Of a stretch of 64,000 nt of DNA, positions 1-64,000 are shown piece by piece (within the stretch, counting starts at the first letter, position 1; the number at the start of each line of letters is the position of its first letter). The notes under the pieces were generated by a model, which ran no database searches, was not told the origin of the DNA, and saw only the letters and a program-made list of their open reading frames with translations. A program made the position numbers and the translations under genes. This stretch comes from a gamma proteobacterium symbiont of Taylorina sp. (GTDB lineage: Bacteria; Pseudomonadota; Gammaproteobacteria; GRL18). The stretch spans positions 20,045 through 84,044 of the forward strand of contig JAHXIV010000006.1 of NCBI GenBank assembly GCA_025655455.1. The letters run 5' to 3'.

Positions 1-2
1 CT

Positions 3-800
3 GACGGCACGCCATTTATGTATAAGTTTGATGAGCGAGAAGAGCTGGCACCCAGGGATATTGTGGCACAGGCTATTGATTATGAAATGAAACGCACAGG
101 TTCTGATTATGTCTACCTCGATATAACACATAAATCCCCTGAATTTATTAAAGATCACTTCCCTACAATCTATAAGCAATGTCTTAAATTCGGCATTGAT
201 ATTACTAAAGAATTTATCCCGGTAGTTCCTGCTGCTCATTATACCTGTGGCGGTATTATGACTGACCTTGATGGTCAGACTGACATTCATAATTTATATG
301 CCATTGGTGAAACTGCCTTTACAGGTTTACACGGTGCTAATCGCATGGCCAGTAATTCTTTACTGGAATGTCTGGTTTTCGGTAAAGCCGCTGCAAAAAA
401 AATCTCCCGGGATTTACCTGATTATGAATGTGAACCCATACTGCCGCCCTGGGATGACAGTCGTGTAACCGGTTCAGAAGAATGCGTCATGGTGACACAC
501 AACTGGGATGAATTACGACGTTTTATGTGGAGTTATGTCGGCATTGTACGCAAAAACAAACGCCTGCTTCTGGCCAGACATCGCGTTAATTTGCTCAAAC
601 AAGAAATTGATGATTACTATCGTCAATATCTGATTAATACTGATCTCATTGAGTTAAGAAATCTGGTCACCGTTGCTGAATTAATTATCAATAGCGCGAT
701 GCAGAGAAAAGAAAGTCGAGGTCTACACTATACCCTTGATTATCCTTATAAAGATGATAAACAATTTCTCAAAGATACTATTTTAATTCCCCACCCCTAA
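3..800 (+). CDS. nadB: L-aspartate oxidase, 5'-partial
   Basis: [33 protein letters not shown] and RKESRGLHY motifs; frame open to the window start. Confidence 0.95.
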
Positions 801-810
801 CTTACCTCTT

Positions 811-1356
811 TTAAGAATCCAGTTTTTTAAAGCGTAAATAGCGTTTTAATTTCCAGAAATCATGGCGACCAACACTACCTGCTGTGATCAGAATACTATA
901 GCGTCCGTGAAAAACTGAGGTTTTAGTTCTATTTTTCAAATTTAAAATAACCAGATGTTCACTTAAAATAGTATCAGACAAAATGACTGTTTTTAATATC
1001 TGAGTATTATTCAATTGAATAAAACACCATTCAAGTTCAGTGAAAACCAGTTTTTGTATGGATTCAGGATGATTAAATAATAGATATTTACGAAATATTA
1101 ACTGAAAATAAGTACTTGCGGCTATCACAAGAATAAAGGTAAACCACATTGAAACAGGTAATAAAAATAAGGAAACAATGACCAGCATGAAAAATATCAA
1201 ATAGATTTCCAGCAGCCAGTGGTTCGGCTTTAACTCAAGTAATAAGCCACTTGCCGGTAATTTTTCAACTTCAGTAGATAAGATCTCTCTGTTTAATAAT
1301 TGTGAGTCCATCTTGATTCTGATCTTTTCCGTCATTATATATGGTAGATAATCCAC
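811..1356 (-). CDS. YgfX-like inner-membrane protein
   Basis: Two hydrophobic helices then a soluble tail (LVILNL...RRLK-like end); position between nadB and ygfZ. Confidence 0.6.
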   Translation of the reverse strand: MDYLPYIMTEKIRIKMDSQLLNREILSTEVEKLPASGLLLELKPNHWLLEIYLIFFMLVIVSLFLLPVSMWFTFILVIAASTYFQLIFRKYLLFNHPESIQKLVFTELEWCFIQLNNTQILKTVILSDTILSEHLVILNLKNRTKTSVFHGRYSILITAGSVGRHDFWKLKRYLRFKKLDS

Positions 1357-1374
1357 TAAAGAGTATCACAACCA

Positions 1375-2406
1375 ATGCCAAATAATTGGATCGAATTTCT
1401 TACTGAGTCCGGAGCCTCTTTCAATGAGCAGCAGGAAGTAAGCTTTAAACAATCAATTAATAGCTTTTCAGATGAACTCTATCTGACTGATTTATCCTAT
1501 CTGGGTCTTTTAGAAGCCAAGGGAGAAGATAGTAACACTTTCCTGCAAGGTCAGTTAACTAATGATATTAGCCACATTAACTCATCTACTTCACAGCTTA
1601 GCGGCTTGTGTACCCCTAAGGGTCGCCTACGCGCCCTTTTTTCTATTCATAGTCACAATGAAAAATTCTATTTACAGTTACCCAAATCAATGCTTGAAGC
1701 AAACCTTAAGCGTTTAAAAATGTTTGTTATGATGAGCAAAGTTGAATTAACAGATATCAGTGATGAACTGATTAAGATTGGGATTGCAGGAACCTCTGCT
1801 GAAAAAATTCTGGTCGGGTTTGGCTTTAGTATTCCTGAAAAAAGTAATGATGTCAGTCATTATAACAATACACTATTAATACGTCTTTCCGGCCAACATC
1901 CCCGCTTTGAATGTATTGGTTCTTTTACACAAATAAAAGGACTATGGCAAAAAATACAAGCCACGGCGCAACTTCTGGACACAAGACACTGGAAATTATT
2001 GGATATTCAGGCAGGTATTCCAACGGTACAAAGCGAAACTCAGGAAAGCTTTATTCCACAAATGCTTAATTTGCAAGCCCTCAATGGAATCAACTTTAAG
2101 AAAGGCTGTTATACAGGGCAGGAAATTGTTGCAAGAATGCAATATTTAGGTAAATTAAAACGCCGTATGTATCTGGCTCATTGTGAAACAAGCAATCCCC
2201 CTCTCCCTGGGCAGGAATTATATTCTAAAACAGCCAAAAGTGGTCAGGGTGCTGGTCATATTGTTGATGCACAAATAGCTTTAAAAGGCGGTACTGATTT
2301 ACTGGCGGTGATTACAAACGATGCCATCGAAAATAATGATATTTTTCTTGATGAAGCCATGGCAATTCCACTGATGATTCAGGAACTGCCCTATACTTTT
2401 GAATAA
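1375..2406 (+). CDS. ygfZ: Folate-binding Fe-S/tRNA-modification protein YgfZ
   Basis: KGCYTGQEIVAR signature; FLQGQLTNDI. Confidence 0.95.
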   Translation: MPNNWIEFLTESGASFNEQQEVSFKQSINSFSDELYLTDLSYLGLLEAKGEDSNTFLQGQLTNDISHINSSTSQLSGLCTPKGRLRALFSIHSHNEKFYLQLPKSMLEANLKRLKMFVMMSKVELTDISDELIKIGIAGTSAEKILVGFGFSIPEKSNDVSHYNNTLLIRLSGQHPRFECIGSFTQIKGLWQKIQATAQLLDTRHWKLLDIQAGIPTVQSETQESFIPQMLNLQALNGINFKKGCYTGQEIVARMQYLGKLKRRMYLAHCETSNPPLPGQELYSKTAKSGQGAGHIVDAQIALKGGTDLLAVITNDAIENNDIFLDEAMAIPLMIQELPYTFE

Positions 2407-2517
2407 TCACTAAGATTATCTAAAAACTGTTTATCACAAAAATATGTACTTTTTATTTGGCTGAATAACAAACCAGTTCTCTGTACATCTTCTGCCAAAT
2501 TTATCCTTTCTTTGAAT

Positions 2518-4086
2518 TTAATCAGTTATAGTCACCGTACTTCTATCACTGGCAACTGTTTCATCAATAATATTACCTTGCTTATCCAAGGCAAAGAGGC
2601 GTACTTCTAAAACAATGCCATCAAGTCCTTTTGGTAATAGCAGAGTAAAAATAAGTAAACCATCATACTCAAAATAAAAATCAGAAGTCAGAACTACTGT
2701 TTTCTCTTGAAATTCAGCACTGCTGGGATTTTCTTCAGAAAAAACAGGTTCTGGAATATTAAATTCTAGTAAATAACTATTGGCATCAGGATATTCTGTC
2801 CAGATAAACAGGTTATTTTTACCGCCATAGATTTTATCATTATCAATAGGCAATACCCATGAAGTTCGGGGCACTTTACTCTGAATAGTCTTGTTCTTTC
2901 CTGCTGTTACAGTAAATGTATTACCTTCCCTGTCTGTTACATCAACAGTGCCAGTTTCTACACTCACAGTTAAAGTACCATCTATTCCAGCCTGAGAATA
3001 GTTGGCAGTAAATGTTGCAGACTCAGCATTTCTTTGTGTTGTGGGACATGAGATGATATTTGCCAGAGGTGTCAGAACTTCATAATTACAGTCTACAGTA
3101 GCTGTAACTTCACCACGAATCAGTGTAATAGAGTTATTTGTTTGTACAATGGGATTTAAAACGGCAACTGTTTCTTGTTTAACTTCAATAACACTGCCAT
3201 CATCACGCTTAATGGTGGTTGCTGAATCTATCAGTGTGAATAAAGCCCCTACATCTGGAATTGTGCTGGAGGTGGTGAGCATATCTGCATCAGTGGGAGT
3301 TATTGAGAAGGAGGTACCTGTTGTGCCTTGTACTTCAGCTATTGGTGTTACATTCTGAGTCGATGCAGTAATTGTAATAACGTCATGATAAGTATTATTA
3401 CCATCTGTTGAGATTATTTCATCGGTACCAACATATCCTATATCTGCTGTATAATTAGTAATTCTCTCCTCTTGAACTCCTGTTTGTGTACCACACTCAG
3501 ATAATTCATCTTCAAGGCTCATGTATCTAATACCTTGATCTACAAGCTTCCCATGTGAAGGAAGAGTAGTAAAATCGGATAGATCAAGATCTGGTGCAGG
3601 CGAACCACAATTGCTTCCGGAGTCAAAATAAATTGATTCACCAGATACTACTGTATAATTATTAACTATTGGTGTTACATTCTGAGTTGATGCAGTAATT
3701 GTAATAAAGTCATGATAAGTATTATTACCATCTGTTGAGATTATTTCATCGGTACCAACATATCCTATATCTGCTGTATAATTAGTAATTCTCTCCTCTT
3801 GAACTCCTGTTTGTGTACCACACTCAGATAATTCATCTTCAAGGCTCATGTATCTAATACCTTGATCTACAAGCTTCCCATGTGAAGGAAGAGTAGTAAA
3901 ATCGGATAGATCAAGATCTGGTGCAGGCGAACCACAATTGCTTCCGGAGTCAAAATAAATTGATTCACCAGATACTACTGTATAATCATCAGCTAAAGCT
4001 GCATGATTTAAAATCATCAGTGTAATTATGAGAGTATGAAATAATGTTCTTAATATTACCTTTTTATAACAAAAATTATTGTACAT
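2518..4086 (-). CDS. Secreted protein: signal peptide, 2x Ig/cadherin-like domain, FecR-like domain and C-terminal beta-sandwich
   Basis: Signal-like N-terminus ending AALA; two 109-aa repeats; C-terminal ~270 aa clearly homologous to 54991..56379. Confidence 0.7.
   Translation of the reverse strand: MYNNFCYKKVILRTLFHTLIITLMILNHAALADDYTVVSGESIYFDSGSNCGSPAPDLDLSDFTTLPSHGKLVDQGIRYMSLEDELSECGTQTGVQEERITNYTADIGYVGTDEIISTDGNNTYHDFITITASTQNVTPIVNNYTVVSGESIYFDSGSNCGSPAPDLDLSDFTTLPSHGKLVDQGIRYMSLEDELSECGTQTGVQEERITNYTADIGYVGTDEIISTDGNNTYHDVITITASTQNVTPIAEVQGTTGTSFSITPTDADMLTTSSTIPDVGALFTLIDSATTIKRDDGSVIEVKQETVAVLNPIVQTNNSITLIRGEVTATVDCNYEVLTPLANIISCPTTQRNAESATFTANYSQAGIDGTLTVSVETGTVDVTDREGNTFTVTAGKNKTIQSKVPRTSWVLPIDNDKIYGGKNNLFIWTEYPDANSYLLEFNIPEPVFSEENPSSAEFQEKTVVLTSDFYFEYDGLLIFTLLLPKGLDGIVLEVRLFALDKQGNIIDETVASDRSTVTITD
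3339..3986. repeat. Tandem direct repeat, 2 x 321 bp (3339-3659 and 3666-3986), period 327 bp
   Basis: Read directly; only 2 mismatches seen. Confidence 0.95.
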
Positions 4087-4296
4087 AATATCTTTTCCTT
4101 TTTTATATTGTTATTAATTAATCTACAGTGTCTTCAATATAAAACTAAAATACTCTTCTAAATATTTTCTTTTCACATATTTCTGTCAGATAATATAGCG
4201 AGTCATAATATCCTACAATAGATTAGCTGTATATATTTAAATAATTCAGGAAATGCATTATAGTCATTATCTATTGAATAACAGGAATTATTTCTT

Positions 4297-4506
4297 ATGC
4301 AATTAGGACTGGAATTAATATTAATGGGTATGGGAACGGTTTTTAGCTTTCTTGTAATACTGGTTTTTTGTATTAACATAATGTCAAAAGTAGTAAGTTT
4401 ACTGGAGCCAGACAGTATTGAAACTGATCAAAATAATATACCTGATGAGACTTTGATTGCTGTGATAAGTGCGGCCATACATCAACATCGCCATAAAAAA
4501 TTATAG
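4297..4506 (+). CDS. oadG: Oxaloacetate decarboxylase gamma subunit (OadG family)
   Basis: LMGMGTVFSFL transmembrane segment; AVISAAIHQHR tail. Confidence 0.85.
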   Translation: MQLGLELILMGMGTVFSFLVILVFCINIMSKVVSLLEPDSIETDQNNIPDETLIAVISAAIHQHRHKKL

Positions 4507-4521
4507 TCGAGATATATCTTA

Positions 4522-6306
4522 ATGTTAGAGAAGCCAATATTACAAAAGAAGTTAGGTATTACAGAGCTGGTTCTGCGTGATGGCCATCAATCACTGCTTG
4601 CGACACGGATGCGTCTGGATGATATGCTTCCAATTGCAGAAAAACTGGATCAAATCGGTTACTGGTCGATAGAAAGCTGGGGTGGTGCAACCTTTGATTC
4701 CTGTATTCGTTATCTTGGTGAAGATCCCTGGGAAAGAATCAGAAAAATTAAAGAAGTGATGCCGGATACCCCTCAGCAGATGCTGCTGAGGGGACAAAAT
4801 ATTTTAGGTTATCGTCATTATGCTGATGATGTGGTGGAAAAATTTGTAGAACGTGCAGCGGTCAATGGTATTGATGTGTTTCGTATCTTTGATGCTATGA
4901 ATGATCCCAGAAATTTTATTACAGCAATCAAGGCGGCTGTGGATAATGACAGACATGCACAGGCAGCTCTTTCTTATACGACCAGTCCGGTTCATAGTCT
5001 GGATTTATGGGTAGATTTAGCCGCACAACTGCGGGATCTGGGCGCACATTCAATTTGTATCAAGGATATGGCGGGACTGCTAAAACCTTATGATGCCTAT
5101 AAACTTGTCTCATTGCTAAAGAATGAACTTGAAATTCCAGTTCATTTACATAGTCATGCTACAACCGGGCTGTCAACAGCAACTCTGCTGAAGGCTATTG
5201 AAGCAGGAGTGGATAATGTAGATACTTCTATTTCATCCATGAGTATGACCTATGGTCATTCAGCGACAGAGACCATAGTGGCAATGCTGGAAGATGAGCA
5301 GCTCACAACCGGACTTGATTTAATGCAATTAGAAGAAATTGCAGGACATTTTCGTGAAGTACGTAAGAAATATGTTAAATTTGAAGGATCTCTAAAAGGG
5401 ATTGATTCACGCATATTAGTGGCTCAGGTACCTGGTGGCATGTTGACTAATATGGAAAATCAACTGAAAGAGCAGGGGGCAAGTGAGCAATTTGATCAGG
5501 TATTGGAAGAAATTCCAAAAGTCCGGGCTGATCTGGGCTATATTCCGTTAGTGACACCTACTTCACAAATTGTGGGTACTCAGGCTGTATTGAATGTGTT
5601 AAATAATGAACGTTATAAAATAGTCACCAAAGAAACAAAGGGTATTCTTAAAGGAGAATATGGTGCGACACCGGCCAAAGTCAATCAGGCTCTGCAAACT
5701 CGAATTCTGGATGGAGAAGCAGCCATCAGCTGTCGTCCTGCTGATAAGATTGATGCGGAAATTGATCAACTCAGCAAGCAGCTGAAAAGTATTGCTATTG
5801 TGAAAAAGTTGACTCTGGCAGAAAATGAAATTGATGATATTTTAACCTATGCTCTATTTCCACAAGTGGGTCTTAATTTTCTCGAAAATCGTGATAATCT
5901 GCATGCCTTTGAAGCAATTCCCTCTGCCAATGATGTGACAGACACTGGCAGTCATATAACAAAAAATAATTCCGGCAGTAATGTTTATACCGTCACCGTC
6001 TCAGGAACTTGCTATATTGTTCAGGTTGATGAAGGTGGTGATGTTGAGACTATTTCCACTCCGTCAGACAGTTCATTTTCTATACAGGAAGAATCAATTA
6101 ATGCACCCTTAAGTGGAACTATTTTTAAAATTCTGGTTGATCAGGGACAAAAAATTAATGAGGGTGATGTATTGCTCATCCTGGAAGCAATGAAAATGGA
6201 AACTGAAATTCGTGCTGTCAAAGCAGGCATGATTATGAGTATTGATATTAAAGAAGGTGATACAGTTTCAGTTGGTGATAATTTATTGACTCTCTCTATT
6301 AATTAA
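4522..6306 (+). CDS. oadA: Oxaloacetate decarboxylase alpha subunit with biotinyl domain
   Basis: [32 protein letters not shown] biotin site. Confidence 0.92.
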
Positions 6307-6526
6307 TATTTAAAAATAGCGCCTAAATTCATAATAACTGACTTTACCTGAGTTAAGTTTTTTACTTGAGGTTATAGCAAGATACGATAATAGCGTTTTT
6401 TGATTATATAAATCTGGTACCGGGTCACATTTACTCTAATTAATGCTTATTTATTGAACTCTGATATTGTAAAATAGTCAAATATGGATTTGTCAAATTA
6501 AATAGTGATGATTAAGGAGATATCTC

Positions 6527-8209
6527 ATGACTGATAGCTACACTACAACTGCTTTTAATGATGAAAAAATGATCAACTATCCTGCTAAAATGATAGTTTC
6601 TTTGATCTTTTTTACGCTCTTTTTTCTTGGATCTACAGTCAGTGTGGCTGCTCCAGGGGCGCAATTAGTTAAAGATATTAACCCTGGTTCTGGTGGAAGT
6701 CAAATGTACAATATCAGTGCCGGTAGTGGACGGTTATTCTTTTCAGCAAATGATGAAGGTGTATCCAGTAGCAGACAAATATGGACATCTGATGGCACTG
6801 CAGCGGGAACTGTTAAATTAACCAACTTTGATTCTACTGAATATGGTATCCAATATTCGTCTAAAAACTATCTGGTTGTTAATAATATTTATTATTTTTA
6901 CCTGCGTCGTTTGTCTGACAATATCTATGAGCTTTGGAGAAGTGATGGTACTGTTGCCGGAACATTCAAACTTATCGACCTGCCAGGTTATCTTGATGAC
7001 AGATTCAAAACCGTTGGTGCAGGCGGATTATTTTACTTTGTACCCTTTACTGATAAAGAATATGGCCCTGAATTATGGGTCAGTGACGGCTCAGTTTCAG
7101 GAACCAGAATGGTTAAGGATATTAATCCAGGCACAGGGGGAAGTTCACCAAATAATTTAATGGAAGTTAATGACAAGCTTTATTTCCTCGTAAGTAATGA
7201 TCTATGGAGCAGTGATGGCACATCTGCAGGTACAAAGTTACTCGCTAATTTCAAGGAGCATTACACCAGAGATATGCGTTATATCAGCAATGTAAACGGT
7301 ATGATTTATCTTGCTTATTTAAGTGGTGAAAGTGGTGGAACTTATGAGTTATGGCAACACAATTCAAGTTCCGGACAAACAGTGATCCTTAAACGGTTTG
7401 ATGGCATTGCCTCTGATGGACAAAACTATACTGCGGTGGGTGATACGTTCTATTTTTCAGCAAAAGGGGTTGGCTCTAACTCAAAGGTCTATGATTTATG
7501 GAAAAGTGATGGTTCTGCAGATGGAACCGTGCTCGTCAAAGCTTTTGATTACTACACAGGTCCTGATAATTTGACTAATGTTGATGGCACACTCTTTTTC
7601 ACCGCCAGAGATGAAGCACATGGTACTGAATTGTGGAAAAGTAATGGTACAGCTAACGGTACCTTGATGGTTAAAGACATCAATGGTACCTCATATAGCT
7701 CTACACTTAATTGTTTTAGCCCGGTGAGTGATAGACTCTTTTTTATTCATAAAAAAACGAATTATGTCAAAGAATTATGGATGAGTGATGGTACTGAAAC
7801 AGCAACGTTTAATACTGATATTGGGGCAGATAATCTTAGATGTCCGGTCAAATTTAATGGGCAGCTGTACTTTTATGGTAACGATGCTGCAACGAAGGAT
7901 TATGGCAGTGAGTTATATCGCTATAACTTGTCTGCTAATGCCGCTGTTGTTCCTGAGATTATGGTATCGAGCAGTGGAACAAAGTTAAACATGTCATGGA
8001 ATACTGTGCCAGACTCCAGTAGTTATATATTAACCTTTGCACCTTATCCATTTAAAGGACCTGAAACGATAGGATCTGTGGATCTTGGTAATAGAACATC
8101 TTTATCTCTTGAGCTATGGAGCGGAGCGGCTTTTTATCTTATTCTACAGGCAAATCACTCTGGAATATTAAGTGATTATTCAAATATAGAACTATTTATT
8201 ATTAAGTAA
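6527..8209 (+). CDS. Secreted ELWxxDGT-repeat beta-propeller protein with FN3-like C-terminal domain
   Basis: Repeated ELW(R/K/V)SDGT and LVKDINPG motifs; signal peptide; real start may be a downstream Met. Confidence 0.85.
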   Translation: MTDSYTTTAFNDEKMINYPAKMIVSLIFFTLFFLGSTVSVAAPGAQLVKDINPGSGGSQMYNISAGSGRLFFSANDEGVSSSRQIWTSDGTAAGTVKLTNFDSTEYGIQYSSKNYLVVNNIYYFYLRRLSDNIYELWRSDGTVAGTFKLIDLPGYLDDRFKTVGAGGLFYFVPFTDKEYGPELWVSDGSVSGTRMVKDINPGTGGSSPNNLMEVNDKLYFLVSNDLWSSDGTSAGTKLLANFKEHYTRDMRYISNVNGMIYLAYLSGESGGTYELWQHNSSSGQTVILKRFDGIASDGQNYTAVGDTFYFSAKGVGSNSKVYDLWKSDGSADGTVLVKAFDYYTGPDNLTNVDGTLFFTARDEAHGTELWKSNGTANGTLMVKDINGTSYSSTLNCFSPVSDRLFFIHKKTNYVKELWMSDGTETATFNTDIGADNLRCPVKFNGQLYFYGNDAATKDYGSELYRYNLSANAAVVPEIMVSSSGTKLNMSWNTVPDSSSYILTFAPYPFKGPETIGSVDLGNRTSLSLELWSGAAFYLILQANHSGILSDYSNIELFIIK

Positions 8210-8349
8210 TATGATGTTCGTTTGATAAACCTAAAAAGCTTAGTTAAATCTACTTTGAATGTCTAAATCATTCACGTTATGATTTAACTGAATTATTCAG
8301 GATAAAAAAGCATCATTATGAATACCTTTTTTTATTTAACTGGTGAAAC

Positions 8350-11300
8350 ATGCTGATAGTTTACCCCTCTAATAAAATGGAGGATTTAGTCCAGTTACTA
8401 AAAGCGGTACAAGCTTATCGTGGTGATTCATTGAATGATGTTCTGCTTGCCGATACGATTTTGCTGGAAAGCAAGGGAATGCAGCATTGGCTCAATCTGA
8501 AACTGGCTGAGATTCAGGGCGTTGCTATGAATTACCAGTTTCAGATGCCGGGTAGTTTTATCTGGGATCTGGCCAGAACTCTGCTGGGTTCCGATCAGGT
8601 TCCCAGACAATCAGCTTATCGCAGAGAGGTGTTGGTCTGGCGGCTGGATGCCATGATGTGTACACGAGAATTTATTGATAATCCACTCTGTGCTCATGCC
8701 TGCCATTATTGGGCGGGTGATACTGAACAGCCGGATCTGCTAAAAAGATTCCAGCTGGCCACACAGCTGGCTGATATTTTTGAACAATATCTATTGTTTC
8801 GACCTGACTGGCTGTCCGGCTGGGAACAAAATAAAATGATAGCTGATGATAGCAGTATCGACACAGGCACAGAACAATGGCAGGCCTGGTTATGGCGTCA
8901 GCTGGTTTTAGACGAGCCATCTCATCCTGTTATACTGCAGAAAAAAACCATTAAAGCTATTGCTGAATATTCCGGCTCTCAACTACCTAAACAGATCATG
9001 ATCTTTGCCATCAACACCATGGCACCACAAACTCTGGATTTTTTTAATGCATTATCCTCCCGGGGACAGTGTAATATTCACCTGTTTTATCTCAACCCCT
9101 GTGTGGAATTCTGGGGAGATGTAAAAAGTGATAAAGCACGGGCACGTCAGATGCGGGAACAGAAAATTGAGCAATGGCTGGATATGAGTCCTGAGTTTAT
9201 CCTTGATAAAAGTCCGGCACAAATCAGTAATTCTTTACTGGCTAATCTGGGTCAGCAGGGAAAAGAATTTTTCAATTTATTACAGGATGTTAAAGGCTAT
9301 GAAATCAGTGCTTTTGATGAAGAATTTTATCAGGAGCCATTAGCTGATGAAAAGCCATCAGATACCAATTCGACAACAGTTTTAAGTGCTGTACAACGGG
9401 ATATTTTAACTTTATCCGAGCCGGAACAGTCGCAGACATTCAATGATCAATCCATAGTAATCAGTTCAAGTCATAGTGAATTACGAGAAATTCAGGCTCT
9501 ACATGATTATTTACTGCATCAGTTAAATGAACATCCTGACTGGAAACCACAGGATGTTGTTGTGATGTGTCCGGCCATTGAAGATTATGCACCTTATATT
9601 GAAGCTGTTTTTCGTCGTCCCTGGGATGAGGATGAAACAGATGATAGACCCCGTTTACCCTGTTCTATTGCTGATAGAACCTTAATGAATGCTGAGCCAT
9701 TAATTGCAGTCTTTGTTGAGCTATTGCAATTACCGGATAGTCGTTTTGAGATCAGCAAAATTCTTGATTATCTGCGTCTGCCTGCCTTACAGGCTAAATT
9801 TGGTTTTGAAAATTCTGAACTGGATACGATTGAGTGGTGGTTGCAGGAAGCCTCAGTTCATTGGGGACGGGATACAGCACACAAAAAACAGTTAGTGGGA
9901 CTGGATGATGCCAATGCTATGTTTACCTGGCAGTGGGGTCTGGAACGTCTTTTATCAGGTTTTGCTCAAAGTGATGCACAAGTTATCAGTTCTGAGCGTT
10001 TATTACTACCTCATGTTGAAGGACAGGATGCGCTGCTGCTTGGTCGTCTGATGCAATTACTGGAACGTCTTAAATATCATGCTGTTGAGCTATGCAGGTC
10101 ACGTACAGCACAAGAATGGCAAAGTTATCTGACTGGTTTAACAGAGAATTTTTTTCAGGTTCATCAAGAGGAACAGGCGGCTAATGAGCTGATCCGGCAG
10201 GTGATTAATGAATTAGTAGAAAATACAGCTCAGGCAAAATATGCAAAACAGATTGATTATGCTGTGGTGCGTAATTATCTACAGAAGCACTTTAGTTCAC
10301 CTGATAGTGCTAATCATTTTTTAACCGGGCAGGTTACATTCTGCTCTATGATGCCAATGCGCAGTATTCCCTTTAAAGTGATTGCTATTCTTGGTTTAAA
10401 TGATGGGCATTTTCCCCGTCAGAATACACCTATGAGTTTTGACTTAATGGCTCAGGGGCAGAGAAAACCAGGTGATCGTTCACGCCGTGGTGATGATCGT
10501 TATTTATTTTTAGAAGCACTGATTTCAGCACGAAACAATCTTTATTTGAGTTATCAGGGACGTGATATTCATAAAAATAGTGAACGCCAGCCCAGTTTAA
10601 TTGTTAAAGAATTAATGAATTATCTGACACAGAACTATCATTGGAAGTCAGCAATAGAACAGCCGCTGCATCCTTTTAGTAAAAATTGTTATATGGGCAA
10701 GCAGGCTGGTTTTGATCCCGGCTGGAAAAGAATGATCAGGCCGGGTGTGCGTCGTGATAATTGCATAAAACTTCTACCACTGGAATTAAATGAAGAGTCT
10801 GTTCGCTTAGAACATCTGGTGCGTTTTTTTGATAATCCCTTAAAAGAATTCTGTCATCATCGTTTAAATTTAAAGTTTGAAAATAATGAATTGACTATTG
10901 AAGATACTGAACCCTTTGTCACTCATGCATTGGATGAGTATCAAATTCGTGATGAGTTTTGTCAGGCCTTCTTAGATAGAGAGTTAAACAAGGAGCAAGA
11001 TCAAGAATCAGCTGAAAATTTGCTGGAAACAATTCGCATCAGTTATAAACTTGGTGGTCAATTACCTGATTCACCTTTAAGCCTTTCCAGCATGGAACAA
11101 TGGGAAGATGAAGCACTGATTATTAGTCAGGCTATTTCTGGTCAAGGTAAAATCACCACTGAGGATATTGAAGTAAAGGTGGGAGATATTCAAATTCAGA
11201 CTGAATTGCACTGGCTTAGTAAAGGTAAGCAATTATTATTGTGGCGCCCTGCAAAGCGTAACGCCAAAGATGATATGCGTCTCTGGCTGAACCATTTATT

Positions 11301-11727
11301 AGCGACTGTTTATTGTGGTTCAGCTGTGACAACTCAGGGCTTATTTTTTAATAAAAAAACAATGAAAGTTGAATCTGTTTCATTATTGCCTGTTGCAGAA
11401 GAAAATGAGGCTGTCACTTTATTGGAACAGTTAATACAGGCCTGGCAAACAGGCTTATGCCAGCCCTCTTTAATACATGCCAGACTGGGTAGAGCCTTAT
11501 TGGAAAAAAACAATCATGCAGACTGCTTTGAAGCTTTAAAAGTTGATCCAAAGCAGAATAGCAGCTGGAATAGTACGATTAAAAGTGGTTTTAATAAAAC
11601 AGGTCTTGATATGGATGATTATTTTTATTGGTTTTATCCCGACACCCCGGCATTGACTTTAGAAATTCATCAGGCATTATTTAATATTTATCAACCGCTC
11701 TATCAGCAATTGCAAGTGATGAAATAA
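8350..11727 (+). CDS. recC: Exodeoxyribonuclease V gamma subunit
   Basis: SNKMEDL start, PMRSIPFKVI, DDRYLFLEAL; operon with recB and recD. Confidence 0.93.
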   Translation: MLIVYPSNKMEDLVQLLKAVQAYRGDSLNDVLLADTILLESKGMQHWLNLKLAEIQGVAMNYQFQMPGSFIWDLARTLLGSDQVPRQSAYRREVLVWRLDAMMCTREFIDNPLCAHACHYWAGDTEQPDLLKRFQLATQLADIFEQYLLFRPDWLSGWEQNKMIADDSSIDTGTEQWQAWLWRQLVLDEPSHPVILQKKTIKAIAEYSGSQLPKQIMIFAINTMAPQTLDFFNALSSRGQCNIHLFYLNPCVEFWGDVKSDKARARQMREQKIEQWLDMSPEFILDKSPAQISNSLLANLGQQGKEFFNLLQDVKGYEISAFDEEFYQEPLADEKPSDTNSTTVLSAVQRDILTLSEPEQSQTFNDQSIVISSSHSELREIQALHDYLLHQLNEHPDWKPQDVVVMCPAIEDYAPYIEAVFRRPWDEDETDDRPRLPCSIADRTLMNAEPLIAVFVELLQLPDSRFEISKILDYLRLPALQAKFGFENSELDTIEWWLQEASVHWGRDTAHKKQLVGLDDANAMFTWQWGLERLLSGFAQSDAQVISSERLLLPHVEGQDALLLGRLMQLLERLKYHAVELCRSRTAQEWQSYLTGLTENFFQVHQEEQAANELIRQVINELVENTAQAKYAKQIDYAVVRNYLQKHFSSPDSANHFLTGQVTFCSMMPMRSIPFKVIAILGLNDGHFPRQNTPMSFDLMAQGQRKPGDRSRRGDDRYLFLEALISARNNLYLSYQGRDIHKNSERQPSLIVKELMNYLTQNYHWKSAIEQPLHPFSKNCYMGKQAGFDPGWKRMIRPGVRRDNCIKLLPLELNEESVRLEHLVRFFDNPLKEFCHHRLNLKFENNELTIEDTEPFVTHALDEYQIRDEFCQAFLDRELNKEQDQESAENLLETIRISYKLGGQLPDSPLSLSSMEQWEDEALIISQAISGQGKITTEDIEVKVGDIQIQTELHWLSKGKQLLLWRPAKRNAKDDMRLWLNHLLATVYCGSAVTTQGLFFNKKTMKVESVSLLPVAEENEAVTLLEQLIQAWQTGLCQPSLIHARLGRALLEKNNHADCFEALKVDPKQNSSWNSTIKSGFNKTGLDMDDYFYWFYPDTPALTLEIHQALFNIYQPLYQQLQVMK

Positions 11728-11729
11728 GC

Positions 11730-14700
11730 ATGACAACTGAAGTAACAGAATCCGTTGACAAACTGGATCCGTCCATTATACCACTGTCAGGTCGTCATTT
11801 AATTGAGGCCAGTGCCGGAACTGGAAAAACCTATAATATCACTCGATTATATCTGCGTCTGTTATTGGAAAAAGAACTGACGGTTCAACAAATTCTTGTC
11901 ATGACTTTTACTAAAGCTGCTACTGAAGAACTACGTGGTCGTATTGACAAGGAATTACGTAATGCCCTGACTCACTGGGGGAATCTGGGCAAACAGGATC
12001 CCTTCTTTAAAGTAATGGAAGATAAATTCCAGAAACAACAGGCAGAGCAGAAACTAAAACCTGCTTTGCTGGAACTGGATGAAGCCGCTATTTATACTAT
12101 CCATGGTTTTTGCAGTCGGGCATTAAGCAGTCAGGCTTTTGCCAGTGGACTGGCGATGGATATCTCAATGGAGTCTGATTGTAGTGAATTATTACTGGAA
12201 TCAGTGCGTGACTGGCTGCGACAAATTAATCAGCGTGAAGCTGAATTTGCATTATTGAAAGAAAAAAACTGGCATAATCCGGAACAATTTCTCAAGCAGT
12301 TCTATAGGGCTCTTAGCAGTTCAGATGCTCTGCAGACACCCGATCCTGAATCTCTGCAAAACTATTTTGAGCATCATATTGATCAAAATCTGGGTGATTT
12401 GTTTAATACTGATAAAATAGAAGTAAAACAAGCACTGGAGCAACAGCAACAGATTATATTTGCAGCTCTGGTGGATGCCCGTAAAGATGAGGATAGACGA
12501 CGGGATGAATGGCAGCAGATCTTATGGTGGCTTGATAAGGAGGATGCTGCAGACTGTCCAAAGGCTCTGGGACAGTTTATTAATGGTAATCGTTATCGGG
12601 GAAATGAACAATTAAAGCAGATATTTGAGCCCTTAAAAGAATTGAAAACCGCTTTTTCAAAACACCTGAAACAATGTCAAAAAGAACTGCAGACACAGAT
12701 CAATAATACTCCGCTCTATCAATTAGCAGCGGCGGGAATTAATACCATTCGCCATCATTTTTCCCATGAGAAAGAACAACAGGCAATAATGGATTTTGAT
12801 GATTTGATTACCTATCTGAGTAAACGGGTGCAGACAACAGCGGGTCAGGATTTAGTGACAGCACTGCGTCAGCAATATCCAGTTGCTCTGGTCGATGAAT
12901 TTCAGGATACCGATCCTGATCAATATGCAATTTTTGATGTTTTATATCCAACTCTGGTTTCAAAACCGAACCAACAATCTGCATTATTTATGATAGGGGA
13001 TCCAAAACAGGCAATTTATGCCTTCAGAGGAGGGGATATATTCACTTATCTGCAAGCACGAAAAGGGGCTGATTACCATTGGTATATGGATACCAACTGG
13101 CGTTCAGTGGCAGGCGTGGTCATGGCTTATAACCATCTTTTCTCAGGGCAGGCTCTGGGAGCCGGTGATAAGGATGTTTTCGGCTATGATATTGCTTATG
13201 AAAATATTCACTATACGCCTGAAGCGGAAGCTGCAAAATTACCGCTTAAAGACAGGTATGAAAAATATTCAGCAATTAATTATTGCTGGTTAAATGATGT
13301 CTCTGATCCCAGCGGTAAAAAAGGGGATATAACAACAGATGACTGGCGCAGTGGCCTGGCAAAATGGTGTGTGATCGAAATCAGTCGTTTACTGGTACAG
13401 GCTGAACTGGATGAAAAACCGCTGCAGGAAAAACATATTGCTATTTTAGTACGCACCGGCACAGAAGCTCAGTTAATGCGTAATGCATTGACGGAATCAG
13501 GCTTTCCTTCAGTGTATCTGAGTGATAAAGAAAGCATATTTAATAGTCAACAGGCCGGTGAATTATTACGGGTTCTTAAAGGCATATTAGAAGCAGAAAA
13601 TAACGTATTGCTTATTGCAGCATTATCAACTTGTTTAATGGGCGGAAATGCAGCAAAACTGGCACTCTATCATGAAAAAGGCTCTGAGCAGGCATGGGAA
13701 AAAAAACGTGATCGAGCGATAGCCTTACGTGATATCTGGTTGAAAAAAGGTTGTATGACGATGTTGATGCAATTGATAACTCATGATTATCAGCCTGAAC
13801 CGTCACAGCATGAGCGATCTCTGACTAATATGATTCATCTGGCAGAATTATTACAGCAGGCCTCCAGACAATATAAACATCCACAGCAATTGTTGAAATG
13901 GTTTACCGATCAATGTCAAGTTGACAATCAGCAGGATGAAGCGCAATTGCGTCTGGAAAGTGATGCCAATTTGATCCGTATTGTGACCTTACATGGTTCA
14001 AAAGGTCTGGAATATCCTATTGTATTCATTCCTTTTGCCAGTGCCTATAAAGATCCGGTACGTTTTGGCAACACGTTGAACGAACATTTCAAATATCATG
14101 ATGTCACAAGTGGTCAGATAAAACAGCAAATTGGCCAAAGTGAAGAAGCCATTAAACTGGTGACAGCAGAAGGTGAGGCTGAGACTATTCGCTTGTTATA
14201 TGTGGCTGTTACTCGTGCTGCACAGCGTTGCTATCTGGGTATAGCACCCATGAAAAACAGCTTTAAATCACCACTAGGATTAAGCTTAAAACTTTCTGAG
14301 AATAGTCAATGGGAAGCAGTATTACAAGAGCTGGTTAAAAGCAGTGACGGCAGCAGCAAGTTTTTTAAGATTGATGATAAAGAGCAAATATCAGTACATT
14401 GTCCAGCAAAAGAGAATGAGGACTTATTGATATTGTCACAGCTTAATCATGCGATTGATGAGCGCTGGGCACTCAGTTCTTTTTCTGCATTGACACGAGA
14501 TTCCTATTCGCTGCGCCAGGAACAAAAAGATCGTCTGGATGAAAGCGTAGAAACGACAGCTAAAGCTTCGCCTGATCAATCATTACGTTTTTCTTTACGA
14601 AAAGGAGCTGATAGCGGAAATTTACTGCATGATATTCTGGAGCAGACAAACTTTAAAGCAACATGTGACTGGCCTTTAGATGCACCATTGCGTCGTTTTG

Positions 14701-15326
14701 GTGGTTTACAGGAAAATGAGAAAATTGAGCTGGTGCAATGGCTGCAGGAATGTCTTGATGCATGGCTGCCGGGTATTGGTTTAGAAAGTGAGCCATTTAG
14801 ATTATCTGATCTGAACTGGTCTCAGACAATAAGAGAAACAGAATTCTATTTTCCTGTGCAGGAGTTGCAGATAGAATCTCTCAATGCCTGCCTGCAAGCC
14901 CATCGAGGTGATAAGCAGGTGGTCAATTTACCTGAGATGGGGCAATTAACAGGTATGATGCGGGGATTTATTGATCTGATATTTGAACATAAGGGGCGTT
15001 TTTATGTGGCTGATTATAAATCAACCCATCTGGGCGATCAGCTCAGGGATTACCACTGGCAGGCATTAAAAGACAATAATCAGCGTCACTATTATGATTT
15101 ACAATATTTAATCTATAGTCTGGCACTGCATCGTTATTTATCAGAAAGAATAGCTGATTATGATGCTAAATTACATTTTGGCGGAGTCTACTACCTTTAT
15201 CTGCGCGGTATGAATACACAGTCAGATGAGTATTACGGTATCTACCATAGTGTGATTGATGTGTCTTTATTACATCAGCTGGATCAGATATTTCAGGGTA
15301 AAATAATGATGGAAAACAGCACATGA
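11730..15326 (+). CDS. recB: Exodeoxyribonuclease V beta subunit
   Basis: IEASAGTGKT, LVDEFQDTD, IGDPKQAIY, GFIDL...DYKS nuclease motif. Confidence 0.95.
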   Translation: MTTEVTESVDKLDPSIIPLSGRHLIEASAGTGKTYNITRLYLRLLLEKELTVQQILVMTFTKAATEELRGRIDKELRNALTHWGNLGKQDPFFKVMEDKFQKQQAEQKLKPALLELDEAAIYTIHGFCSRALSSQAFASGLAMDISMESDCSELLLESVRDWLRQINQREAEFALLKEKNWHNPEQFLKQFYRALSSSDALQTPDPESLQNYFEHHIDQNLGDLFNTDKIEVKQALEQQQQIIFAALVDARKDEDRRRDEWQQILWWLDKEDAADCPKALGQFINGNRYRGNEQLKQIFEPLKELKTAFSKHLKQCQKELQTQINNTPLYQLAAAGINTIRHHFSHEKEQQAIMDFDDLITYLSKRVQTTAGQDLVTALRQQYPVALVDEFQDTDPDQYAIFDVLYPTLVSKPNQQSALFMIGDPKQAIYAFRGGDIFTYLQARKGADYHWYMDTNWRSVAGVVMAYNHLFSGQALGAGDKDVFGYDIAYENIHYTPEAEAAKLPLKDRYEKYSAINYCWLNDVSDPSGKKGDITTDDWRSGLAKWCVIEISRLLVQAELDEKPLQEKHIAILVRTGTEAQLMRNALTESGFPSVYLSDKESIFNSQQAGELLRVLKGILEAENNVLLIAALSTCLMGGNAAKLALYHEKGSEQAWEKKRDRAIALRDIWLKKGCMTMLMQLITHDYQPEPSQHERSLTNMIHLAELLQQASRQYKHPQQLLKWFTDQCQVDNQQDEAQLRLESDANLIRIVTLHGSKGLEYPIVFIPFASAYKDPVRFGNTLNEHFKYHDVTSGQIKQQIGQSEEAIKLVTAEGEAETIRLLYVAVTRAAQRCYLGIAPMKNSFKSPLGLSLKLSENSQWEAVLQELVKSSDGSSKFFKIDDKEQISVHCPAKENEDLLILSQLNHAIDERWALSSFSALTRDSYSLRQEQKDRLDESVETTAKASPDQSLRFSLRKGADSGNLLHDILEQTNFKATCDWPLDAPLRRFGGLQENEKIELVQWLQECLDAWLPGIGLESEPFRLSDLNWSQTIRETEFYFPVQELQIESLNACLQAHRGDKQVVNLPEMGQLTGMMRGFIDLIFEHKGRFYVADYKSTHLGDQLRDYHWQALKDNNQRHYYDLQYLIYSLALHRYLSERIADYDAKLHFGGVYYLYLRGMNTQSDEYYGIYHSVIDVSLLHQLDQIFQGKIMMENST

Positions 15327-17182
15327 TTTACTCTGATAGTCATGCCTGCCAGCAACAGCTTAACAGCATTGAAGCGATTGATTATTTTATGGCTCGTCAG
15401 CTGACAGCTGAACTTGGACAAGCAGATAATAGACTATTATTTCATTTAATACTGGCATTGCAGTGGTCACTGCGGCAGGGGCATTCCTGTCTGCCATTAA
15501 ACGAGGTTATGGATAAAACGTACTGGCTTGATCCTGAAAAGGGACAAAGCGGCTATTATTTTCCATCATTGACTGAGATAAAGCGATGTCTTGATGATTT
15601 GAACATCAGCGCTGATGATAATACTGCCATAGTTTTTGATAATCAGATGCTTTATTTGAGACGATACTGGCAATTTGAAGTAGAAATTGCCAGGGCATTA
15701 AAAGAACGCCTGAACCTGACTGTATTAAATTCAAAACAACAGTCAAAAGCAAAAGCCGTCTTTTCCAGCTTGTTTCCCCCAAATCTGTCTGATACTAAAA
15801 CAGATTGGCAACAAGTGGCGGCTGCCAATGCGCCCGGACGGCGTTTAAGTATTATCTCCGGTGGTCCGGGAACGGGGAAAACCTACACTGTGACCCGTTT
15901 ATTAGCAGTATTGCAGGCGGTTCATGATGGACAATTAAAAATACTGATGGCTGCACCAACGGGTAAAGCTGCGCAGCGTTTAAAAGAATCAATTGCTGAT
16001 GCAAAAGTTGCTTTAAAAACAAACAATATTAATGATGCTATTATTCGTTCCATTCCTGAAGATGCCTGCACTTTGCATCGCTTACTGGGTTTTCGGCCTC
16101 AGAGTCTCAAATTAGTTCATGATAGCAAACACCCGTTAAAATGTGATGTCCTGCTGATTGATGAAGTATCAATGATTGACCTGGCAATGATGGCTCGTGT
16201 ACTTCGTGCCTTGCCTGATACATCGATATTAATTTTATTGGGTGATGCTGATCAATTGCCCTCTGTTGAAACAGGCAATCTACTGGCAGATTTAACTTGT
16301 CAACAGCATTCTGGCTATCTTGTTGAGGCGGTAGGGCAGATTCAGTCTATTAGTGGTCAGAAAGTCCTGCAAAACAAGGATTCTCATTACAGCCATTTAA
16401 CACTATTAAAGCAAAGTCGACGTTATGGAAGAGGGGAAATTTCTGCACTTGCGATTGAGGTGATCAATGCTGAGGCACAGTTAAGCTGGAAAAGATTGAT
16501 GCAAAATAAACAAAAAATAATATCTCCTGAATATCATGAAAAAGAACAGTTGAGCTATTTTCCTGATTCACTATTCGAATCCTGGTTAACTCAAGTCTGT
16601 GAATATTATTTTTTAAAAATTTCCACTGCAGATGATTTATCAGCCGCTTTTTTTGCTCTGGCCTCCTTTCGTATTCTGGTGTCCAAACGTGCAGGAAGGA
16701 GAGGTGTTGAACAACTGAATCAAGCTATTGAGCAGAGATTATATCACCAAAATAAAGCCATCCATCCGGGCAAAAACTACCAGGGACGTCCCGTTATGGT
16801 GACCCGAAATAGTTATTCAACAAATTTATTCAATGGAGATATTGGATTAATATGGCCTGATGACAATGGCAAACTGGCTGCGTGGTTTGAAAAGGAAGAG
16901 GGAACTTTTCGTCATATCAATCTATCTCGATTACCATCAATTGAAACTGTTTACAGCATGACTATTCATAAAACCCAGGGATCTGAATTTAACCATGTAG
17001 CGATAGTTTTGCCACAGCAGGTATCTGCTTTATTAAGTCCTGAACTTCTTTATACTGGTTTGACCCGGACAAAAGAACATTGTTATATTATTACTAGTGA
17101 GCCAATCTGGAAGGCTGCATTAGGTGAGCGAACAAGGCGATTTTCCGGATTGAAATGTCGCCTTGCCGCTATTTTGAAATAA
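15323..17182 (+). CDS. recD: Exodeoxyribonuclease V alpha subunit
   Basis: GGPGTGKT, IDEVSMID, MTIHKTQGSEF. Confidence 0.95.
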   Translation: MIYSDSHACQQQLNSIEAIDYFMARQLTAELGQADNRLLFHLILALQWSLRQGHSCLPLNEVMDKTYWLDPEKGQSGYYFPSLTEIKRCLDDLNISADDNTAIVFDNQMLYLRRYWQFEVEIARALKERLNLTVLNSKQQSKAKAVFSSLFPPNLSDTKTDWQQVAAANAPGRRLSIISGGPGTGKTYTVTRLLAVLQAVHDGQLKILMAAPTGKAAQRLKESIADAKVALKTNNINDAIIRSIPEDACTLHRLLGFRPQSLKLVHDSKHPLKCDVLLIDEVSMIDLAMMARVLRALPDTSILILLGDADQLPSVETGNLLADLTCQQHSGYLVEAVGQIQSISGQKVLQNKDSHYSHLTLLKQSRRYGRGEISALAIEVINAEAQLSWKRLMQNKQKIISPEYHEKEQLSYFPDSLFESWLTQVCEYYFLKISTADDLSAAFFALASFRILVSKRAGRRGVEQLNQAIEQRLYHQNKAIHPGKNYQGRPVMVTRNSYSTNLFNGDIGLIWPDDNGKLAAWFEKEEGTFRHINLSRLPSIETVYSMTIHKTQGSEFNHVAIVLPQQVSALLSPELLYTGLTRTKEHCYIITSEPIWKAALGERTRRFSGLKCRLAAILK

Positions 17183-17249
17183 GATTTTCTGCCTACCTGT
17201 GTATATGTGAATTAATCTCAAATACATCAATAGGGCATTAAACAATAAA

Positions 17250-17696
17250 ATGGAGTCTAGAATAATGCAATATATATTATCTGCCACTACAACGATAATT
17301 TTGATGGTTTGTTTAAGCAACATATCAGTTGCAGAGAATGATACCAGACAACTGGTTAATTTCCCGGAAATGATGCAACAGCATATGATGGCAAATATGC
17401 GTGATCATCTCGCTGCAATTAATGAGATCCTGATATACTTGAGCAGTGATGAAATGGATAAGGCGGCAGAAATTGCCGAAAATCGTTTGGGAATGAGTGC
17501 AATGGGTTTACACGGGGCAAAACATCAGGCTAAATTTATGCCCGAAGGAATGCGCGGGTTCGGTACCAATATGCATCATGCTGCCAGTCGTTTTGCATTG
17601 AAAGCTGAAGAAGGTGAGCCATTAGCTGCCTATCAGTCACTTCAGGAAGTAACCAGTGCTTGTGTTGCTTGTCATGCAGCTTATCGAGTATATTAA
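17250..17696 (+). CDS. Periplasmic class II (cytochrome c'-like) monoheme cytochrome
   Basis: Signal peptide; C-terminal CVACH; helical and Met-rich. Confidence 0.75.
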   Translation: MESRIMQYILSATTTIILMVCLSNISVAENDTRQLVNFPEMMQQHMMANMRDHLAAINEILIYLSSDEMDKAAEIAENRLGMSAMGLHGAKHQAKFMPEGMRGFGTNMHHAASRFALKAEEGEPLAAYQSLQEVTSACVACHAAYRVY

Positions 17697-17744
17697 GCTT
17701 AAAATGAAAACTGCTTGCATGGATGCAGGAGGTAGAGCTGGATT

Positions 17745-17770
17745 AGATTTCTATTCTCGAACAAGCTCCT
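17745..17770 (+). mobile_element. Isolated end of the MITE at 23161-23322
   Basis: agatttctattctcgaacaagctcct vs agactttctattctcggacaggctcct (1 gap, 2 mismatches). Confidence 0.65.
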
Positions 17771-17772
17771 GT

Positions 17773-18726
17773 CTATTTCTCTTCCTCTTGTTCTATTGCA
17801 TCTAACTCTGCTTCCATTTCTTCATCAGTCATGGCTTTATAGCGAGGCTCGTCAACATCAGGTTCTTTTTTTTCAGTTGATGTGGTATTTTCACTGCTTG
17901 AAGATTTGTCTTTTTTAGTTGAGGAGTCATCATTATTTTTTTCATCTTCTTCCTCTTCCTCTTCCTCTCTGGTTTTTCTATTGCCGATAATACGAGAAAA
18001 AATAATACCTAATTCAAATAATAACCAGACAGGAATAGCCAGTAGTGTTTGTGAAATGATATCAGGAGGCGTTAATAACATACCAATGACAAATGATCCT
18101 ACAATGACATAGGGACGCTTTTCAGCCAGTTTGTCTGCATTGGTTACACCGGTTAAAGTCAGTACAATGGTGACAATAGGTACTTCAAAAGCCAGACCAA
18201 AGGCGAAAAACATTTTTAGAATAAAATCCAGGTACTGGCTGATATCTGTCATCATCGCAACACCTTCCGGTGTGGTTGCGGTAAAAAAGGCAAACATTAA
18301 CGGGAATACGACATAAAAAGAAAAAACAATACCGCCATAGAACAAGATGACACTGGAAGCCATCAGTGGTAATGCCAGGCGTTTTTCATGCTTATATAAG
18401 CCCGGGGCAACAAATGACCAGAATTGATAAAAAATATATGGGATAGCAATAAAAATTGAAGCAACCAGACTGAGTTTAAATGGAGTTAAAAAAGGGGCGG
18501 CAACTCCGGTTGCAATCATGGTGCTGCCATCAGGGAGTTGTTCTAATAATGGTTGAGCAACCAGGTGATAAAGATCATTGGCAAAGAAAAATAAAACCAC
18601 AAAAATAGCAATAACGAGAATAACAATTCTTAAAACTCTATCACGCAGTTCAATTAAATGAGCCATGAATGGCTGTTCATGCTCCATTTGTGAATGGCTC
18701 TGTTCGTTATCTAATGAGTCGCTCAT
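17773..18726 (-). CDS. tatC: Tat translocase subunit TatC with long acidic tail
   Basis: HLIELRDR start, LTPPDIISQ. Confidence 0.95.
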   Translation of the reverse strand: MSDSLDNEQSHSQMEHEQPFMAHLIELRDRVLRIVILVIAIFVVLFFFANDLYHLVAQPLLEQLPDGSTMIATGVAAPFLTPFKLSLVASIFIAIPYIFYQFWSFVAPGLYKHEKRLALPLMASSVILFYGGIVFSFYVVFPLMFAFFTATTPEGVAMMTDISQYLDFILKMFFAFGLAFEVPIVTIVLTLTGVTNADKLAEKRPYVIVGSFVIGMLLTPPDIISQTLLAIPVWLLFELGIIFSRIIGNRKTREEEEEEEDEKNNDDSSTKKDKSSSSENTTSTEKKEPDVDEPRYKAMTDEEMEAELDAIEQEEEK

Positions 18727-19127
18727 GTTGTCTCTCGTGGTTTAGAATTTTCTTCAGAGCGATTACTTTTTTTCTCTACACTTTTTATTTCATTATCTAT
18801 CTCATTTTCCAACTCATCAATTTCCAGCAGATCATCCATGTTGACATCTTTTTTAATAGATTCTGTTTCAGATTCTATAGATGATTTCATCGTGTTGGAA
18901 GCGGCTTTAAACTCGTCAGCCAGTTTTTGCTGTTCTTCTAAAATCTTTTTAAGATCTTCATCTTTAAGTTCTTTATTAATATCGTCTTTTACATTAGCGA
19001 TAAAACGATTAGCACGACCTACCCATTTTCCAACCGTACGCGCAACTGCAGGCATTCGCTCAGGTCCAATTACCAGTAAGCCAACAATACCAATCAGGGA
19101 AAGTTCCCAAAAGCCAATATCAAACAT
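18723..19127 (-). CDS. tatB: Tat translocase subunit TatB
   Basis: MFDIGFWEL...GPERMP. Confidence 0.95.
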   Translation of the reverse strand: MFDIGFWELSLIGIVGLLVIGPERMPAVARTVGKWVGRANRFIANVKDDINKELKDEDLKKILEEQQKLADEFKAASNTMKSSIESETESIKKDVNMDDLLEIDELENEIDNEIKSVEKKSNRSEENSKPRETT

Positions 19128-19150
19128 AATAAAAAATCAGTCCAAATGAA

Positions 19151-19367
19151 GTTACTTAGAAGTGCCCACAGCCAAAAAAATTGGCACGAATTATTTTAAG
19201 TAACATAAAAATGACTTAAAATAATTTTGTGAACATTTTTTGTTACTCAAGAGTCATTAACCAAAAAAATTGGCTGAAATTATTTTGTATAATATAAAAT
19301 ATTTAAAAATAATACCAGTCAGTTTTGTGTCAATCACAGAGTTATTAACCAATAAAATTAGCTGAGA
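19151..19367. repeat. Three degenerate ~45-bp direct repeats (~90-bp period) between tatA and tatB
   Basis: ccaaaaaaattggc..aattatttt core near 19172 and 19261, more degenerate near 19349. Confidence 0.7.
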
Positions 19368-19379
19368 CCAAAACAAAAA

Positions 19380-19622
19380 TTATACTTGTTCTTTTGTTTT
19401 TTCAACGCTGCCTTCAATTGTAGTACCTGATTTTTCATCTAGCTTACTTTGTGGTTCATCAAAAGTGCTATCACCAGCATTGTTTTCTTCTTCTTTCATC
19501 GCTGTTTTAAAGTTTTTGATTGCACCACCCAGATCACCACCAATATTGCGTAATTTTTTAGCACCAAAAAGAACCAATACAATGGCCAAGATAATTAATA
19601 ATTCAGTTACACCAAATCCCAT
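19380..19622 (-). CDS. tatA: Tat translocase subunit TatA
   Basis: [24 protein letters not shown]. Confidence 0.95.
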
Positions 19623-19657
19623 AGGATTCTCCTGTTAAGTAATATAAGTAATTGTGT

Positions 19658-20017
19658 TTAAAAACCGGGCAGATTTGAGCCGCCCAGTAAATGGATGTGA
19701 AGATGAAAAACAACTTGACCACCTTCTTTTCCAGTATTAATAATAGTTCTAAAACCACTGGACAGCCCTTGAGCCTCTGCCAGTTCTGGTAACTTTAACA
19801 TCATGTAGGCAATCAGTTCATTATGTGCATTCTCTTGTGAAGAGTTTTGTGATAAGCCCATTTCAGCCAGGCTTTCGATGTGAACTTTAGGGATCATTAA
19901 CAAATGAATCTCAGCTTTTGGGGCAATATCCTTAAACACCAGAATTTTATCATCCTGATAGACAATATCTGCGGGAATATCCCCTGCAATAATTTTACAA
20001 AAAAGACAGTCACTCAT
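19658..20017 (-). CDS. hinT: HIT-family nucleotide-binding protein
   Basis: DCLFCKI start, HLHIHLLGG triad. Confidence 0.9.
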   Translation of the reverse strand: MSDCLFCKIIAGDIPADIVYQDDKILVFKDIAPKAEIHLLMIPKVHIESLAEMGLSQNSSQENAHNELIAYMMLKLPELAEAQGLSSGFRTIINTGKEGGQVVFHLHIHLLGGSNLPGF

Positions 20018-20019
20018 TA

Positions 20020-20355
20020 TTATTTTCTTCCCGCTTTTTCTTCCAGGCCTGACAAACCAAATCGTCTGGCTAATTCATTGAGTATGTCATCAGGACCTAA
20101 ATCATGATAAGAAAGCATTACCATACTATGGAACCACAGGTCAGCAGTTTCATAAATAATTTCTTCTTTTTTCCCACCCTTTGATGCAATGATTGCTTCA
20201 GTGGCTTCTTCGCCCACTTTTTTCAGGATAGTATCTTGTCCTTTCTGGTGTAATTTTGCAACATAAGAAGTCTCTGGATCAGCTTTTTTTCTTTCTTCTA
20301 ATGTTTGGGCAAGTTGTTCTAAGATATCATGGGACATTTTATTTATAGATCTCAT
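20020..20355 (-). CDS. hisE: Phosphoribosyl-ATP diphosphatase
   Basis: [17 protein letters not shown]. Confidence 0.93.
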
Positions 20356-20791
20356 CAGGATTTTTTATCACCGGTTCAACTGCCTTCCAGTATTGTCTGG
20401 TTTTAATGGGGGCTTTGGCCTGTTTTTCAAGGACAGCTTCTCTTTCTTCCAAACGGAAATAGAAACAACTTTCTCTGCCTGTATGGCAGGCTATTCCACC
20501 AATTTGTTCGATGCTGAGCAAAATAACATCTTTATCACAATCAACACGGATTGATTTTATTTTTTGTACATGACCGGACTCTTCACCTTTAGCCCAGATT
20601 TTTTTTCGTGAACGTGACCAGTAAACTGCACGTCCTGTTTCTACACTCATTGCTAAAGATTCCCGGTTCATCCAGGCAAACATCACCACTTTAGCTGTTT
20701 TTTCATCCTGAGCAATGGCCGGGATTAAACCTTTTTCATCCCATTTCAAATCATCAAGCCAGTTTTCACTGTTATCTGCAGCTGGGATCAT
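20339..20791 (-). CDS. hisI: Phosphoribosyl-AMP cyclohydrolase
   Basis: [24 protein letters not shown]. Confidence 0.95.
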
Positions 20792-21561
20792 AACCTCACC
20801 TCAATGCCGCGTTTTGCCATATGCTGTTTTGCTTCGGCGATACTATATTCAGCAAAATGAAAAATACTGGCTGCCAGCACAGCATCGGCATGACCTTCAA
20901 GTACACCTTCTGCAAGATGGTCTAAATTGCCCACACCACCGGATGCAATTACCGGTACTTCAACATTATCACTAATTAGACGGGTTAAAGGTAAATCAAA
21001 ACCGTCTTTAACCCCGTCATTATCCATACTGGTGACTAAAAGTTCACCGGCACCATAGGAAACCATTTTCTTTGACCATTTAATTGCATCAATACCCGTC
21101 GGCTTACGTCCGCCGTGGGTGAAAATTTCCCAGCGCGCTTGTCCATCACGATCTTCTACCTGCTTTGCATCAATGGCAACGACAATACATTGATTACCAA
21201 ATTTTTCAGCTGCTTCACGTACAAAATCAGGATTGGCAACTGCAGCAGAGTTAATCGCTACCTTATCAGCCCCTGCATTAAGCATTAAGCGCACATCATC
21301 AACCGTACGAATGCCACCGCCCACCGTTAAGGGAATAAAAATTTCCCCGGCAACCTGTTCAACCACATGAACAATAGTATCACGCCCCTCATGAGTCGCT
21401 GTAATATCCAGGAAAGTCAGTTCGTCAGCCCCTTCACTATTATAACGCCGAGCAACTTCAACCGGATCACCCGCATCACGAATATCCACAAATTGTACGC
21501 CTTTAACCACCCGTCCTTTATCCACATCAAGACAGGGTATGATTCGTTTTGCTAGTGCCAT
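20788..21561 (-). CDS. hisF: Imidazole glycerol phosphate synthase cyclase subunit
   Basis: [17 protein letters not shown]. Confidence 0.97.
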
Positions 21562-21570
21562 TGCTGTTCT

Positions 21571-22323
21571 CTAGTTAATAGGTTTTGTCGTTAATAACTT
21601 ATCAGCCAGTTGCTGCCCCTCAGCAAAGTCCAATGTGCCTTCATAGATAGCCCGGCCAGTGATAGCACCTGAAATGCCATGATGTGCAACTTTACAAATT
21701 GCCTCTACATCACCTAAATCATGAATACCACCAGAAGCAATGACCGAGATGCTGATTGCCTGAGCCAGAGCAGCTGTATTTTCCACATTGGCACCCTGCA
21801 TCATGCCGTCACGGCTGATATCTGTATAAATAATGGATTCAACACCATCATCTTCATAGCGTTTTGACAGGTCAAATAAGTCAACATCACAAACTTCAGC
21901 CCATCCTTTAATGGCGACTTTACCATCCAGTGCATCAAGGCCGACAATAATATGACCGGGAAATTCTTTACATAATTGAGTGACAAAGTCAGGATCTTCT
22001 ACTGCCTTTGTGCCAATAATAGCATATTCCACACCGGCATCAAGATAGGCTTCAACTGTTTTTATGGTGCGAATTCCACCCCCGATTTCAACGGGCAGAT
22101 CAGGGTATGTTTTACTGATTTCCTGAATAATTTTACCATTAACGGGTTTACCTTCAAAAGCACCATTGAGATCGACCAGATGCAGTCTTCTTGCGCCCGC
22201 GGTATGCCATTTTCCGGCCATTTCAACAGGATTATCAGAAAATACGGTGTCATCATCCATACGTCCCTGACGTAATCTGACACATTGGCCATCTTTTAAA
22301 TCAATTGCAGGTATTAATATCAT
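21571..22323 (-). CDS. hisA: ProFAR isomerase
   Basis: [22 protein letters not shown]. Confidence 0.97.
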
Positions 22324-22353
22324 AGTATTTCTCGATTGGAGTCCTCAGCAAAT

Positions 22354-22417
22354 AAAATTTTTCCGCTGTCGCTTTGCAAACATAATTACCTTGCAAATAA
22401 GACAGCGGATCAATTTT
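22354..22417. repeat. Palindromic repeat, copy A (ccgctgtc...ttgcaaa...gacagcgg)
   Basis: Perfect 8-bp arms at 22363 and 22401; homologous to 36277-36306 and 62326-62370. Confidence 0.85.
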
Positions 22418-22442
22418 ATGTTTTATAAAAATATTTTAAAAG

Positions 22443-23129
22443 TTATTGTCCGCTGCTGTCATAACTGCCATCCCAGTCAATAAAGTTTGCAAATAGCTGC
22501 AAACCGGCATCAGCACTTTTTTCCGGGTGAAATTGTGTGGCAAAAATATTTTCCTGTGCCAGTGCTACGCAAAGAGGATGCCCGTAAGTTGTTGAACCAG
22601 CAATCGACTCCGCTGTTTTGGGAATAGCAAAATAACTATGTACAAAATAAAATCTTTGATGCTGAGCAATGTTGTGCCATAAGGGATGTTTAATTTGCTG
22701 ACTAACCTGATTCCAACCCATGTGTGGGATCTTCAAACGTTCACCACTGGAGGGATCTATTAATTTTTCTGCAAAGCGTGTGACTTCACCGGGTATAATA
22801 TCAAGGCATTCCACACCATTATTTTCACTACTATGGGAGAGTAATGCCTGCATACCGATGCAGACTCCTAAAAAAGGCTTGTTTGCTGCAGCGTCTTTGA
22901 TAGTGTCGATTAAATCCAGCCGCTGCATTTCACCAATACAGTCACGAATAGCACCAACACCGGGTAGTACAATCCGATCAGCACTGCCGATGAGTTGCTT
23001 ATCGTTTGTAACATTAATGCTGACTGAACGTCCTGTTGTAAATTGAATAGCATGTTCCAGTGCTTTAGCAACAGAATGCAGATTTCCCATGCCGTAATCG
23101 ATTACAGCAATTGTTGTATGAGTTGTCAT
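22443..23129 (-). CDS. hisH: Imidazole glycerol phosphate synthase glutaminase subunit (likely start 23129)
   Basis: IDYGMGNL, GVCIGMQ, QFHPEKS. Confidence 0.95.
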   Translation of the reverse strand: MTTHTTIAVIDYGMGNLHSVAKALEHAIQFTTGRSVSINVTNDKQLIGSADRIVLPGVGAIRDCIGEMQRLDLIDTIKDAAANKPFLGVCIGMQALLSHSSENNGVECLDIIPGEVTRFAEKLIDPSSGERLKIPHMGWNQVSQQIKHPLWHNIAQHQRFYFVHSYFAIPKTAESIAGSTTYGHPLCVALAQENIFATQFHPEKSADAGLQLFANFIDWDGSYDSSGQ

Positions 23130-23160
23130 TAAATTGGTTTCAGATAACAAAAGTTAATTA

Positions 23161-23322
23161 GGGGGGCTGTCCGAGAATAGAAGTCGTCGCGAAGGAAAGC
23201 TGTTTTGAGTCAGATTTTGCTATCATTTGAAGCGAATAGTTGCGCTATTTAATGAAAATGATAGTGAAATCTGGCCAAAATCAGTTTTTCTGCAGTAGAC
23301 TTTCTATTCTCGGACAGGCTCC
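23161..23322. mobile_element. 162-bp MITE-like non-autonomous element
   Basis: 16-bp perfect inverted core ctgtccgagaatagaa (23167-82 and 23302-17), TA on both flanks, internally palindromic, no ORF. Confidence 0.85.
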
Positions 23323-23355
23323 TAGAGTAAATGCGTGAAAATTCAGCAGGTGTTA

Positions 23356-23973
23356 TTATAAACTACCCTTGGTTGAAGGGATAGTACCCTGCATTCTTTC
23401 ATCTTCACTGATTGCCATGCGCACGGCACGACCAAATGCTTTAAACACCGTTTCTGCAATATGGTGGTTATTATTGCCTCGAATATTATCGATATGTAAA
23501 GTCACCAGAGCATGATTAACAAAACCCTGGAAAAATTCATGGAACAGTTCAGTATCAAAATTTCCTATACTATTATTCTTATAATCAACCTGATCTTCTA
23601 ATCCGGGACGACCGGAAAAATCAATGACAACACGTGATAAAGCTTCGTCCAGAGGAACATAGGCGTGACCATAACGAGTGATCCCCTGTTTATCACCCAG
23701 TGCCTGTTTCATTGCCATGCCCAGGCTGATACCAATATCTTCAACCGTGTGGTGAGCATCGATATCCAGATCACCTTTAGCTTTGATGCTAATATCCATC
23801 ATGCCGTGACGGGCAATTTGATCGATCATATGCTCAAGAAACGGGACGCCTGTGTGGAGATCAGACTGTCCTGTTCCATCCAGATCAATACTGATTTCAA
23901 TTTGAGTCTCATTTGTATTGCGTGTAACAGAGGCTTGTCGGTTAGAATTTTGTTTTTGTATTGTCTTTGACAT
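23356..23973 (-). CDS. hisB: Imidazoleglycerol-phosphate dehydratase
   Basis: [15 protein letters not shown]. Confidence 0.97.
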
Positions 23974-24136
23974 TATTTTGCTTGACCTCAGCTTAAAGGA
24001 TGACGTATTGATTAAAGTTGCAAAGTTAAGATGGGCAGTAAATTCCGAGTTTGTCTAAAGGACTTATTATAGATTTTTCTTAAATATTAGCAATATCTAA
24101 GATAATAGTTTTTTTTATAAGGTTTTTGTTATAAAA

Positions 24137-24150
24137 TTGACATTTATCAA
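24137..24150. promoter_or_regulatory. FNR box upstream of fnr
   Basis: TTGAC-ATTT-ATCAA, 9/10 match to TTGAT-N4-ATCAA. Confidence 0.65.
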
Positions 24151-24166
24151 CTTATTTTATTGTTAA

Positions 24167-24205
24167 GGCTTCTTGTTAGGACTTCTTGTTAGGGCTTCTT
24201 GTTAA
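24167..24205 (+). repeat. 3 x 13-bp tandem repeat g(g/a)cttcttgtta(g/a)
   Basis: Read directly in the fnr leader. Confidence 0.9.
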
Positions 24206-24256
24206 GGAGAATAATTTAATGGAATTAAAAGTGTCTGATCAACCTGAAGGTACTCA

Positions 24257-25018
24257 ATGAGAGATAATAAGATTGTTGATTTGCATGGTATCAATGTTTC
24301 TTGTAATGAATGTAGCTTACACCAACTTTGTTTACCTCAGTCGATTGATGGTGCTGAACTGGAAAAGCTGGATTATATTATAGAGCGAAAAAAGCCATTA
24401 AAACGTAATGAATATCTTTTTCAGGTAGGCAGTGCTTTTGATTCTATTTATGTGGTTCGTTCAGGTTCTTTAAAGACCTTTTCACCAACTATTGACGGGC
24501 AGGAACAGGTGACAGGATTTCATCTGCCGGGTGAACTGCTGGGATTGGATGCAATTGGTAAGGGGCATCATCCCTGTGTTGCTAAAGCATTGGAAACCAC
24601 CAGTGTTTGTGAAATTCCATTTGACCGTCTGGAAGAACTCGCTCAGGAACTACCCACATTACAACACCAGCTGCTGCGTCTTATGAGTAAAGAAATCTTT
24701 GATGATCAGGAATTAATGCTTCTCTTAGGTAAGAAAACTGCTGAAGCACGTTTATCCGCTTTTTTACTGAGTATTTCATTAAGATTTAAGCAAAGAGGTT
24801 TTTCTTCAACAGAATTTTATCTTAGTATGTCACGTAATGACATTGCGAATTATCTGGGGCTGGCAGTTGAAACTGTGAGCCGTATGTTTACTCGTTTTCA
24901 GGATGACGGGATTATTACAGCTGAACGCAAGCATATAATGATAAAAAATTGGAATGCATTACAACAAATGGCAGGGATCAGCCAGTTGAGTGAAAAAGTA
25001 AGTAAAAGTAGTATATAG
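24257..25018 (+). CDS. fnr: FNR/Anr oxygen-sensing regulator
   Basis: N-terminal CNECSLHQLC Cys cluster, CEIPF, ETVSR helix-turn-helix. Confidence 0.93.
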   Translation: MRDNKIVDLHGINVSCNECSLHQLCLPQSIDGAELEKLDYIIERKKPLKRNEYLFQVGSAFDSIYVVRSGSLKTFSPTIDGQEQVTGFHLPGELLGLDAIGKGHHPCVAKALETTSVCEIPFDRLEELAQELPTLQHQLLRLMSKEIFDDQELMLLLGKKTAEARLSAFLLSISLRFKQRGFSSTEFYLSMSRNDIANYLGLAVETVSRMFTRFQDDGIITAERKHIMIKNWNALQQMAGISQLSEKVSKSSI

Positions 25019-25062
25019 ACAAGACAAACTCTAGTAAAAATTAGAGATTCAATAATTAGAAA

Positions 25063-25869
25063 TCAAAGCTCAGCCATAATATTCTTCAGGTAAGCTTTAA
25101 CCGTATCGGGTTCAAACGGTTTGTCGCATATTCCTGATACACCGGATTGCTGCACTGCAGCTAAACGATTATCATCATTCTCACTGGTCACCATCAATAT
25201 TGGGATTGTACTTTGTGTACTTTTTCCCCTGATATAACGGGTTAGTTCCTCTCCGTCCATTTCCGGCATATTGTAATCAGTTACGATCAGATCAAAAAAG
25301 TTGTTTTCAATGAGAGGAATAGCTTCTTTGCCGTTGACAGCTTCAACAAATGAATTAATACCCATATTACTTAAAACACGTTTGATATGTTTTCTGGCCA
25401 TTGCGCTGTCATCAACGACTAAAACATGCAGTTCATTAAAATTTAAACTATCAGTATCATTGACACAGGGATTAATAAAATCCAGTGTATTATAAAGTGC
25501 TCTTTTTAAATCTTCCAATACAAAGGGTTTTGGTAATATGGCCACTACACCAGCCTGTCGTATGGGATCAAGTTGTTCAAAGGAAGTTTCACTGGAAATC
25601 AGCATAAATGGTACTTTTTCCAGTTGTTCATCATTACGCATTGAAATGACAAGCTCAGTACCGGTCATATCAGGAAGGTATAGAGAACTGACCACCAGAT
25701 CAGGTGGATTATGTGATAATACTTCCAGTGCCTGAGCACCGCTGTGTGCTACTTGTATACTGCCAACCTGTGCATCCTGAAAATGATTTTGAATAATCCT
25801 GGCTTGTACTTTAGAAGGTTCAACGACCAGTATAACGAGATCGGAAATGGTCAGTGTTGTCTCTAGCAT
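25063..25869 (-). CDS. Tandem double-receiver response regulator with no output domain
   Basis: Two REC domains; second has VVDD and TDYNMP; first is degenerate (VVEP, SSLYLP). Confidence 0.85.
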   Translation of the reverse strand: MLETTLTISDLVILVVEPSKVQARIIQNHFQDAQVGSIQVAHSGAQALEVLSHNPPDLVVSSLYLPDMTGTELVISMRNDEQLEKVPFMLISSETSFEQLDPIRQAGVVAILPKPFVLEDLKRALYNTLDFINPCVNDTDSLNFNELHVLVVDDSAMARKHIKRVLSNMGINSFVEAVNGKEAIPLIENNFFDLIVTDYNMPEMDGEELTRYIRGKSTQSTIPILMVTSENDDNRLAAVQQSGVSGICDKPFEPDTVKAYLKNIMAEL

Positions 25870-25873
25870 GTCT

Positions 25874-27619
25874 TTATTCCTGATGATAACAAAATTTTTC
25901 TATGGTGCTGGAAAGTTGTTCCGGGCTGACGGGCTTGGTGATAAAGTCATCCATGCCTGAAGCAAGACAGATATCTCGACTATCAAGTGTTGCATAAGCT
26001 GTGAGTGCGATAATTGGAATATGCTTACTTTTTGTTTCCGGTATCTGTTCTTCCTCTTCACGATCTTCTCTTTCGCGCCACAGTCTGGTGGTTTCAGGAC
26101 CATTGATTTCCGGTATATTCATATCCATAAAAACCAGATCAAAATTACTTTGGGAAAGTGTTTCTAATGCACTTTTTCCATTGAATACCCGTTGTGTAAT
26201 GTGCCCCATATTTTGTAGAAAATTTTGCAGTACCATTGCGTTAATATCTTCATCTTCCACGATTAAAATATTAAGAGAAGAGTCGTTTAGCTTATTAACC
26301 GTTTGATTTATTTCTATATCTTTCTCTTTTGCCGTGGACAATGATAATGTAAACCAAAAGTGACTGCCATTATTTAATTCACTGCTGACACCAATTTGTC
26401 CGCCCATTAATTCTACCAGTTGTTTGGAAATTGTTGTGCCCAGACCCGTTCCTGTATCGGTTGTATTATATTGATGATTATCTACCTGAGTAAAGCTGTT
26501 AAAGATATCTTTTTGTTGTTTTTCACTCATTCCGACTCCAGTATCAATAATATCAAAATGGAGACATATTTTTTGTTTGGAATGATGCATCAATTGAGCT
26601 TCAGCGGGAATAATAGAAATGTTTAAAGAAACTTCACCTTGTCGGGTAAATTTAATGGCATTACCGACCAGATTGAATAACACCTGTCTGATACGCTGAT
26701 TATCGCCGATAAAGAAAACGGGTAATTTGGGGTCAATAGAACTTGTGAGTTTCAAAGATTGTTTTTCTGCATCCGGTTTTAAAACGGCAATCACTTCGTT
26801 AATTATCTGGTGCAAATCAAAGGCTTCATGTTTTAAGATCAGTTTTTTTGCTTCAATTTTTGAGAAATCAAGGATATCATCAATCAATGTGTGTAAAGAT
26901 TTTGCAGCATTCACCAGCGTATTTGTGTATTGTCTTTGTTCTTCACTTTGTTGCGTCTTTTGTAGTAAGTATGCGGTTCCTACAATACCGCTCATGGGTG
27001 TTCTGATTTCATGGCTCATAATAGCCAGAAAACTGCTTTTTGCTCTGGTAGCATGTACGGCTTCTTTTCTGGCAATATGTAATTGTTTGATCATTGAATA
27101 CAAATAAATGGGCATAACGATTAACACAAAAATTTGTGCTGAAGAACCAAGAGGATTGTTCATCCAGGATTTATCAAGGTAGAGCAGTAAATTATATTCA
27201 AACATAACCAATAATACTGCACTCAATAAATAAGGCAGACCATAACGAGTGCCATAGGCAATATAAAGCCAGATGTAAATCAACATAAATTCACTTTCAC
27301 CGCCACCGGTGAGAAAAATAGCATAGGATGTATAGGTAAAATCAAAGATAAGGGTAATATAACGTCGTATAGTTGATTCAGGATTACGAAATAGATCGAT
27401 GCCAAGTACTAATGTGGTGATAAAATAGATCGTGGCAAAATTAAAATAAAGATTGGAAGATACTTCAAAGTCACCACTTGACATGCCGATCCAGAAGTAT
27501 AAGGCAATGCAGAGACCCAGACTCAGGCGCACCACAAAGGAATAAAATTCCTGAGTGTGCATAACAACTGAAAATGGATGAATTTTCATAAACGGTTTAG
27601 ATGGCTTTGCTGTGATCAA
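25874..27619 (-). CDS. Hybrid sensor histidine kinase with RpfC-like membrane input
   Basis: Multi-TM N-terminus, MSHEIRTP H-box, N/G boxes, C-terminal REC domain. Confidence 0.88.
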   Translation of the reverse strand: MITAKPSKPFMKIHPFSVVMHTQEFYSFVVRLSLGLCIALYFWIGMSSGDFEVSSNLYFNFATIYFITTLVLGIDLFRNPESTIRRYITLIFDFTYTSYAIFLTGGGESEFMLIYIWLYIAYGTRYGLPYLLSAVLLVMFEYNLLLYLDKSWMNNPLGSSAQIFVLIVMPIYLYSMIKQLHIARKEAVHATRAKSSFLAIMSHEIRTPMSGIVGTAYLLQKTQQSEEQRQYTNTLVNAAKSLHTLIDDILDFSKIEAKKLILKHEAFDLHQIINEVIAVLKPDAEKQSLKLTSSIDPKLPVFFIGDNQRIRQVLFNLVGNAIKFTRQGEVSLNISIIPAEAQLMHHSKQKICLHFDIIDTGVGMSEKQQKDIFNSFTQVDNHQYNTTDTGTGLGTTISKQLVELMGGQIGVSSELNNGSHFWFTLSLSTAKEKDIEINQTVNKLNDSSLNILIVEDEDINAMVLQNFLQNMGHITQRVFNGKSALETLSQSNFDLVFMDMNIPEINGPETTRLWREREDREEEEQIPETKSKHIPIIALTAYATLDSRDICLASGMDDFITKPVSPEQLSSTIEKFCYHQE

Positions 27620-27691
27620 TTGATTGCTTAAACGGGTGTTAATTATGTCATAATAGAGACTATTGTTATAGTAAAAAGAAAGAGAATTTTT

Positions 27692-28825
27692 ATGGGTAAA
27701 ATTATCATTATTGGTGCTGGTATTATCGGTATGCTTACAGCCAGAATTTTAATAAAATCAGGCATATCAGTTTGCATTATCGAACAGGGATATGCCGGCA
27801 GGGAATCTTCATGGGCTGGCGGAGGGATAATATCACCCTTATATCCATGGCGTTATGATGGCTCTGTGACACGTCTTGCTCAATGGGGACAGCAGCATTA
27901 TCCTGGAGTATTAGATAAAATCTATCAGAGTTCAGGTATTGATCCTGAGTACATCCAAAGCGGCTTGTTATACCTGGATATTGAAGATGAATTAGAGCAA
28001 GCCAAAGCATGGGAAACTCAATATCATTATCCTTTTACTGCAGTATCAGGGGATGATTTAAGCACACTGGAAGTGGAGTTGAATCACTCATTTAAACAAG
28101 GCTGGTTTACTGATTCGATTGCCCAGGTTCGTAATCCCAGACTGGTACGCTCTTTACGTGAAGATCTGCTGCGTCTTGGGGTCACCATTGAGCAGCAGAC
28201 CCAGGCTCAGTCTTTTATTATCGAAAATAATCATCTAAGAGGAGTGGTGACGGATAAAGGTACTTTTTATGGAGATCGAATTGTGGTTGCCGGTGGTGCC
28301 TGGAGCAGTCGTCTGTTGGAACAATGGGTAAAGATCCCAAAAATTGCACCTGTTAAGGGACAAATGATTGTCTTTAAAGCACAACCGGGCCTGGTTTCCA
28401 GAATTATCCTGAGTAAAGGGCGTTATGTTATCCCCCGTAAAGATGGTCGGGTTGTGGTGGGTAGCACACTGGAATTTGATGAGTTTGATAAAACAACGAC
28501 ACAGGATGTACTGGAAGAATTAAAACAGGAAGCGGTCAGAATTATTCCTGCCTTAAAAAATTATCCGGTTGAAAAACAATGGGCAGGCTTGCGACCCGGT
28601 TCAATTGATGGTGTACCCTATATTGGAGAACACCCTGAATTAAAAAATTTATATATGAATGCCGGTCATTTTAGAAATGGGGTGGTTATTGGTTTGGCTT
28701 CCTGTCAGTTATTAGTGGATCAATTGTTAGGGCAGCAAACAATTATGGATCCCACCCCCTATTTATTGACAGATGATCGTCTGGTCAGTGATAGCCGTTT
28801 AATTGATTTACGAATGGCTATTTAG
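27692..28825 (+). CDS. thiO: Glycine oxidase ThiO-family FAD oxidoreductase
   Basis: GAGIIG, SSWAGGGI, WAGLRP, GHFRNG. Confidence 0.85.
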   Translation: MGKIIIIGAGIIGMLTARILIKSGISVCIIEQGYAGRESSWAGGGIISPLYPWRYDGSVTRLAQWGQQHYPGVLDKIYQSSGIDPEYIQSGLLYLDIEDELEQAKAWETQYHYPFTAVSGDDLSTLEVELNHSFKQGWFTDSIAQVRNPRLVRSLREDLLRLGVTIEQQTQAQSFIIENNHLRGVVTDKGTFYGDRIVVAGGAWSSRLLEQWVKIPKIAPVKGQMIVFKAQPGLVSRIILSKGRYVIPRKDGRVVVGSTLEFDEFDKTTTQDVLEELKQEAVRIIPALKNYPVEKQWAGLRPGSIDGVPYIGEHPELKNLYMNAGHFRNGVVIGLASCQLLVDQLLGQQTIMDPTPYLLTDDRLVSDSRLIDLRMAI

Positions 28826-28908
28826 GCTGACTCCAACCCCATACTGATATGATCTCTGTTACAGTTGTTTACTGACAATGCCAGTCAAGCCATTGAGACT
28901 TTACATTA

Positions 28909-28933
28909 TTTTGTATTAATGTGTAATACAAAA
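28909..28933. promoter_or_regulatory. Palindromic operator upstream of parD
   Basis: ttttgtatta-N5-taatacaaaa, perfect 10-bp arms. Confidence 0.65.
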
Positions 28934-28946
28934 GATGAGGTAAATC

Positions 28947-29336
28947 ATGCCAAGAAATACCAGTATCACATTGGGTGAACATTTTTCAGGATTTATTGAA
29001 GGAAAAATTCTGCAAGGGCGATTTGAATCAACCAGTGAAGCAGTAAGATCCGCTTTGCGCCTTCTTGAAGAACGTGAAACAAAATTCGATCTGCTAAGAA
29101 ACAAACTTTCCATTGGGGAAGCACAACTTGATCAAGGTGAAGGGGTAGAGGGTGATGAGTTTATGCAAGAACTGGCTGAAAGCCCTTTGCATGGGAAAAA
29201 ACGAGAAGAATTAAAAATCGGATATTATAGTGAATTTATAGACTCACATACCATTTACTATAGAATTAATTCTGCACACATCGATATTATTGATGTATTA
29301 CATCAGTCTATGGAACCATCAAAATATATTATTTAA
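28947..29336 (+). pseudogene. In-frame fusion of a ParD antitoxin with the C-terminal half of a ParE toxin
   Basis: aa 1-76 are ParD-like (NTSITLGEHF...SEAVRSALRLLE); remainder resembles the ParE C-terminal half (GKKREEL...HTIYY...DVLHQSM). Confidence 0.75.
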
Positions 29337-30225
29337 CCAGGACTCCAGACAGAGAATAATCCATTCCCTCAACCTCCTGTATTGAAAAATTATTGTAATG
29401 ACTTTCCTGTTATCAACAGGATCAGGTTCCATTGATTAAACCTGACCCGGCATAGCTGGATAAATCTTTTAATGTATAGTAAAGATTGCTTCATCATCCC
29501 CACAGGGAAGACTTTTCTCTACGTTTTTAGAAAATCAGGGGATCAGAGTCATTGATTTCTTCTTCACCATAATCAAAGAACCAAAGCTATTAAATTTGAT
29601 TGTCTAATCAAATATTTCTCTGATTTTCTATCTCCTGCATGATTTGTCATAAGGATAACATAGAACATTTATATTTCATTTCATCCCATCCCTTCTTGTA
29701 TAATTCACGACTGTAAAACCGTAAGCCAAGGAATTATTGTAGAAATGCTATCTTAGTGTCTAATCATGCAACATATTATAAAGACTTGGTATTAAAAGAG
29801 AATGTTTTGCAATAAAGTGTTTTTATTATTTTATTATTACAAGCTATTGATAATAAAGTCTATATTTTTACAAAACAAAGACAACAGTGTGTCGTCTCAG
29901 GGGGAATGGATAGGAAAGTGTTGCTGAAGAGCAACATTAAGCAGTTGAAATAACCTTATGATTCATTTATATAACAATCTAGAGTCGGAGAAAACAATAA
30001 GGCTAAGTTATATGAATTATGTTACAAGAATCGAAGTGTTTGTAGTAAAGGCAAACGACTGGCTTTAGCTGCCTTTTAAAAAAGAGAAGCTAAAGTTGGC
30101 TGACAGGTGTAAGCCAAAGGCAATTGCACCATCAACCGAAGGAGCTATTATGAGATACTTTACGGTCTCACTCACCTTTCGCTATAGTCCTTTTTCAGCT
30201 ATTTTTCAATATCCCATTTTACAGC

Positions 30226-30327
30226 AGGGGTCGGAGTCAAATACCTCCGTAGCTGATACTGACTCTGGTACAAATAATTAATAATACTATTAAATCAATG
30301 GATTGGGATGATTTGACTCTGACCCTT
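30226..30327. repeat. Inverted repeat gggtc(g/a)gagtcaaat flanking an AT-rich spacer
   Basis: 15-bp arms at 30228-42 and 30311-25 with 1 mismatch; related motifs at 28828 and 29539. Confidence 0.8.
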
Positions 30328-30349
30328 AAAGAAACTCCTACAAAAAGTT

Positions 30350-30362
30350 GACCAAGTTGGTC
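30350..30362. promoter_or_regulatory. Putative Phd-type operator overlapping a -35-like TTGACC
   Basis: gaccaa-g-ttggtc palindrome. Confidence 0.5.
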
Positions 30363-30401
30363 TATTTTGGTAGGGTTGGTTTAAATATAGGAGAAAATCT
30401 G

Positions 30402-30650
30402 ATGATTGTTAATGTATCAGAAGCAAAAACAAATTTATCTAAACTTATCAATCTTGCTTATCAGGGTGAAGAAGTTATTATTGCAAAAAATAACTTACCC
30501 TTAGTTGAATTAGTAGTACACAAACCAAAAAGTAAAATAGTTTTTGGTTTGTTATCAAGCAAGGATTTTGATCAGCTGGATGATAATATTATGGATGAAA
30601 CTGATGAGGTGAATGATTTATTTTATAATCATGAAATTAAACCAAAATGA
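30402..30650 (+). CDS. Phd/YefM-family antitoxin
   Basis: VNVSEAKTNLSKLI...GEEVIIA; AGGAG ribosome-binding site before ATG 30402. Confidence 0.88.
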   Translation: MIVNVSEAKTNLSKLINLAYQGEEVIIAKNNLPLVELVVHKPKSKIVFGLLSSKDFDQLDDNIMDETDEVNDLFYNHEIKPK

Positions 30651-31015
30651 ATATTCTTATAGACACTCATATTTTTATATGGCTGTTAAAAAAACCTGAA
30701 AAATTAGAGCCCAGACATATTCAGATTTTAAAATCACCCAATGTTTTTTTTCTCAGCTCAATCAGTATTGCAGAAATGATGATTAAATCCAGTGTTGGCA
30801 AATTAAATGTAGATTATGATCCGATAGATATGGCATTGAAAAGCGGCTTAAAACTTCTTGATTTTAGTGCACAAGATGCAAATCATTTAAAAAAGTTACC
30901 CTTATATCATAAAGATCCTTTTGACAGAATGTTGATTGCTCAAAGCCTTTGTCAGAGCCTTCCAATAATGACATGTGATAAAATATTTAAAGATTATGAG
31001 TGTAATTTAATATAG
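30647..31015 (+). CDS. PIN-domain (VapC-like) toxin
   Basis: LIDTHIFIW, HKDPFDRMLIAQ; ATGA overlap with the antitoxin. Confidence 0.92.
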   Translation: MNILIDTHIFIWLLKKPEKLEPRHIQILKSPNVFFLSSISIAEMMIKSSVGKLNVDYDPIDMALKSGLKLLDFSAQDANHLKKLPLYHKDPFDRMLIAQSLCQSLPIMTCDKIFKDYECNLI

Positions 31016-31042
31016 CTAATTTAGTCAATATACCCAAACAAC

Positions 31043-31375
31043 TTGAAAATACAGGTCGATTTGAAGAGATTTTTTTACAACGATACAAAATCTGCATTAG
31101 ATGATGTTTGGGGCAAAGATTATAAATTTACTACAAGTTTTAAAAAGGATTTAAAATGTCAGAAGAAGCGAGAAAAATCTCGTGACAAAATTGAAACAGT
31201 CATTAAATTTATTTGTACAGATGGTGATGTGCCTGCTGAATACATACCTCATAATTTATCAGGTAATTGGAAAAGATACCGCGAATGTCACATAGAACCA
31301 GATTGGTTGCTTATCTATTCTGTAGAAAGTGATGAATTAGCGATTTTCTACCGAACAGGTACTCACTCTAGTTGA
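31043..31375 (+). pseudogene. YafQ-family mRNA interferase, probably degraded, with no cognate antitoxin
   Basis: HNLSGNWKRYRECHIEPDWLLIY; abnormal N-terminus; ends TGTHSS instead of HSxLF. Confidence 0.65.
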
Positions 31376-31486
31376 AGTCCATTCATTTGAAGTCTTTTCA
31401 TCGGTAAAGATAACAACTCTGCCAGGAATACTTCTGATTACATCCTCAATCTATTTTTAGCATTAGGTATGATCTAAATAATTCAG

Positions 31487-33640
31487 TTAACTATTCGCAA
31501 GTTTAAAGCGTGATAACATGTCTTGTAGTTGCGCTGCTTGCATGGATAATTGCTCAGATGCAGCAGCACCATCTTGAGCTGTTTCATTGTTTTTTCGAGT
31601 AACTCTATCGATTACTACGACCTCTTGATTGATTATTTCTGCACCATTTGCCTGTTCATCACTTGCAACGGCAATTTCATTGACCAGCTCGGCTGCTTTG
31701 CTGATAGTTTCAAAAATATTTTTAAGACTTTCAGCTGTATTAGTGGCAATGAGACTACCATTTTTTGTTTTATTAACAGAGCCAGAGATTAATTTTGATG
31801 TCTCTTCAGCGGCAGCTGTACTTCTTGCGGCAAGGTTACGAACTTCATCGGCAACAACAGCAAAACCACGGCCTTGTTCACCTGCCCGAGCGGCTTCAAT
31901 TGCTGCATTTAAAGCGAGTAAATTGGTCTGTTCAGCAATTTCATCTATACTGCTAATAAATTCAGATATACTCTGCCCAGACTGGGAGATATCTTCCATC
32001 GCCTGTATCATTTCTTCCATCTTAGCTCTGCCCTGAGTGGCTTCTTGTTGCGCTTGTGATACTAATTTACGTGCTTGATCGGCACTTTCAGCATTGCTGT
32101 TGGCTTTAGACGTTAAGTCATTTAATGAAGAAGCAATATTTTCCAGACTTTCTGCTTGTTGAGAGGCTCCATCAGAAAGTATAGAACTGCTGTCAGCGAC
32201 GCTGCTGCTGCCCTGAGAAATTTCGTTACTGGATAATTGTGTTTGTGATAAAACTTCATTCAGGTTTGTTATCATCTTTTGTAAAGCATGTCCTAAAGAA
32301 TCTTTATCAGAAGCCAGGTTGACGTTATGATGAAGCTCACCTGATGCAATTTTTTGAGCCAGATCAGCTTTTTCATGCAATGTTGCCATCATTTTTTCCA
32401 TTTCATAAAAAATACCTTTATCATTGCCATTTTTTGTTAAACTCATTGATAAATCACCAGCTGCAACTGCTTTTGCAATTTTAGCAATATAGGCAGGCTC
32501 ACCACCTAAAAGATTCATAATGTGTTTGGTTAACCATAAGGCAATTCCTAAACCAATAATAATAGCAAACAAAGTACCAAAAATAGTTATATTGACTACC
32601 AGAGATTCTGTATTTTTTAAAGAATCCATACGTTGATGCATTAAACTGCTTTCTCTTTCTTTAAATGTTTTGATTTGATTTCTAAACTTATCAAAATAGA
32701 CTTTTCCTTTTGCCTGACCCACCAGGTCTGCCATATCATCCATTGTTTTAGAATCACCAATTTCACGGCGCAGGGAAATTTGCTGTTCCACAACTAAACT
32801 GATCCAGTCACTAATCGTTTTGCTACTTTCATTCAATAATGTGACCTGAGCAGGATTATCAGATACTTTTTCAGATAACTCTTTGACTAACTGATAAAAA
32901 TGTTTCTTACCATTATTATAAGGCTCAAGAAATTGATCTTGTCCTGCGAGTAAAAAACCACGCATACCTGTTTCCATATCAACAGCTGAGGCAACTATCG
33001 CTTGCGCAGTTGCAATGACTATATAGGTATGTTCAACCCAGGCATTTAATTGTTTAAGTTCTGTTATATCTTCACTTGTTTTTGCAGTTTCCTGACGTTT
33101 ACTCATCAGTGCCTGTTCGCGATCGATGAAAAGTTTTAACTGACCTCGAAATTTATCAAAATATTGTTTACCTTTTGCCTGCTTTATAACGCCTGCCATA
33201 TCATTCATTGATTTAGCATCACCAATTGCTGCTCTTAATTTAATAACAGGTTCCGTTACATTATTTTTCCATTGGTTTATAGTAGAAGAAAGTTCTGATA
33301 ATAATTTAACTTGTGCTGGATTGTCTGAGACTGTATTTGACAGTTCGTTCAGCAGTGAATTAAAAGTTTTCTGACCCTGATTGTAAGGATTTAGAAAATC
33401 ACTTTTACCAGCAAGAAGATAACCTCTCATGCCTGTTTCCATATCAACAGCAGCAGCCTCAATACGTGAGGCTTTTCCTAATACTTCATGTGTATGGTTG
33501 ACCCAATCAAAATTGCTTACCAAGGATTTAACACTGAGTGTTACGATCACGGTAATGATTACCATTAATGATAATATAAAAGCATATCCAGTGAGTAATT
33601 TGGTCTTAAATTTTAGCTTGTTTAACATGGGGATCTCCAT
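31487..33640 (-). CDS. Methyl-accepting chemotaxis protein with two CHASE3 domains
   Basis: Two DMETGMRG(Y/F)LLAG...DNPAQV repeats; [30 protein letters not shown]. Confidence 0.92.
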
Positions 33641-33939
33641 TTTAATCTAAGTTATTATAAATAATTAGTTTCTATCCATCTATTGATAATAGCTTAGGAT
33701 ATTTTTTTGATTTTTCAAGTTTATTTCAACATACTAATGTGTTGATAACAATAATATATACAAATCGGCAATTGATTATATATATTTAGAACTATTTATA
33801 AATAAAATGATATATAGAACCAAAGAAGTCGGAGCAAAACATCCTACCTTATTGATTATTATTATGATTCACTGTTTTTTTAACCAAAGTCATCCCTAAT
33901 AGGCAGTCTTAAATTATTCCTAAAGAAATCTGTTGTAAA

Positions 33940-34806
33940 CTATTTTTCAAAACGCAATGAAAAATCAGTTGCCTTGAGGTTTTTGGTTATTGCGCCGCTT
34001 GAAATATAATCAATACCTATATTGGCTAAATCATTGAGCCTTGCCAAAGTAATATTTCCGGAAACTTCCAGCTTAGTCTGATGTTGATTAAATTGTTGAT
34101 TGAGTTTAACGGCTTTGGCTAATACCTCATCACTCATATTATCTAATAGCAATATATCTGCCTTTGCTTCCAGTGCCTCCTGCAATTCTTCTAATGTTTC
34201 AATTTCAACTTCTATTTTAAGAGTGTGGGTACTATTTTGCCGGGCATTTTGTACCGCATTACTGATAGAGCCGGCTGCCATAATATGATTTTCTTTAATT
34301 AAAATACCATCAAACAGACCATGGCGATGATTGTATCCACCACCACAACGCACGGCATATTTTTGTGCCTCTCTCAGTCCTGGAATAGTCTTTCGGGTGT
34401 CGAGTAATTTTACCGGGTGATTGATATTTGCATTTTGATTGAGTCGTGCGACATATTGATGGGTCGTAGATGCTGTGCCGGACAGTGTTTGCAAAAAATT
34501 CATAGCCGTGCGTTCACCGGTTAAAATTGATCGGCTGTTACCTGTTAAAGTACAAACACGTTGTTCAGAGGATAAATTATCGCCATCCTGATGCTGCCAC
34601 TGAATTTGAGTGCTATGATCCAATTGCCTGAAAACTTCATTAAACCAGTCCCGGCCACAAAGGATTGCATTTTCACGGCAAATAAGGTGAGCAGTTGATT
34701 GCGTATTTTCAGGGATAAGATTGGCCGTCACATCACCGCAACCAATATCTTCCAGCAGAGCCTGAGAAACCTGAGATTGTATAACTGAATGAGGTATAGA
34801 GAACAT
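33940..34806 (-). CDS. nadC: Quinolinate phosphoribosyltransferase
   Basis: LLDTRKTIPG, LIKENHI, IEVEIE. Confidence 0.95.
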   Translation of the reverse strand: MFSIPHSVIQSQVSQALLEDIGCGDVTANLIPENTQSTAHLICRENAILCGRDWFNEVFRQLDHSTQIQWQHQDGDNLSSEQRVCTLTGNSRSILTGERTAMNFLQTLSGTASTTHQYVARLNQNANINHPVKLLDTRKTIPGLREAQKYAVRCGGGYNHRHGLFDGILIKENHIMAAGSISNAVQNARQNSTHTLKIEVEIETLEELQEALEAKADILLLDNMSDEVLAKAVKLNQQFNQHQTKLEVSGNITLARLNDLANIGIDYISSGAITKNLKATDFSLRFEK

Positions 34807-34914
34807 ATTGCTCTTAATTAGTAATTTTAATTTCCCACTCTACCTTATCCTGTGTAATAATTCAAAATAGCTTGAAAAACCGTTAGCTAAAACGGAAATT
34901 ATTAAGGATAAAGC

Positions 34915-36270
34915 ATGGAATTAGTCAGCAATTTTATTAGTCAGTTAAATGCTCTGGTATGGGGAAAACCCATGCTGGTGATGATTTTTGGTACCGGTAT
35001 TTTCTTAATGATAGGACTTAAGTTTATGCCGCTGTTGAATATTGTTAAAGCATTTAAGTTATTGTGGCAGGGAAGACAATCAGATGAGAAACAGGCAGGT
35101 GAAATCTCATCCTTTAATGCCTTGATGACCTCATTGTCAGCGACCATTGGAACTGGAAATATTACCGGTGTTGCCACGGCCATTTTTATAGGCGGCCCCG
35201 GAGCATTATTCTGGATGTGGATAACGGCTTTGATCGGCATGGCAACCAAGTATGCTGAAGCGGTTTGTGCCGTTCATTACCGTGAAGTGGATGAACAGGG
35301 CAGTTATGTCGGCGGCCCTATGTATTATATAAAAAATGGTCTGGGGAAAAAATGGTTGTGGCTGGGCTTCTTATTTGCCGCTTTTGGTGCTTTAGCTTCA
35401 TTTGGTATCGGCAATACAGTACAGGCCAATTCAGTTGCACATGCATTGGAAACTCAATTTAATATACCGCTTTGGCTAACCGGTATTGTATTATTGATAT
35501 TAACTGCTGCAGTGGTTTTAGGCGGCATTCAACGTATTGCTCAGGTAGCAGGAAAGCTGGTGCCTTTCATGGCTCTGGCCTATCTTATGGCAGGTCTGGT
35601 GGTTTTAATTACGCACTTTTCTGCTATACCGGACGCTCTGATACTAATTGTTAAAAGTGCCTTTACGCCGGTTGCTGCAACGGGTGGCTTTGCCGGTGCA
35701 AGTATTATGATGGCAATTCAATGGGGTGTGGCGCGAGGTATTTTTTCTAATGAAGCAGGTCTGGGCAGCGCACCTATTGCACATGCTGCAGCCAAAACCA
35801 ATGACCCGGTTCGTCAGGGAACAATTGCCATGCTGGGTACCTTTATTGACACGATTGTGCTTTGCAGCGTAACGGGACTGGCCATTATCTTAACCGGTGT
35901 ATGGACCTCCGGTGCTAAAGGAGCAGCACTGACAATTGCAGCCTTTGATCAGGCAATGCCTGAGGCGGGTGGTGTCGTGGTGAGTATTGCTCAGGCAGTG
36001 TTTGCTTTTACGACTATTCTTGGCTGGAGTGTTTATGGTGAACGCTGTGTAGAATATTTATTTGGTATTCGTTCTATTAAAATTTTTAGAATCTTATGGA
36101 TTCTGGCTGTTCCGATTGGAGCAATGGGAGATCTGAGTTTTATATGGCTGCTGGCTGATACTTTAAATGCCCTGATGGCATTGCCTAATTTAATTGCCTT
36201 ATTACTGCTTAGCCCGGTTATTTTTAAACTGACCAGAACGGCAATGAATAAGAGTTCTTATCAAACATAA
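34915..36270 (+). CDS. Alanine/glycine:cation symporter (AGCS family)
   Basis: GGPGALFWMW, GGPMYYI, FSNEAGLGS. Confidence 0.93.
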   Translation: MELVSNFISQLNALVWGKPMLVMIFGTGIFLMIGLKFMPLLNIVKAFKLLWQGRQSDEKQAGEISSFNALMTSLSATIGTGNITGVATAIFIGGPGALFWMWITALIGMATKYAEAVCAVHYREVDEQGSYVGGPMYYIKNGLGKKWLWLGFLFAAFGALASFGIGNTVQANSVAHALETQFNIPLWLTGIVLLILTAAVVLGGIQRIAQVAGKLVPFMALAYLMAGLVVLITHFSAIPDALILIVKSAFTPVAATGGFAGASIMMAIQWGVARGIFSNEAGLGSAPIAHAAAKTNDPVRQGTIAMLGTFIDTIVLCSVTGLAIILTGVWTSGAKGAALTIAAFDQAMPEAGGVVVSIAQAVFAFTTILGWSVYGERCVEYLFGIRSIKIFRILWILAVPIGAMGDLSFIWLLADTLNALMALPNLIALLLLSPVIFKLTRTAMNKSSYQT

Positions 36271-36276
36271 ACGTGT

Positions 36277-36306
36277 CGCCGTCTTATGTTTGCAAAATGA
36301 CAGCGG
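36277..36306 (-). repeat. Palindromic repeat, short copy B
   Basis: Reverse strand reads ccgctgtcattttgcaaacataagacggcg. Confidence 0.75.
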
Positions 36307-36328
36307 GTACGTTTATTGGCTGAAGGCT

Positions 36329-36850
36329 CTACAAATATTGTCGAATCGTGAGTTCATTGCCCCGTTGAGTGAACTCTAATTGTTTGAGTACGGACATACC
36401 CAATAATATTTCTTCCAGATTGGGTGTGATAATGGCTTTAATATTATAGAGGTGAATTTGACCGATACTGAGTTTGTCTATGCGTGTTTGATAACCTTTA
36501 GTGCGGCCATTGGCTGTGGAAATTGGAATGACATGACCTTTTTTCAGCTTTAGCCGTCTTGTCAATTGTTCTGGTATAGCAACAAAAGTGGCACCGGTGT
36601 CCAGTAGAAAAATAACTTTTTGGTCATTAATTTTGCCCGTGGTGACATAATGTCCGGCACGATTACGCTTTAAAGTGACTTCAATTTGATTATTGCCGGT
36701 TTGAGTGGATTGAACCTGTTGATTGGGATTGTATTGCTTGTCAATTTCACCTTGAAACAGATAGGTCAACAGACCAATTGTCATCATTATAGCAACGATG
36801 ATCATGCCTTTTCCTATGCTATTGGTATTGTTATTAGTTTTAGGGTTCAT
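36329..36850 (-). CDS. Clan AA (retropepsin-like) aspartic protease, TIGR02281 type
   Basis: GHYVTTG, FLLDTGAT, LLGMSVL; N-terminal TM segment. Confidence 0.9.
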   Translation of the reverse strand: MNPKTNNNTNSIGKGMIIVAIMMTIGLLTYLFQGEIDKQYNPNQQVQSTQTGNNQIEVTLKRNRAGHYVTTGKINDQKVIFLLDTGATFVAIPEQLTRRLKLKKGHVIPISTANGRTKGYQTRIDKLSIGQIHLYNIKAIITPNLEEILLGMSVLKQLEFTQRGNELTIRQYL

Positions 36851-36974
36851 TAAGTAATGACTTTTGCTATATCAATGTTGCTCACAGATTAATGATTGGA
36901 TAAGTTTTTATGTTTTTTAGAAACAACCTTATCTTCAGGCAAATTTTTCTGTTGTTAGTAAGTGATTTAATGGC

Positions 36975-37868
36975 TTAATAAACTTCAAGATTCCACTGAC
37001 CATTTTTGATAAATTCTGCTTTCATTGTAGGCCAATCCAACTCTTGCTGCCTGGCCAGGGTAGAAAATACCTCATCTACGCCTTCCTCCATGCCCTTTAA
37101 GCCGCAAATATAAACGGCAAAATTTCCTGCGCAGATTATCTCCCAAACCTCTTGTTTATGTTCGGCAAGTTTATGTTGTACATAACCCTTTTCTGAGTCT
37201 TCGTTATGTACCCTGGACAAGGCACGAAAGGCTTCAAAAGTTTCCCGGGTCATATATTGACCAATGTCGTCGTTTCGGTTGTTAAGAAATAATGCTTCCA
37301 TGGCATTTTTAATACCATAGAAAAGACGGATACGACCGTTCCAATAGCCTTTTTCCAGAAAGATATGTCGTATAAAGGCACGAAATGGCGCAATGCCTGT
37401 ACCTACTGCGATCAAAATAAGATCTATGGAATCATCCTCGGGTAACAAAAATCGACGCCCATTGGGACCAATTAGTGCGACAGAATCGCCAGGTTTTAGA
37501 TCACATAGATAATTGGATGCAATGCCTGGAATAGTAGTGCCTGTAACTTCATCTTTTCTGAAAACCCGTTTTACACAGATGGTAGCAGTGGTCGAAGTGC
37601 CGTCATCTCCGGTTCGTGCAGATGCAATAGAATAGAGACGTGCTTTGTGTGGTTTTCCCGTCTCTCTTTCTCCAGGTGGGATAATCCCTATCGACTGTCC
37701 CTCTATGTAGTGGATGTCACTATCGGCTACATCCAAAATGATATTGAACACCTCATCGCTGCTATCGGCTTCAGTGAGTTCAGTGGTGGATATTACCCCG
37801 GCCATAAAAGGAGCCTTGGGTTTATAGATCAAAGTTGATTCCGGAATACTATATTTTTTAATTTGCAT
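36975..37868 (-). CDS. Plant/plastid-type ferredoxin-NADP+ reductase (likely start 37868)
   Basis: EGQSIGIIPPG, RLYSIAS, SNYLCDLKPG, GTGIAPF, YICGLKGM, terminal EVY. Confidence 0.85.
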   Translation of the reverse strand: MQIKKYSIPESTLIYKPKAPFMAGVISTTELTEADSSDEVFNIILDVADSDIHYIEGQSIGIIPPGERETGKPHKARLYSIASARTGDDGTSTTATICVKRVFRKDEVTGTTIPGIASNYLCDLKPGDSVALIGPNGRRFLLPEDDSIDLILIAVGTGIAPFRAFIRHIFLEKGYWNGRIRLFYGIKNAMEALFLNNRNDDIGQYMTRETFEAFRALSRVHNEDSEKGYVQHKLAEHKQEVWEIICAGNFAVYICGLKGMEEGVDEVFSTLARQQELDWPTMKAEFIKNGQWNLEVY

Positions 37869-37938
37869 AGTTTTACTCGTATTGGCATTCTGCCCTTTTG
37901 ATCCCGCCATAAAGAATATGAAATTCAACAATATTTTT

Positions 37939-38019
37939 CAATGTTATAAATCAATAATCAAGTATAAATTTTAATATTTCCAATGTTATAAATCAATAAT
38001 CAAGTATAAATTTTAATAT
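37939..38019. repeat. Exact 39-bp direct repeat, period 42 bp
   Basis: caatgttataaatcaataatcaagtataaattttaatat at 37939 and 37981. Confidence 0.95.
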
Positions 38020-38289
38020 ATTTTCAATTTTTCCAGGGTGTTGAATTTTACCTGTTCGTTACGATTGCTCATAATATTCTCACTCAACACTCCCTGCTAC
38101 AAAAAAACTCAGTTAAATTATCACGAGAATGACTAAGTTGCTGTAGGTTACCAAAATTAGGCGCTCTTAGGCGACATCTAGTAATGGCTGTAAGTACTGC
38201 ATTACGTTATACTGAGTATAGCAATATATATTCTGAACTTAGGAATTCGAATTATGTACTATTTCATCACACTCTATTGGGGATAAATC

Positions 38290-38529
38290 ATGAGTAAGGA
38301 TCTGGTTTTTGAGGAAAAACTTGATGTAAGGGAGCTGGATTGTCCTATGCCTATTATGAAAACCAAAGCCATGCTTGCACGAATGGCTTCTGGAGATCAA
38401 CTGGACATAGTCGCAAATAACAGGGAGTTTATCAAAGAAATCCAAACCTTCTCAGCACAGATGGGACATACCATCCTGTCAGAAGATACGGAAGGAGAAA
38501 TACTTTCTTTTGTCATTGAGAAAAAGTAA
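38290..38529 (+). CDS. TusA-family sulfurtransferase
   Basis: LDVRELDCPMP motif; 79 aa. Confidence 0.85.
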   Translation: MSKDLVFEEKLDVRELDCPMPIMKTKAMLARMASGDQLDIVANNREFIKEIQTFSAQMGHTILSEDTEGEILSFVIEKK

Positions 38530-38773
38530 CTGGAAGTTAATTTTTAGATGCTAGGCGCTATAATAGCAGTCATAGCAGGGGTTGGAATCTTTCGCCTTGG
38601 AACCTGAGAGTTTAGCAGATCTAAAACAAAAATCAGTTGACTTAACTGGGGCGTCCATATAGGTATTAGATTTGTCTGGGTTTTTATCATTATGGTGCGA
38701 AAGACATTGATTTGCCTTATACTACGAATATCCGAAGATTATAATTCAAACCGCTAAAATCAGAAATTGCTTT

Positions 38774-39316
38774 ATGTATAAAATTCTTAATGGCTGGTTT
38801 AAACAGTCTCGCAAGCTTGCTTCCCCAAATTATGACTTACGTCCCGAAAATACTCTGATTGATGCCATTATTATTCATTCAATATCAATGCCTCTGGCCT
38901 GTTACGAAGGGGATGATATTAGTCAGCTTTTTACCAATCAACTGGACTGTGATAAAGCTCCTTCCTATGCTGAGGTGCGTGGCTTAAAAGTCTCTGCTCA
39001 TTTATTAATTCGCCGCACAGGTGAACTGATACAATATGTTGATTTGAATTTACGTGCCTGGCATGCAGGAAAATCCTGTTTGGGTCATAGGGAAAAATGT
39101 AATGATTTTTCCATTGGTATTGAACTGGAAGGAACTGATCAGAGTGTGTTTGAAACCGCTCAATATGATACTCTGATTGAAGTGGTTAAAGCCTTATTAA
39201 TTTATTTTCCTCATATTAGTAAAGAGCATATTGTTGGGCATAGTGATGTGGCTCCGGGACGCAAGACTGATCCCGGAACAGGTTTTGACTGGGATGAGCT
39301 TTTTTCACGATTATAA
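38774..39316 (+). CDS. ampD: 1,6-anhydro-N-acetylmuramyl-L-alanine amidase
   Basis: IIHSIS, VSAHLLI, RAWHAG, NDFSIGIELEG, GHSDVAPGRKTDPG. Confidence 0.95.
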   Translation: MYKILNGWFKQSRKLASPNYDLRPENTLIDAIIIHSISMPLACYEGDDISQLFTNQLDCDKAPSYAEVRGLKVSAHLLIRRTGELIQYVDLNLRAWHAGKSCLGHREKCNDFSIGIELEGTDQSVFETAQYDTLIEVVKALLIYFPHISKEHIVGHSDVAPGRKTDPGTGFDWDELFSRL

Positions 39317-39349
39317 AATGTTTATCTAAAATTAAGAACAAGGAATAAT

Positions 39350-40222
39350 ATGACTGTTTATACAGGACATTTGCGAAAAATGCAGGTTCATTATGAAAAT
39401 TCATCTCAGCCTGTAGAGTATTTTTTGAACCTGAGCGATGCTGATGGACATATCAGTGAGGATAATAAAAATATTTCCTTAAATGCTCTGCTGGGGAAAA
39501 GTCTGTCCATTCATTTTAAGCAGGAAATTCATTGTATTGCCTGTGGCCGAAAAACGAATAAAAGTTTTAATCAGGGGCATTGTTATCCCTGTCTTATGCG
39601 TCTGGCTGCTTGTGATAAATGTATTATGAGTCCTGAAAAATGTCACTTTGAAGAAGGAACCTGCCGTGAACCTCAATGGGGTCAGGATAATTGCATGAGT
39701 ACGCATTATGTTTATCTGGCCAATTCATCCGGTTTAAAAGTTGGGATTACACGAGCCAACCAGCTGCCGACCCGCTGGATTGATCAGGGTGCTATCCAGG
39801 CATTAGCAATTTATAAGGTGAGCCAGCGCTATTATTCGGGTTTGGTAGAAGTGCTTTATAAAGAGCAGGTTTCCGATCGAACACAATGGCAAAGGATGTT
39901 AAAAGGACAGGTTGAAACAATAGATTTACTTACATATCAGAAGCAATTAGACGAACAGTTTTGTGAGCCAATAAGAGAGATGAGTCATAGGCTTCCAGAA
40001 GGTGCAATTGAAACTATTGATAATGATTCAATGACAGAAATACTTTACCCGGTCATGGAATACCCGACAAAAATTAAATCATTTAACCTGGACAAGCAGG
40101 CAATTCTGGAAGGTACGCTGATGGGTATTAAAGGACAGTATTTACTATTTGACAGCGGTGTGATTAATATTCGTAAATTTTCAGGATATCATATTGATTT
40201 TATAGTAACTGAAGTTTCCTAG
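39350..40222 (+). CDS. DUF2797-family Cys-rich protein
   Basis: CIACGRKTNKSF.QG.CYPC, KVGITR...TRWIDQGA, GIKGQYL. Confidence 0.8.
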   Translation: MTVYTGHLRKMQVHYENSSQPVEYFLNLSDADGHISEDNKNISLNALLGKSLSIHFKQEIHCIACGRKTNKSFNQGHCYPCLMRLAACDKCIMSPEKCHFEEGTCREPQWGQDNCMSTHYVYLANSSGLKVGITRANQLPTRWIDQGAIQALAIYKVSQRYYSGLVEVLYKEQVSDRTQWQRMLKGQVETIDLLTYQKQLDEQFCEPIREMSHRLPEGAIETIDNDSMTEILYPVMEYPTKIKSFNLDKQAILEGTLMGIKGQYLLFDSGVINIRKFSGYHIDFIVTEVS

Positions 40223-40266
40223 AAATTAAATCTCTAATTAATGGAAACTTTAGCTTGTTTTATACC

Positions 40267-40286
40267 TCCCCCTTTATTTAAAGGGG
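40267..40286. repeat. REP/terminator-like hairpin tccccttt-N4-aaagggga
   Basis: Perfect 8-bp arms downstream of the DUF2797 gene. Confidence 0.55.
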
Positions 40287-40441
40287 AAGCTAAGTGCTAT
40301 TTTGCAAGTACCTCCTCTGTTTATTAATATTGTTGCTCTATTCTAGTCATTATTGAATGCCTCCCTTAGTGATAATCTTGGTTGCTGATGGCTCTTATTT
40401 AGACTTATACTAAATAGCTATTACATATGAAGGAGTAATTG

Positions 40442-41260
40442 GTGGATTTATTAACTCAGGAAATTTTACCAGAAGATTATTTTATTGTTGATGAACCGTA
40501 TTATGAATCTGTGGCAGATGAGATTCAGATTTTTGAGGCGGCTTATAATAATCAATTACCTGTATTGCTGAAAGGACCGACGGGTTGTGGTAAAACTCGT
40601 TTTATGGAACATATGGCATGGCGTCTTAAGCGACCATTGATTACGGTATCCTGTCATGATGATTTAACGGCTTCTGATTTAGTTGGACGTTATCTGATTA
40701 CCAGTGGTGAAACTGTCTGGGTGGATGGACCGTTGGCAAAATCAGTACGTGCAGGTGCTATTTGTTATCTGGATGAAGTGGTTGAGGCACGTAAAGATAC
40801 GACAGTAGTTATTCATCCTTTGGCAGATGATCGGCGAGTTCTGCCTATGGAAAAAAAGGGTGTGGTTTTGCAGGCAACAGATAATTTTTGTCTAGCTATG
40901 TCATATAATCCCGGCTATCAAAGTATTATGAAAGACCTTAAGCAGAGTACCAGACAACGCTTTGTGGCGCTTGAATTTGATTATCCCGGTATTGTTCTGG
41001 AACAGAAAATTCTTGAAATAGAGGCTGAAATTAACGCTGAACTAGCTAAAACGCTGGTTAAATTTGCCCATATGACACGAAATTTAAAAGGCAATGGTCT
41101 TGATGAAGGGGCGAGCACCCGTTTACTGGTTCATGCTGCATTATTAATAAAGGCCGGTGTGAATCCCGTTGCCGCCTGTCAGAGTGCGATTGCACAGGCT
41201 CTTACTGATGACCCGGAAATGTTGTCTGCGATTAATGAACTCAGTGCTTCTTTATTTTAA
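40442..41260 (+). CDS. CbbQ/NirQ/NorQ-family AAA+ ATPase (GTG start)
   Basis: KGPTGCGKT, YLDEVVEARKD, SYNPGYQ...KQSTRQRF. Confidence 0.93.
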   Translation: MDLLTQEILPEDYFIVDEPYYESVADEIQIFEAAYNNQLPVLLKGPTGCGKTRFMEHMAWRLKRPLITVSCHDDLTASDLVGRYLITSGETVWVDGPLAKSVRAGAICYLDEVVEARKDTTVVIHPLADDRRVLPMEKKGVVLQATDNFCLAMSYNPGYQSIMKDLKQSTRQRFVALEFDYPGIVLEQKILEIEAEINAELAKTLVKFAHMTRNLKGNGLDEGASTRLLVHAALLIKAGVNPVAACQSAIAQALTDDPEMLSAINELSASLF

Positions 41261-41275
41261 ATTCCGATTCTAATA

Positions 41276-43456
41276 ATGTCTTATCAAAAACAAAACAGCA
41301 GTTTTAAGGTTCTGGATGCAGCTCAGATGGAAGAGCAACTGGATTGTTTTCTTGATTCAGTGCTCTCTTTTCGTCGTTCAGCTGCAGGGCCTGCTAAACA
41401 AATGGCGACTCTTAATAGTAAAGAACAAGCCTTTGGCTTACATTGGGTGGAAATAATATCGGCCACAAATGCTGAAATGGCTTTTCAATTTTCAGCTTGC
41501 TTCTCTGATGCAGTATTGGCATTACAACATGATTTGAATGCGGTAGAGCATTGGATTGTAGAGGCCATGTCTGCATTTGATGAAAGAGGTTTACAATTTG
41601 CAAACAAGGTCTTGCATAATAGCAATGATTTTGCTGAAACTTACTTCAAAAAACAACAGGGTATTTTACTGGATGATATAAAAAATCTGTTGACTGCATT
41701 TGTCTGTGGTCTTAATGGGCGTTCACTAAAAATAGAATCTTCTGATATTATCTACACTGATACAGAAACTATTTATCTACCTGAATTAATAGCAGATTTT
41801 TCCCGCAAGGAAGACAATTTTCTTTATTATAAATTATTGACAGTTTATCTTTGGGCGCAAAACTGGTTTGGAACCTGGCGCTATGATTTAAATGACATTG
41901 TCAATGAGTATGATGATCCTGTATATGCTCTGAAACTATTACATAACCTGGAATCTATTCGACTAATACATAATATTCAAAATGAATTACCGGGGTTTTA
42001 TCGTCAGGTTGAAGTATTCATGGATGAATTCAATGAGTTAAAGTTGAACAAAGACTGGAATACTATTCTTGTTTTCTATAAGGGGAAAAAATCAGAGCAA
42101 AAAAAAGTGACAATTGCTGATAGCTTAAGGTTATTAAAGCAGCATTATGGACAATTAAATACTATTGATTTTCATTTCCAGGGCTTGTTATTTGCCAATA
42201 AGGTTCAACAAATTAAACAACGGCGTATCAGTGATGAACAAACTCGTTTTCGTGAAGCTCTATCACGTATTGCTGATGAAAAACGGTATCTGAAGCCGGA
42301 AGCTGTTGATGTGGAAAACTTAACCCCTGCTTTTGATTTTAATGTTAATGAACAATTTGATAAAGATGAATTCTCGGATAATATTGTTTTTGAACTTTCC
42401 CTGGATGGGCAGGTCATTGTTCCTGCTGAAGATGTACAGAGTTTAATGAGTAGTATTATGCAGGATATTGGTGAAATACCGGAAGAATATCTGGTGGCAG
42501 CTGGTTCAGGTCAGTATAGTTCTGATTATAGTGATAAGGATAAAAAAACAGATAATGTCTGGTCCGGTGTTTATCATGAGGAGGGTGCTTTTTTCTATGA
42601 TGAATGGGATTATGTTCGCCAGCACTATAAAAAAAACTGGTGTGTTGTTCGAGAGGTAAGAGTTCCGCCGCTTTATGACGATTTCGTACCGCAGACCCTT
42701 AAACAATATTATGCAGTGGTTAAATCACTGAGACGTCATTTTGAGGCGATAAAAGGAGAGGAAAAATTACTTAAACGTCAAATTAACGGGGATGATATTG
42801 ATATTGATGCATTGGTTGAAAGCTATGCAGATATGAGTATGGGAATGGAACTGAATGAACGTTTATTTACTCGTATGCAGCGAGAAGATCGTAATATTGC
42901 CGTTATGTTTCTGGTGGATATGAGTGGTTCAACCAAGGGCTGGATTAATCAGGCAGAACGGGAATCTTTAGTTCTGTTATGTGAGTCATTATCTATGTTG
43001 GGGGATCGTTATGCGATTTATGGTTTTTCCGGAACAACCCGAAAACGTTGTGAAATTTATCATATCAAGCATTTAGATGAGGCATATAATGATAAGGTGA
43101 AGGCTCGTATTAGTGGTATTACAGCAAAAGACTATACTCGCATGGGATTTGCCATACGCCATTTAAGTGGTTTGCTGGAAGAAGTGGAAGCTAAAACCAA
43201 GCTATTGATTACCCTGTCTGATGGTAAACCGGAAGATTATGATGGCCAATATCGGGGTGAATATGGTATTGAAGACACGCGTCAATCCTTATTTGAAACT
43301 CGACAAAAAGGCATTCACTGTTATTGTATTACCATTGATAAAGAAGCAGGGGACTATTTGCCGCATATGTATGGAGCTGCCAATTATGCGTTAATTGAAG
43401 ATATTAAGCAATTACCTGTAAGAGTATCAGATATATATCGAAAATTAACGACTTGA
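41276..43456 (+). CDS. CbbO/NorD-like vWA-domain protein
   Basis: YDEWDY, DMSGST MIDAS motif, YTRMGFAIRH, LSDGKP. Confidence 0.9.
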   Translation: MSYQKQNSSFKVLDAAQMEEQLDCFLDSVLSFRRSAAGPAKQMATLNSKEQAFGLHWVEIISATNAEMAFQFSACFSDAVLALQHDLNAVEHWIVEAMSAFDERGLQFANKVLHNSNDFAETYFKKQQGILLDDIKNLLTAFVCGLNGRSLKIESSDIIYTDTETIYLPELIADFSRKEDNFLYYKLLTVYLWAQNWFGTWRYDLNDIVNEYDDPVYALKLLHNLESIRLIHNIQNELPGFYRQVEVFMDEFNELKLNKDWNTILVFYKGKKSEQKKVTIADSLRLLKQHYGQLNTIDFHFQGLLFANKVQQIKQRRISDEQTRFREALSRIADEKRYLKPEAVDVENLTPAFDFNVNEQFDKDEFSDNIVFELSLDGQVIVPAEDVQSLMSSIMQDIGEIPEEYLVAAGSGQYSSDYSDKDKKTDNVWSGVYHEEGAFFYDEWDYVRQHYKKNWCVVREVRVPPLYDDFVPQTLKQYYAVVKSLRRHFEAIKGEEKLLKRQINGDDIDIDALVESYADMSMGMELNERLFTRMQREDRNIAVMFLVDMSGSTKGWINQAERESLVLLCESLSMLGDRYAIYGFSGTTRKRCEIYHIKHLDEAYNDKVKARISGITAKDYTRMGFAIRHLSGLLEEVEAKTKLLITLSDGKPEDYDGQYRGEYGIEDTRQSLFETRQKGIHCYCITIDKEAGDYLPHMYGAANYALIEDIKQLPVRVSDIYRKLTT

Positions 43457-43488
43457 AAATAAAAATAGTGCATTACTAAATTGGGCCA

Positions 43489-43887
43489 CTAATAGTAAAT
43501 TTCCAGAGGTTCATATCCAAAAATACCACTAATATGATGAAAAAAAGCATGCTTGCCCTGAGATTCCATTGTTGAGTAATATTACTATTAATCTGTTTAT
43601 ATTGTTTTTGTTGTAATTTTATCCTGATAGTTTTTCAGAACCGGCTTAATGATTTGATGAGCAATAATAAGATTGCTGGAAAAATCCAGTGTATCAGGAT
43701 TTTCTTTCCAGTTTATTTTAAAGCGGCTATACCACCAGTAATGTGGTGACTCGGAAACAGACATTGCCAAAGATTCAGGTGCTAATATCGAGTAGTCTGA
43801 AACAGTAGTTGTAGCCGTCTTGATGGATCAGGCATTCAAAAAATAAGTAATGAATAAGAAAAGTATAAGATGAATTTGTGTTTTCAT
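43489..43887 (-). pseudogene. Degraded exported (probably lipo)protein gene
   Basis: MKTQIHLILFLFITYFLNA*SIKT...WWYSRFKINW... with an in-frame TGA at 43828-30; frameshifted tail QGKHAFFHHISGIFGYEPLEIYY. Confidence 0.55.
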
Positions 43888-44177
43888 ATTAGAACCTTAT
43901 ATTCAGTGACAGTATTATTTTTAGTAGATTTGACTGTGTTTTTTTAGCAATGAACAATTGGAAAATCTCTTAATGCGGACAACAAATGTGCATTACTTCT
44001 GATGATTATAGACTATTGCTCTATATGAATAAATACCTGATATTCTCCTTTCTGTGATACCCCTATCAAAAACTAAGTATAATCCCTGCATAATCAGGGT
44101 ATACCCTTGAAATCTTAATATAAGAGTATTATAATATACTATGTATTTAAAGATATGAAAAATAAAGGAAGACACAG

Positions 44178-44393
44178 ATGAAAAAAATAGTTTTTGTTTT
44201 ATTGATATTTATCTCAAGCTCAGTAATAGCTGATGAACTTGATTATTGTAATGTTGAAGATTACGAAATAAGTAAATATATCATTGAAAATGACATAGCT
44301 AATATAAAATTTGGTGATGAAATTGCCGGTTATTATACGACCAGAGAAGAATATATAAATGTGTATGATTCAGCAATTACTTCACAAGATTAA
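44178..44393 (+). CDS. Small secreted hypothetical protein, possibly truncated
   Basis: GGAAG ribosome-binding site; MKKIVFVLLIFISSSVIA signal peptide. Confidence 0.5.
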   Translation: MKKIVFVLLIFISSSVIADELDYCNVEDYEISKYIIENDIANIKFGDEIAGYYTTREEYINVYDSAITSQD

Positions 44394-44600
44394 ATTTAAC
44401 CCCTGTCTTATTTGCTGAATGATCTTATCAGACATGAAATTAATCTGTTAGAATACATCAAGCAATAGCTCCAAAAAGTTTTTAAAGTCCTAAAAATTAG
44501 TGATTGAAAATTCCAATGTCTGTTTGTCTTCTTCTGTTAGTTAAGAGTGCCCACAGCCAAAAAATTTGCTCTAATGATTTTTGTTACTTAGAATAATAAT

Positions 44601-45536
44601 ATGATAAATACTCAAAAACAGGTTCAGGTTTTAACTCTTATCATGCTAATCTGTTTCGCTTTTGATGTGTATGCTCAGACAAAAAATGGTTTTGATCTGT
44701 CCAATGCATCAATTAAATATGAGGAAATATTTTCCGGTGGGCCACCAAGAGATGGAATTCCATCCATTGATAAACCTAAATTTATCGATATAAGCCAAGT
44801 GGATTTTTTACAGGATGATGATATTGTTATCGGACTTGTCCGTGCTGATAAGGCGCGTGCTTATCCAAGCCGCATCCTGGTCTGGCATGAAATTGTTAAT
44901 GATATAATTGATGGTGAAGCGGTTGTAGTGACTTATTGCCCCTTATGTGGGACAGCCATGGTTTTTGATCGTCATATTGCAGGGAAATTACATACTTTCG
45001 GTGTTTCAGGACTTTTATATCAAAGTGATGTGCTGATGTATGATAGAGAAAGTGAATCTCTCTGGTCCCAACTGGCCATGAAGTCTGTGAGTGGTTCAGA
45101 GCTTGGAAATAAATTGTTCTGGCTTCCCAGTGAACATTTGACCTGGAAAGCCTGGCGGGAAAAATACCCTGATGGGGAAGTTCTGTCGACTGATACCGGT
45201 CATAATAGGAATTACAGCAGTGCCGCCTATTCATCCTATTTTGCCTCAGATCAAACCATGTTTCCTGTGCGTTATACACGTAAAGAACTCTCGAAGAAGG
45301 TATGGGTGATAGGTGTTATTATTAATGGACAGGCGAAAGCCTATGCTGTGAATAAACTCTCTGTTAATAGTGTCATTAAAGATAATTTAGGAAATCAGAA
45401 AATTACGATTAAATATGATGCTGAACGAAAGCATCATCAAATTATGAATCAACAGGGTGAACAAATTCCATCGGTATTAGTCTTCTGGTTTGCATGGCAG
45501 GCATTTTATCCCCAAACTCAATTATGGAATCCTTAG
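44601..45536 (+). CDS. DUF3179-family exported protein
   Basis: SGGPPRDGIPSID, WHEIVND, YCPLCGT, FGVSGLLY, FWFAW. Confidence 0.88.
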   Translation: MINTQKQVQVLTLIMLICFAFDVYAQTKNGFDLSNASIKYEEIFSGGPPRDGIPSIDKPKFIDISQVDFLQDDDIVIGLVRADKARAYPSRILVWHEIVNDIIDGEAVVVTYCPLCGTAMVFDRHIAGKLHTFGVSGLLYQSDVLMYDRESESLWSQLAMKSVSGSELGNKLFWLPSEHLTWKAWREKYPDGEVLSTDTGHNRNYSSAAYSSYFASDQTMFPVRYTRKELSKKVWVIGVIINGQAKAYAVNKLSVNSVIKDNLGNQKITIKYDAERKHHQIMNQQGEQIPSVLVFWFAWQAFYPQTQLWNP

Positions 45537-45586
45537 TTTTTTATTAACTGATGGAATTAGATAATATAATAATATTATTATTTTCC

Positions 45587-45614
45587 TTGACTTGACCGAC
45601 CGGTCAATTATAAT
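45587..45614 (+). promoter_or_regulatory. Sigma70 promoter TTGACT-N16-TATAAT containing operator TTGACCGACCGGTCAA (45592-45607)
   Basis: Read directly. Confidence 0.75.
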
Positions 45615-45621
45615 GTCATTT

Positions 45622-46224
45622 ATGGATATAGCAATGGATACTCGTCAAAAAATTATTAAGGTGGCCAAATCACTTTTTCATAACCGTAGCTATGCTGATG
45701 TCGGTATTAAAGAAATTTGTGATAAAGCAGACATCCAAAAGGGGAGTTTTTATCATTTCTTTCCATCCAAACGGGATTTAGTGATAGCTGTTATTGATGA
45801 ATTTTCCTATGACTGGGCGCATGGATTTATTGCCGAAGCATTTGATCCTGAACTGGCTCCTATGGAACGAATTGATTATATGATTGATGCTGCCTATTAT
45901 TGGCAAAAGTCAGCTAAAGAGATTCAGGGTCATATGCCTGGTTGTTTATTTGGAAATCTGGCCTTAGAAATAAGCACACAGGATGATGTGCTTCGAGCCA
46001 AGTTAACAGCTGTTTTTCTAAATGCCAAAGAACGTTTTAAAGATTCTCTGGATGAGGCAATAGAATGCAATGAGATCCTGCCGCTGGATACTGAAAGAAC
46101 TGCCGAAGCAATGTTAGCTTATCTGGAGGGTATGATTCTTATTGCCAAGGCCAGTAATGATCCACAAATAATTTATCGACTTGGTTCAGCACTTAAATCT
46201 ATTCGTATAGAAATAAATGCCTGA
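45622..46224 (+). CDS. TetR/AcrR-family regulator, NemR-like (start 45622 or 45634)
   Basis: KGSFYHFFPSK helix-turn-helix; GCLFGNLALE. Confidence 0.9.
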   Translation: MDIAMDTRQKIIKVAKSLFHNRSYADVGIKEICDKADIQKGSFYHFFPSKRDLVIAVIDEFSYDWAHGFIAEAFDPELAPMERIDYMIDAAYYWQKSAKEIQGHMPGCLFGNLALEISTQDDVLRAKLTAVFLNAKERFKDSLDEAIECNEILPLDTERTAEAMLAYLEGMILIAKASNDPQIIYRLGSALKSIRIEINA

Positions 46225-46254
46225 GCTTTTTTTTAAGCGGTAAAAAGAAAAATT

Positions 46255-46285
46255 CCGGATATAAATTATTTATCCGGTTTTTTTT
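46255..46285 (+). terminator. Rho-independent terminator-like hairpin
   Basis: ccggata-N9-tatccgg followed by a T8 tract. Confidence 0.6.
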
Positions 46286-46293
46286 AACTCAAA

Positions 46294-46313
46294 AGTTGAC
46301 CGACCAGTCAACT
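46294..46313. promoter_or_regulatory. Second TetR-type operator agttgaccgaccagtcaact
   Basis: 15/16 identical to 45592-45607. Confidence 0.8.
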
Positions 46314-46314
46314 A

Positions 46315-47013
46315 ATGGCTTGTGTTAAATATGAGGAATATATAATGAATACTATTTTAGAACAACAAAAGACAGATGAAAAAATGCTTATAGTCGCAAA
46401 TGAGAATTTAGATGATTTGTTTAGGCAATCCAACCTGAATCAACAACTATTTGAACAATGGTTTGACAAGCGTTTTGATCAGAAACTGGCGGAGAAGGAG
46501 TCTCAACACACGCCATCAATGACCATAATTGTCACTAAAGGCACAATGGATATGGCTTATCCACCCTTTATTCTTGCTTCCACTGCATCAGCTTTAGGCT
46601 GGAATGTTTCAATATTTTTTACCTTTTATGGACTCAGCCTCCTAAAGTCAGAACTTGATTTAAATATCAGTCCGTTAGGAAATCCAGCTATGCCGATGAA
46701 AATGCCAGTTGGTCCTGACTGGTTACGTCAGGTTGAAATGGATATCCCCAATTTTTTAATGGCTGGGGTTCCAGGTTTTGAAAAAATGGCTACCACCATG
46801 ATGAAAAAAACCTTAACAAATAAAGGGGTTGCTTCCATATTGGAACTGAGGGATATTTGTATTGAATCAGAGGTGAAAATGATTGCATGCCAGATGACTG
46901 TGGATCTTTTTGACTGGTCAAGAGATGACTTTATTCCAGAGATTAGTGAGTGGGTGGGAGCAGCCAGTTTTTTACCTATTGCCCAGAAGGCAGAAGTTAA
47001 TTTGTTTATTTAA
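46315..47013 (+). CDS. DsrE2/YrkE-like sulfurtransferase-family protein
   Basis: YPPFILASTA...FFTFYGL, IACQMT. Confidence 0.88.
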   Translation: MACVKYEEYIMNTILEQQKTDEKMLIVANENLDDLFRQSNLNQQLFEQWFDKRFDQKLAEKESQHTPSMTIIVTKGTMDMAYPPFILASTASALGWNVSIFFTFYGLSLLKSELDLNISPLGNPAMPMKMPVGPDWLRQVEMDIPNFLMAGVPGFEKMATTMMKKTLTNKGVASILELRDICIESEVKMIACQMTVDLFDWSRDDFIPEISEWVGAASFLPIAQKAEVNLFI

Positions 47014-47034
47014 TCAATAATGCAAAATTATGGA

Positions 47035-47406
47035 TTAAGAACACAATGACATAATTTCTCTTTCAAGCAGCTCTGGAGAAGACAGGTTAATTTCTACCAG
47101 TTTTCGTAAATGGGTCATGCTGTCCAGATCAATACTTGTGCAGCTGATTCCAATCCGGTTATCTCGTTTGTGTGCTATATTGCCCTGCATGATAATCTGT
47201 ACCTCTTGAGACTCATCCAGACTAAGGATGAGTCTACAGGGGGAACCTACATCCAGGGTTGCTCCTGTGCAGTTATGAATTAGTGCCCCGCGAAATGAAA
47301 TATCTACAAGTTCACAATCCAGCCTTGAATCTCCCACCTCAAATTTGACCAGACAGTCAAAATGTATGCGTTGAAAATATCGATCTTGTGAAATATTATC
47401 AGTCAT
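47035..47406 (-). CDS. PilZ-domain protein
   Basis: RYFQR and DISFRG motifs. Confidence 0.85.
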   Translation of the reverse strand: MTDNISQDRYFQRIHFDCLVKFEVGDSRLDCELVDISFRGALIHNCTGATLDVGSPCRLILSLDESQEVQIIMQGNIAHKRDNRIGISCTSIDLDSMTHLRKLVEINLSSPELLEREIMSLCS

Positions 47407-47559
47407 TTAAGCTCTTCCTGGTATTAACTTGATTTGTCCAGTTATAAGGATAAGAAAATTTATTGTACTTTTCAAGCTTTTTAAATACCTGATGCCAATT
47501 GTTCTTTGTTTCGTATCACTGGTTGACAGCTGGTTTTTGTTGATGTAGTTTTATAATAA

Positions 47560-47569
47560 TGTCGACAAT
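47560..47569. promoter_or_regulatory. TGTCGACAAT, putative PrpR(GntR) operator
   Basis: Identical 10-mers at 49483 and 49546. Confidence 0.6.
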
Positions 47570-47588
47570 TTGTCAGGGAGTTATAGAA

Positions 47589-49481
47589 ATGGAAATAGGG
47601 TACAGAGGTATATATAAGCTGTCAATGGATGACCCGCAAGGCTTCTGGGCTAATGCTGCAGAAGAACTTGTGTGGGAAAAAAAATGGGATCAGGTGCTTG
47701 ATGATTCAACCGCTCCATTTTATCACTGGTTTAACGGAGGCAGGCTGAACACTTGTTATAATGCTGTTGATCGTCACGTTAATGAAGGACGGGCTGAACA
47801 AGTTGCTGTGATCTATGATAGTCCGGTTACTGATACCAGACAAACTTATACTTTTCTTGAACTGCAGGATGAGGTTGCGCGTCTTGCGGGTGTGTTGAAA
47901 TCTCAGAGTATTGAGAAAGGTGATCGGGTTTTGATCTATATGCCTATGATTCCACAGGCAATTTTTGCAATGCTGGCCTGTGCCAGAATTGGTGCTGTTC
48001 ATTCAGTGGTTTTCGGCGGTTTTGCTGCTGCTGAGTTGGCCACAAGAATTGAAGATGCTCAACCGAAAATTGTACTTTCAGCTTCCTGTGGCATTGAAGT
48101 AACACGAGTGATTGAATACAAGCCGTTGCTGGATCAGGCTATTAATCTTTCCAGCCATAAACCTGCTCATACTATTATTTTTCAACGTCCTCAGGCTGCA
48201 GCCTCTATGCAGGATGGACGTGATCTGGATTGGATCTCTGCCTGTGAACAGGCTGAACCGGTAGATTGTGTATCACTCGCAGCGACTGATCCCCTCTATA
48301 TTCTCTATACCTCAGGTACAACCGGTGTGCCCAAAGGAGTAGTACGTGATAATGGCGGACATGCGGTTGCTATGCTCTGGAGTATGCGTAATGTTTATAA
48401 TGTCAAACCGGGAGAAGTTTTCTGGGCGGCCTCTGATGTGGGATGGGTTGTTGGTCATTCTTATATCGTTTATGGACCCCTGTTAAATGGTAATACAACT
48501 GTTCTTTACGAAGGAAAACCTGTTTTCACACCGGATGCCGGTGCATTCTGGCGAGTGATTGAAGAGCATAAAGTCTCAGTTATGTTTACTGCACCAACGG
48601 CTTTTCGTGCCATTAAAAAAGAAGATCCAAAAGGTGAATATTGTAAAAAATATAATCTGAAAAATTTTCGGGCATTGTTTCTGGCCGGTGAACGATGTGA
48701 TCCGCCAACCCTTTCATGGGCTGAAGAGTTACTCAATGTTCCGGTGATTGATCACTGGTGGCAGACTGAAACGGCATGGGCAATTGCTGCCAATTGTCTG
48801 GGCATTGAAGCACTGCCGGTTAAACCCGGCTCACCTTCCTGTGCAGTTCCGGGTTATCAGGTTGATATTTTAAATGATAAAGGTGAGGTAGTAGCTGAGG
48901 ATGAAATAGGTAGTATTATGATTAAACTGCCAATGCCTCCGGGATGTTTACCCACTCTCTGGAATGATGATGAACGTTTTGTAAAATCTTATCTAAGCAC
49001 TCATCCGGGCTATTATTTAACAGGAGATGCGGGTTATAAGGATGAAGATGGTTATATCTGGGTGATGAGCCGGATTGATGACATTATCAATGTGGCTGGT
49101 CATCGGCTGTCAACCGGTGCAATTGAAGAAGTGATTGCCGCACATCCGGATGTTGCCGAATGTGCTGTTATCGGTGTGGCAGATGAGTTAAAAGGTGAGG
49201 TGCCGTTGGGTCTGATGGTCTTGAAAAGCGGGGTTGAGCGTGATATGAGTGTGATTGCAGGGGAAGTTATTGCACTGGTCAGAGAAAAAATCGGCGCTGT
49301 TTGTTCTTTTAAGAAAGTGGTGAGTGTGGCAATATTGCCAAAAACTCGTTCCGGAAAAATTCTCAGAGGAACCATGAAAAAGATAGCGGATTGTGAATCA
49401 TACAAAATGCCCGCAACAATTGATGATCCGGCTATTTTAGATGAAATTAAAATAGCATTGAAAAGCATAGGCTACGCTTAA
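47589..49481 (+). CDS. prpE: Propionyl-CoA synthetase (start 47589 or 47559)
   Basis: YTSGTTGVPKGVVRDNGG, DHWWQTE, PKTRSGK. Confidence 0.9.
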   Translation: MEIGYRGIYKLSMDDPQGFWANAAEELVWEKKWDQVLDDSTAPFYHWFNGGRLNTCYNAVDRHVNEGRAEQVAVIYDSPVTDTRQTYTFLELQDEVARLAGVLKSQSIEKGDRVLIYMPMIPQAIFAMLACARIGAVHSVVFGGFAAAELATRIEDAQPKIVLSASCGIEVTRVIEYKPLLDQAINLSSHKPAHTIIFQRPQAAASMQDGRDLDWISACEQAEPVDCVSLAATDPLYILYTSGTTGVPKGVVRDNGGHAVAMLWSMRNVYNVKPGEVFWAASDVGWVVGHSYIVYGPLLNGNTTVLYEGKPVFTPDAGAFWRVIEEHKVSVMFTAPTAFRAIKKEDPKGEYCKKYNLKNFRALFLAGERCDPPTLSWAEELLNVPVIDHWWQTETAWAIAANCLGIEALPVKPGSPSCAVPGYQVDILNDKGEVVAEDEIGSIMIKLPMPPGCLPTLWNDDERFVKSYLSTHPGYYLTGDAGYKDEDGYIWVMSRIDDIINVAGHRLSTGAIEEVIAAHPDVAECAVIGVADELKGEVPLGLMVLKSGVERDMSVIAGEVIALVREKIGAVCSFKKVVSVAILPKTRSGKILRGTMKKIADCESYKMPATIDDPAILDEIKIALKSIGYA

Positions 49482-49482
49482 G

Positions 49483-49555
49483 TGTCGACAATGTGTATTG
49501 ACTGTCGGGTTAAAAATCAGTTATTATGGGTCTTGTTGATTATTGTGTCGACAAT
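49483..49555. promoter_or_regulatory. Two TGTCGACAAT sites flanking a TTGACT-N18-TATTAT promoter
   Basis: Sites at 49483-92 and 49546-55; -35 at 49498. Confidence 0.6.
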
Positions 49556-49576
49556 AATAGGTTTGGTTATGGTGCA

Positions 49577-50194
49577 ATGAGTATTGCTGAAAAGGTCTTT
49601 GCAGCACTTTGCAATGCCATTGTCAGGGGTGAAATACCTGCCGGCAGTAAAATTAGTGAACCTGAACTTGCCGGACATTTTAATGTGAGCAGGGCTTCCC
49701 TGCGAGATGCTATTGGCAGACTGGAAGCCTGTAATCTGGTGATTCGGCGTCCCAATGTGGGAGCCAGAGTGGTTTCACTATCAGATGAGGAACTGCTTGA
49801 AATTTATGCTGTGCGTGAGGCACTGGAAGGAATGGCTGCACGTCAGGCAGCAGTACAAATGAGTGATACTGAGCTGGATGAGCTTCAACTGCTTTTAGCT
49901 GATGACAAGCAGAGACATCCCAATGATATTAATAATGATTTTCATTATGGGATCGTAAAAGGCAGTAAAAATAACCGGCTTAAACATATACTTCGTGATG
50001 ATCTCTACCATTTGATGTGCATGTACCGTTATCAACTGGGACGCGAAGGCGGCAGGGCATCATCAGCCGCTAAAGAACATGCTCTCATTATGGATGCATT
50101 ACGTGACAGGGATGGTGAATTAGCAGAGCTATTGATGCGCCGACATATTCGTTTGTCGCGTCAATATATAGAGAAGTCATTAAATAGCCTTTAG
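49577..50194 (+). CDS. GntR/FadR-family regulator of the methylcitrate operon (likely start 49577)
   Basis: ISEPELA...SRASLRDAI wHTH, FCD domain; upstream of prpB. Confidence 0.88.
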
Positions 50195-50210
50195 CCAAAC
50201 TTGAATTTGG

Positions 50211-50254
50211 CACCATCATTTATAGTAACATTAAATTTCTACTAAATGATGGTG
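50211..50254. repeat. Inverted repeat caccatcattta / taaatgatggtg upstream of prpB
   Basis: Perfect 12-bp arms, 20-nt loop. Confidence 0.7.
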
Positions 50255-50286
50255 GAATTGTTAAGTTACTTAGAAGAATATTCAGT

Positions 50287-51180
50287 ATGAAATCAAATGA
50301 AAATAATAATCTCACACCCGGTGCAATTCTAAGACAGGCAGTCGCAGCAGAAAACCCTCTGCAGGTATTGGGAACGATCAATGCCTATACCGCAATCATG
50401 GCTGAAAAAAGTGGTGCCAAAGCCATTTATCTATCCGGTGCAGGTGTGGCGAATGCCTCTTACGGACTACCTGATCTGGGTATGACCTCACTGGATAATG
50501 TATTAACTGACGTGCATCGAATTACAGCCGCCTCTGCATTACCTCTTTTGGTTGATGTGGATACTGGTTGGGGAAGCGCCTTTAATATTGCTCGAACAAT
50601 TAAAGAGATGAGTCGTGCAGGGGCGGCAGGTATACATCTTGAAGATCAGGTACAGGCCAAACGCTGCGGTCATCGTCCCGGTAAAGAAATTATTTCGCAG
50701 CAGGAAATGGTTGACAGGATTAAAGCAGCAGTGGATGCCCGTAATGATGAACTGGTGATTATGGCACGAACAGATGCTCTGGCAGTGGATGGTATGGATG
50801 CGGCAATTGATCGAGCTGTTGCCTGTGTTGAGGCGGGTGCTGATATGATTTTCCCTGAAGCGATGACCACATTAGAACAGTATCGTACTTTTGTGGAGGC
50901 GGTGGGTGTGCCTGTTCTGGCTAATATTACCGAGTTTGGGACTACTCCACTGTTTACGACTGAAGAACTCAATTCAGTCGGCGTTAAATTGGCACTTTAT
51001 CCACTTTCAGCCTTCAGAGCTATGAATGCAGCAGCGCTCAGTATTTATCAAAACCTATTGAAAGAAGGAACCCAGCAGCAAGTAGTGGGACAAATGCAAA
51101 GTAGAGAAGAGTTGTATGAATTTCTTGATTACCATGCCTATGAACAAAAATTAGATGCGCTGTTTGAGGCAGGGAAATAA
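50287..51180 (+). CDS. prpB: Methylisocitrate lyase
   Basis: [16 protein letters not shown]. Confidence 0.96.
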
Positions 51181-51206
51181 TTGTAGAATATGTTGGAGAT
51201 CGAATT

Positions 51207-52370
51207 ATGTCAATAGAAAAAATGACCATAGGCAGTGCACCCAGGGCAAAAAAGTCAGTGGCATTATCAGGAGTCACGGCGGGAAATACGGCGCTTTGTT
51301 CAGTCGGCCGTAAAGGAAACGATTTGCATTATCGAGGTTATAATATTCTTGATTTTGCAGATAAGGTTAATTTTGAAGAGGTTGCCTATCTGCTAATACA
51401 TGAAAAATGGCCCAATAGGGCAGAACTCACTGCCTATCAACAGAAACTGAAAAGCCTCAGAAATATTCCTGATGCGCTTAAACGGGTTTTAGAGCAGATC
51501 CCCGTCAGTGCTCATCCCATGGATGTGATGCGTACCGGTTGTTCAATGCTGGGTACTCTGGAAACAGAGGCAGATGATCATGACATAGAGACTGCCAGGA
51601 CAATAGGTGACAGGATGATAGCCTGTTTTGGATCAATTCTGATTTACTGGTGGCACTATGCTCAAAATGGCAAACGGATTGAAGTGGAGACTGATGATGA
51701 TACGATTGGCGGTCATTTTTTACATCTCCTGCATGGTCAGATGCCCACTGAATCACAGATACGTGCCATGCATACTTCACTTAATTTATATGCTGAACAT
51801 GAGTTTAATGCTTCGACCTTTACTGCAAGAGTGGTGGCTGGCACAGAATCAGATATGCACTCAGCGATTGCCGGTGCGATTGGTGCATTACGTGGTCCCA
51901 AGCATGGTGGTGCTAATGAAGCAGCCTGTATGATCCAACAGCGTTATCAAAATGCAGATGAAGCAGAAAACGATATCCGTGAACGGGTTGCCGCAAAAGA
52001 GATCATAATTGGTTTTGGTCATCCGGTTTATACCGTTGGTGATCCGCGTAATGAGATGATTAAAAAAGTGGCAAAATCATTGTCAGAAGAGCAGTCTGAT
52101 ATGCTGATGTATAACGTGGCTGACCGCTTAGAAAGTGTCATGTGGGATTTGAAAAAAATGTTCCCTAATCTGGATTGGTTTTCAGCAGTTTCTTATCATA
52201 TGCTGGATATACCGACTTCCTTATTTACCCCAATTTTTATTGTTTCAAGAACAACAGGATGGGTTGCACATGTGATTGAACAGCGCATTGATAAAAAGAT
52301 TATCAGACCCAATGCCAATTATACCGGTCCGGAAAATCAGCCGTGGCAGCCGCTGGATGAACGAGATTAA
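51207..52370 (+). CDS. prpC: 2-methylcitrate synthase
   Basis: [32 protein letters not shown]. Confidence 0.95.
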
Positions 52371-52400
52371 TTCATAGAAAAATACCAGGTAATTATTATA

Positions 52401-53849
52401 ATGAGTTCAATTAATGTAGAAAATAATATCCGCCCGGAAGCTGATCAGGAGTTGCTTGATATTGCTGATTATGTCTGCGATTACCAGGTGACCTCGGCTG
52501 ATGCACTGGATACGGCACGTAACAACTTAATGGATAGTCTTGCCTGCATGTTGATGGCATTGGAATATCCTGAAGCGGCAAAACATCTGGGGCCAATTGT
52601 AGCTGGAACCGTTGTGCCTAATGGTGCCCGGGTGCCTGGTACGCATTTTCAACTGGATCCGGTTAAAGCAGCATGGGATATAGGGGCACTGGTGCGCTGG
52701 CTCGATTTTAATGATACCTGGCTGGCTGCTGAATGGGGGCATCCATCTGATAACTGGGGTGCAGTACTGGGACTGGGTGATTACCTGAGTCGTAAAGCCG
52801 TTGCAGAAGGTAAAGCGCCCATGACGATGGAACAACTACTGCATTTCATGGTGAAAGCACATGAAGTTCAGGGTGTTCTGGCTCTGGAAAACAGCTATAA
52901 CCGTGTTGGACTGGATCACGTTGTGTTAGTTAAAGTTGCTTCTGCTGCAGTGGCTGCGGTGATGTTGGGCTTAGATAAAGAACAGGTTATTGATGTACTT
53001 TCACATGCCTGGGTTGACGGGCAATCACTACGTACCTATCGCCATACACCTAATACCGGTTCACGTAAGTCGTGGGCAGCAGGGGATGCATCAAGCAGAG
53101 CAGTACGTCTGGCAATGATGGTGGCAAGAGGTGAAATGGGGATGCCCAGCGTGCTCACTGCTCCGCAATGGGGGTTTTATGATGTATTGTTTAAGGGTAA
53201 AAAATTTAAGTTTCAACGTCCATATGGTAGTTATGTGATGGAACAGGTATTATTCAAAATTTCATTCCCGGCAGAATTTCATGCTCAGACAGCGGTGGAA
53301 TGTGCCCTGATACTTTATCCGCAAGTCACTGAACGAATAAATGAGATAGAGCATATTGAATTAACCACCCAGGATTCAGCAATAAGAATTATCTCTAAAC
53401 AAGGCTCCTTGCATAATCCTGCTGACCGGGATCATTGTCTGCAATATATGGTGGCTATTGGCTTACTCTATGGAGAATTAACAGCAGATTATTATGAGGA
53501 CAATATCGCACAAAACCCACAAATTGATCAGTTGCGTCAATTGATGAAAGTGCAGGAGGATTCACGTTATTCAGAGGAATATTATGATCCGGAAAAACGT
53601 TCTATTGCGAATGCTGTTCAGGTCTTTTTCAAAGATGGCAGCAGCACTGACAAAGTGGAAGTGGAATATCCAATTGGTCATCGTCGTCGCCGTGCAGAAG
53701 GGATTCCGGTACTGGAAAAGAAATTTTATAATGCTCTGCATAAGCGCTTTCCTCATCGTCAGGCAAAAACGATCTATGATCTCTGTTTAGATTCTGAGCG
53801 TCTGAATAGGACAGCGGTAAATGAATTTATGGATTTATTAGTGATTTAA
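52401..53849 (+). CDS. prpD: 2-methylcitrate dehydratase
   Basis: WLAAEWGHPSDN, KISFPAEFHAQTA, EYPIGHRRRR. Confidence 0.96.
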   Translation: MSSINVENNIRPEADQELLDIADYVCDYQVTSADALDTARNNLMDSLACMLMALEYPEAAKHLGPIVAGTVVPNGARVPGTHFQLDPVKAAWDIGALVRWLDFNDTWLAAEWGHPSDNWGAVLGLGDYLSRKAVAEGKAPMTMEQLLHFMVKAHEVQGVLALENSYNRVGLDHVVLVKVASAAVAAVMLGLDKEQVIDVLSHAWVDGQSLRTYRHTPNTGSRKSWAAGDASSRAVRLAMMVARGEMGMPSVLTAPQWGFYDVLFKGKKFKFQRPYGSYVMEQVLFKISFPAEFHAQTAVECALILYPQVTERINEIEHIELTTQDSAIRIISKQGSLHNPADRDHCLQYMVAIGLLYGELTADYYEDNIAQNPQIDQLRQLMKVQEDSRYSEEYYDPEKRSIANAVQVFFKDGSSTDKVEVEYPIGHRRRRAEGIPVLEKKFYNALHKRFPHRQAKTIYDLCLDSERLNRTAVNEFMDLLVI

Positions 53850-53875
53850 AATACCTACTGGACAGGCTATTAAAT

Positions 53876-54826
53876 ATGCTGATACTGGATTATAAAGAAT
53901 TTGATTATGGAATTACCTGTATCGACTCCTGCTATCAAAGAGCCGGGCTGGCATGTTGTTATCTGCTGAAAGCTGATGGTCAATTTGCTCTGATTGATAC
54001 AGGTACTGCACGTACTGCCCCTATGATTATGAAGCTGTTAGAAAAGCGATCTATTGCTAAAGAACAGGTGAAATATATTATTCCGACTCATGTTCACCTG
54101 GATCATGCCGGTGGAGCAGGGCAGTTAATGGCTCAATTACCAGAGGCTGAATTAGTCATTCATCCCTATGGTGCCAGACATATGATTGATCCGGCTAAAC
54201 TTCAGGCTGGTGCAGCAGCTGTCTATGGTGAGGCGGCATTTAATCAACATTTTGATACTCTTCTGGCAATTCCTGCTGCACGAGTGATTGAAATGGAAGA
54301 TGGTATGCAGCTCAATCTCAATGGTCGTGTATTATCTCTTGTTGACACACCGGGACATGCCCGTCACCACCTGACAGTATGGGATGAGCAATCCCGGGGG
54401 TTGTTTACAGGTGATGTGTTTGGTAATGGTTATCCTGAGATGCATACTGATAAAGGCCGGTATTTAATGCCTGTCACCAGCCCGGTACAATTCGATCCCC
54501 CGGTATGGCACCAGAGTATTGACAAGTTATTATCCTTTAATCCTGAACGAGTCTTTTTAACTCACTATGGTTTATTAGAAAATCCTCAGCAGCAAGCAAA
54601 ACAACTGCATCGGGATCTGGATGCCTATGTTAATATTGCTCTGGCTCTTGGCTCTGAAAATCGTTATGAAAAATTACTTGAGCAGATAAGCCGTTATCAC
54701 ATGGAAAATATACAGAGACATGGATGCAATATGACGGCACAGGAAATTAAGCGATTAATATTTTCAGATATTGAACTTTGTGCTCAGGGTTTAGAAATTT
54801 GGCTGCAGCGGCAGGAACAGGACTAA
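53876..54826 (+). CDS. MBL-fold metallo-hydrolase
   Basis: THVHLDHAGG, TPGHARHH, GDVFG. Confidence 0.9.
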   Translation: MLILDYKEFDYGITCIDSCYQRAGLACCYLLKADGQFALIDTGTARTAPMIMKLLEKRSIAKEQVKYIIPTHVHLDHAGGAGQLMAQLPEAELVIHPYGARHMIDPAKLQAGAAAVYGEAAFNQHFDTLLAIPAARVIEMEDGMQLNLNGRVLSLVDTPGHARHHLTVWDEQSRGLFTGDVFGNGYPEMHTDKGRYLMPVTSPVQFDPPVWHQSIDKLLSFNPERVFLTHYGLLENPQQQAKQLHRDLDAYVNIALALGSENRYEKLLEQISRYHMENIQRHGCNMTAQEIKRLIFSDIELCAQGLEIWLQRQEQD

Positions 54827-54990
54827 ATTTAAAAAAGTAGAAATATATAACGGTATCAGCTGGATTATCTTTCAATAATATGACCTGTATCATTGAAAAA
54901 ATTATCTCATAATTATAGTATGAAGTTATCTTTTTTATCATATATTACACACAATTCATAATTCTTTTCTTTCCTGATCAAGGGGTTGTC

Positions 54991-56379
54991 ATGAAACAAA
55001 TAACTACTATTTTTCTTGTCATGATAATAAGTACTTCATTAAGCTTTGCATATGATTTTTCTTATATTATTAATAATCCTTCTGCCGCTACAGCAGATGA
55101 TTATATTGTCAGCACCAGCAATGCAGTGATAAAAAGTGAAACAGATGCCATCTACTGGAAACAGGATATTGGTGCAGAAACCATGGATGGGGCTGAGCCT
55201 GGAACCATAATTTATCATTTTAATTTTGATAAACCAGTTTCTGAAGCTAAACTTTTTATCCGCACTAGTACTTTCCATTGGGATTACAGCCAGGGGCATA
55301 GCTATATTTATGCATCAACGGATGGTAGCAACTGGATAAAACTCGTAGAAGCGTTGCCTCCTGAATTTGCAGGTGCTAATACCCAGTCCTATAATGATTT
55401 TTTACCAGCAAGCTTTTCAGGCAGTAAAGATATCTGGCTCAAGGTGGAACTAAATTCCTATGGCTCAAATGCAGCCAACGGTAGTGTTTGGACAAATACT
55501 GCTCAGCACTCAAGATATAGTGCTAGCATCGATAATAAAACCTTTCAACTGGATGTTGATTATCTGCTTACGGCTGAAGTGCAAAGCACAACAGGTACTT
55601 CCTTTTCAATAACCCCTATCGATGCAGATACACTCACTACTTCCGGTACTATCCCGGATGTTGGTGCATTACTCACACTGGAGAACTCCAGCACAACCAT
55701 TCAGAGAGATGACGGTAGTATCCTTGAAGTTAAACAGAAAGCAGTGGTTAGTCTTAATCCGGAAAGTATCAATATTCTGCGTGGTGAAGTCACAGTTGCA
55801 GTTAGTTGTAATTATGAAGTCCAGACACCTCTTGCCAATATAACCTCATGTCCTGCAATACAAAGAGGAGCTGAGTCTGCAAAATTTACGACCAGCTATT
55901 CCCAGAATGGTTTGAATGGTAGCTTAAAAGTCACTGTTATTTCCGGCACTGTTGATATTATAGATAGGAATGGAGCTACTTTTACTATAGCTGCGGGAAA
56001 TAACAAGACTATTCAGAGTATAGTGCCTCGTACCTCGTGGGTATTACCTATTGATAATGATAAACTTTATGGTGGTTATGACAATTTGTTTATCTGGACT
56101 GAGTATCCAGATGCTGATAGTTACCTACTGGAATTTAATTTTCCAGAACCTGTATTTTTTGAAGAAAATCCCGGCAGTGCTGAATTTCAACAGCAAACAG
56201 CAGTTCTGACTTCTGATTTTTATATTGAGTATGATGGTTTACTTATTTTTATTCTGCCACTACCAAAAGGCTTTGACGGCATTGTTTTAGAAGTACGTCT
56301 CTTTGCTTTAGACAAGCAAGGAAATATCATTGCTGACAGTGTTGCCAGTGATAGAAGTACAATTACAGTGAAAGACTAG
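54991..56379 (+). CDS. Secreted protein: signal peptide, beta-sandwich passenger domain, FecR-like domain and C-terminal domain
   Basis: Signal peptide ending LSFA; 55573-56379 is homologous to 2518-3339. Confidence 0.7.
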   Translation: MKQITTIFLVMIISTSLSFAYDFSYIINNPSAATADDYIVSTSNAVIKSETDAIYWKQDIGAETMDGAEPGTIIYHFNFDKPVSEAKLFIRTSTFHWDYSQGHSYIYASTDGSNWIKLVEALPPEFAGANTQSYNDFLPASFSGSKDIWLKVELNSYGSNAANGSVWTNTAQHSRYSASIDNKTFQLDVDYLLTAEVQSTTGTSFSITPIDADTLTTSGTIPDVGALLTLENSSTTIQRDDGSILEVKQKAVVSLNPESINILRGEVTVAVSCNYEVQTPLANITSCPAIQRGAESAKFTTSYSQNGLNGSLKVTVISGTVDIIDRNGATFTIAAGNNKTIQSIVPRTSWVLPIDNDKLYGGYDNLFIWTEYPDADSYLLEFNFPEPVFFEENPGSAEFQQQTAVLTSDFYIEYDGLLIFILPLPKGFDGIVLEVRLFALDKQGNIIADSVASDRSTITVKD

Positions 56380-56417
56380 AAGCATTGAAATGATAGTCTT
56401 AATTTTTAGTCTCTAAG

Positions 56418-56443
56418 TAACCCGGCTTGTCTGGGTCGGGTTA
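56418..56443 (+). terminator. Hairpin downstream of the secreted paralog
   Basis: taacccggc-N8-gtcgggtta. Confidence 0.5.
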
Positions 56444-56563
56444 TCCTTTCTAAATTTTCTAATATCCAGGGTCTCTCATCGGAATACAAAATAATATCAC
56501 TTGAAAACTGTGCTTAAATCTCATATTCTAATGTAAATTTTTAACATATAAGCTATAGAAAAC

Positions 56564-57037
56564 ATGAAACGAATAACCTATAAGGATTTGGTGGCAGAAA
56601 TTGCTCCCCGGATTAAAGAGTACTTCCCTTGGGATATTGAAGAAAAAATGGATACGGATGGTGATATTTTATTCCTTGATGTACGTGAAAATCAGGAATA
56701 CGATACCATGCACATCGAGGATTCACTGCATGTACCACGTGGTATTCTGGAAACCGCTGTGGAATGGGATCATGAGGAAACCGAGCCGGAACTGGTCGAG
56801 GCACGTAATAGGCAGATTGTGGTTGTGTGCCGTTCCGGGAGTCGCAGTATTTTTGCAGCCTATACCCTGATGCAAATGGGATATAATAGTGTCTCCTCGC
56901 TGAAGACGGGATTACGCGGTTGGAATGAGTATGATCTGCCATTGGTTGATATGGAAGGAAAACCGGTTGAGCCGGAACTTGGTGATAAATATTTTGCCAA
57001 TAAACTGCTTGATTATCAGCGTAAGCCTGCCAACTGA
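56564..57037 (+). CDS. Rhodanese-like protein
   Basis: LDVRE, VPRGILE, CRSGSRS active-site loop. Confidence 0.9.
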   Translation: MKRITYKDLVAEIAPRIKEYFPWDIEEKMDTDGDILFLDVRENQEYDTMHIEDSLHVPRGILETAVEWDHEETEPELVEARNRQIVVVCRSGSRSIFAAYTLMQMGYNSVSSLKTGLRGWNEYDLPLVDMEGKPVEPELGDKYFANKLLDYQRKPAN

Positions 57038-57097
57038 TTCAGGATAATACACATATCCTTACCCAATGTTGTCAAATTATTTACTTTGCAAACATTT

Positions 57098-57766
57098 TTA
57101 AGTACTAAAAAATGTAACAAATTCACTAATACCGGCTCTTTGAGTTCGGTAGCTATTGACTGCTGCATCCACATCTTCATAGCCTAATGCCATACCACAA
57201 ATCATCTGGCTGTCTGACGGTAGATTTAAAACATCTTTTACAATCTCAGGATATTCGACTAATGCCGCCTGAGGACAGGTAGCGAGTCCTTGTTCAGTGG
57301 CGGCCAGCATGATGCTTTGTAAAAACATGCCGTAATCAAGATAGGAACCCGTTTGCAGTTCCGCGTCCATATAAAATAACAGCATCACAGGTGCATCGAA
57401 TGCCCGGTAGTTGGCTGCCCATTGTTCAATTTGCTTTGTTTTGTCTTCACGGGCAATTTCCAGTGCGGAATACATTTGCATGCCGCATTCTCTACGACGG
57501 CTTTTATAGGGTTCTGACCAACTTAACGGATAATACTGATAATCCATTTTTTTCTCTTGTCTTGCCGCAAAAGCTTCGAGCAGTTTATCCTGTAATAATT
57601 GTTTTTTACTACCACTTAAAACAGCAACCTGCCATGGCTGAGTATTGACACCGGAAGGGGCATGACTGGCGGAAGTTAAAACCTGTTCAAGCAGCTCTTG
57701 TTTAACTGTTTTATTTGTAAAGGCTCTGACTGATTTACGTTTTTCTAAAGCTTCTGATACATTCAT
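57098..57766 (-). CDS. Nitroreductase-family protein
   Basis: RKSVRAF, APSGVNTQPW, GLATCPQ. Confidence 0.9.
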   Translation of the reverse strand: MNVSEALEKRKSVRAFTNKTVKQELLEQVLTSASHAPSGVNTQPWQVAVLSGSKKQLLQDKLLEAFAARQEKKMDYQYYPLSWSEPYKSRRRECGMQMYSALEIAREDKTKQIEQWAANYRAFDAPVMLLFYMDAELQTGSYLDYGMFLQSIMLAATEQGLATCPQAALVEYPEIVKDVLNLPSDSQMICGMALGYEDVDAAVNSYRTQRAGISEFVTFFST

Positions 57767-57805
57767 ATTTTTTCTTCCTGTAAAAGCAGAATATCAATAG
57801 TCTGC

Positions 57806-58285
57806 TTATTTTTTTCCCAAGTGTCCAAGCGGCAGCAGAGTCCGGTCAATAACTTTTCGCATAATAAAGCTGGATTGTACGGCACTCACCCCTTCGATAC
57901 AGGTCAAACGACCCAGTAAAAATTCCTGATAAAATTCCATGTCAGGGACAATGACTTTTAATAAATAGTCAGCTGTCTGACCGGTGATCATATAACATTC
58001 TAATACTTCAGCATACTCTTTTACTGTTTTTTCAAAATTATCAAAACGTTCAGGAGTATGTTTATCCATACTGATTTGAATGAGCGCCATAAGCTTTAAA
58101 TTGATTTTCTGCTGGTTCAGGCGGGTGACATATTCATTGATAAAACCTGATTCTTCTAATTGTTTCACTCTTCTCAAACAGGGCGAAGGCGAAAGTCCCA
58201 CTTTCTCAGAAAGCTCCAGATTGGTGATGCGGGCATTCTTTTGCATCTCGTTTAAAATATTCAGATCGATTTTAGTTAATTTCAT
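57806..58285 (-). CDS. Lrp/AsnC-family regulator
   Basis: VGLSPSPCLRRVK, ECYMITGQTADYL. Confidence 0.93.
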   Translation of the reverse strand: MKLTKIDLNILNEMQKNARITNLELSEKVGLSPSPCLRRVKQLEESGFINEYVTRLNQQKINLKLMALIQISMDKHTPERFDNFEKTVKEYAEVLECYMITGQTADYLLKVIVPDMEFYQEFLLGRLTCIEGVSAVQSSFIMRKVIDRTLLPLGHLGKK

Positions 58286-58458
58286 AATATTATATTGTTA
58301 GTTTGTTTAAACTTGGCATAATATATCATTATTTGTAGTATAGTTAAAATTATAATTTAATTTTATAGGAAATTTTATGATATTAACAATTTAATTTCAG
58401 GTGCTTTTGTATATACTGGTGAGAACTTTAAAAGCGAATGACAGGGAGTTAAATTATT

Positions 58459-60135
58459 ATGAATCCTACTCAAAAAAAATTTAATCATCAAAAATACCAG
58501 GCTTTTCCTACTATCAGGATGGATAAGAGACAATGGCCGGATAATATTATGAGACACGCTCCTCAATGGTGTAGTGTTGATTTAAGAGATGGTAATCAGG
58601 CGCTTGTCAACCCATTATCTGTACAACAAAAATTAAAATTGTTCAAAATTTTAGTGGCTATCGGTTTCAAAGAAATTGAAGTGGGTTTTCCATCCGCTTC
58701 TCAAGATGATTTTGTGTTTGTGCAAACTTTAATTAATGATAATTATATCCCGGATGATGTGACTATTGCTGTTTTGACTCCAGCAAGAGAAGATTTTATT
58801 AAACGTACATTTAAGGCATTAACTGGCGCAAAAAAAGCACTTGTTCATCTTTATAATTCCACCTCAAAGGTTCAGCGTGAAAAGGTCTTTAATATGGATA
58901 AAAGCGGTATTACACAAATTGCGGTTCGCGGAGCAAAATTAATGCAGAAATGTGCCAATGCACAAACGGAAACTCAATGGCAATTTCAATATTCTCCGGA
59001 AAGTTTCAGTGGCACAGAATTAAACTATGCGGTTGAAATTTGTAATGCAGTTATCGATGTCTGGCAGCCAGATAGCGAAAATCCAGCCATCTTGAATTTA
59101 CCGTCGACAGTTGAAATGTCAATGCCGAATATTTATGCTGATCAGATTGAGTGGTTTTGTCATCATATTAACAAACGCGATAGTATTATCATCAGTGTAC
59201 ATACTCATAACGATCGGGGATGTGCTGTCGCTGCAGCTGAAATGGCTGTTTTGGCCGGTGCAGAACGGGTAGAAGGTACATTATTGGGTAATGGTGAACG
59301 AACAGGCAATATGGATATCATAACCATGGCGATGAATTGTTATAGTCAGGGAATTGATCCGCAACTGGATTTATCAGATATACGTACACATAGTGAAAAT
59401 ACAAGTTGTTTGATTGATATTCCCATACATCCCCGTCATCCTTATATCGGTGATTTGGTCTATAGTGCATTTTCGGGTAGTCATCAGGATGCGATCAGTA
59501 AATGCCTTAAAAGCTATAAAACAGGAGATAAGTGGGATGTTGCTTATTTGCCGATTGATCCTGCTGACTTGGGACATTCTTATCAGGCCGTTATCCGGAT
59601 TAATAGTCAGTCAGGCAAGGGTGGTATTGCTTATATTATTGAACAGGCTCTTGCCACTCAAATACCCCGATGGTTACAACTGGAATTCAGTCAAAAGGTG
59701 CAGCAACAGACTGAACAGTCAGGATCTGAGTTGCCGGCAGTTGAACTGGTTGATTTATTTAAAAAAAACTACCTGATCTCTAAGAATATCTTGCAGATAA
59801 ATAGTTATCAAACAATAGAAGACATATCAATATTTAATATGACGTATTCAGGCAGACAAATGAATATTCAGGCTGGTGGTGTTGGTATTTTAGATGCCTT
59901 TATTTCTGCATTATCTGAATATTTTGGTCTTGCTATTAATATTATTGAATATAATGAGCAGACACTGCAGCCTGATAGTTCTGCCCGGGCAATTGCTTTT
60001 GTGAGCCTGCAACTTGCAGAGAAATATTTTTCCGGCGCAGCGGAAAATGAAGATATTGTATTAGCATCATTAAATGCTATCTTACAGGCCATATCTGAAT
60101 ATTTAACAGACGATGCCATTAAAAAAGTGGTTTAA
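58459..60135 (+). CDS. leuA: 2-isopropylmalate synthase (LeuA type 2)
   Basis: WCSVDLRDGNQAL, HTHNDRG, FSGSHQDAI, RINSQSGKGG. Confidence 0.95.
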   Translation: MNPTQKKFNHQKYQAFPTIRMDKRQWPDNIMRHAPQWCSVDLRDGNQALVNPLSVQQKLKLFKILVAIGFKEIEVGFPSASQDDFVFVQTLINDNYIPDDVTIAVLTPAREDFIKRTFKALTGAKKALVHLYNSTSKVQREKVFNMDKSGITQIAVRGAKLMQKCANAQTETQWQFQYSPESFSGTELNYAVEICNAVIDVWQPDSENPAILNLPSTVEMSMPNIYADQIEWFCHHINKRDSIIISVHTHNDRGCAVAAAEMAVLAGAERVEGTLLGNGERTGNMDIITMAMNCYSQGIDPQLDLSDIRTHSENTSCLIDIPIHPRHPYIGDLVYSAFSGSHQDAISKCLKSYKTGDKWDVAYLPIDPADLGHSYQAVIRINSQSGKGGIAYIIEQALATQIPRWLQLEFSQKVQQQTEQSGSELPAVELVDLFKKNYLISKNILQINSYQTIEDISIFNMTYSGRQMNIQAGGVGILDAFISALSEYFGLAINIIEYNEQTLQPDSSARAIAFVSLQLAEKYFSGAAENEDIVLASLNAILQAISEYLTDDAIKKVV

Positions 60136-60817
60136 GTGACTGCCATATGGCTTCACTTATCGCTGTCTGTGCTTTTTCATTAGGGTGCAGGCCGTCTGTC
60201 TGCATTAAATCAGGATTAACGGCTATGTTTTCCAGTAGAAAGGGCAATAATAGAAGAGAATATTCTCTGGCCAGATTGTGGTATATCCGATTAAATGCCT
60301 GTGTATATTTTTTACCATAATTAGGAGGAATCTTAATCTCCATTAATAACACTTCAACTTGTGCATCAAGACCAGCCTGAATCAGTAATCTTAAATTTTC
60401 TTTTATATGACTGATGGATAGCCCACGTAAGCCATCGTTGGCACCCAGTTCAATAATCATGATTTCAGGTTGATGTTGTTTTAATGCTTTTGAAAGTCGC
60501 TTGAGACCATTGGCTGTGGTATCTCCACTGATGCTGGCATTGATTAACAGGATATTTTTATCCTGTTGAGCAAATTTTTTCTGCAGCAAATCCGTCCAGT
60601 TGCTTCCCTGAGAAATACCGTAACCCGCACTCAGACTATCTCCCAAAATTAAAATTGTCTGTTTAACCGGTATTTCATAGCTGCAGACAAATTGGTACGG
60701 AAAGGTTATTATTAAAGCCATTAGAACGATTTTGTTCAGAAAGGCAATAGCAATCAATCTTTTTTTTTGTCGGTTGATTCGGGATTTTTTTATAAGGTGC
60801 TGAGTATATAGCGTCAT
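60119..60817 (-). CDS. tesA: GDSL/SGNH arylesterase-thioesterase
   Basis: GDSLSAGY, ELGANDGLRG, DGLHP. Confidence 0.9.
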   Translation of the reverse strand: MTLYTQHLIKKSRINRQKKRLIAIAFLNKIVLMALIITFPYQFVCSYEIPVKQTILILGDSLSAGYGISQGSNWTDLLQKKFAQQDKNILLINASISGDTTANGLKRLSKALKQHQPEIMIIELGANDGLRGLSISHIKENLRLLIQAGLDAQVEVLLMEIKIPPNYGKKYTQAFNRIYHNLAREYSLLLLPFLLENIAVNPDLMQTDGLHPNEKAQTAISEAIWQSLKPLF

Positions 60818-60838
60818 TTCATTTCCAGGAGGTTTGCC

Positions 60839-61528
60839 TTGCTAAAGGTTGACAGCTTAACAAAAAATATCACCACACCCAATACCAGACTTGATATTTT
60901 AAATAATATTAATTTTCATCTTAATGCCGGTGAGTCAATGGCGATTACTGGCGCATCAGGTTCTGGAAAATCAACCTTATTATCACTTTTAGCCGGTTTG
61001 GATACACCCAGCTCCGGTCAGATCAGCATTGATGGTCAATTACTGACTGAACTGGATGAAGAGGGTCGGGCATTACTTCGGCAGAATAAAATCGGTTTTA
61101 TTTTTCAGTCCTTTCATTTGATTCCCGCACTGAATGCTCTTGATAATGTGCTGCTGCCATTGGAAATTAAGGGAGAAAAAAATGCACAGGAACAGGCCTT
61201 AATATTATTACAGAGGGTTGGCTTATCAGAGCGTTGTGAACATAAGCCATTGCAATTATCCGGGGGAGAGCAGCAGCGAGTGGCCATTGCCAGAGCTTTT
61301 GCCGGAAAGCCGGAAATTTTATTTGCAGATGAACCAACAGGTAATCTGGATCAGAGCAGTGGTGAAAATATTATTGAACTTTTGTTTCAGTTGAATCGTG
61401 AGCAGGGGACAACTCTGGTGTTAGTCACTCATGATCAATCACTGGCAAAGCTTTGTCAGCGGCACTTTTATCTGGATCATGGCATTCTGATAGAAGTGAC
61501 CTCTTCTCACTTATCTTTTTCTAATTAA
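60839..61528 (+). CDS. ybbA: ABC transporter ATP-binding protein
   Basis: [26 protein letters not shown]; divergent from tesA. Confidence 0.88.
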
Positions 61529-61622
61529 AAGCCATCAGCCTAATGAAATCTTCTACTGTTATTTTGCTAACATACAATTGTTATGGAAATGTTCGATTAC
61601 ATGTTAGATTGGAGTTGGCTGC

Positions 61623-64000
61623 ATGATACAAACTCTCAGACTGACCCTTAAATTATTTAAGCGTGAATTTCAATATGGTGAATTAAGCTTATTATTTTTT
61701 TCACTGCTCATTGCGACAGGAAGCATGAGCAGCATCGGGTTTTTAATCAAACGTATTGATACCTCGATGAGCAGTCATGCCAATCAGCTTAATGGTGCAC
61801 AATTAATTTTAAAATCATCGACTGCAATACCCGATAACTGGTTAGAAAAGGCAAAGGAGCTGGGACTTGCACAGGCTCAAATGCAGATATTCACCAGTAT
61901 GCTGGTGCTTAATAATGAATTTAAACTGGCACAAATAAAGGCTGTTTCGGATAATTTTCCTTTGCAGGGAGAGATGAATGTCAGAAAAAAAATAAACTCC
62001 ACAGCAGCAAAAGCGCCCCCGAAAGGTGAAGTCTGGATAGATAAGCGTCTGGCACTCTTGTTTAAATTTTCTTTGGAAAAGAATAATGATGAAGCCAATC
62101 CAAGAGTGGAATTGGGGGAAGCAGAATTTCAGGTCAGTGGTATTCTTGAGCGAGTACCAGGACAGTCTAATACTCTGTTTAGTATTGCACCAACTGCTAT
62201 GATTAATCTATCTGATCTCTCTTTGACAGAAACCATTCAACCCGGCAGTCGGGTGAATTATCTGTATTTTTTTTCAAATTCCAGTGACTCAGTCTCATCT
62301 GAGACTCATCAGCCAATGAACTTGCCCGCTGTCGTTTTGCAAACATCTTTACCTGCAAATAAGACAGAGGACAAGTTTATGTTTGAAAAGAGCTTGGAAA
62401 AATATCAACATTGGTTAAGAGAAAAATTAAATCCTGGACAATCTCTTCGTTCCGGGGTCGAAGATTTAAAAGCCGTTAATAGCAATTTACAAAAAGCCGG
62501 TAATTTCCTTTCTCTAGCTGCTGTTTTAACAATATTACTGGCGGCAGTAGCAATAATAATTAATGCTCATCGTTATGCTCAGAAGCAATATAAAAACTAT
62601 GCCATTATGCTTTGTCTGGGCTGTAGTGAAAAACGTATTATGCTGATTGAATTATATAAATTATTGACCCTGGGCATTATAGGCAGTATCGCTGGTATTA
62701 TTCTGGGTTATTTTGTTTATCTTGGACTTGTGACAGCCATTGATGAAGTGATATCCATTGATAGTGAAAATAGAGAAAAAATCTATTGGATGCCGGTCTG
62801 GGTGAGTCTGATTTGCGGTTTGTTCTTATTGTTGAGTATTTCCGTGTCCAACCTGCTCCAGTTAAAAAAAATATCCCCCATGGGACTGATTAGAAAAGCT
62901 TCTACTTTCGAAAAAATTTCTGCTGATAATAAAATCTTTATTAGCACTGAAAAGATCAAGAGCATCGGATATTATTTAATGAGTCTTTTGGGCTTATTCA
63001 CTATTTCTGTCTGGTATACCGATAATATTAGCATCACTTCATTATTTTTTCTGGTATTGACTCTGAGTTCTCTGATACTTTATTTTTCAGCACAATTTTT
63101 GTTGACTCATCTTATTCAATGGACTCGTTCCTATCGATTGATAAACAGATTAACGCTGTTAAATTTACAACGTCATAAACAGGCTGTTTTATTACAGATA
63201 ACGACTTTTAGTCTGATTTTTGCACTATTAATTTTAATTTTTTTAGTACGAACAGAATTGCTGGATAAATGGCAGCAGCAATTTCCTGATGAAACACCCA
63301 ATCATTTTGTTATTAATGTGCAAAGTGATGAGAAGGCGGCATTTAATAATTTCCTGCAGCAGCAGGCAATCAAAAGCCAGGGTTTATTCCCTATGGTCAG
63401 AGGTCGGTTAACACATTTAAATTATCGACCAATTAAAGAAAACATACCTGAAACAGCACAGGATCATAATGCCCTGAATCGTGAATTGAATTTGAGCTAT
63501 GCTCCTATATTTGAAGAGATAAAAGATGTAACACAGATTTCAATAGAAAGCAGTCTGGCTAAGGCGCTGGGAATTCAACAGGGAGATCGACTAGGTTTTC
63601 GGGTAGGTTCGCAACAATTAGAGGGAATAGTTGCTCTAATAAGAAAGGTCAAATGGGATTCATTTCAACCTAACTTTTATATTATTTTTTCTCCCGGAGA
63701 GATAGAACAATATCCCATGACCTGGATTGCCAGTTTTTATTTAGCAGAGAATGAACAATACAAACTGAATCAATTAATGGAAAAGTTTCCTGGTATTACA
63801 ATGATTGAAGTAGATGAAATTCTCAAAGAAGTGCAATTTATTATTGATAAGGTATCTAATGCCATAGAAATTATATTTTTCTTTATTATGGGAGCCGGTG
63901 CCTTGATACTGATCTCATCGTTATTATCAACCATGTCATCGCGGATGTATGAAAATGCAGTGATTCGTACCTTAGGTGCCAGCAGTAGACAATTGAGATA
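61623..64000 (+). CDS. ybbP: FtsX-like ABC permease, 3'-partial (absent from the ORF track)
   Basis: GGAG ribosome-binding site and ATG 61623; MIQTLRL...KREFQYGEL; GSRVNY; same frame at window end (RTLGAS). Confidence 0.85.
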   Translation, partial: MIQTLRLTLKLFKREFQYGELSLLFFSLLIATGSMSSIGFLIKRIDTSMSSHANQLNGAQLILKSSTAIPDNWLEKAKELGLAQAQMQIFTSMLVLNNEFKLAQIKAVSDNFPLQGEMNVRKKINSTAAKAPPKGEVWIDKRLALLFKFSLEKNNDEANPRVELGEAEFQVSGILERVPGQSNTLFSIAPTAMINLSDLSLTETIQPGSRVNYLYFFSNSSDSVSSETHQPMNLPAVVLQTSLPANKTEDKFMFEKSLEKYQHWLREKLNPGQSLRSGVEDLKAVNSNLQKAGNFLSLAAVLTILLAAVAIIINAHRYAQKQYKNYAIMLCLGCSEKRIMLIELYKLLTLGIIGSIAGIILGYFVYLGLVTAIDEVISIDSENREKIYWMPVWVSLICGLFLLLSISVSNLLQLKKISPMGLIRKASTFEKISADNKIFISTEKIKSIGYYLMSLLGLFTISVWYTDNISITSLFFLVLTLSSLILYFSAQFLLTHLIQWTRSYRLINRLTLLNLQRHKQAVLLQITTFSLIFALLILIFLVRTELLDKWQQQFPDETPNHFVINVQSDEKAAFNNFLQQQAIKSQGLFPMVRGRLTHLNYRPIKENIPETAQDHNALNRELNLSYAPIFEEIKDVTQISIESSLAKALGIQQGDRLGFRVGSQQLEGIVALIRKVKWDSFQPNFYIIFSPGEIEQYPMTWIASFYLAENEQYKLNQLMEKFPGITMIEVDEILKEVQFIIDKVSNAIEIIFFFIMGAGALILISSLLSTMSSRMYENAVIRTLGASSRQLR
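62319..62377. repeat. Palindromic repeat, copy C, in frame within ybbP
   Basis: 62326-62370 differs from copy A by about 4 substitutions and 1 gap. Confidence 0.85.

Follow-up and report, generated by a model that had tools for sequence, protein, structure and literature searches.

FecR- and PupR-type regulators combine a cytoplasmic anti-sigma domain and a transmembrane (TM) helix with a periplasmic region of the CJM fold, and they are linked to ECF sigma factors and TonB transducers. A Gly-Thr autoproteolytic site is present in a subset of the FecR-type regulators, e.g., FoxR. The regulators end in an STN subdomain, a beta-alpha-beta unit that binds the signaling domain of the transducer (PMC7186176). 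We found two genes, A and B, whose products share a tail that carries the CJM-like fold in a different setting. Both genes lie in a 64-kb stretch of DNA (the window) from a Thiohalomonadales sulfur-oxidizing gill symbiont of the deep-sea lucinid clam Taylorina (PMC9938160). They are present as described in the earlier note on this DNA, with the following parts:

2518..4086, minus strand: gene A (P0027), an intact ORF of 522 aa, with a signal peptide, a head of two duplicated 109-aa modules, and a 273-aa tail
3991..4086, minus strand: predicted Sec signal peptide of A, aa 1-32 (ending in HAALA, followed by DD), without a lipobox (sequence reading and a crude hydrophobicity heuristic)
3340..3987, minus strand: head of A, a 327-bp (109-aa) module in near-perfect tandem duplication, with a Cys pair per copy (TRF)
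2875..3339, minus strand: first half of the tail of A, aa 250-404, FecR/PupR-CJM-like and predicted to be all-beta (Foldseek and family-level Pfam FecR)
2521..2874, minus strand: second half of the tail of A, aa 405-522 from VPRTSW, a predicted FN3/Ig-like beta-sandwich (conservation and the B model)
54991..56379, plus strand: gene B (P0001), an intact ORF of 462 aa, with a signal peptide, a 174-aa head, and a 268-aa tail
54991..55050, plus strand: predicted Sec signal peptide of B, aa 1-20 (ending in SLSFA, followed by YD; sequence reading and a crude hydrophobicity heuristic)
55051..55572, plus strand: head of B, aa 21-194 (blastp to the orthologous head in P0057)
55573..56022, plus strand: FecR/CJM-like half of the tail of B, aa 195-344 (weak Pfam FecR match and AF2)
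56023..56376, plus strand: predicted FN3/Ig-like half of the tail of B, aa 345-462 (AF2 and Foldseek)

Neither protein has a lipobox by the sequence heuristic, and both end in Asp, not in an aromatic residue. Across the 64-kb window, no tRNA or Rfam features were found, and promoter and terminator scans of its AT-rich DNA gave no useful signal over background.

The tails of A and B are 74% identical in amino acid sequence over 273 aa (A250-522 versus B195-462; BLASTP, E = 8e-145), close to the ~270 aa and ~75% claimed previously, and this is the sole significant segment between the two proteins. At the DNA level, the match (79% over 806 nt) ends at the stop codon and at the AEVQ boundary, where an abrupt start of the tail had been placed. 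The flanks and the N-terminal parts gave no DNA-level alignment, and the heads did not align in BLASTP either, in keeping with the claim that the N-termini are unrelated. Identity in 30-aa windows ranges from 0.57 to 0.73 over tail residues 16-150 (0.87 in the first window, residues 1-30) and from 0.77 to 0.90 over residues 136-270, so that the reported rise toward the C-terminus is real. With a dN/dS of 0.22 between the two copies, the tail is under purifying selection. There is no third copy of the tail within the window (tblastn). The C-terminus of an ELWxxDGT-repeat protein (6527-8209) was considered as a relative of the FN3-like tail domain and was rejected (tblastn E = 0.31; hhalign probability of only 3.8%).

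The heads of the two proteins are less readily classified. In A, TRF detected a repeat at 3339-3986 (period 327, 2.0 copies, 99% identity), whose two 109-aa copies differ at 4 residues. The unitig over this repeat has a depth of 46 in an independent assembly, versus 23.5 in the flanks, and the tandem duplication in gene A is real. Sequence searches of Pfam, NCBIfam, and PDB gave no match for the head of either protein. Hence, the description of the head of A as two Ig/cadherin-like domains is confirmed for the duplication but not for the fold label. The "discoidin-like" label proposed for the head of B could not be confirmed either, since that head matched none of the three databases and its AF2 model is unreliable (pLDDT < 50).

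Over its first ~155 aa, the tail has the CJM fold of the FecR/PupR periplasmic region (Foldseek match to PupR CCSSD 6ovk_R, E = 2e-7, probability 1.0; also to 4m0h and 4m0n). When the uncropped full-length B model was the query, PupR was absent from the best 50 Foldseek matches, which were only generic Ig/FN3 structures. Pfam FecR (PF04773) matches 55 of the 104 family members (best E = 2.2e-17); for the window genes, it gives a sub-threshold match in B (E = 0.052, aa 229-285) and none in A. The FecR resemblance pointed out earlier thus holds for the family and is weak for A and B themselves. The AF2 model of the tail of B, made with a deep alignment, is all-beta, with pLDDT of 88 to 98 overall and 90 to 98 in the terminal half. 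For this terminal half, Foldseek retrieved FN3/Ig structures only (e.g., the CbhA Fn3-like modules 3pdd and 3pdg), and no Pfam or NCBIfam model matches it. Conservation across the family is highest here, with P164, W180, and Y189 invariant, and the conserved junction reads VPRTSWVLPIDxDKxYGG. PDB sequence searches with the tail profiles returned nothing for profile A1 and only PHIKZ164 for profile A2 (E = 0.4, not significant). The models predict a FecR/PupR-CJM-like twisted beta-solenoid followed by an FN3/Ig-like beta-sandwich. The earlier proposal of a conserved module that joins a FecR-like domain to a beta-sandwich is supported by the family-level Pfam matches, Foldseek, and AF2. The Cys pair of the tail (C84/C98), described as conserved, is so in the close clade (≥90%) but only in ~50% of the whole family.

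The setting of the CJM-like fold separates the tail family from FecR and PupR. The FecR-like domain lies C-terminal to variable passengers, a signal peptide takes the place of the anti-sigma domain and TM helix, and an FN3/Ig-like sandwich that of the STN subdomain. An anti-sigma domain has no Pfam match in A or B and none among the matches listed for the 104 family members, and A and B start with signal peptides of the cleavable type, behind which unrelated domains follow. As had been stated, there is no TM anchor: no helix is evident in A or B beyond the signal peptide, and the only internal hydrophobic window (KD19 ~1.7, LLIFTLLLPKGLDG) was rejected as a TM helix, being a confident beta-strand with Pro, Lys, and Asp. 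The STN subdomain was not found in the C-terminal 115 aa, which are all-beta throughout. At the Gly-Thr autoproteolytic position, A has SATF and B has SAKF, and because the motif is SA(T/K)F, release of the head by FecR-style Gly-Thr self-cleavage was rejected for both proteins. Among the 91 full-length tails, GT.F is present in at least 10, which all belong to distant members, and distant high-GC members keep "RGT.F." Nor are ECF sigma factor and TonB transducer genes linked to the tail family in the five neighborhoods examined (A, B, L001, L003, and L005). We infer that the tail proteins do not work as FecR anti-sigma regulators.

The tail defines a small family with very diverse heads. We found 26 close homologs, and a profile search of 1.84 billion representative proteins returned only ~127 clusters. 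Tail patterns identified one locus (L002) in the genome contigs scanned and had no match in the metagenome contigs scanned. The tail lies at the extreme C-terminus in 86 of the 91 full-length members, behind a head with a median length of 162 aa, which agrees with the reported position C-terminal to the passenger. Tabulating the N-terminal domains of 104 members gave 44 Pfam families, including Lcl_C, PPC, LRR, RCC1, Laminin_G_3, FG-GAP, SBBP, Trypsin, Kazal, and Calx-beta. A hydrophobic N-terminus was detected in 73 of 94 members and a lipobox in only 9 (crude heuristic), and Pro/Thr-rich linkers are common. The build of the family is a signal peptide, one or more variable head domains, and a constant tail of ~270 aa. 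The FecR-like half belongs to a characterized superfamily, but this architecture is different from the characterized one. A few members depart from the common build: the terminal domain is duplicated in P0076 and P0080, and extra domains follow the tail in P0079 and P0090. In other, minimal members, only a short linker separates the signal peptide from the tail (P0068, 323 aa; P0062, 343 aa; P0071, 356 aa; P0069, 364 aa). Because such forms exist, the tail is an autonomous unit, and the head-less members suggest that it may have an activity of its own, rather than being only an anchor.

One metagenome-assembled genome (MAG) of the Taylorina symbiont holds at least nine dispersed paralogs with different heads, several of which are already named "FecR family protein" by the NCBI pipeline. 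These paralogs and the many other passengers found across the family support the idea of the earlier note that different N-terminal domains are combined with one tail. Around A, B, and the family members at loci L001, L003, and L005 lie housekeeping genes or further members of the family in tandem arrays. Genes for ECF sigma factors, TonB receptors, or kinases do not adjoin them; for A and B, which lie among housekeeping genes, the lack of the first two matches what had been noted. A co-occurring export or anchoring gene had been suggested as a thing to look for, and these five contexts contain none, nor any other conserved neighbor or candidate partner. The family also occurs on contigs of apparently free-living chemoautotrophs (L005, with DabA/DabB); therefore, a host ligand is not obligatory.

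Heads and tails differ in their histories. The head of A is 66% identical to a single-copy ortholog at L003 (6699-7934), with tails only 59% identical, and the head of B is 62% identical to that of P0057 (blastp), with tails only 33% identical. Tails within one genome reach 74% for A versus B and 86% at L003. On average, tails are 66.6% identical within Taylorina and 71% within the JGI set, versus 57.9% between them. Neighboring tails at L003 have an exact 215-nt tract in common, and the unitigs at the 3' end of the tail of A have double depth. From these comparisons, gene conversion homogenizes the tails among the paralogs of one genome, with the heads staying orthologous between genomes. Gene conversion alone can yield such concerted evolution, and a shared partner is not required.

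We tentatively propose, as the best explanation of the whole and one that falls somewhat short of being probable, that the tail is a candidate module through which Sec-exported binding proteins share one means of docking or retention. Sec export would come first, and the constant tail would then act in protein-protein docking or retention. Through the tail, a single shared partner, located in the cell envelope or at the surface, would be joined to many ligand-binding heads (LRR, Lcl_C, lipocalin-like, beta-propeller, and protease/inhibitor domains, and the module duplicated in A). Alternatively, the tail may present the heads to a single export route, e.g., type II secretion; a FecR-domain protein is 8.3-fold enriched in the supernatant of wild-type Legionella compared to that of a T2SS mutant (PMC12239567). 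The bacterium would gain a varied set of binding proteins to display or secrete, plausibly for contact with a host or with particles. Further precedents are Lsa33, a surface adhesin with a FecR domain (PMC3444417), and the LapA retention module, whose HMM matches the start of the tail in distant members below threshold.

It is also conceivable, although unlikely, that the tail is the working part of these proteins, a FecR-domain adhesin like Lsa33 or LipL45 that binds host matrix or another surface, with heads that only add or tune specificity. The minimal members composed of signal peptide, linker, and tail would fit such a role, as would the conservation of the tail, which is stronger than that of any other part of the proteins. 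Lsa33 has laminin and plasminogen as ligands and is apparently surface exposed (PMC3444417), and the NCBIfam models of Lsa33, LipL45, and Lsa19 match 15, 9, and 5 of the 104 members, respectively. However, all of these matches are sub-threshold, those to Lsa33 and LipL45 (NF047849 and NF033165) by a wide margin from the curated cut-offs, and A and B match none of the models. The missing lipobox of A and B and the presence of the family in apparently free-living chemoautotrophs also count against a tail of this kind.

A decidedly unlikely reading takes the whole cassette at the C-terminus, or just the Ig-like domain that ends it, for a secretion or sorting signal of a dedicated outer-membrane export or attachment pathway, as in substrates of the type IX secretion system (T9SS). 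The strictly C-terminal position of the tail behind 44 head families and the terminal Ig/FN3-like sandwich of ~115 aa are what one would expect of such a signal, and recognition by one machine fits the homogenization within genomes. Yet at 270 aa and two folded domains, the cassette is much larger than known sorting tags, its terminal domain can be doubled or followed by further domains, and no export gene adjoins any member examined. Moreover, neither a T9SS C-terminal domain (CTD), including the Por_Secre_tail models, nor any other sorting domain is among the Pfam and NCBIfam matches listed for the 104 members. T9SS is not known from Gammaproteobacteria.

Homology to the FecR domain raises the further prospect that the proteins are periplasmic sensing adaptors, in which the head binds a signal and the tail relays it to a membrane sensor, similar to FecR with its TonB transducer or LysM-FecR proteins with CHASE2 kinases. 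FecR-domain proteins are indeed known as sensor partners (PMC7186176; PMC5192318). We consider this role highly improbable, given that the anti-sigma domain, TM helix, and STN subdomain are all missing, that genes for sigma factors, kinases, or TonB receptors are absent beside the members at the five loci, that at least nine paralogs with adhesin-type heads would be unusual for signaling, and that the Gly-Thr processing motif is lost in the A/B clade. Finally, an artefact (an assembly chimera, a collapsed repeat, or decaying pseudogenes) has next to no chance of being the explanation: although the MAG was built from short reads, the tandem repeat within gene A is 99% identical, and B and paralogs P0002 and P0003 have no encoding-contig record, both reading frames are intact, dN/dS is low, the doubled repeat depth in the independent assembly points to two real copies, and unrelated metagenomes hold orthologs of both heads joined to tails.

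If the tail is a docking or retention module with a common partner, it would serve as a handle for finding that partner and possibly as a display tag. How intracellular chemosynthetic symbionts of deep-sea animals recognize and attach to their hosts is poorly understood. Because the Taylorina symbiont has at least nine copies, with adhesin-type heads (LRR, Lcl_C, and propellers) and a tail that is uniform within the genome, these proteins are a candidate set of surface or secreted interaction proteins. In them, the FecR/CJM fold, best known from iron-signaling anti-sigma factors, is reused as a C-terminal module of exported modular proteins, and the newly defined FN3-like domain could enter domain databases.

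Several known systems resemble the tail family in part. The Leptospira proteins Lsa33 (LIC11834), LipL45, and Lsa19 are likewise exported, non-regulatory FecR-domain paralogs of a host-associated bacterium. They are named as lipoproteins in NCBIfam, whereas A and B have no lipobox, and neither an FN3-like C-terminal domain nor a variable-head architecture has been described for them. The T9SS CTD, dockerin, SLH, and autotransporter beta-domains share with the tail the principle of one conserved terminal module behind unrelated domains but have no sequence or HMM relation to it. The T9SS CTD is an Ig-like sandwich at the extreme C-terminus. An autotransporter (type V) beta-domain was rejected for the tail, whose AF2 model is a solenoid plus a sandwich and not a 12-stranded beta-barrel and whose last residue is Asp; no autotransporter Pfam model is among the matches listed for the 104 members. 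In LapA-type adhesins, a constant retention module keeps the variable adhesin at the outer membrane. The model of this module (NF033682, HMM positions 3-68) aligns with the first ~65 aa of the tail in the distant members P0076 (aa 337-401; 24.5 bits) and P0125 (aa 170-234; 29.4 bits), below the 50-bit cut-off, and does not match A or B. The LapA module is N-terminal in giant type I-secreted RTX adhesins, whereas the tail is C-terminal in small Sec-exported proteins. What the present analysis adds to the earlier note is that the tails evolve in concert, that minimal forms without a head exist, and that the Gly-Thr motif of FecR has been lost. At its boldest, and in a form that we rate as clearly improbable, the docking proposal would make the FecR-like plus FN3-like cassette the recognition and retention element of an undescribed display system of marine sulfur-oxidizing Gammaproteobacteria, in which one envelope partner holds or exports all tailed proteins and gene conversion keeps the tails matched as the heads diversify for host or particle contact. 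Such a system, if real, would parallel the LapA retention module or the T9SS CTD in a C-terminal, Sec-dependent form.

Both open reading frames (ORFs) described in an earlier note on this window were found where it had placed them.

2518..4086, minus strand: gene A, ORF of 522 aa
54991..56379, plus strand: gene B, ORF of 462 aa

Residues 250-522 of A and 195-462 of B are 74% identical over 273 aa (BLASTP, E = 8e-145), with no second aligned segment outside this shared C-terminal tail. At the DNA level, the tails are 79% identical over 806 nt, with limits at the AEVQ motif codon and the stop codon, and neither the upstream coding sequences nor the downstream flanks of the two genes align. No third copy of the tail was detected within the window (tblastn). 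In 30-aa windows, identity is 0.87 for the first window (tail residues 1-30), 0.57-0.73 across residues 16-150, and 0.77-0.90 over residues 136-270, in agreement with the higher identity toward the C terminus that the earlier note had reported. The overall dN/dS of 0.22 indicates that both tails are under purifying selection. The N-terminal head of gene A consists of 2.0 copies of a 327-bp unit (99% identity; 4 differences per 109 aa between the copies). An independent assembly made from this metagenome gives the repeat unitig a depth of 46 versus ~23.5 in its flanks, and this doubling fits two real repeat copies.

A profile built from 17 tails matched 127 clusters at E <= 1e-3 in a search of 1.84 billion representative proteins; 76 of these clusters reached E <= 1e-30. 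The tail is full-length in 91 proteins, 86 of which have it at the extreme C terminus, and the heads have a median length of 162 aa, the largest being ~530 aa. The exceptions are P0038, which has a 12-aa extension; P0079 and P0090, with additional domains after the tail; and two high-GC proteins, P0076 (RCC1-repeat head) and P0080 (unassigned head), in which the normal tail is followed by a duplicate of its terminal FN3-like sandwich. This duplication shows that the sandwich can act as a module of its own. A Pfam scan of 104 members found 44 families, with FecR in 55 members (best E = 2.2e-17) and each of the remaining 43 in one or two; these include Lcl_C, PPC, LRR, RCC1, YDG, CarboxypepD_reg, Laminin_G_3, FG-GAP, SBBP, Trypsin, SdrD_B, Calx-beta, Kazal, and Toxin_R_bind_N. 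Members P0068, P0062, P0071, and P0069 lack a head: in these, only a short linker, either acidic or rich in Pro and Thr, separates the signal peptide from the tail. The N terminus is hydrophobic in 73 of the 94 complete members by a crude hydropathy test, and a lipobox-like motif is present in only 9. Given this architecture, the picture of swappable passengers on a shared tail, as initially proposed, holds.

Close homologs in NCBI records come from a metagenome-assembled genome named "gamma proteobacterium symbiont of Taylorina sp." The symbiont of Taylorina solomonensis has been placed in Thiohalomonadales, family SZUA-152, whose gill symbionts are sulfur-oxidising kin of the Alviniconcha gamma-1 and Gigantopelta symbionts; in two host species, CARD-FISH showed the symbionts to lie inside cells (PMC9938160). 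Nine family members are recorded under this organism name (A, B, P0002, P0003, P0017, P0028, P0029, P0033, and P0032). These paralogs lie on separate contigs and have differing heads, and several are already annotated as "FecR family protein" by PGAP. The window itself (GC 38.7%) is ordinary chromosome, with nadB, ygfZ, recBCD, tatABC, his genes, and the prp operon.

Several other genes in the window are worth recording. An exported 560-aa ELWxxDGT-repeat protein (6527-8209, plus strand; TIGR04534, E = 4.4e-74, 8 repeats) is encoded 2.4 kb from gene A. Its final ~90 aa are FN3-like in appearance (motif W..VPDSSSYILTF), and a probability of only 3.8% in hhalign against the tail profile rules them out as the family's FN3-like domain. 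A 174-aa membrane protein (811-1335, minus strand) with a borderline match to the CptA toxin (PF07254, E = 1e-5, 26.1 bits versus a cut-off of 27.3) adjoins a GCV_T-domain gene (1375-2406) read as ygfZ-like. Two proteins carry an N-terminal hydrophobic stretch: one of 173 aa with a retropepsin-like aspartyl protease domain (36329-36850, minus strand; PF13975, E = 1.8e-24) and one of 311 aa with a full DUF3179 domain (44601-45536, plus strand; E = 3.4e-91). Within 28947-31015, a putative ParD-type antitoxin ORF (28947-29336) and a PIN-domain ORF (30647-31015), both assigned by eye only, are separated by >1 kb devoid of ORFs of 90 aa or more.

Heads and tails have diverged to different extents. 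On L003, a contig of JGI metagenome 3300021183, three family genes lie in tandem (5342-9314): one has a lipocalin-like head (VPTIAGVYSG), one a gene-A-type head in single copy, and the third a different head; locus L004 is arranged alike. Beside the L003 genes is a 921-aa ORF (10021-12786) with no Pfam match, whose L004 equivalent is a called gene of 1245 aa. Gene A and its single-repeat ortholog, the middle L003 gene, are 66% identical in their heads and 59% in their tails, and gene B and family member P0057 are 62% and 33% identical, respectively. Tails of same-genome paralogs are 74% (A and B) and 86% (L003 neighbours) identical. A comparison of 33 tails gave mean identities of 66.6% among the Taylorina sequences and 71% among the JGI sequences, against 57.9% for pairs drawn from both sets. 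The L003 neighbouring tails have an exact 215-nt tract in common, and their identity across 704 nt is 91.8%, although their heads are unrelated. In the independent assembly, unitigs at 2536-2694, the 3' end of the A tail, have a depth of 52-55 versus ~24 in the flanks. Such a doubling implies a second, identical stretch of >130 nt in some other paralog of this genome; going by the protein sequences, P0002 or P0029 is the probable carrier. One segment of the A and B tails, codons ~196-240, has third positions 93-97% identical, yet ~20% of its amino acids differ.

2620-2754, minus strand: tail codons ~196-240 of gene A
56143-56277, plus strand: tail codons ~196-240 of gene B

In this small sample, the pattern resembles that of a tract converted recently, in which most later changes were non-synonymous. 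Together, the contrast between head and tail identities, the L003 tract, the unitig depth, and codons 196-240 point to gene conversion among the tails.

With a shallow alignment, AF2 modelled only tail residues 30-160 confidently. Foldseek matched this model to the C-terminal cell-surface-signalling domain of PupR (6ovk_R, E = 2e-7, probability 1.0, 141 columns), then to the putative anti-sigma factor BDI_1681 (4m0h/4m0n) and, weakly, to FN3 tandems. With a 96-sequence alignment, the whole B tail was modelled as all-beta at pLDDT 88-98 (head <50). In contrast to the low-confidence tail-only model, this full-length model matched only generic FN3/Ig domains (CbhA Fn3-like modules, the sulfite oxidase Ig-like domain), and PupR was absent from its top 50 matches. 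The FecR-like assignment of the first half therefore rests on the family-wide Pfam matches and the first Foldseek result. The most conserved columns are at the domain junction and in the terminal sandwich, which no Pfam or NCBIfam model covers: P164, W180, and Y189 show no variation, and conservation reaches at least 98% at E192, N204, R247, and D265. The Cys pair singled out earlier (C84/C98) is conserved in the close clade, but across the family as a whole only some 50% of members have it.

Proteins with this tail are not anti-sigma factors. In PupR, the periplasmic region comprises a CJM subdomain of twisted beta-solenoid-like fold and then an STN subdomain built from beta-alpha-beta repeats; transducer binding requires both (PMC7186176). 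The family tail has no STN subdomain, and A and B have neither a cytoplasmic anti-sigma domain nor a transmembrane helix beyond the signal peptide. Their sole other hydrophobic window is a confidently modelled beta-strand containing Pro, Lys, and Asp, which bears out the previously noted absence of a membrane anchor. The lack of neighbouring ECF sigma factor and TonB-dependent transducer genes, also noted before, extends from A and B to the members at L001, L003, and L005. The Gly-Thr self-cleavage site of some regulators is retained in distant members of high GC content, where it reads RGT.F, but is lost from both window genes: at this position A has SATF and B has SAKF.

We propose, as the most economical model, that after Sec export the tail would serve as a common docking or retention module, through which binding heads of many kinds would be held by a single partner in the envelope or at the surface, or be channelled to a single export route. 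We favor this model because the proteins have predicted Sec signal peptides and heads and linkers of extracellular type; because the constant module is strictly C-terminal; because head-less forms exist; because tails are homogenised within a genome; and because the CJM fold is known for protein-protein binding. Alternatively, the tail itself could be the adhesin, or a sorting signal for some other pathway, or the proteins could be periplasmic sensing adaptors. The evidence argues against the shared tail being an artefact.

The FecR domain and the automatic FecR-family annotation of several paralogs are already known. In the literature searched, we found no description of a fixed FecR-like plus FN3-like C-terminal cassette, of its joining to dozens of head types, or of its expansion in a chemosynthetic symbiont and its concerted evolution. 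On present evidence, the family is solid and well delimited, but not a categorically new system. Lsa33 of Leptospira is a precedent for an exported, surface-active FecR-domain protein (PMC3444417), and a second comes from Legionella, where a FecR-domain protein is enriched 8.3-fold in supernatants of the wild type relative to those of a T2SS mutant (PMC12239567). Distant members also show a sub-threshold resemblance to the LapA retention module over the initial ~65 aa of the tail. The second half, which is STN in PupR, is an FN3/Ig-like sandwich in the family tail.

Follow-up and report, generated by a model that had tools for sequence, protein, structure and literature searches.

How does a permease gene come to hold a hairpin-forming repeat within its reading frame, and what is that repeat? 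Rickettsia and Wolbachia are the best-known hosts of protein-coding palindromic repeats, a class that has been connected with the reduced genomes of intracellular bacteria; the locus described here belongs to the 4.5-Mb genome of an uncultured gammaproteobacterium, assembled as a 104-contig draft in which several repeat arrays are interrupted by runs of N. The window, that is the whole stretch of 64,000 nt analysed here, ends inside a plus-strand gene (61623..64000), of which it contains the first 2378 nt; the complete gene measures 2622 nt (873 codons) and runs 244 nt beyond the window end. This gene encodes YbbP, an FtsX/MacB-type (type VII) ABC permease: its product is similar to Escherichia coli YbbP over its full length (PDB 9ge6_A, E 1.1e-89, residues 10-848), matches the Pfam FtsX model in two stretches corresponding to both FtsX domains, and lies in a tesA-ybbA-ybbP neighbourhood. 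The gene for the ABC ATPase partner, ybbA, is intact on the plus strand at 60839..61528 (ORF with an ABC_tran match), and a divergent tesA-like SGNH/GDSL hydrolase gene occupies the minus strand at 60119..60817 (ORF with a Lipase_GDSL match). In E. coli, TesA is the periplasmic partner of YbbAP and the gene context has been described (PMC12646458).

The sequence-only reading had proposed that a palindromic repeat unit of 45 nt is inserted in frame into ybbP. The insertion and its frame were confirmed, but the actual unit is about 90 nt long. The copy in ybbP was mapped by nhmmer to 62301..62392 on the plus strand (E 3.1e-22, model positions 3-91), with ends uncertain by a few nucleotides, and is 94% identical to the family consensus. 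It contains at 62326..62370 (plus strand) the core hairpin, composed of the arms CCGCTGTCG and TTTGCAAA around a 12-nt loop. The additional small palindrome noticed upstream also exists at 62291..62306 (AGTCTCA-TC-TGAGACT on the plus strand, 7-bp arms and 2-nt loop), where it lies across the element's 5' junction. The protein is indeed interrupted, by 30 residues: the net gain is 30 codons (62301-62390), encoding residues 227-256 with the peptide ETHQPMNLPAVVLQTSLPANKTEDKFMFEK. This segment is missing from all 15 aligned YbbP orthologues, including those of the same-genus genomes G003, G004, G007 and G013, in which the element does not occur. It is missing as well from E. coli YbbP (solved structure 9GE6), against which query residues 222-254 remain unmatched; the insertion point corresponds to E. 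coli residue ~203/204. Measured from GAG to GAG the copy spans 92 nt as compared to the net gain of 90 nt, and the empty site could not be reconstructed to the base because identity to the nearest orthologue is no higher than 68%.

In a fragmented draft assembly with N-broken arrays, a segment of this kind might be a mis-join induced by the repeats themselves. We regard such an artefact as almost inconceivable here, since both flanks are collinear with ybbP in one frame, since an independent assembly of run SRR15112752, from Logan, agrees at every one of the 171 nt compared (window 62250-62420, which includes the insert), and since insertions of the same kind recur elsewhere, both in numerous genes and in further assemblies. 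The same Logan assembly also yields the 873-aa gene call.

Selfish repeats accumulate in decaying genes, and two further element copies flank ybbP, so that the insert could be one lesion among others in a pseudogene released from selection. The gene itself speaks against decay: its 873-codon frame is unbroken, both FtsX domains are present with conserved positions kept, the alignment with E. coli YbbP is interrupted by the insert alone, neither of its partners, ybbA and tesA, is disrupted and the insert preserves the frame. A pseudogene is thus very improbable. Of the two findings that the sequence-only reading had named as refuting it, neither was obtained, as repeat-free relatives lack the segment and ybbP is intact. 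The insert in ybbP would be translated and tolerated, with YbbP presumably still functional. The expectation that it forms a surface loop agrees with structure prediction. The insertion site is a loop whose length varies among YbbP orthologues, and the AF2 model, with pLDDT below 50 at residues 221-248, between a strand at 212-218 and a helix at 247-268, shows the insert as a loop of low confidence within the first periplasmic domain. The copy would have landed between a beta-strand (RVNYLYF) and the helix preceding transmembrane helix 2, and would be translated as a 30-residue, probably disordered loop.

The ybbP copy is one member of a large family. The genome-wide search that the sequence-only reading had called for, conducted with iterated nhmmer, retrieved 166 non-overlapping copies at 143 loci, approximately 89% of them intergenic or in arrays and 11% inside genes. 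The commonest length is 90 nt (43 of the 132 full-length copies). Head-to-tail arrays make up 14 of the loci, and their units overlap each other by GAG; these arrays also generate spurious ORFs. Within the window, the 18-nt arm motif has three exact occurrences, against 0.65 expected even when up to three mismatches are allowed. The reported resemblance between 62326-62370 and an intergenic hairpin at 22363-22408 was verified (39 of 43 aligned columns identical, one gap), and the latter belongs to a full-length intergenic plus-strand copy of the 92-94-nt subfamily (22339..22429, nhmmer E 4.1e-19) located between two minus-strand ORFs. The short copy noted at 36277-36306 is likewise real, as part of a 74-nt loop-deleted derivative on the minus strand (36256..36329, nhmmer E 2.3e-12, confirmed by alignment), which sits between convergent ORFs and supplies the final codons and the TAA stop of ORF 34915-36270. 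A degenerate plus-strand copy (61530..61609, nhmmer E 7.3e-4, model positions 2-86) fills nearly all of the ybbA-ybbP spacer. The weaker trace suspected at 57084-57095 is an exact 12-mer only and remains at chance level, because its BLAST E-value is 7.1 and neither a second arm nor an nhmmer hit accompanies it. The base missing from the 45-nt core had been taken for a change peculiar to the ybbP copy; it is instead a trait common to the entire subfamily that has CATCTTCACC-TGC as its loop, intergenic members included.

The element has a strong hairpin (folding z-score of -7.1 as DNA), and the RNA fold of the ybbP copy reaches -35.8 kcal/mol (z -4.8). The element is an imperfect palindrome: GAGCC... 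at one extremity and ...GATAAGAG at the other do not form an inverted repeat. RNAalifold, applied to a MAFFT alignment of the copies, recovered the inner 5-bp stem alone because indels misalign the outer arms, and a folding test of native copies versus chimeras mixing arms of different copies was used in its place. Native copies fold with a mean of -27.0 kcal/mol as compared to -21.2 for the chimeras (p 1e-16), and the arms therefore co-vary. No known structured RNA family was matched in Rfam 15 (E up to 1, window 61400-62700), and a scan for intrinsic terminators found none at the ybbP copy or at the 22339-22429 copy.

The in-frame insertion is not peculiar to ybbP. Counting ybbP, at least 18 internal in-frame copies were found in 16 conserved genes of this genome, that is at least 17 copies in 15 other genes. 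Single copies occur in hisC, pepN, mutL, an rluA-like gene, ribD, rsmJ, a hybrid histidine kinase gene, a DUF255 gene, a CHAD gene, the gene for V-ATPase subunit E, an alpha/beta hydrolase gene, an FGGY kinase gene and one unknown ORF, whereas prmC carries a tandem in-frame pair and a giant helicase gene carries two copies. Orthologues from the same genus lack the inserts of hisC and rsmJ, and in the 13 genes beyond ybbP, hisC and rsmJ Pfam domains span or flank the inserts. The mutL and histidine kinase copies are located in inter-domain linkers. Some sister species also carry the element, with in-frame copies in hrpA, mutL, a waaC/waaF-type heptosyltransferase gene and the gene of a 1536-aa protein; mutL has received independent insertions at two different sites in two species. 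Within the genus, G000, G001, G006 and G014 are rich in the element, and seven genomes (G002, G003, G004, G007, G009, G010 and G013) are free of it.

The reading frames of the element are unequal. The sense frame s1, which encodes roughly SPQPINSPAVVLQTSSPANKTVGEFMFDKS, is open in 23 of 28 members of the 90-nt subfamily; s0 and s2 are almost always closed, and one or two antisense frames are often open. Correspondingly, 15 of the 18 internal copies use s1 and the remaining three are read in antisense frames, giving unrelated peptides. The encoded peptide being much alike in unrelated proteins and across species, and one frame being so dominant, the 30-residue unit could be viewed as a selected peptide module (a linker, or a binding or sorting motif) that spread adaptively and left the intergenic copies as by-products. 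Stop codons in the other sense frames, however, account for the frame bias, and the three antisense-read copies do not preserve the peptide. Furthermore, the large majority of copies lie outside genes, conservation tracks the hairpin, a change in one arm being compensated in the other even though the peptide is altered (examples are the second copy of the helicase gene, C49:18525-18613, and that of the CHAD gene, C28), and the host proteins, which are cytoplasmic, membrane and periplasmic, have no common theme. Adaptive spread of a peptide module is in our judgement very unlikely.

Very probably, then, the segment in ybbP is one copy of a non-autonomous selfish hairpin repeat of approximately 90 nt, present in some 166 copies in this genome and also in some sister species, whose coding copies survive by virtue of a 30-codon length and a stop-free frame. 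Since 90 nt is exactly 30 codons, the frame would be kept after insertion; since the sense frame is free of stops, a copy in the right phase would not end the host frame. A copy landing in that phase within a linker or surface loop able to tolerate it would not be purged by selection, because it would neither shift nor truncate the frame. By a rough estimate, a 90-nt AT-rich sequence has a stop-free frame by chance with a frequency of about 0.1 per frame; as this chance is not small, compatibility with coding may have arisen without any adaptation on the element's part.

Concerning the way in which the element spreads, we infer movement as DNA, at present or in the past. No per-copy identical direct repeat was seen in the flanks of 80 non-tandem copies, so that the target-site duplication that is a hallmark of MITEs was rejected for them; the sole feature common to these flanks is a (G)ATAA-like motif on the 5' side. 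Mobilisation of the REP/RAYT type was also rejected: the genome has four Y1_Tnp matches, none of them within 3 kb of a copy, and across the genus the presence of Y1_Tnp does not track the abundance of the element. A phage vehicle was unsupported, the core pattern having no exact match in viral contigs. No recurrent partner gene was found between inverted copy pairs, and no orientation bias with respect to the replication strand was found (Fisher p 0.38-0.86) using local GC skew, a weak proxy in a draft genome.

A bolder proposal is that the family is a mobile element, active by a type of mechanism not previously described, that would produce no target-site duplication, use an enzyme other than Y1, integrate beside sites resembling its own 3' end (ATAAGAG) and have spread recently between species, its 30-codon design with one open frame being a selected "stealth" trait. 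Recent interspecies spread is suggested by copies whose identity to one consensus reaches 96% across species, while housekeeping proteins are only 63-81% identical. If the proposal were true, integration beside ATAAGAG-like sites would explain both the (G)ATAA preceding dispersed copies and the GAG-overlapping arrays, and the stealth design would allow the element to settle inside genes. Taken as a whole, this proposal appears doubtful to us.

With respect to known systems, the parallel with Rickettsia palindromic elements (RPE) drawn by the sequence-only reading was strengthened, as in-frame copies recur throughout this genome and also in sister species. RPE are multi-copy palindromic sequences found in intergenic regions and, unusually often, in frame in unrelated housekeeping genes, where each copy adds a conserved peptide that is predicted to fit the fold of the host protein (Ogata et al. 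2000, 2002, as summarised in PMC10969869). The present element is likewise a multi-copy palindrome with intergenic and in-frame genic copies, each adding a conserved peptide with the same predicted compatibility. It is a dispersed hairpin repeat, its in-frame copies are absent from orthologues and in ybbP it occupies a loop or linker site. These observations support its placement in an RPE-like class defined by function. It differs from RPE in that it resides in a 4.5-Mb gammaproteobacterium instead of a reduced alphaproteobacterial genome and forms GAG-overlapping head-to-tail arrays, the in-frame pair of prmC included; its unit is also shorter (about 90 nt against about 100-150) and its genic share appears lower.

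Other short repeats share some of its features. Intragenic ERIC and other enterobacterial small mobile sequences are imperfect palindromes of approximately 70-130 nt with open frames and occasional in-frame fusions (Delihas 2007; PMC10969869; PMC3184786). They share with our element a gammaproteobacterial host, open frames and the occasional fusion to genes, but intragenic ERIC are rare exceptions as compared to the at least 18 internal copies counted here in conserved genes of one genome. QMITE1 and QMITE2 of Coxiella burnetii, 150-400 bp long with direct repeats of 2-11 nt and, for QMITE2, a GTAG REP (PMC5896051), are MITE-type repeats of a gammaproteobacterium, and QMITE1 overlaps annotated ORFs and encodes peptides; the element described here is 90 nt long and has neither target-site duplication nor a GTAG/CGTC head. 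REP and REPIN sequences (20-40 nt, headed by GTAG or CGTC and flanking a RAYT (Y1) gene; PMC3733652) are similarly short, palindromic, abundant and sometimes clustered, but in this genome no Y1 gene adjoins a copy, and the distribution of Y1 genes over the genus does not track the element's abundance.

The element is a new family of a known kind. A well-populated family of protein-coding palindromic repeats is now documented in a 4.5-Mb gammaproteobacterium and its relatives, all known from metagenome-assembled genomes alone. It offers a second, independent system in which to ask how such elements move, why proteins tolerate them and whether they have seeded new peptides. It also bears on annotation, since 30-aa inserts derived from the element could pass for lineage-specific domains.

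The open reading frame that begins at 61623 (+) and runs beyond the end of the window, 873 codons long in contig C9 (JAHXIV010000006.1, whose positions 20045-84044 form the window) of the draft genome (4.51 Mb, 104 contigs, 37.6% G+C), is identified by sequence comparison as a YbbP-type permease gene. Its product carries Pfam FtsX matches in two stretches and matches E. coli YbbP (PDB 9ge6_A) with an E-value of 1.1e-89, and the neighbouring genes are ybbA and, divergently oriented, a GDSL hydrolase gene resembling tesA; in E. coli, tesA, ybbA and ybbP together encode the YbbAP-TesA complex, a type VII ABC system (PMC12646458). The sequence-only reading had proposed that a 45-bp palindromic repeat interrupts this gene over about 35 residues. 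An interruption is indeed present, although exactly 30 residues long (227-256, ETHQPMNLPAVVLQTSLPANKTEDKFMFEK): this segment was absent from all 15 orthologues (nine congeneric, six more distantly related) in an alignment of the N-terminal half of YbbP, where the site is occupied by a short loop of variable length. The orthologues without it came both from element-free genomes of the genus (G003, G004, G007 and G013) and from copy-rich ones (G001 and G006). Against E. coli YbbP the alignment covers residues 10-221 and 255-848, the gap between them being spanned by E. coli residue 203, and complete orthologous frames in the genus measure 837-853 aa as compared to 873. The segment is thus an insertion. 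An assembly artefact was ruled out as its source because the independent Logan assembly of run SRR15112752, in which ybbP is also called as an 873-aa gene, matches the window exactly across the 171-nt stretch compared (62250-62420), which contains the insert. The nearest orthologue, at 68% identity, is too divergent for the empty site to be restored to the base; measured from GAG to GAG the ybbP copy spans 92 nt, versus a net gain of 90 nt.

A surface loop had been expected for the insert. In an AlphaFold2 model of YbbP residues 1-433 (16-sequence alignment, mean pLDDT 75), helix TM1 (residues 20-56) is followed by a mixed alpha/beta periplasmic domain, a strand (212-218), a poorly predicted coil (221-248, pLDDT below 50), a helix (247-268) and the long helix TM2 (278-331). 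On this model the insert is predicted to form a floppy loop, its C-terminal residues lengthening the following helix. It falls within the first periplasmic domain, termed Porter/Sabre in E. coli YbbP, and is separate in linear sequence from the published TesA contacts Asp145 and Asp148 (PMC12646458).

The repeat itself is larger than first described. Tandem arrays elsewhere in the genome define a unit of about 90 nt, GAGCCCTCAGCCAATAAACTTG(T/C)CCGCTGTCGTTTTGCAAACATCTTCACCTGCAAATAAGACAG(A/T)GG(G/A)CAAGTTTATGTTTGATAAGAG, of which the 45-mer (62326-62370) is the core hairpin. The ybbP copy (~62301-62392, +) is close to a complete unit (positions 3-91 of the nhmmer model, E-value 3.1e-22) and is 94% identical to the family consensus. 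The resemblance of the 45-mer to an intergenic hairpin at 22363-22408 was borne out (identity at 39 of 43 aligned columns, with one gap), that hairpin belonging to a full-length intergenic copy at 22339-22429 (+), and the short copy noticed at 36277-36306 lies within a 74-nt derivative with a deleted loop (36256-36329, -). What had been taken for a weaker trace at 57084-57095 proved to be a lone 12-mer lacking a second arm and was treated as chance. The arm motif as such is over-represented in the window. The "lost base" held to make the ybbP copy exactly 15 codons is real in that the core is one base shorter, but it is a trait of a subfamily that includes intergenic members. The small hairpin at 62291-62306 exists (AGTCTCA TC TGAGACT, 7-bp arms and 2-nt loop) and crosses the 5' boundary of the element, being composed partly of ybbP sequence and partly of the element's opening bases, possibly by chance. 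Two further copies bracket ybbP, making three within 2.9 kb: a degenerate one filling the ybbA-ybbP spacer (61530-61609, +) and a full one 68 bp past the ybbP stop, just outside the window (C9:84357-84448).

Iterated nhmmer searches of the genome returned 172 hits. Once overlaps were removed, 166 copies remained, spread over 143 loci. Of these copies, 37 form 14 head-to-tail arrays with a period of 87-88 nt, adjacent units sharing a GAG. All these numbers are minima, some arrays being broken by runs of N. N-interrupted arrays of 4-6 or more units were seen on other contigs at C5:44942-45493, C2:78748-79385 and C53:8717-9043.

A census based on open frames, Pfam and orthologue checks rather than a gene caller identified 18 copies, in 16 genes, that are fully enclosed in long open frames and flanked on both sides by coding sequence; a small number of copies close to gene starts (menC, dsbA and a lytic transglycosylase gene) were left unclassified. 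Sense frame s1, encoding approximately SPQPINSPAVVLQTSSPANKTVGEFMFDKS, is used by 15 of the 18: one copy each in ybbP, hisC, pepN, ribD, mutL (C6:69166-69255, in the inter-domain linker), a rluA-like pseudouridine synthase gene, a DUF255/DsbD_N protein gene, a CHAD protein gene, a V-ATPase subunit E gene (a 62-nt short copy), a hybrid histidine kinase gene (between the two receiver domains) and an ORF without Pfam match, and two each in the gene for a 2047-aa helicase and in prmC. The prmC copies are in tandem 87 nt apart (C29:39725-39901), both in frame within the PrmC N-terminal domain; here, an array has grown inside a gene. Antisense frames are used in rsmJ and an alpha/beta hydrolase gene (frame a0) and in an FGGY kinase gene (a2). 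The inserts are spanned or flanked by Pfam domains. That of hisC is missing in every same-genus orthologue covering the site and that of rsmJ is missing or mostly missing. A NUDIX/DUF4743 gene carries a partial antisense copy. In the window, a 451-aa ORF (34915-36270, +) ends inside the 74-nt derivative, which provides its final four codons and TAA stop; C-termini, too, are thus reshaped by the repeat.

Under a strict definition, the 90-nt subfamily comprises 28 copies. Of these, 22 measure exactly 90 nt and 23 have s1 open, as compared to 1 and 2 for the other sense frames; nine are coding, versus none of 21 in a 92-94-nt subfamily. The frame bias results from the positions of stop codons and a length divisible by three, and selection would then purge all other insertions. 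Only about 11% of copies are intragenic, whereas coding sequence normally fills a far larger part of a bacterial genome.

Folding calculations show the element to be structured at the nucleic-acid level: the ybbP copy reaches -35.8 kcal/mol as RNA (z -4.8), and the DNA fold of the consensus has z -7.1. Among 109 distinct full-length copies, native arms paired better (mean -27.0 kcal/mol) than chimeras joining left and right arms from different copies (-21.2; Mann-Whitney p 1e-16). Left and right arms therefore co-vary, kinship of copies contributing to this test, which shows co-variation and not the number of independent events. Compensating arm changes occur in a C52 copy (CTCTTCCTCTG/CAGAGGAAGAG versus consensus CTTGCCCGCTG/CAGTGGGCAAG), and the second helicase copy (C49:18525-18613) has an altered inner stem, TTCTGCT/AGCAGAA. 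No Rfam family matched the element, and a terminator scan reported none at the ybbP copy or at the copy at 22339-22429.

No target-site duplication was detected per copy in the flanks of 80 dispersed copies of this genome. A consensus (G)ATAA directly precedes the first GAG, with T at -3 shared by 76% of copies and A at -1 by 67%. It resembles the element's own 3' end, GATAAGAG, tandem units overlapping by GAG; the motif may reflect a preference for certain target sites or, alternatively, a terminal direct repeat that has degenerated. Y1 transposase was rejected as the mover, its genes being present but not adjacent to copies and uncorrelated with their abundance across the genus. Copy orientation was independent of local GC skew, and no gene recurred between inverted copy pairs. 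One genome of the genus, MAG-626 (G014), has 68 Y1_Tnp (IS200/IS605-type) matches, many with internal stops, which suggests that insertion sequences multiplied there and have since been decaying, with no relation to the 90-nt element.

By BLAST, the element is patchy within the genus, with many copies in the source genome, 21-27 hits in G001, G006 and G014, 1-5 in six genomes and none in seven. Named carriers are Pseudomonadota bacterium CSMAG_1671 (G006), Gammaproteobacteria bacterium MAG-626 and Proteobacteria bacterium C1.bin.13. G006 copies are up to 96% identical to the consensus of the source genome, even though housekeeping proteins are 63-81% identical. In-frame copies were found in hrpA and mutL of G001 and in a heptosyltransferase gene and the gene for a 1536-aa protein of G006. 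The mutL copy of G001 (contig C41) lies in the C-terminal domain, a different site from the linker copy, the two being independent hits on one gene. Viral contigs contained no exact match to the element core; one JGI metagenome contained two intergenic copies.

The parallel drawn earlier with Rickettsia palindromic elements is supported by these in-frame copies in many genes, in the source genome and sister species. Unusually frequent in-frame insertion into unrelated genes was singled out for the Rickettsia elements by a recent review (PMC10969869), occasional in-frame fusions being listed for ERIC, QMITE1 and Anabaena MITEs (PMC10969869; PMC5896051). By analogy, the element behaves as the Rickettsia elements do, with in-frame copies in unrelated genes, but differs in size, lineage and tandem arrays; the likeness is one of behaviour, and homology is not claimed. 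At the C53 array, where s1 stays open for at least 118 codons, automatic annotation would yield a spurious repeat "protein". The initial observation in ybbP is thus confirmed and enlarged, its interpretation is supported, and the element represents a new family, though of a kind already known.
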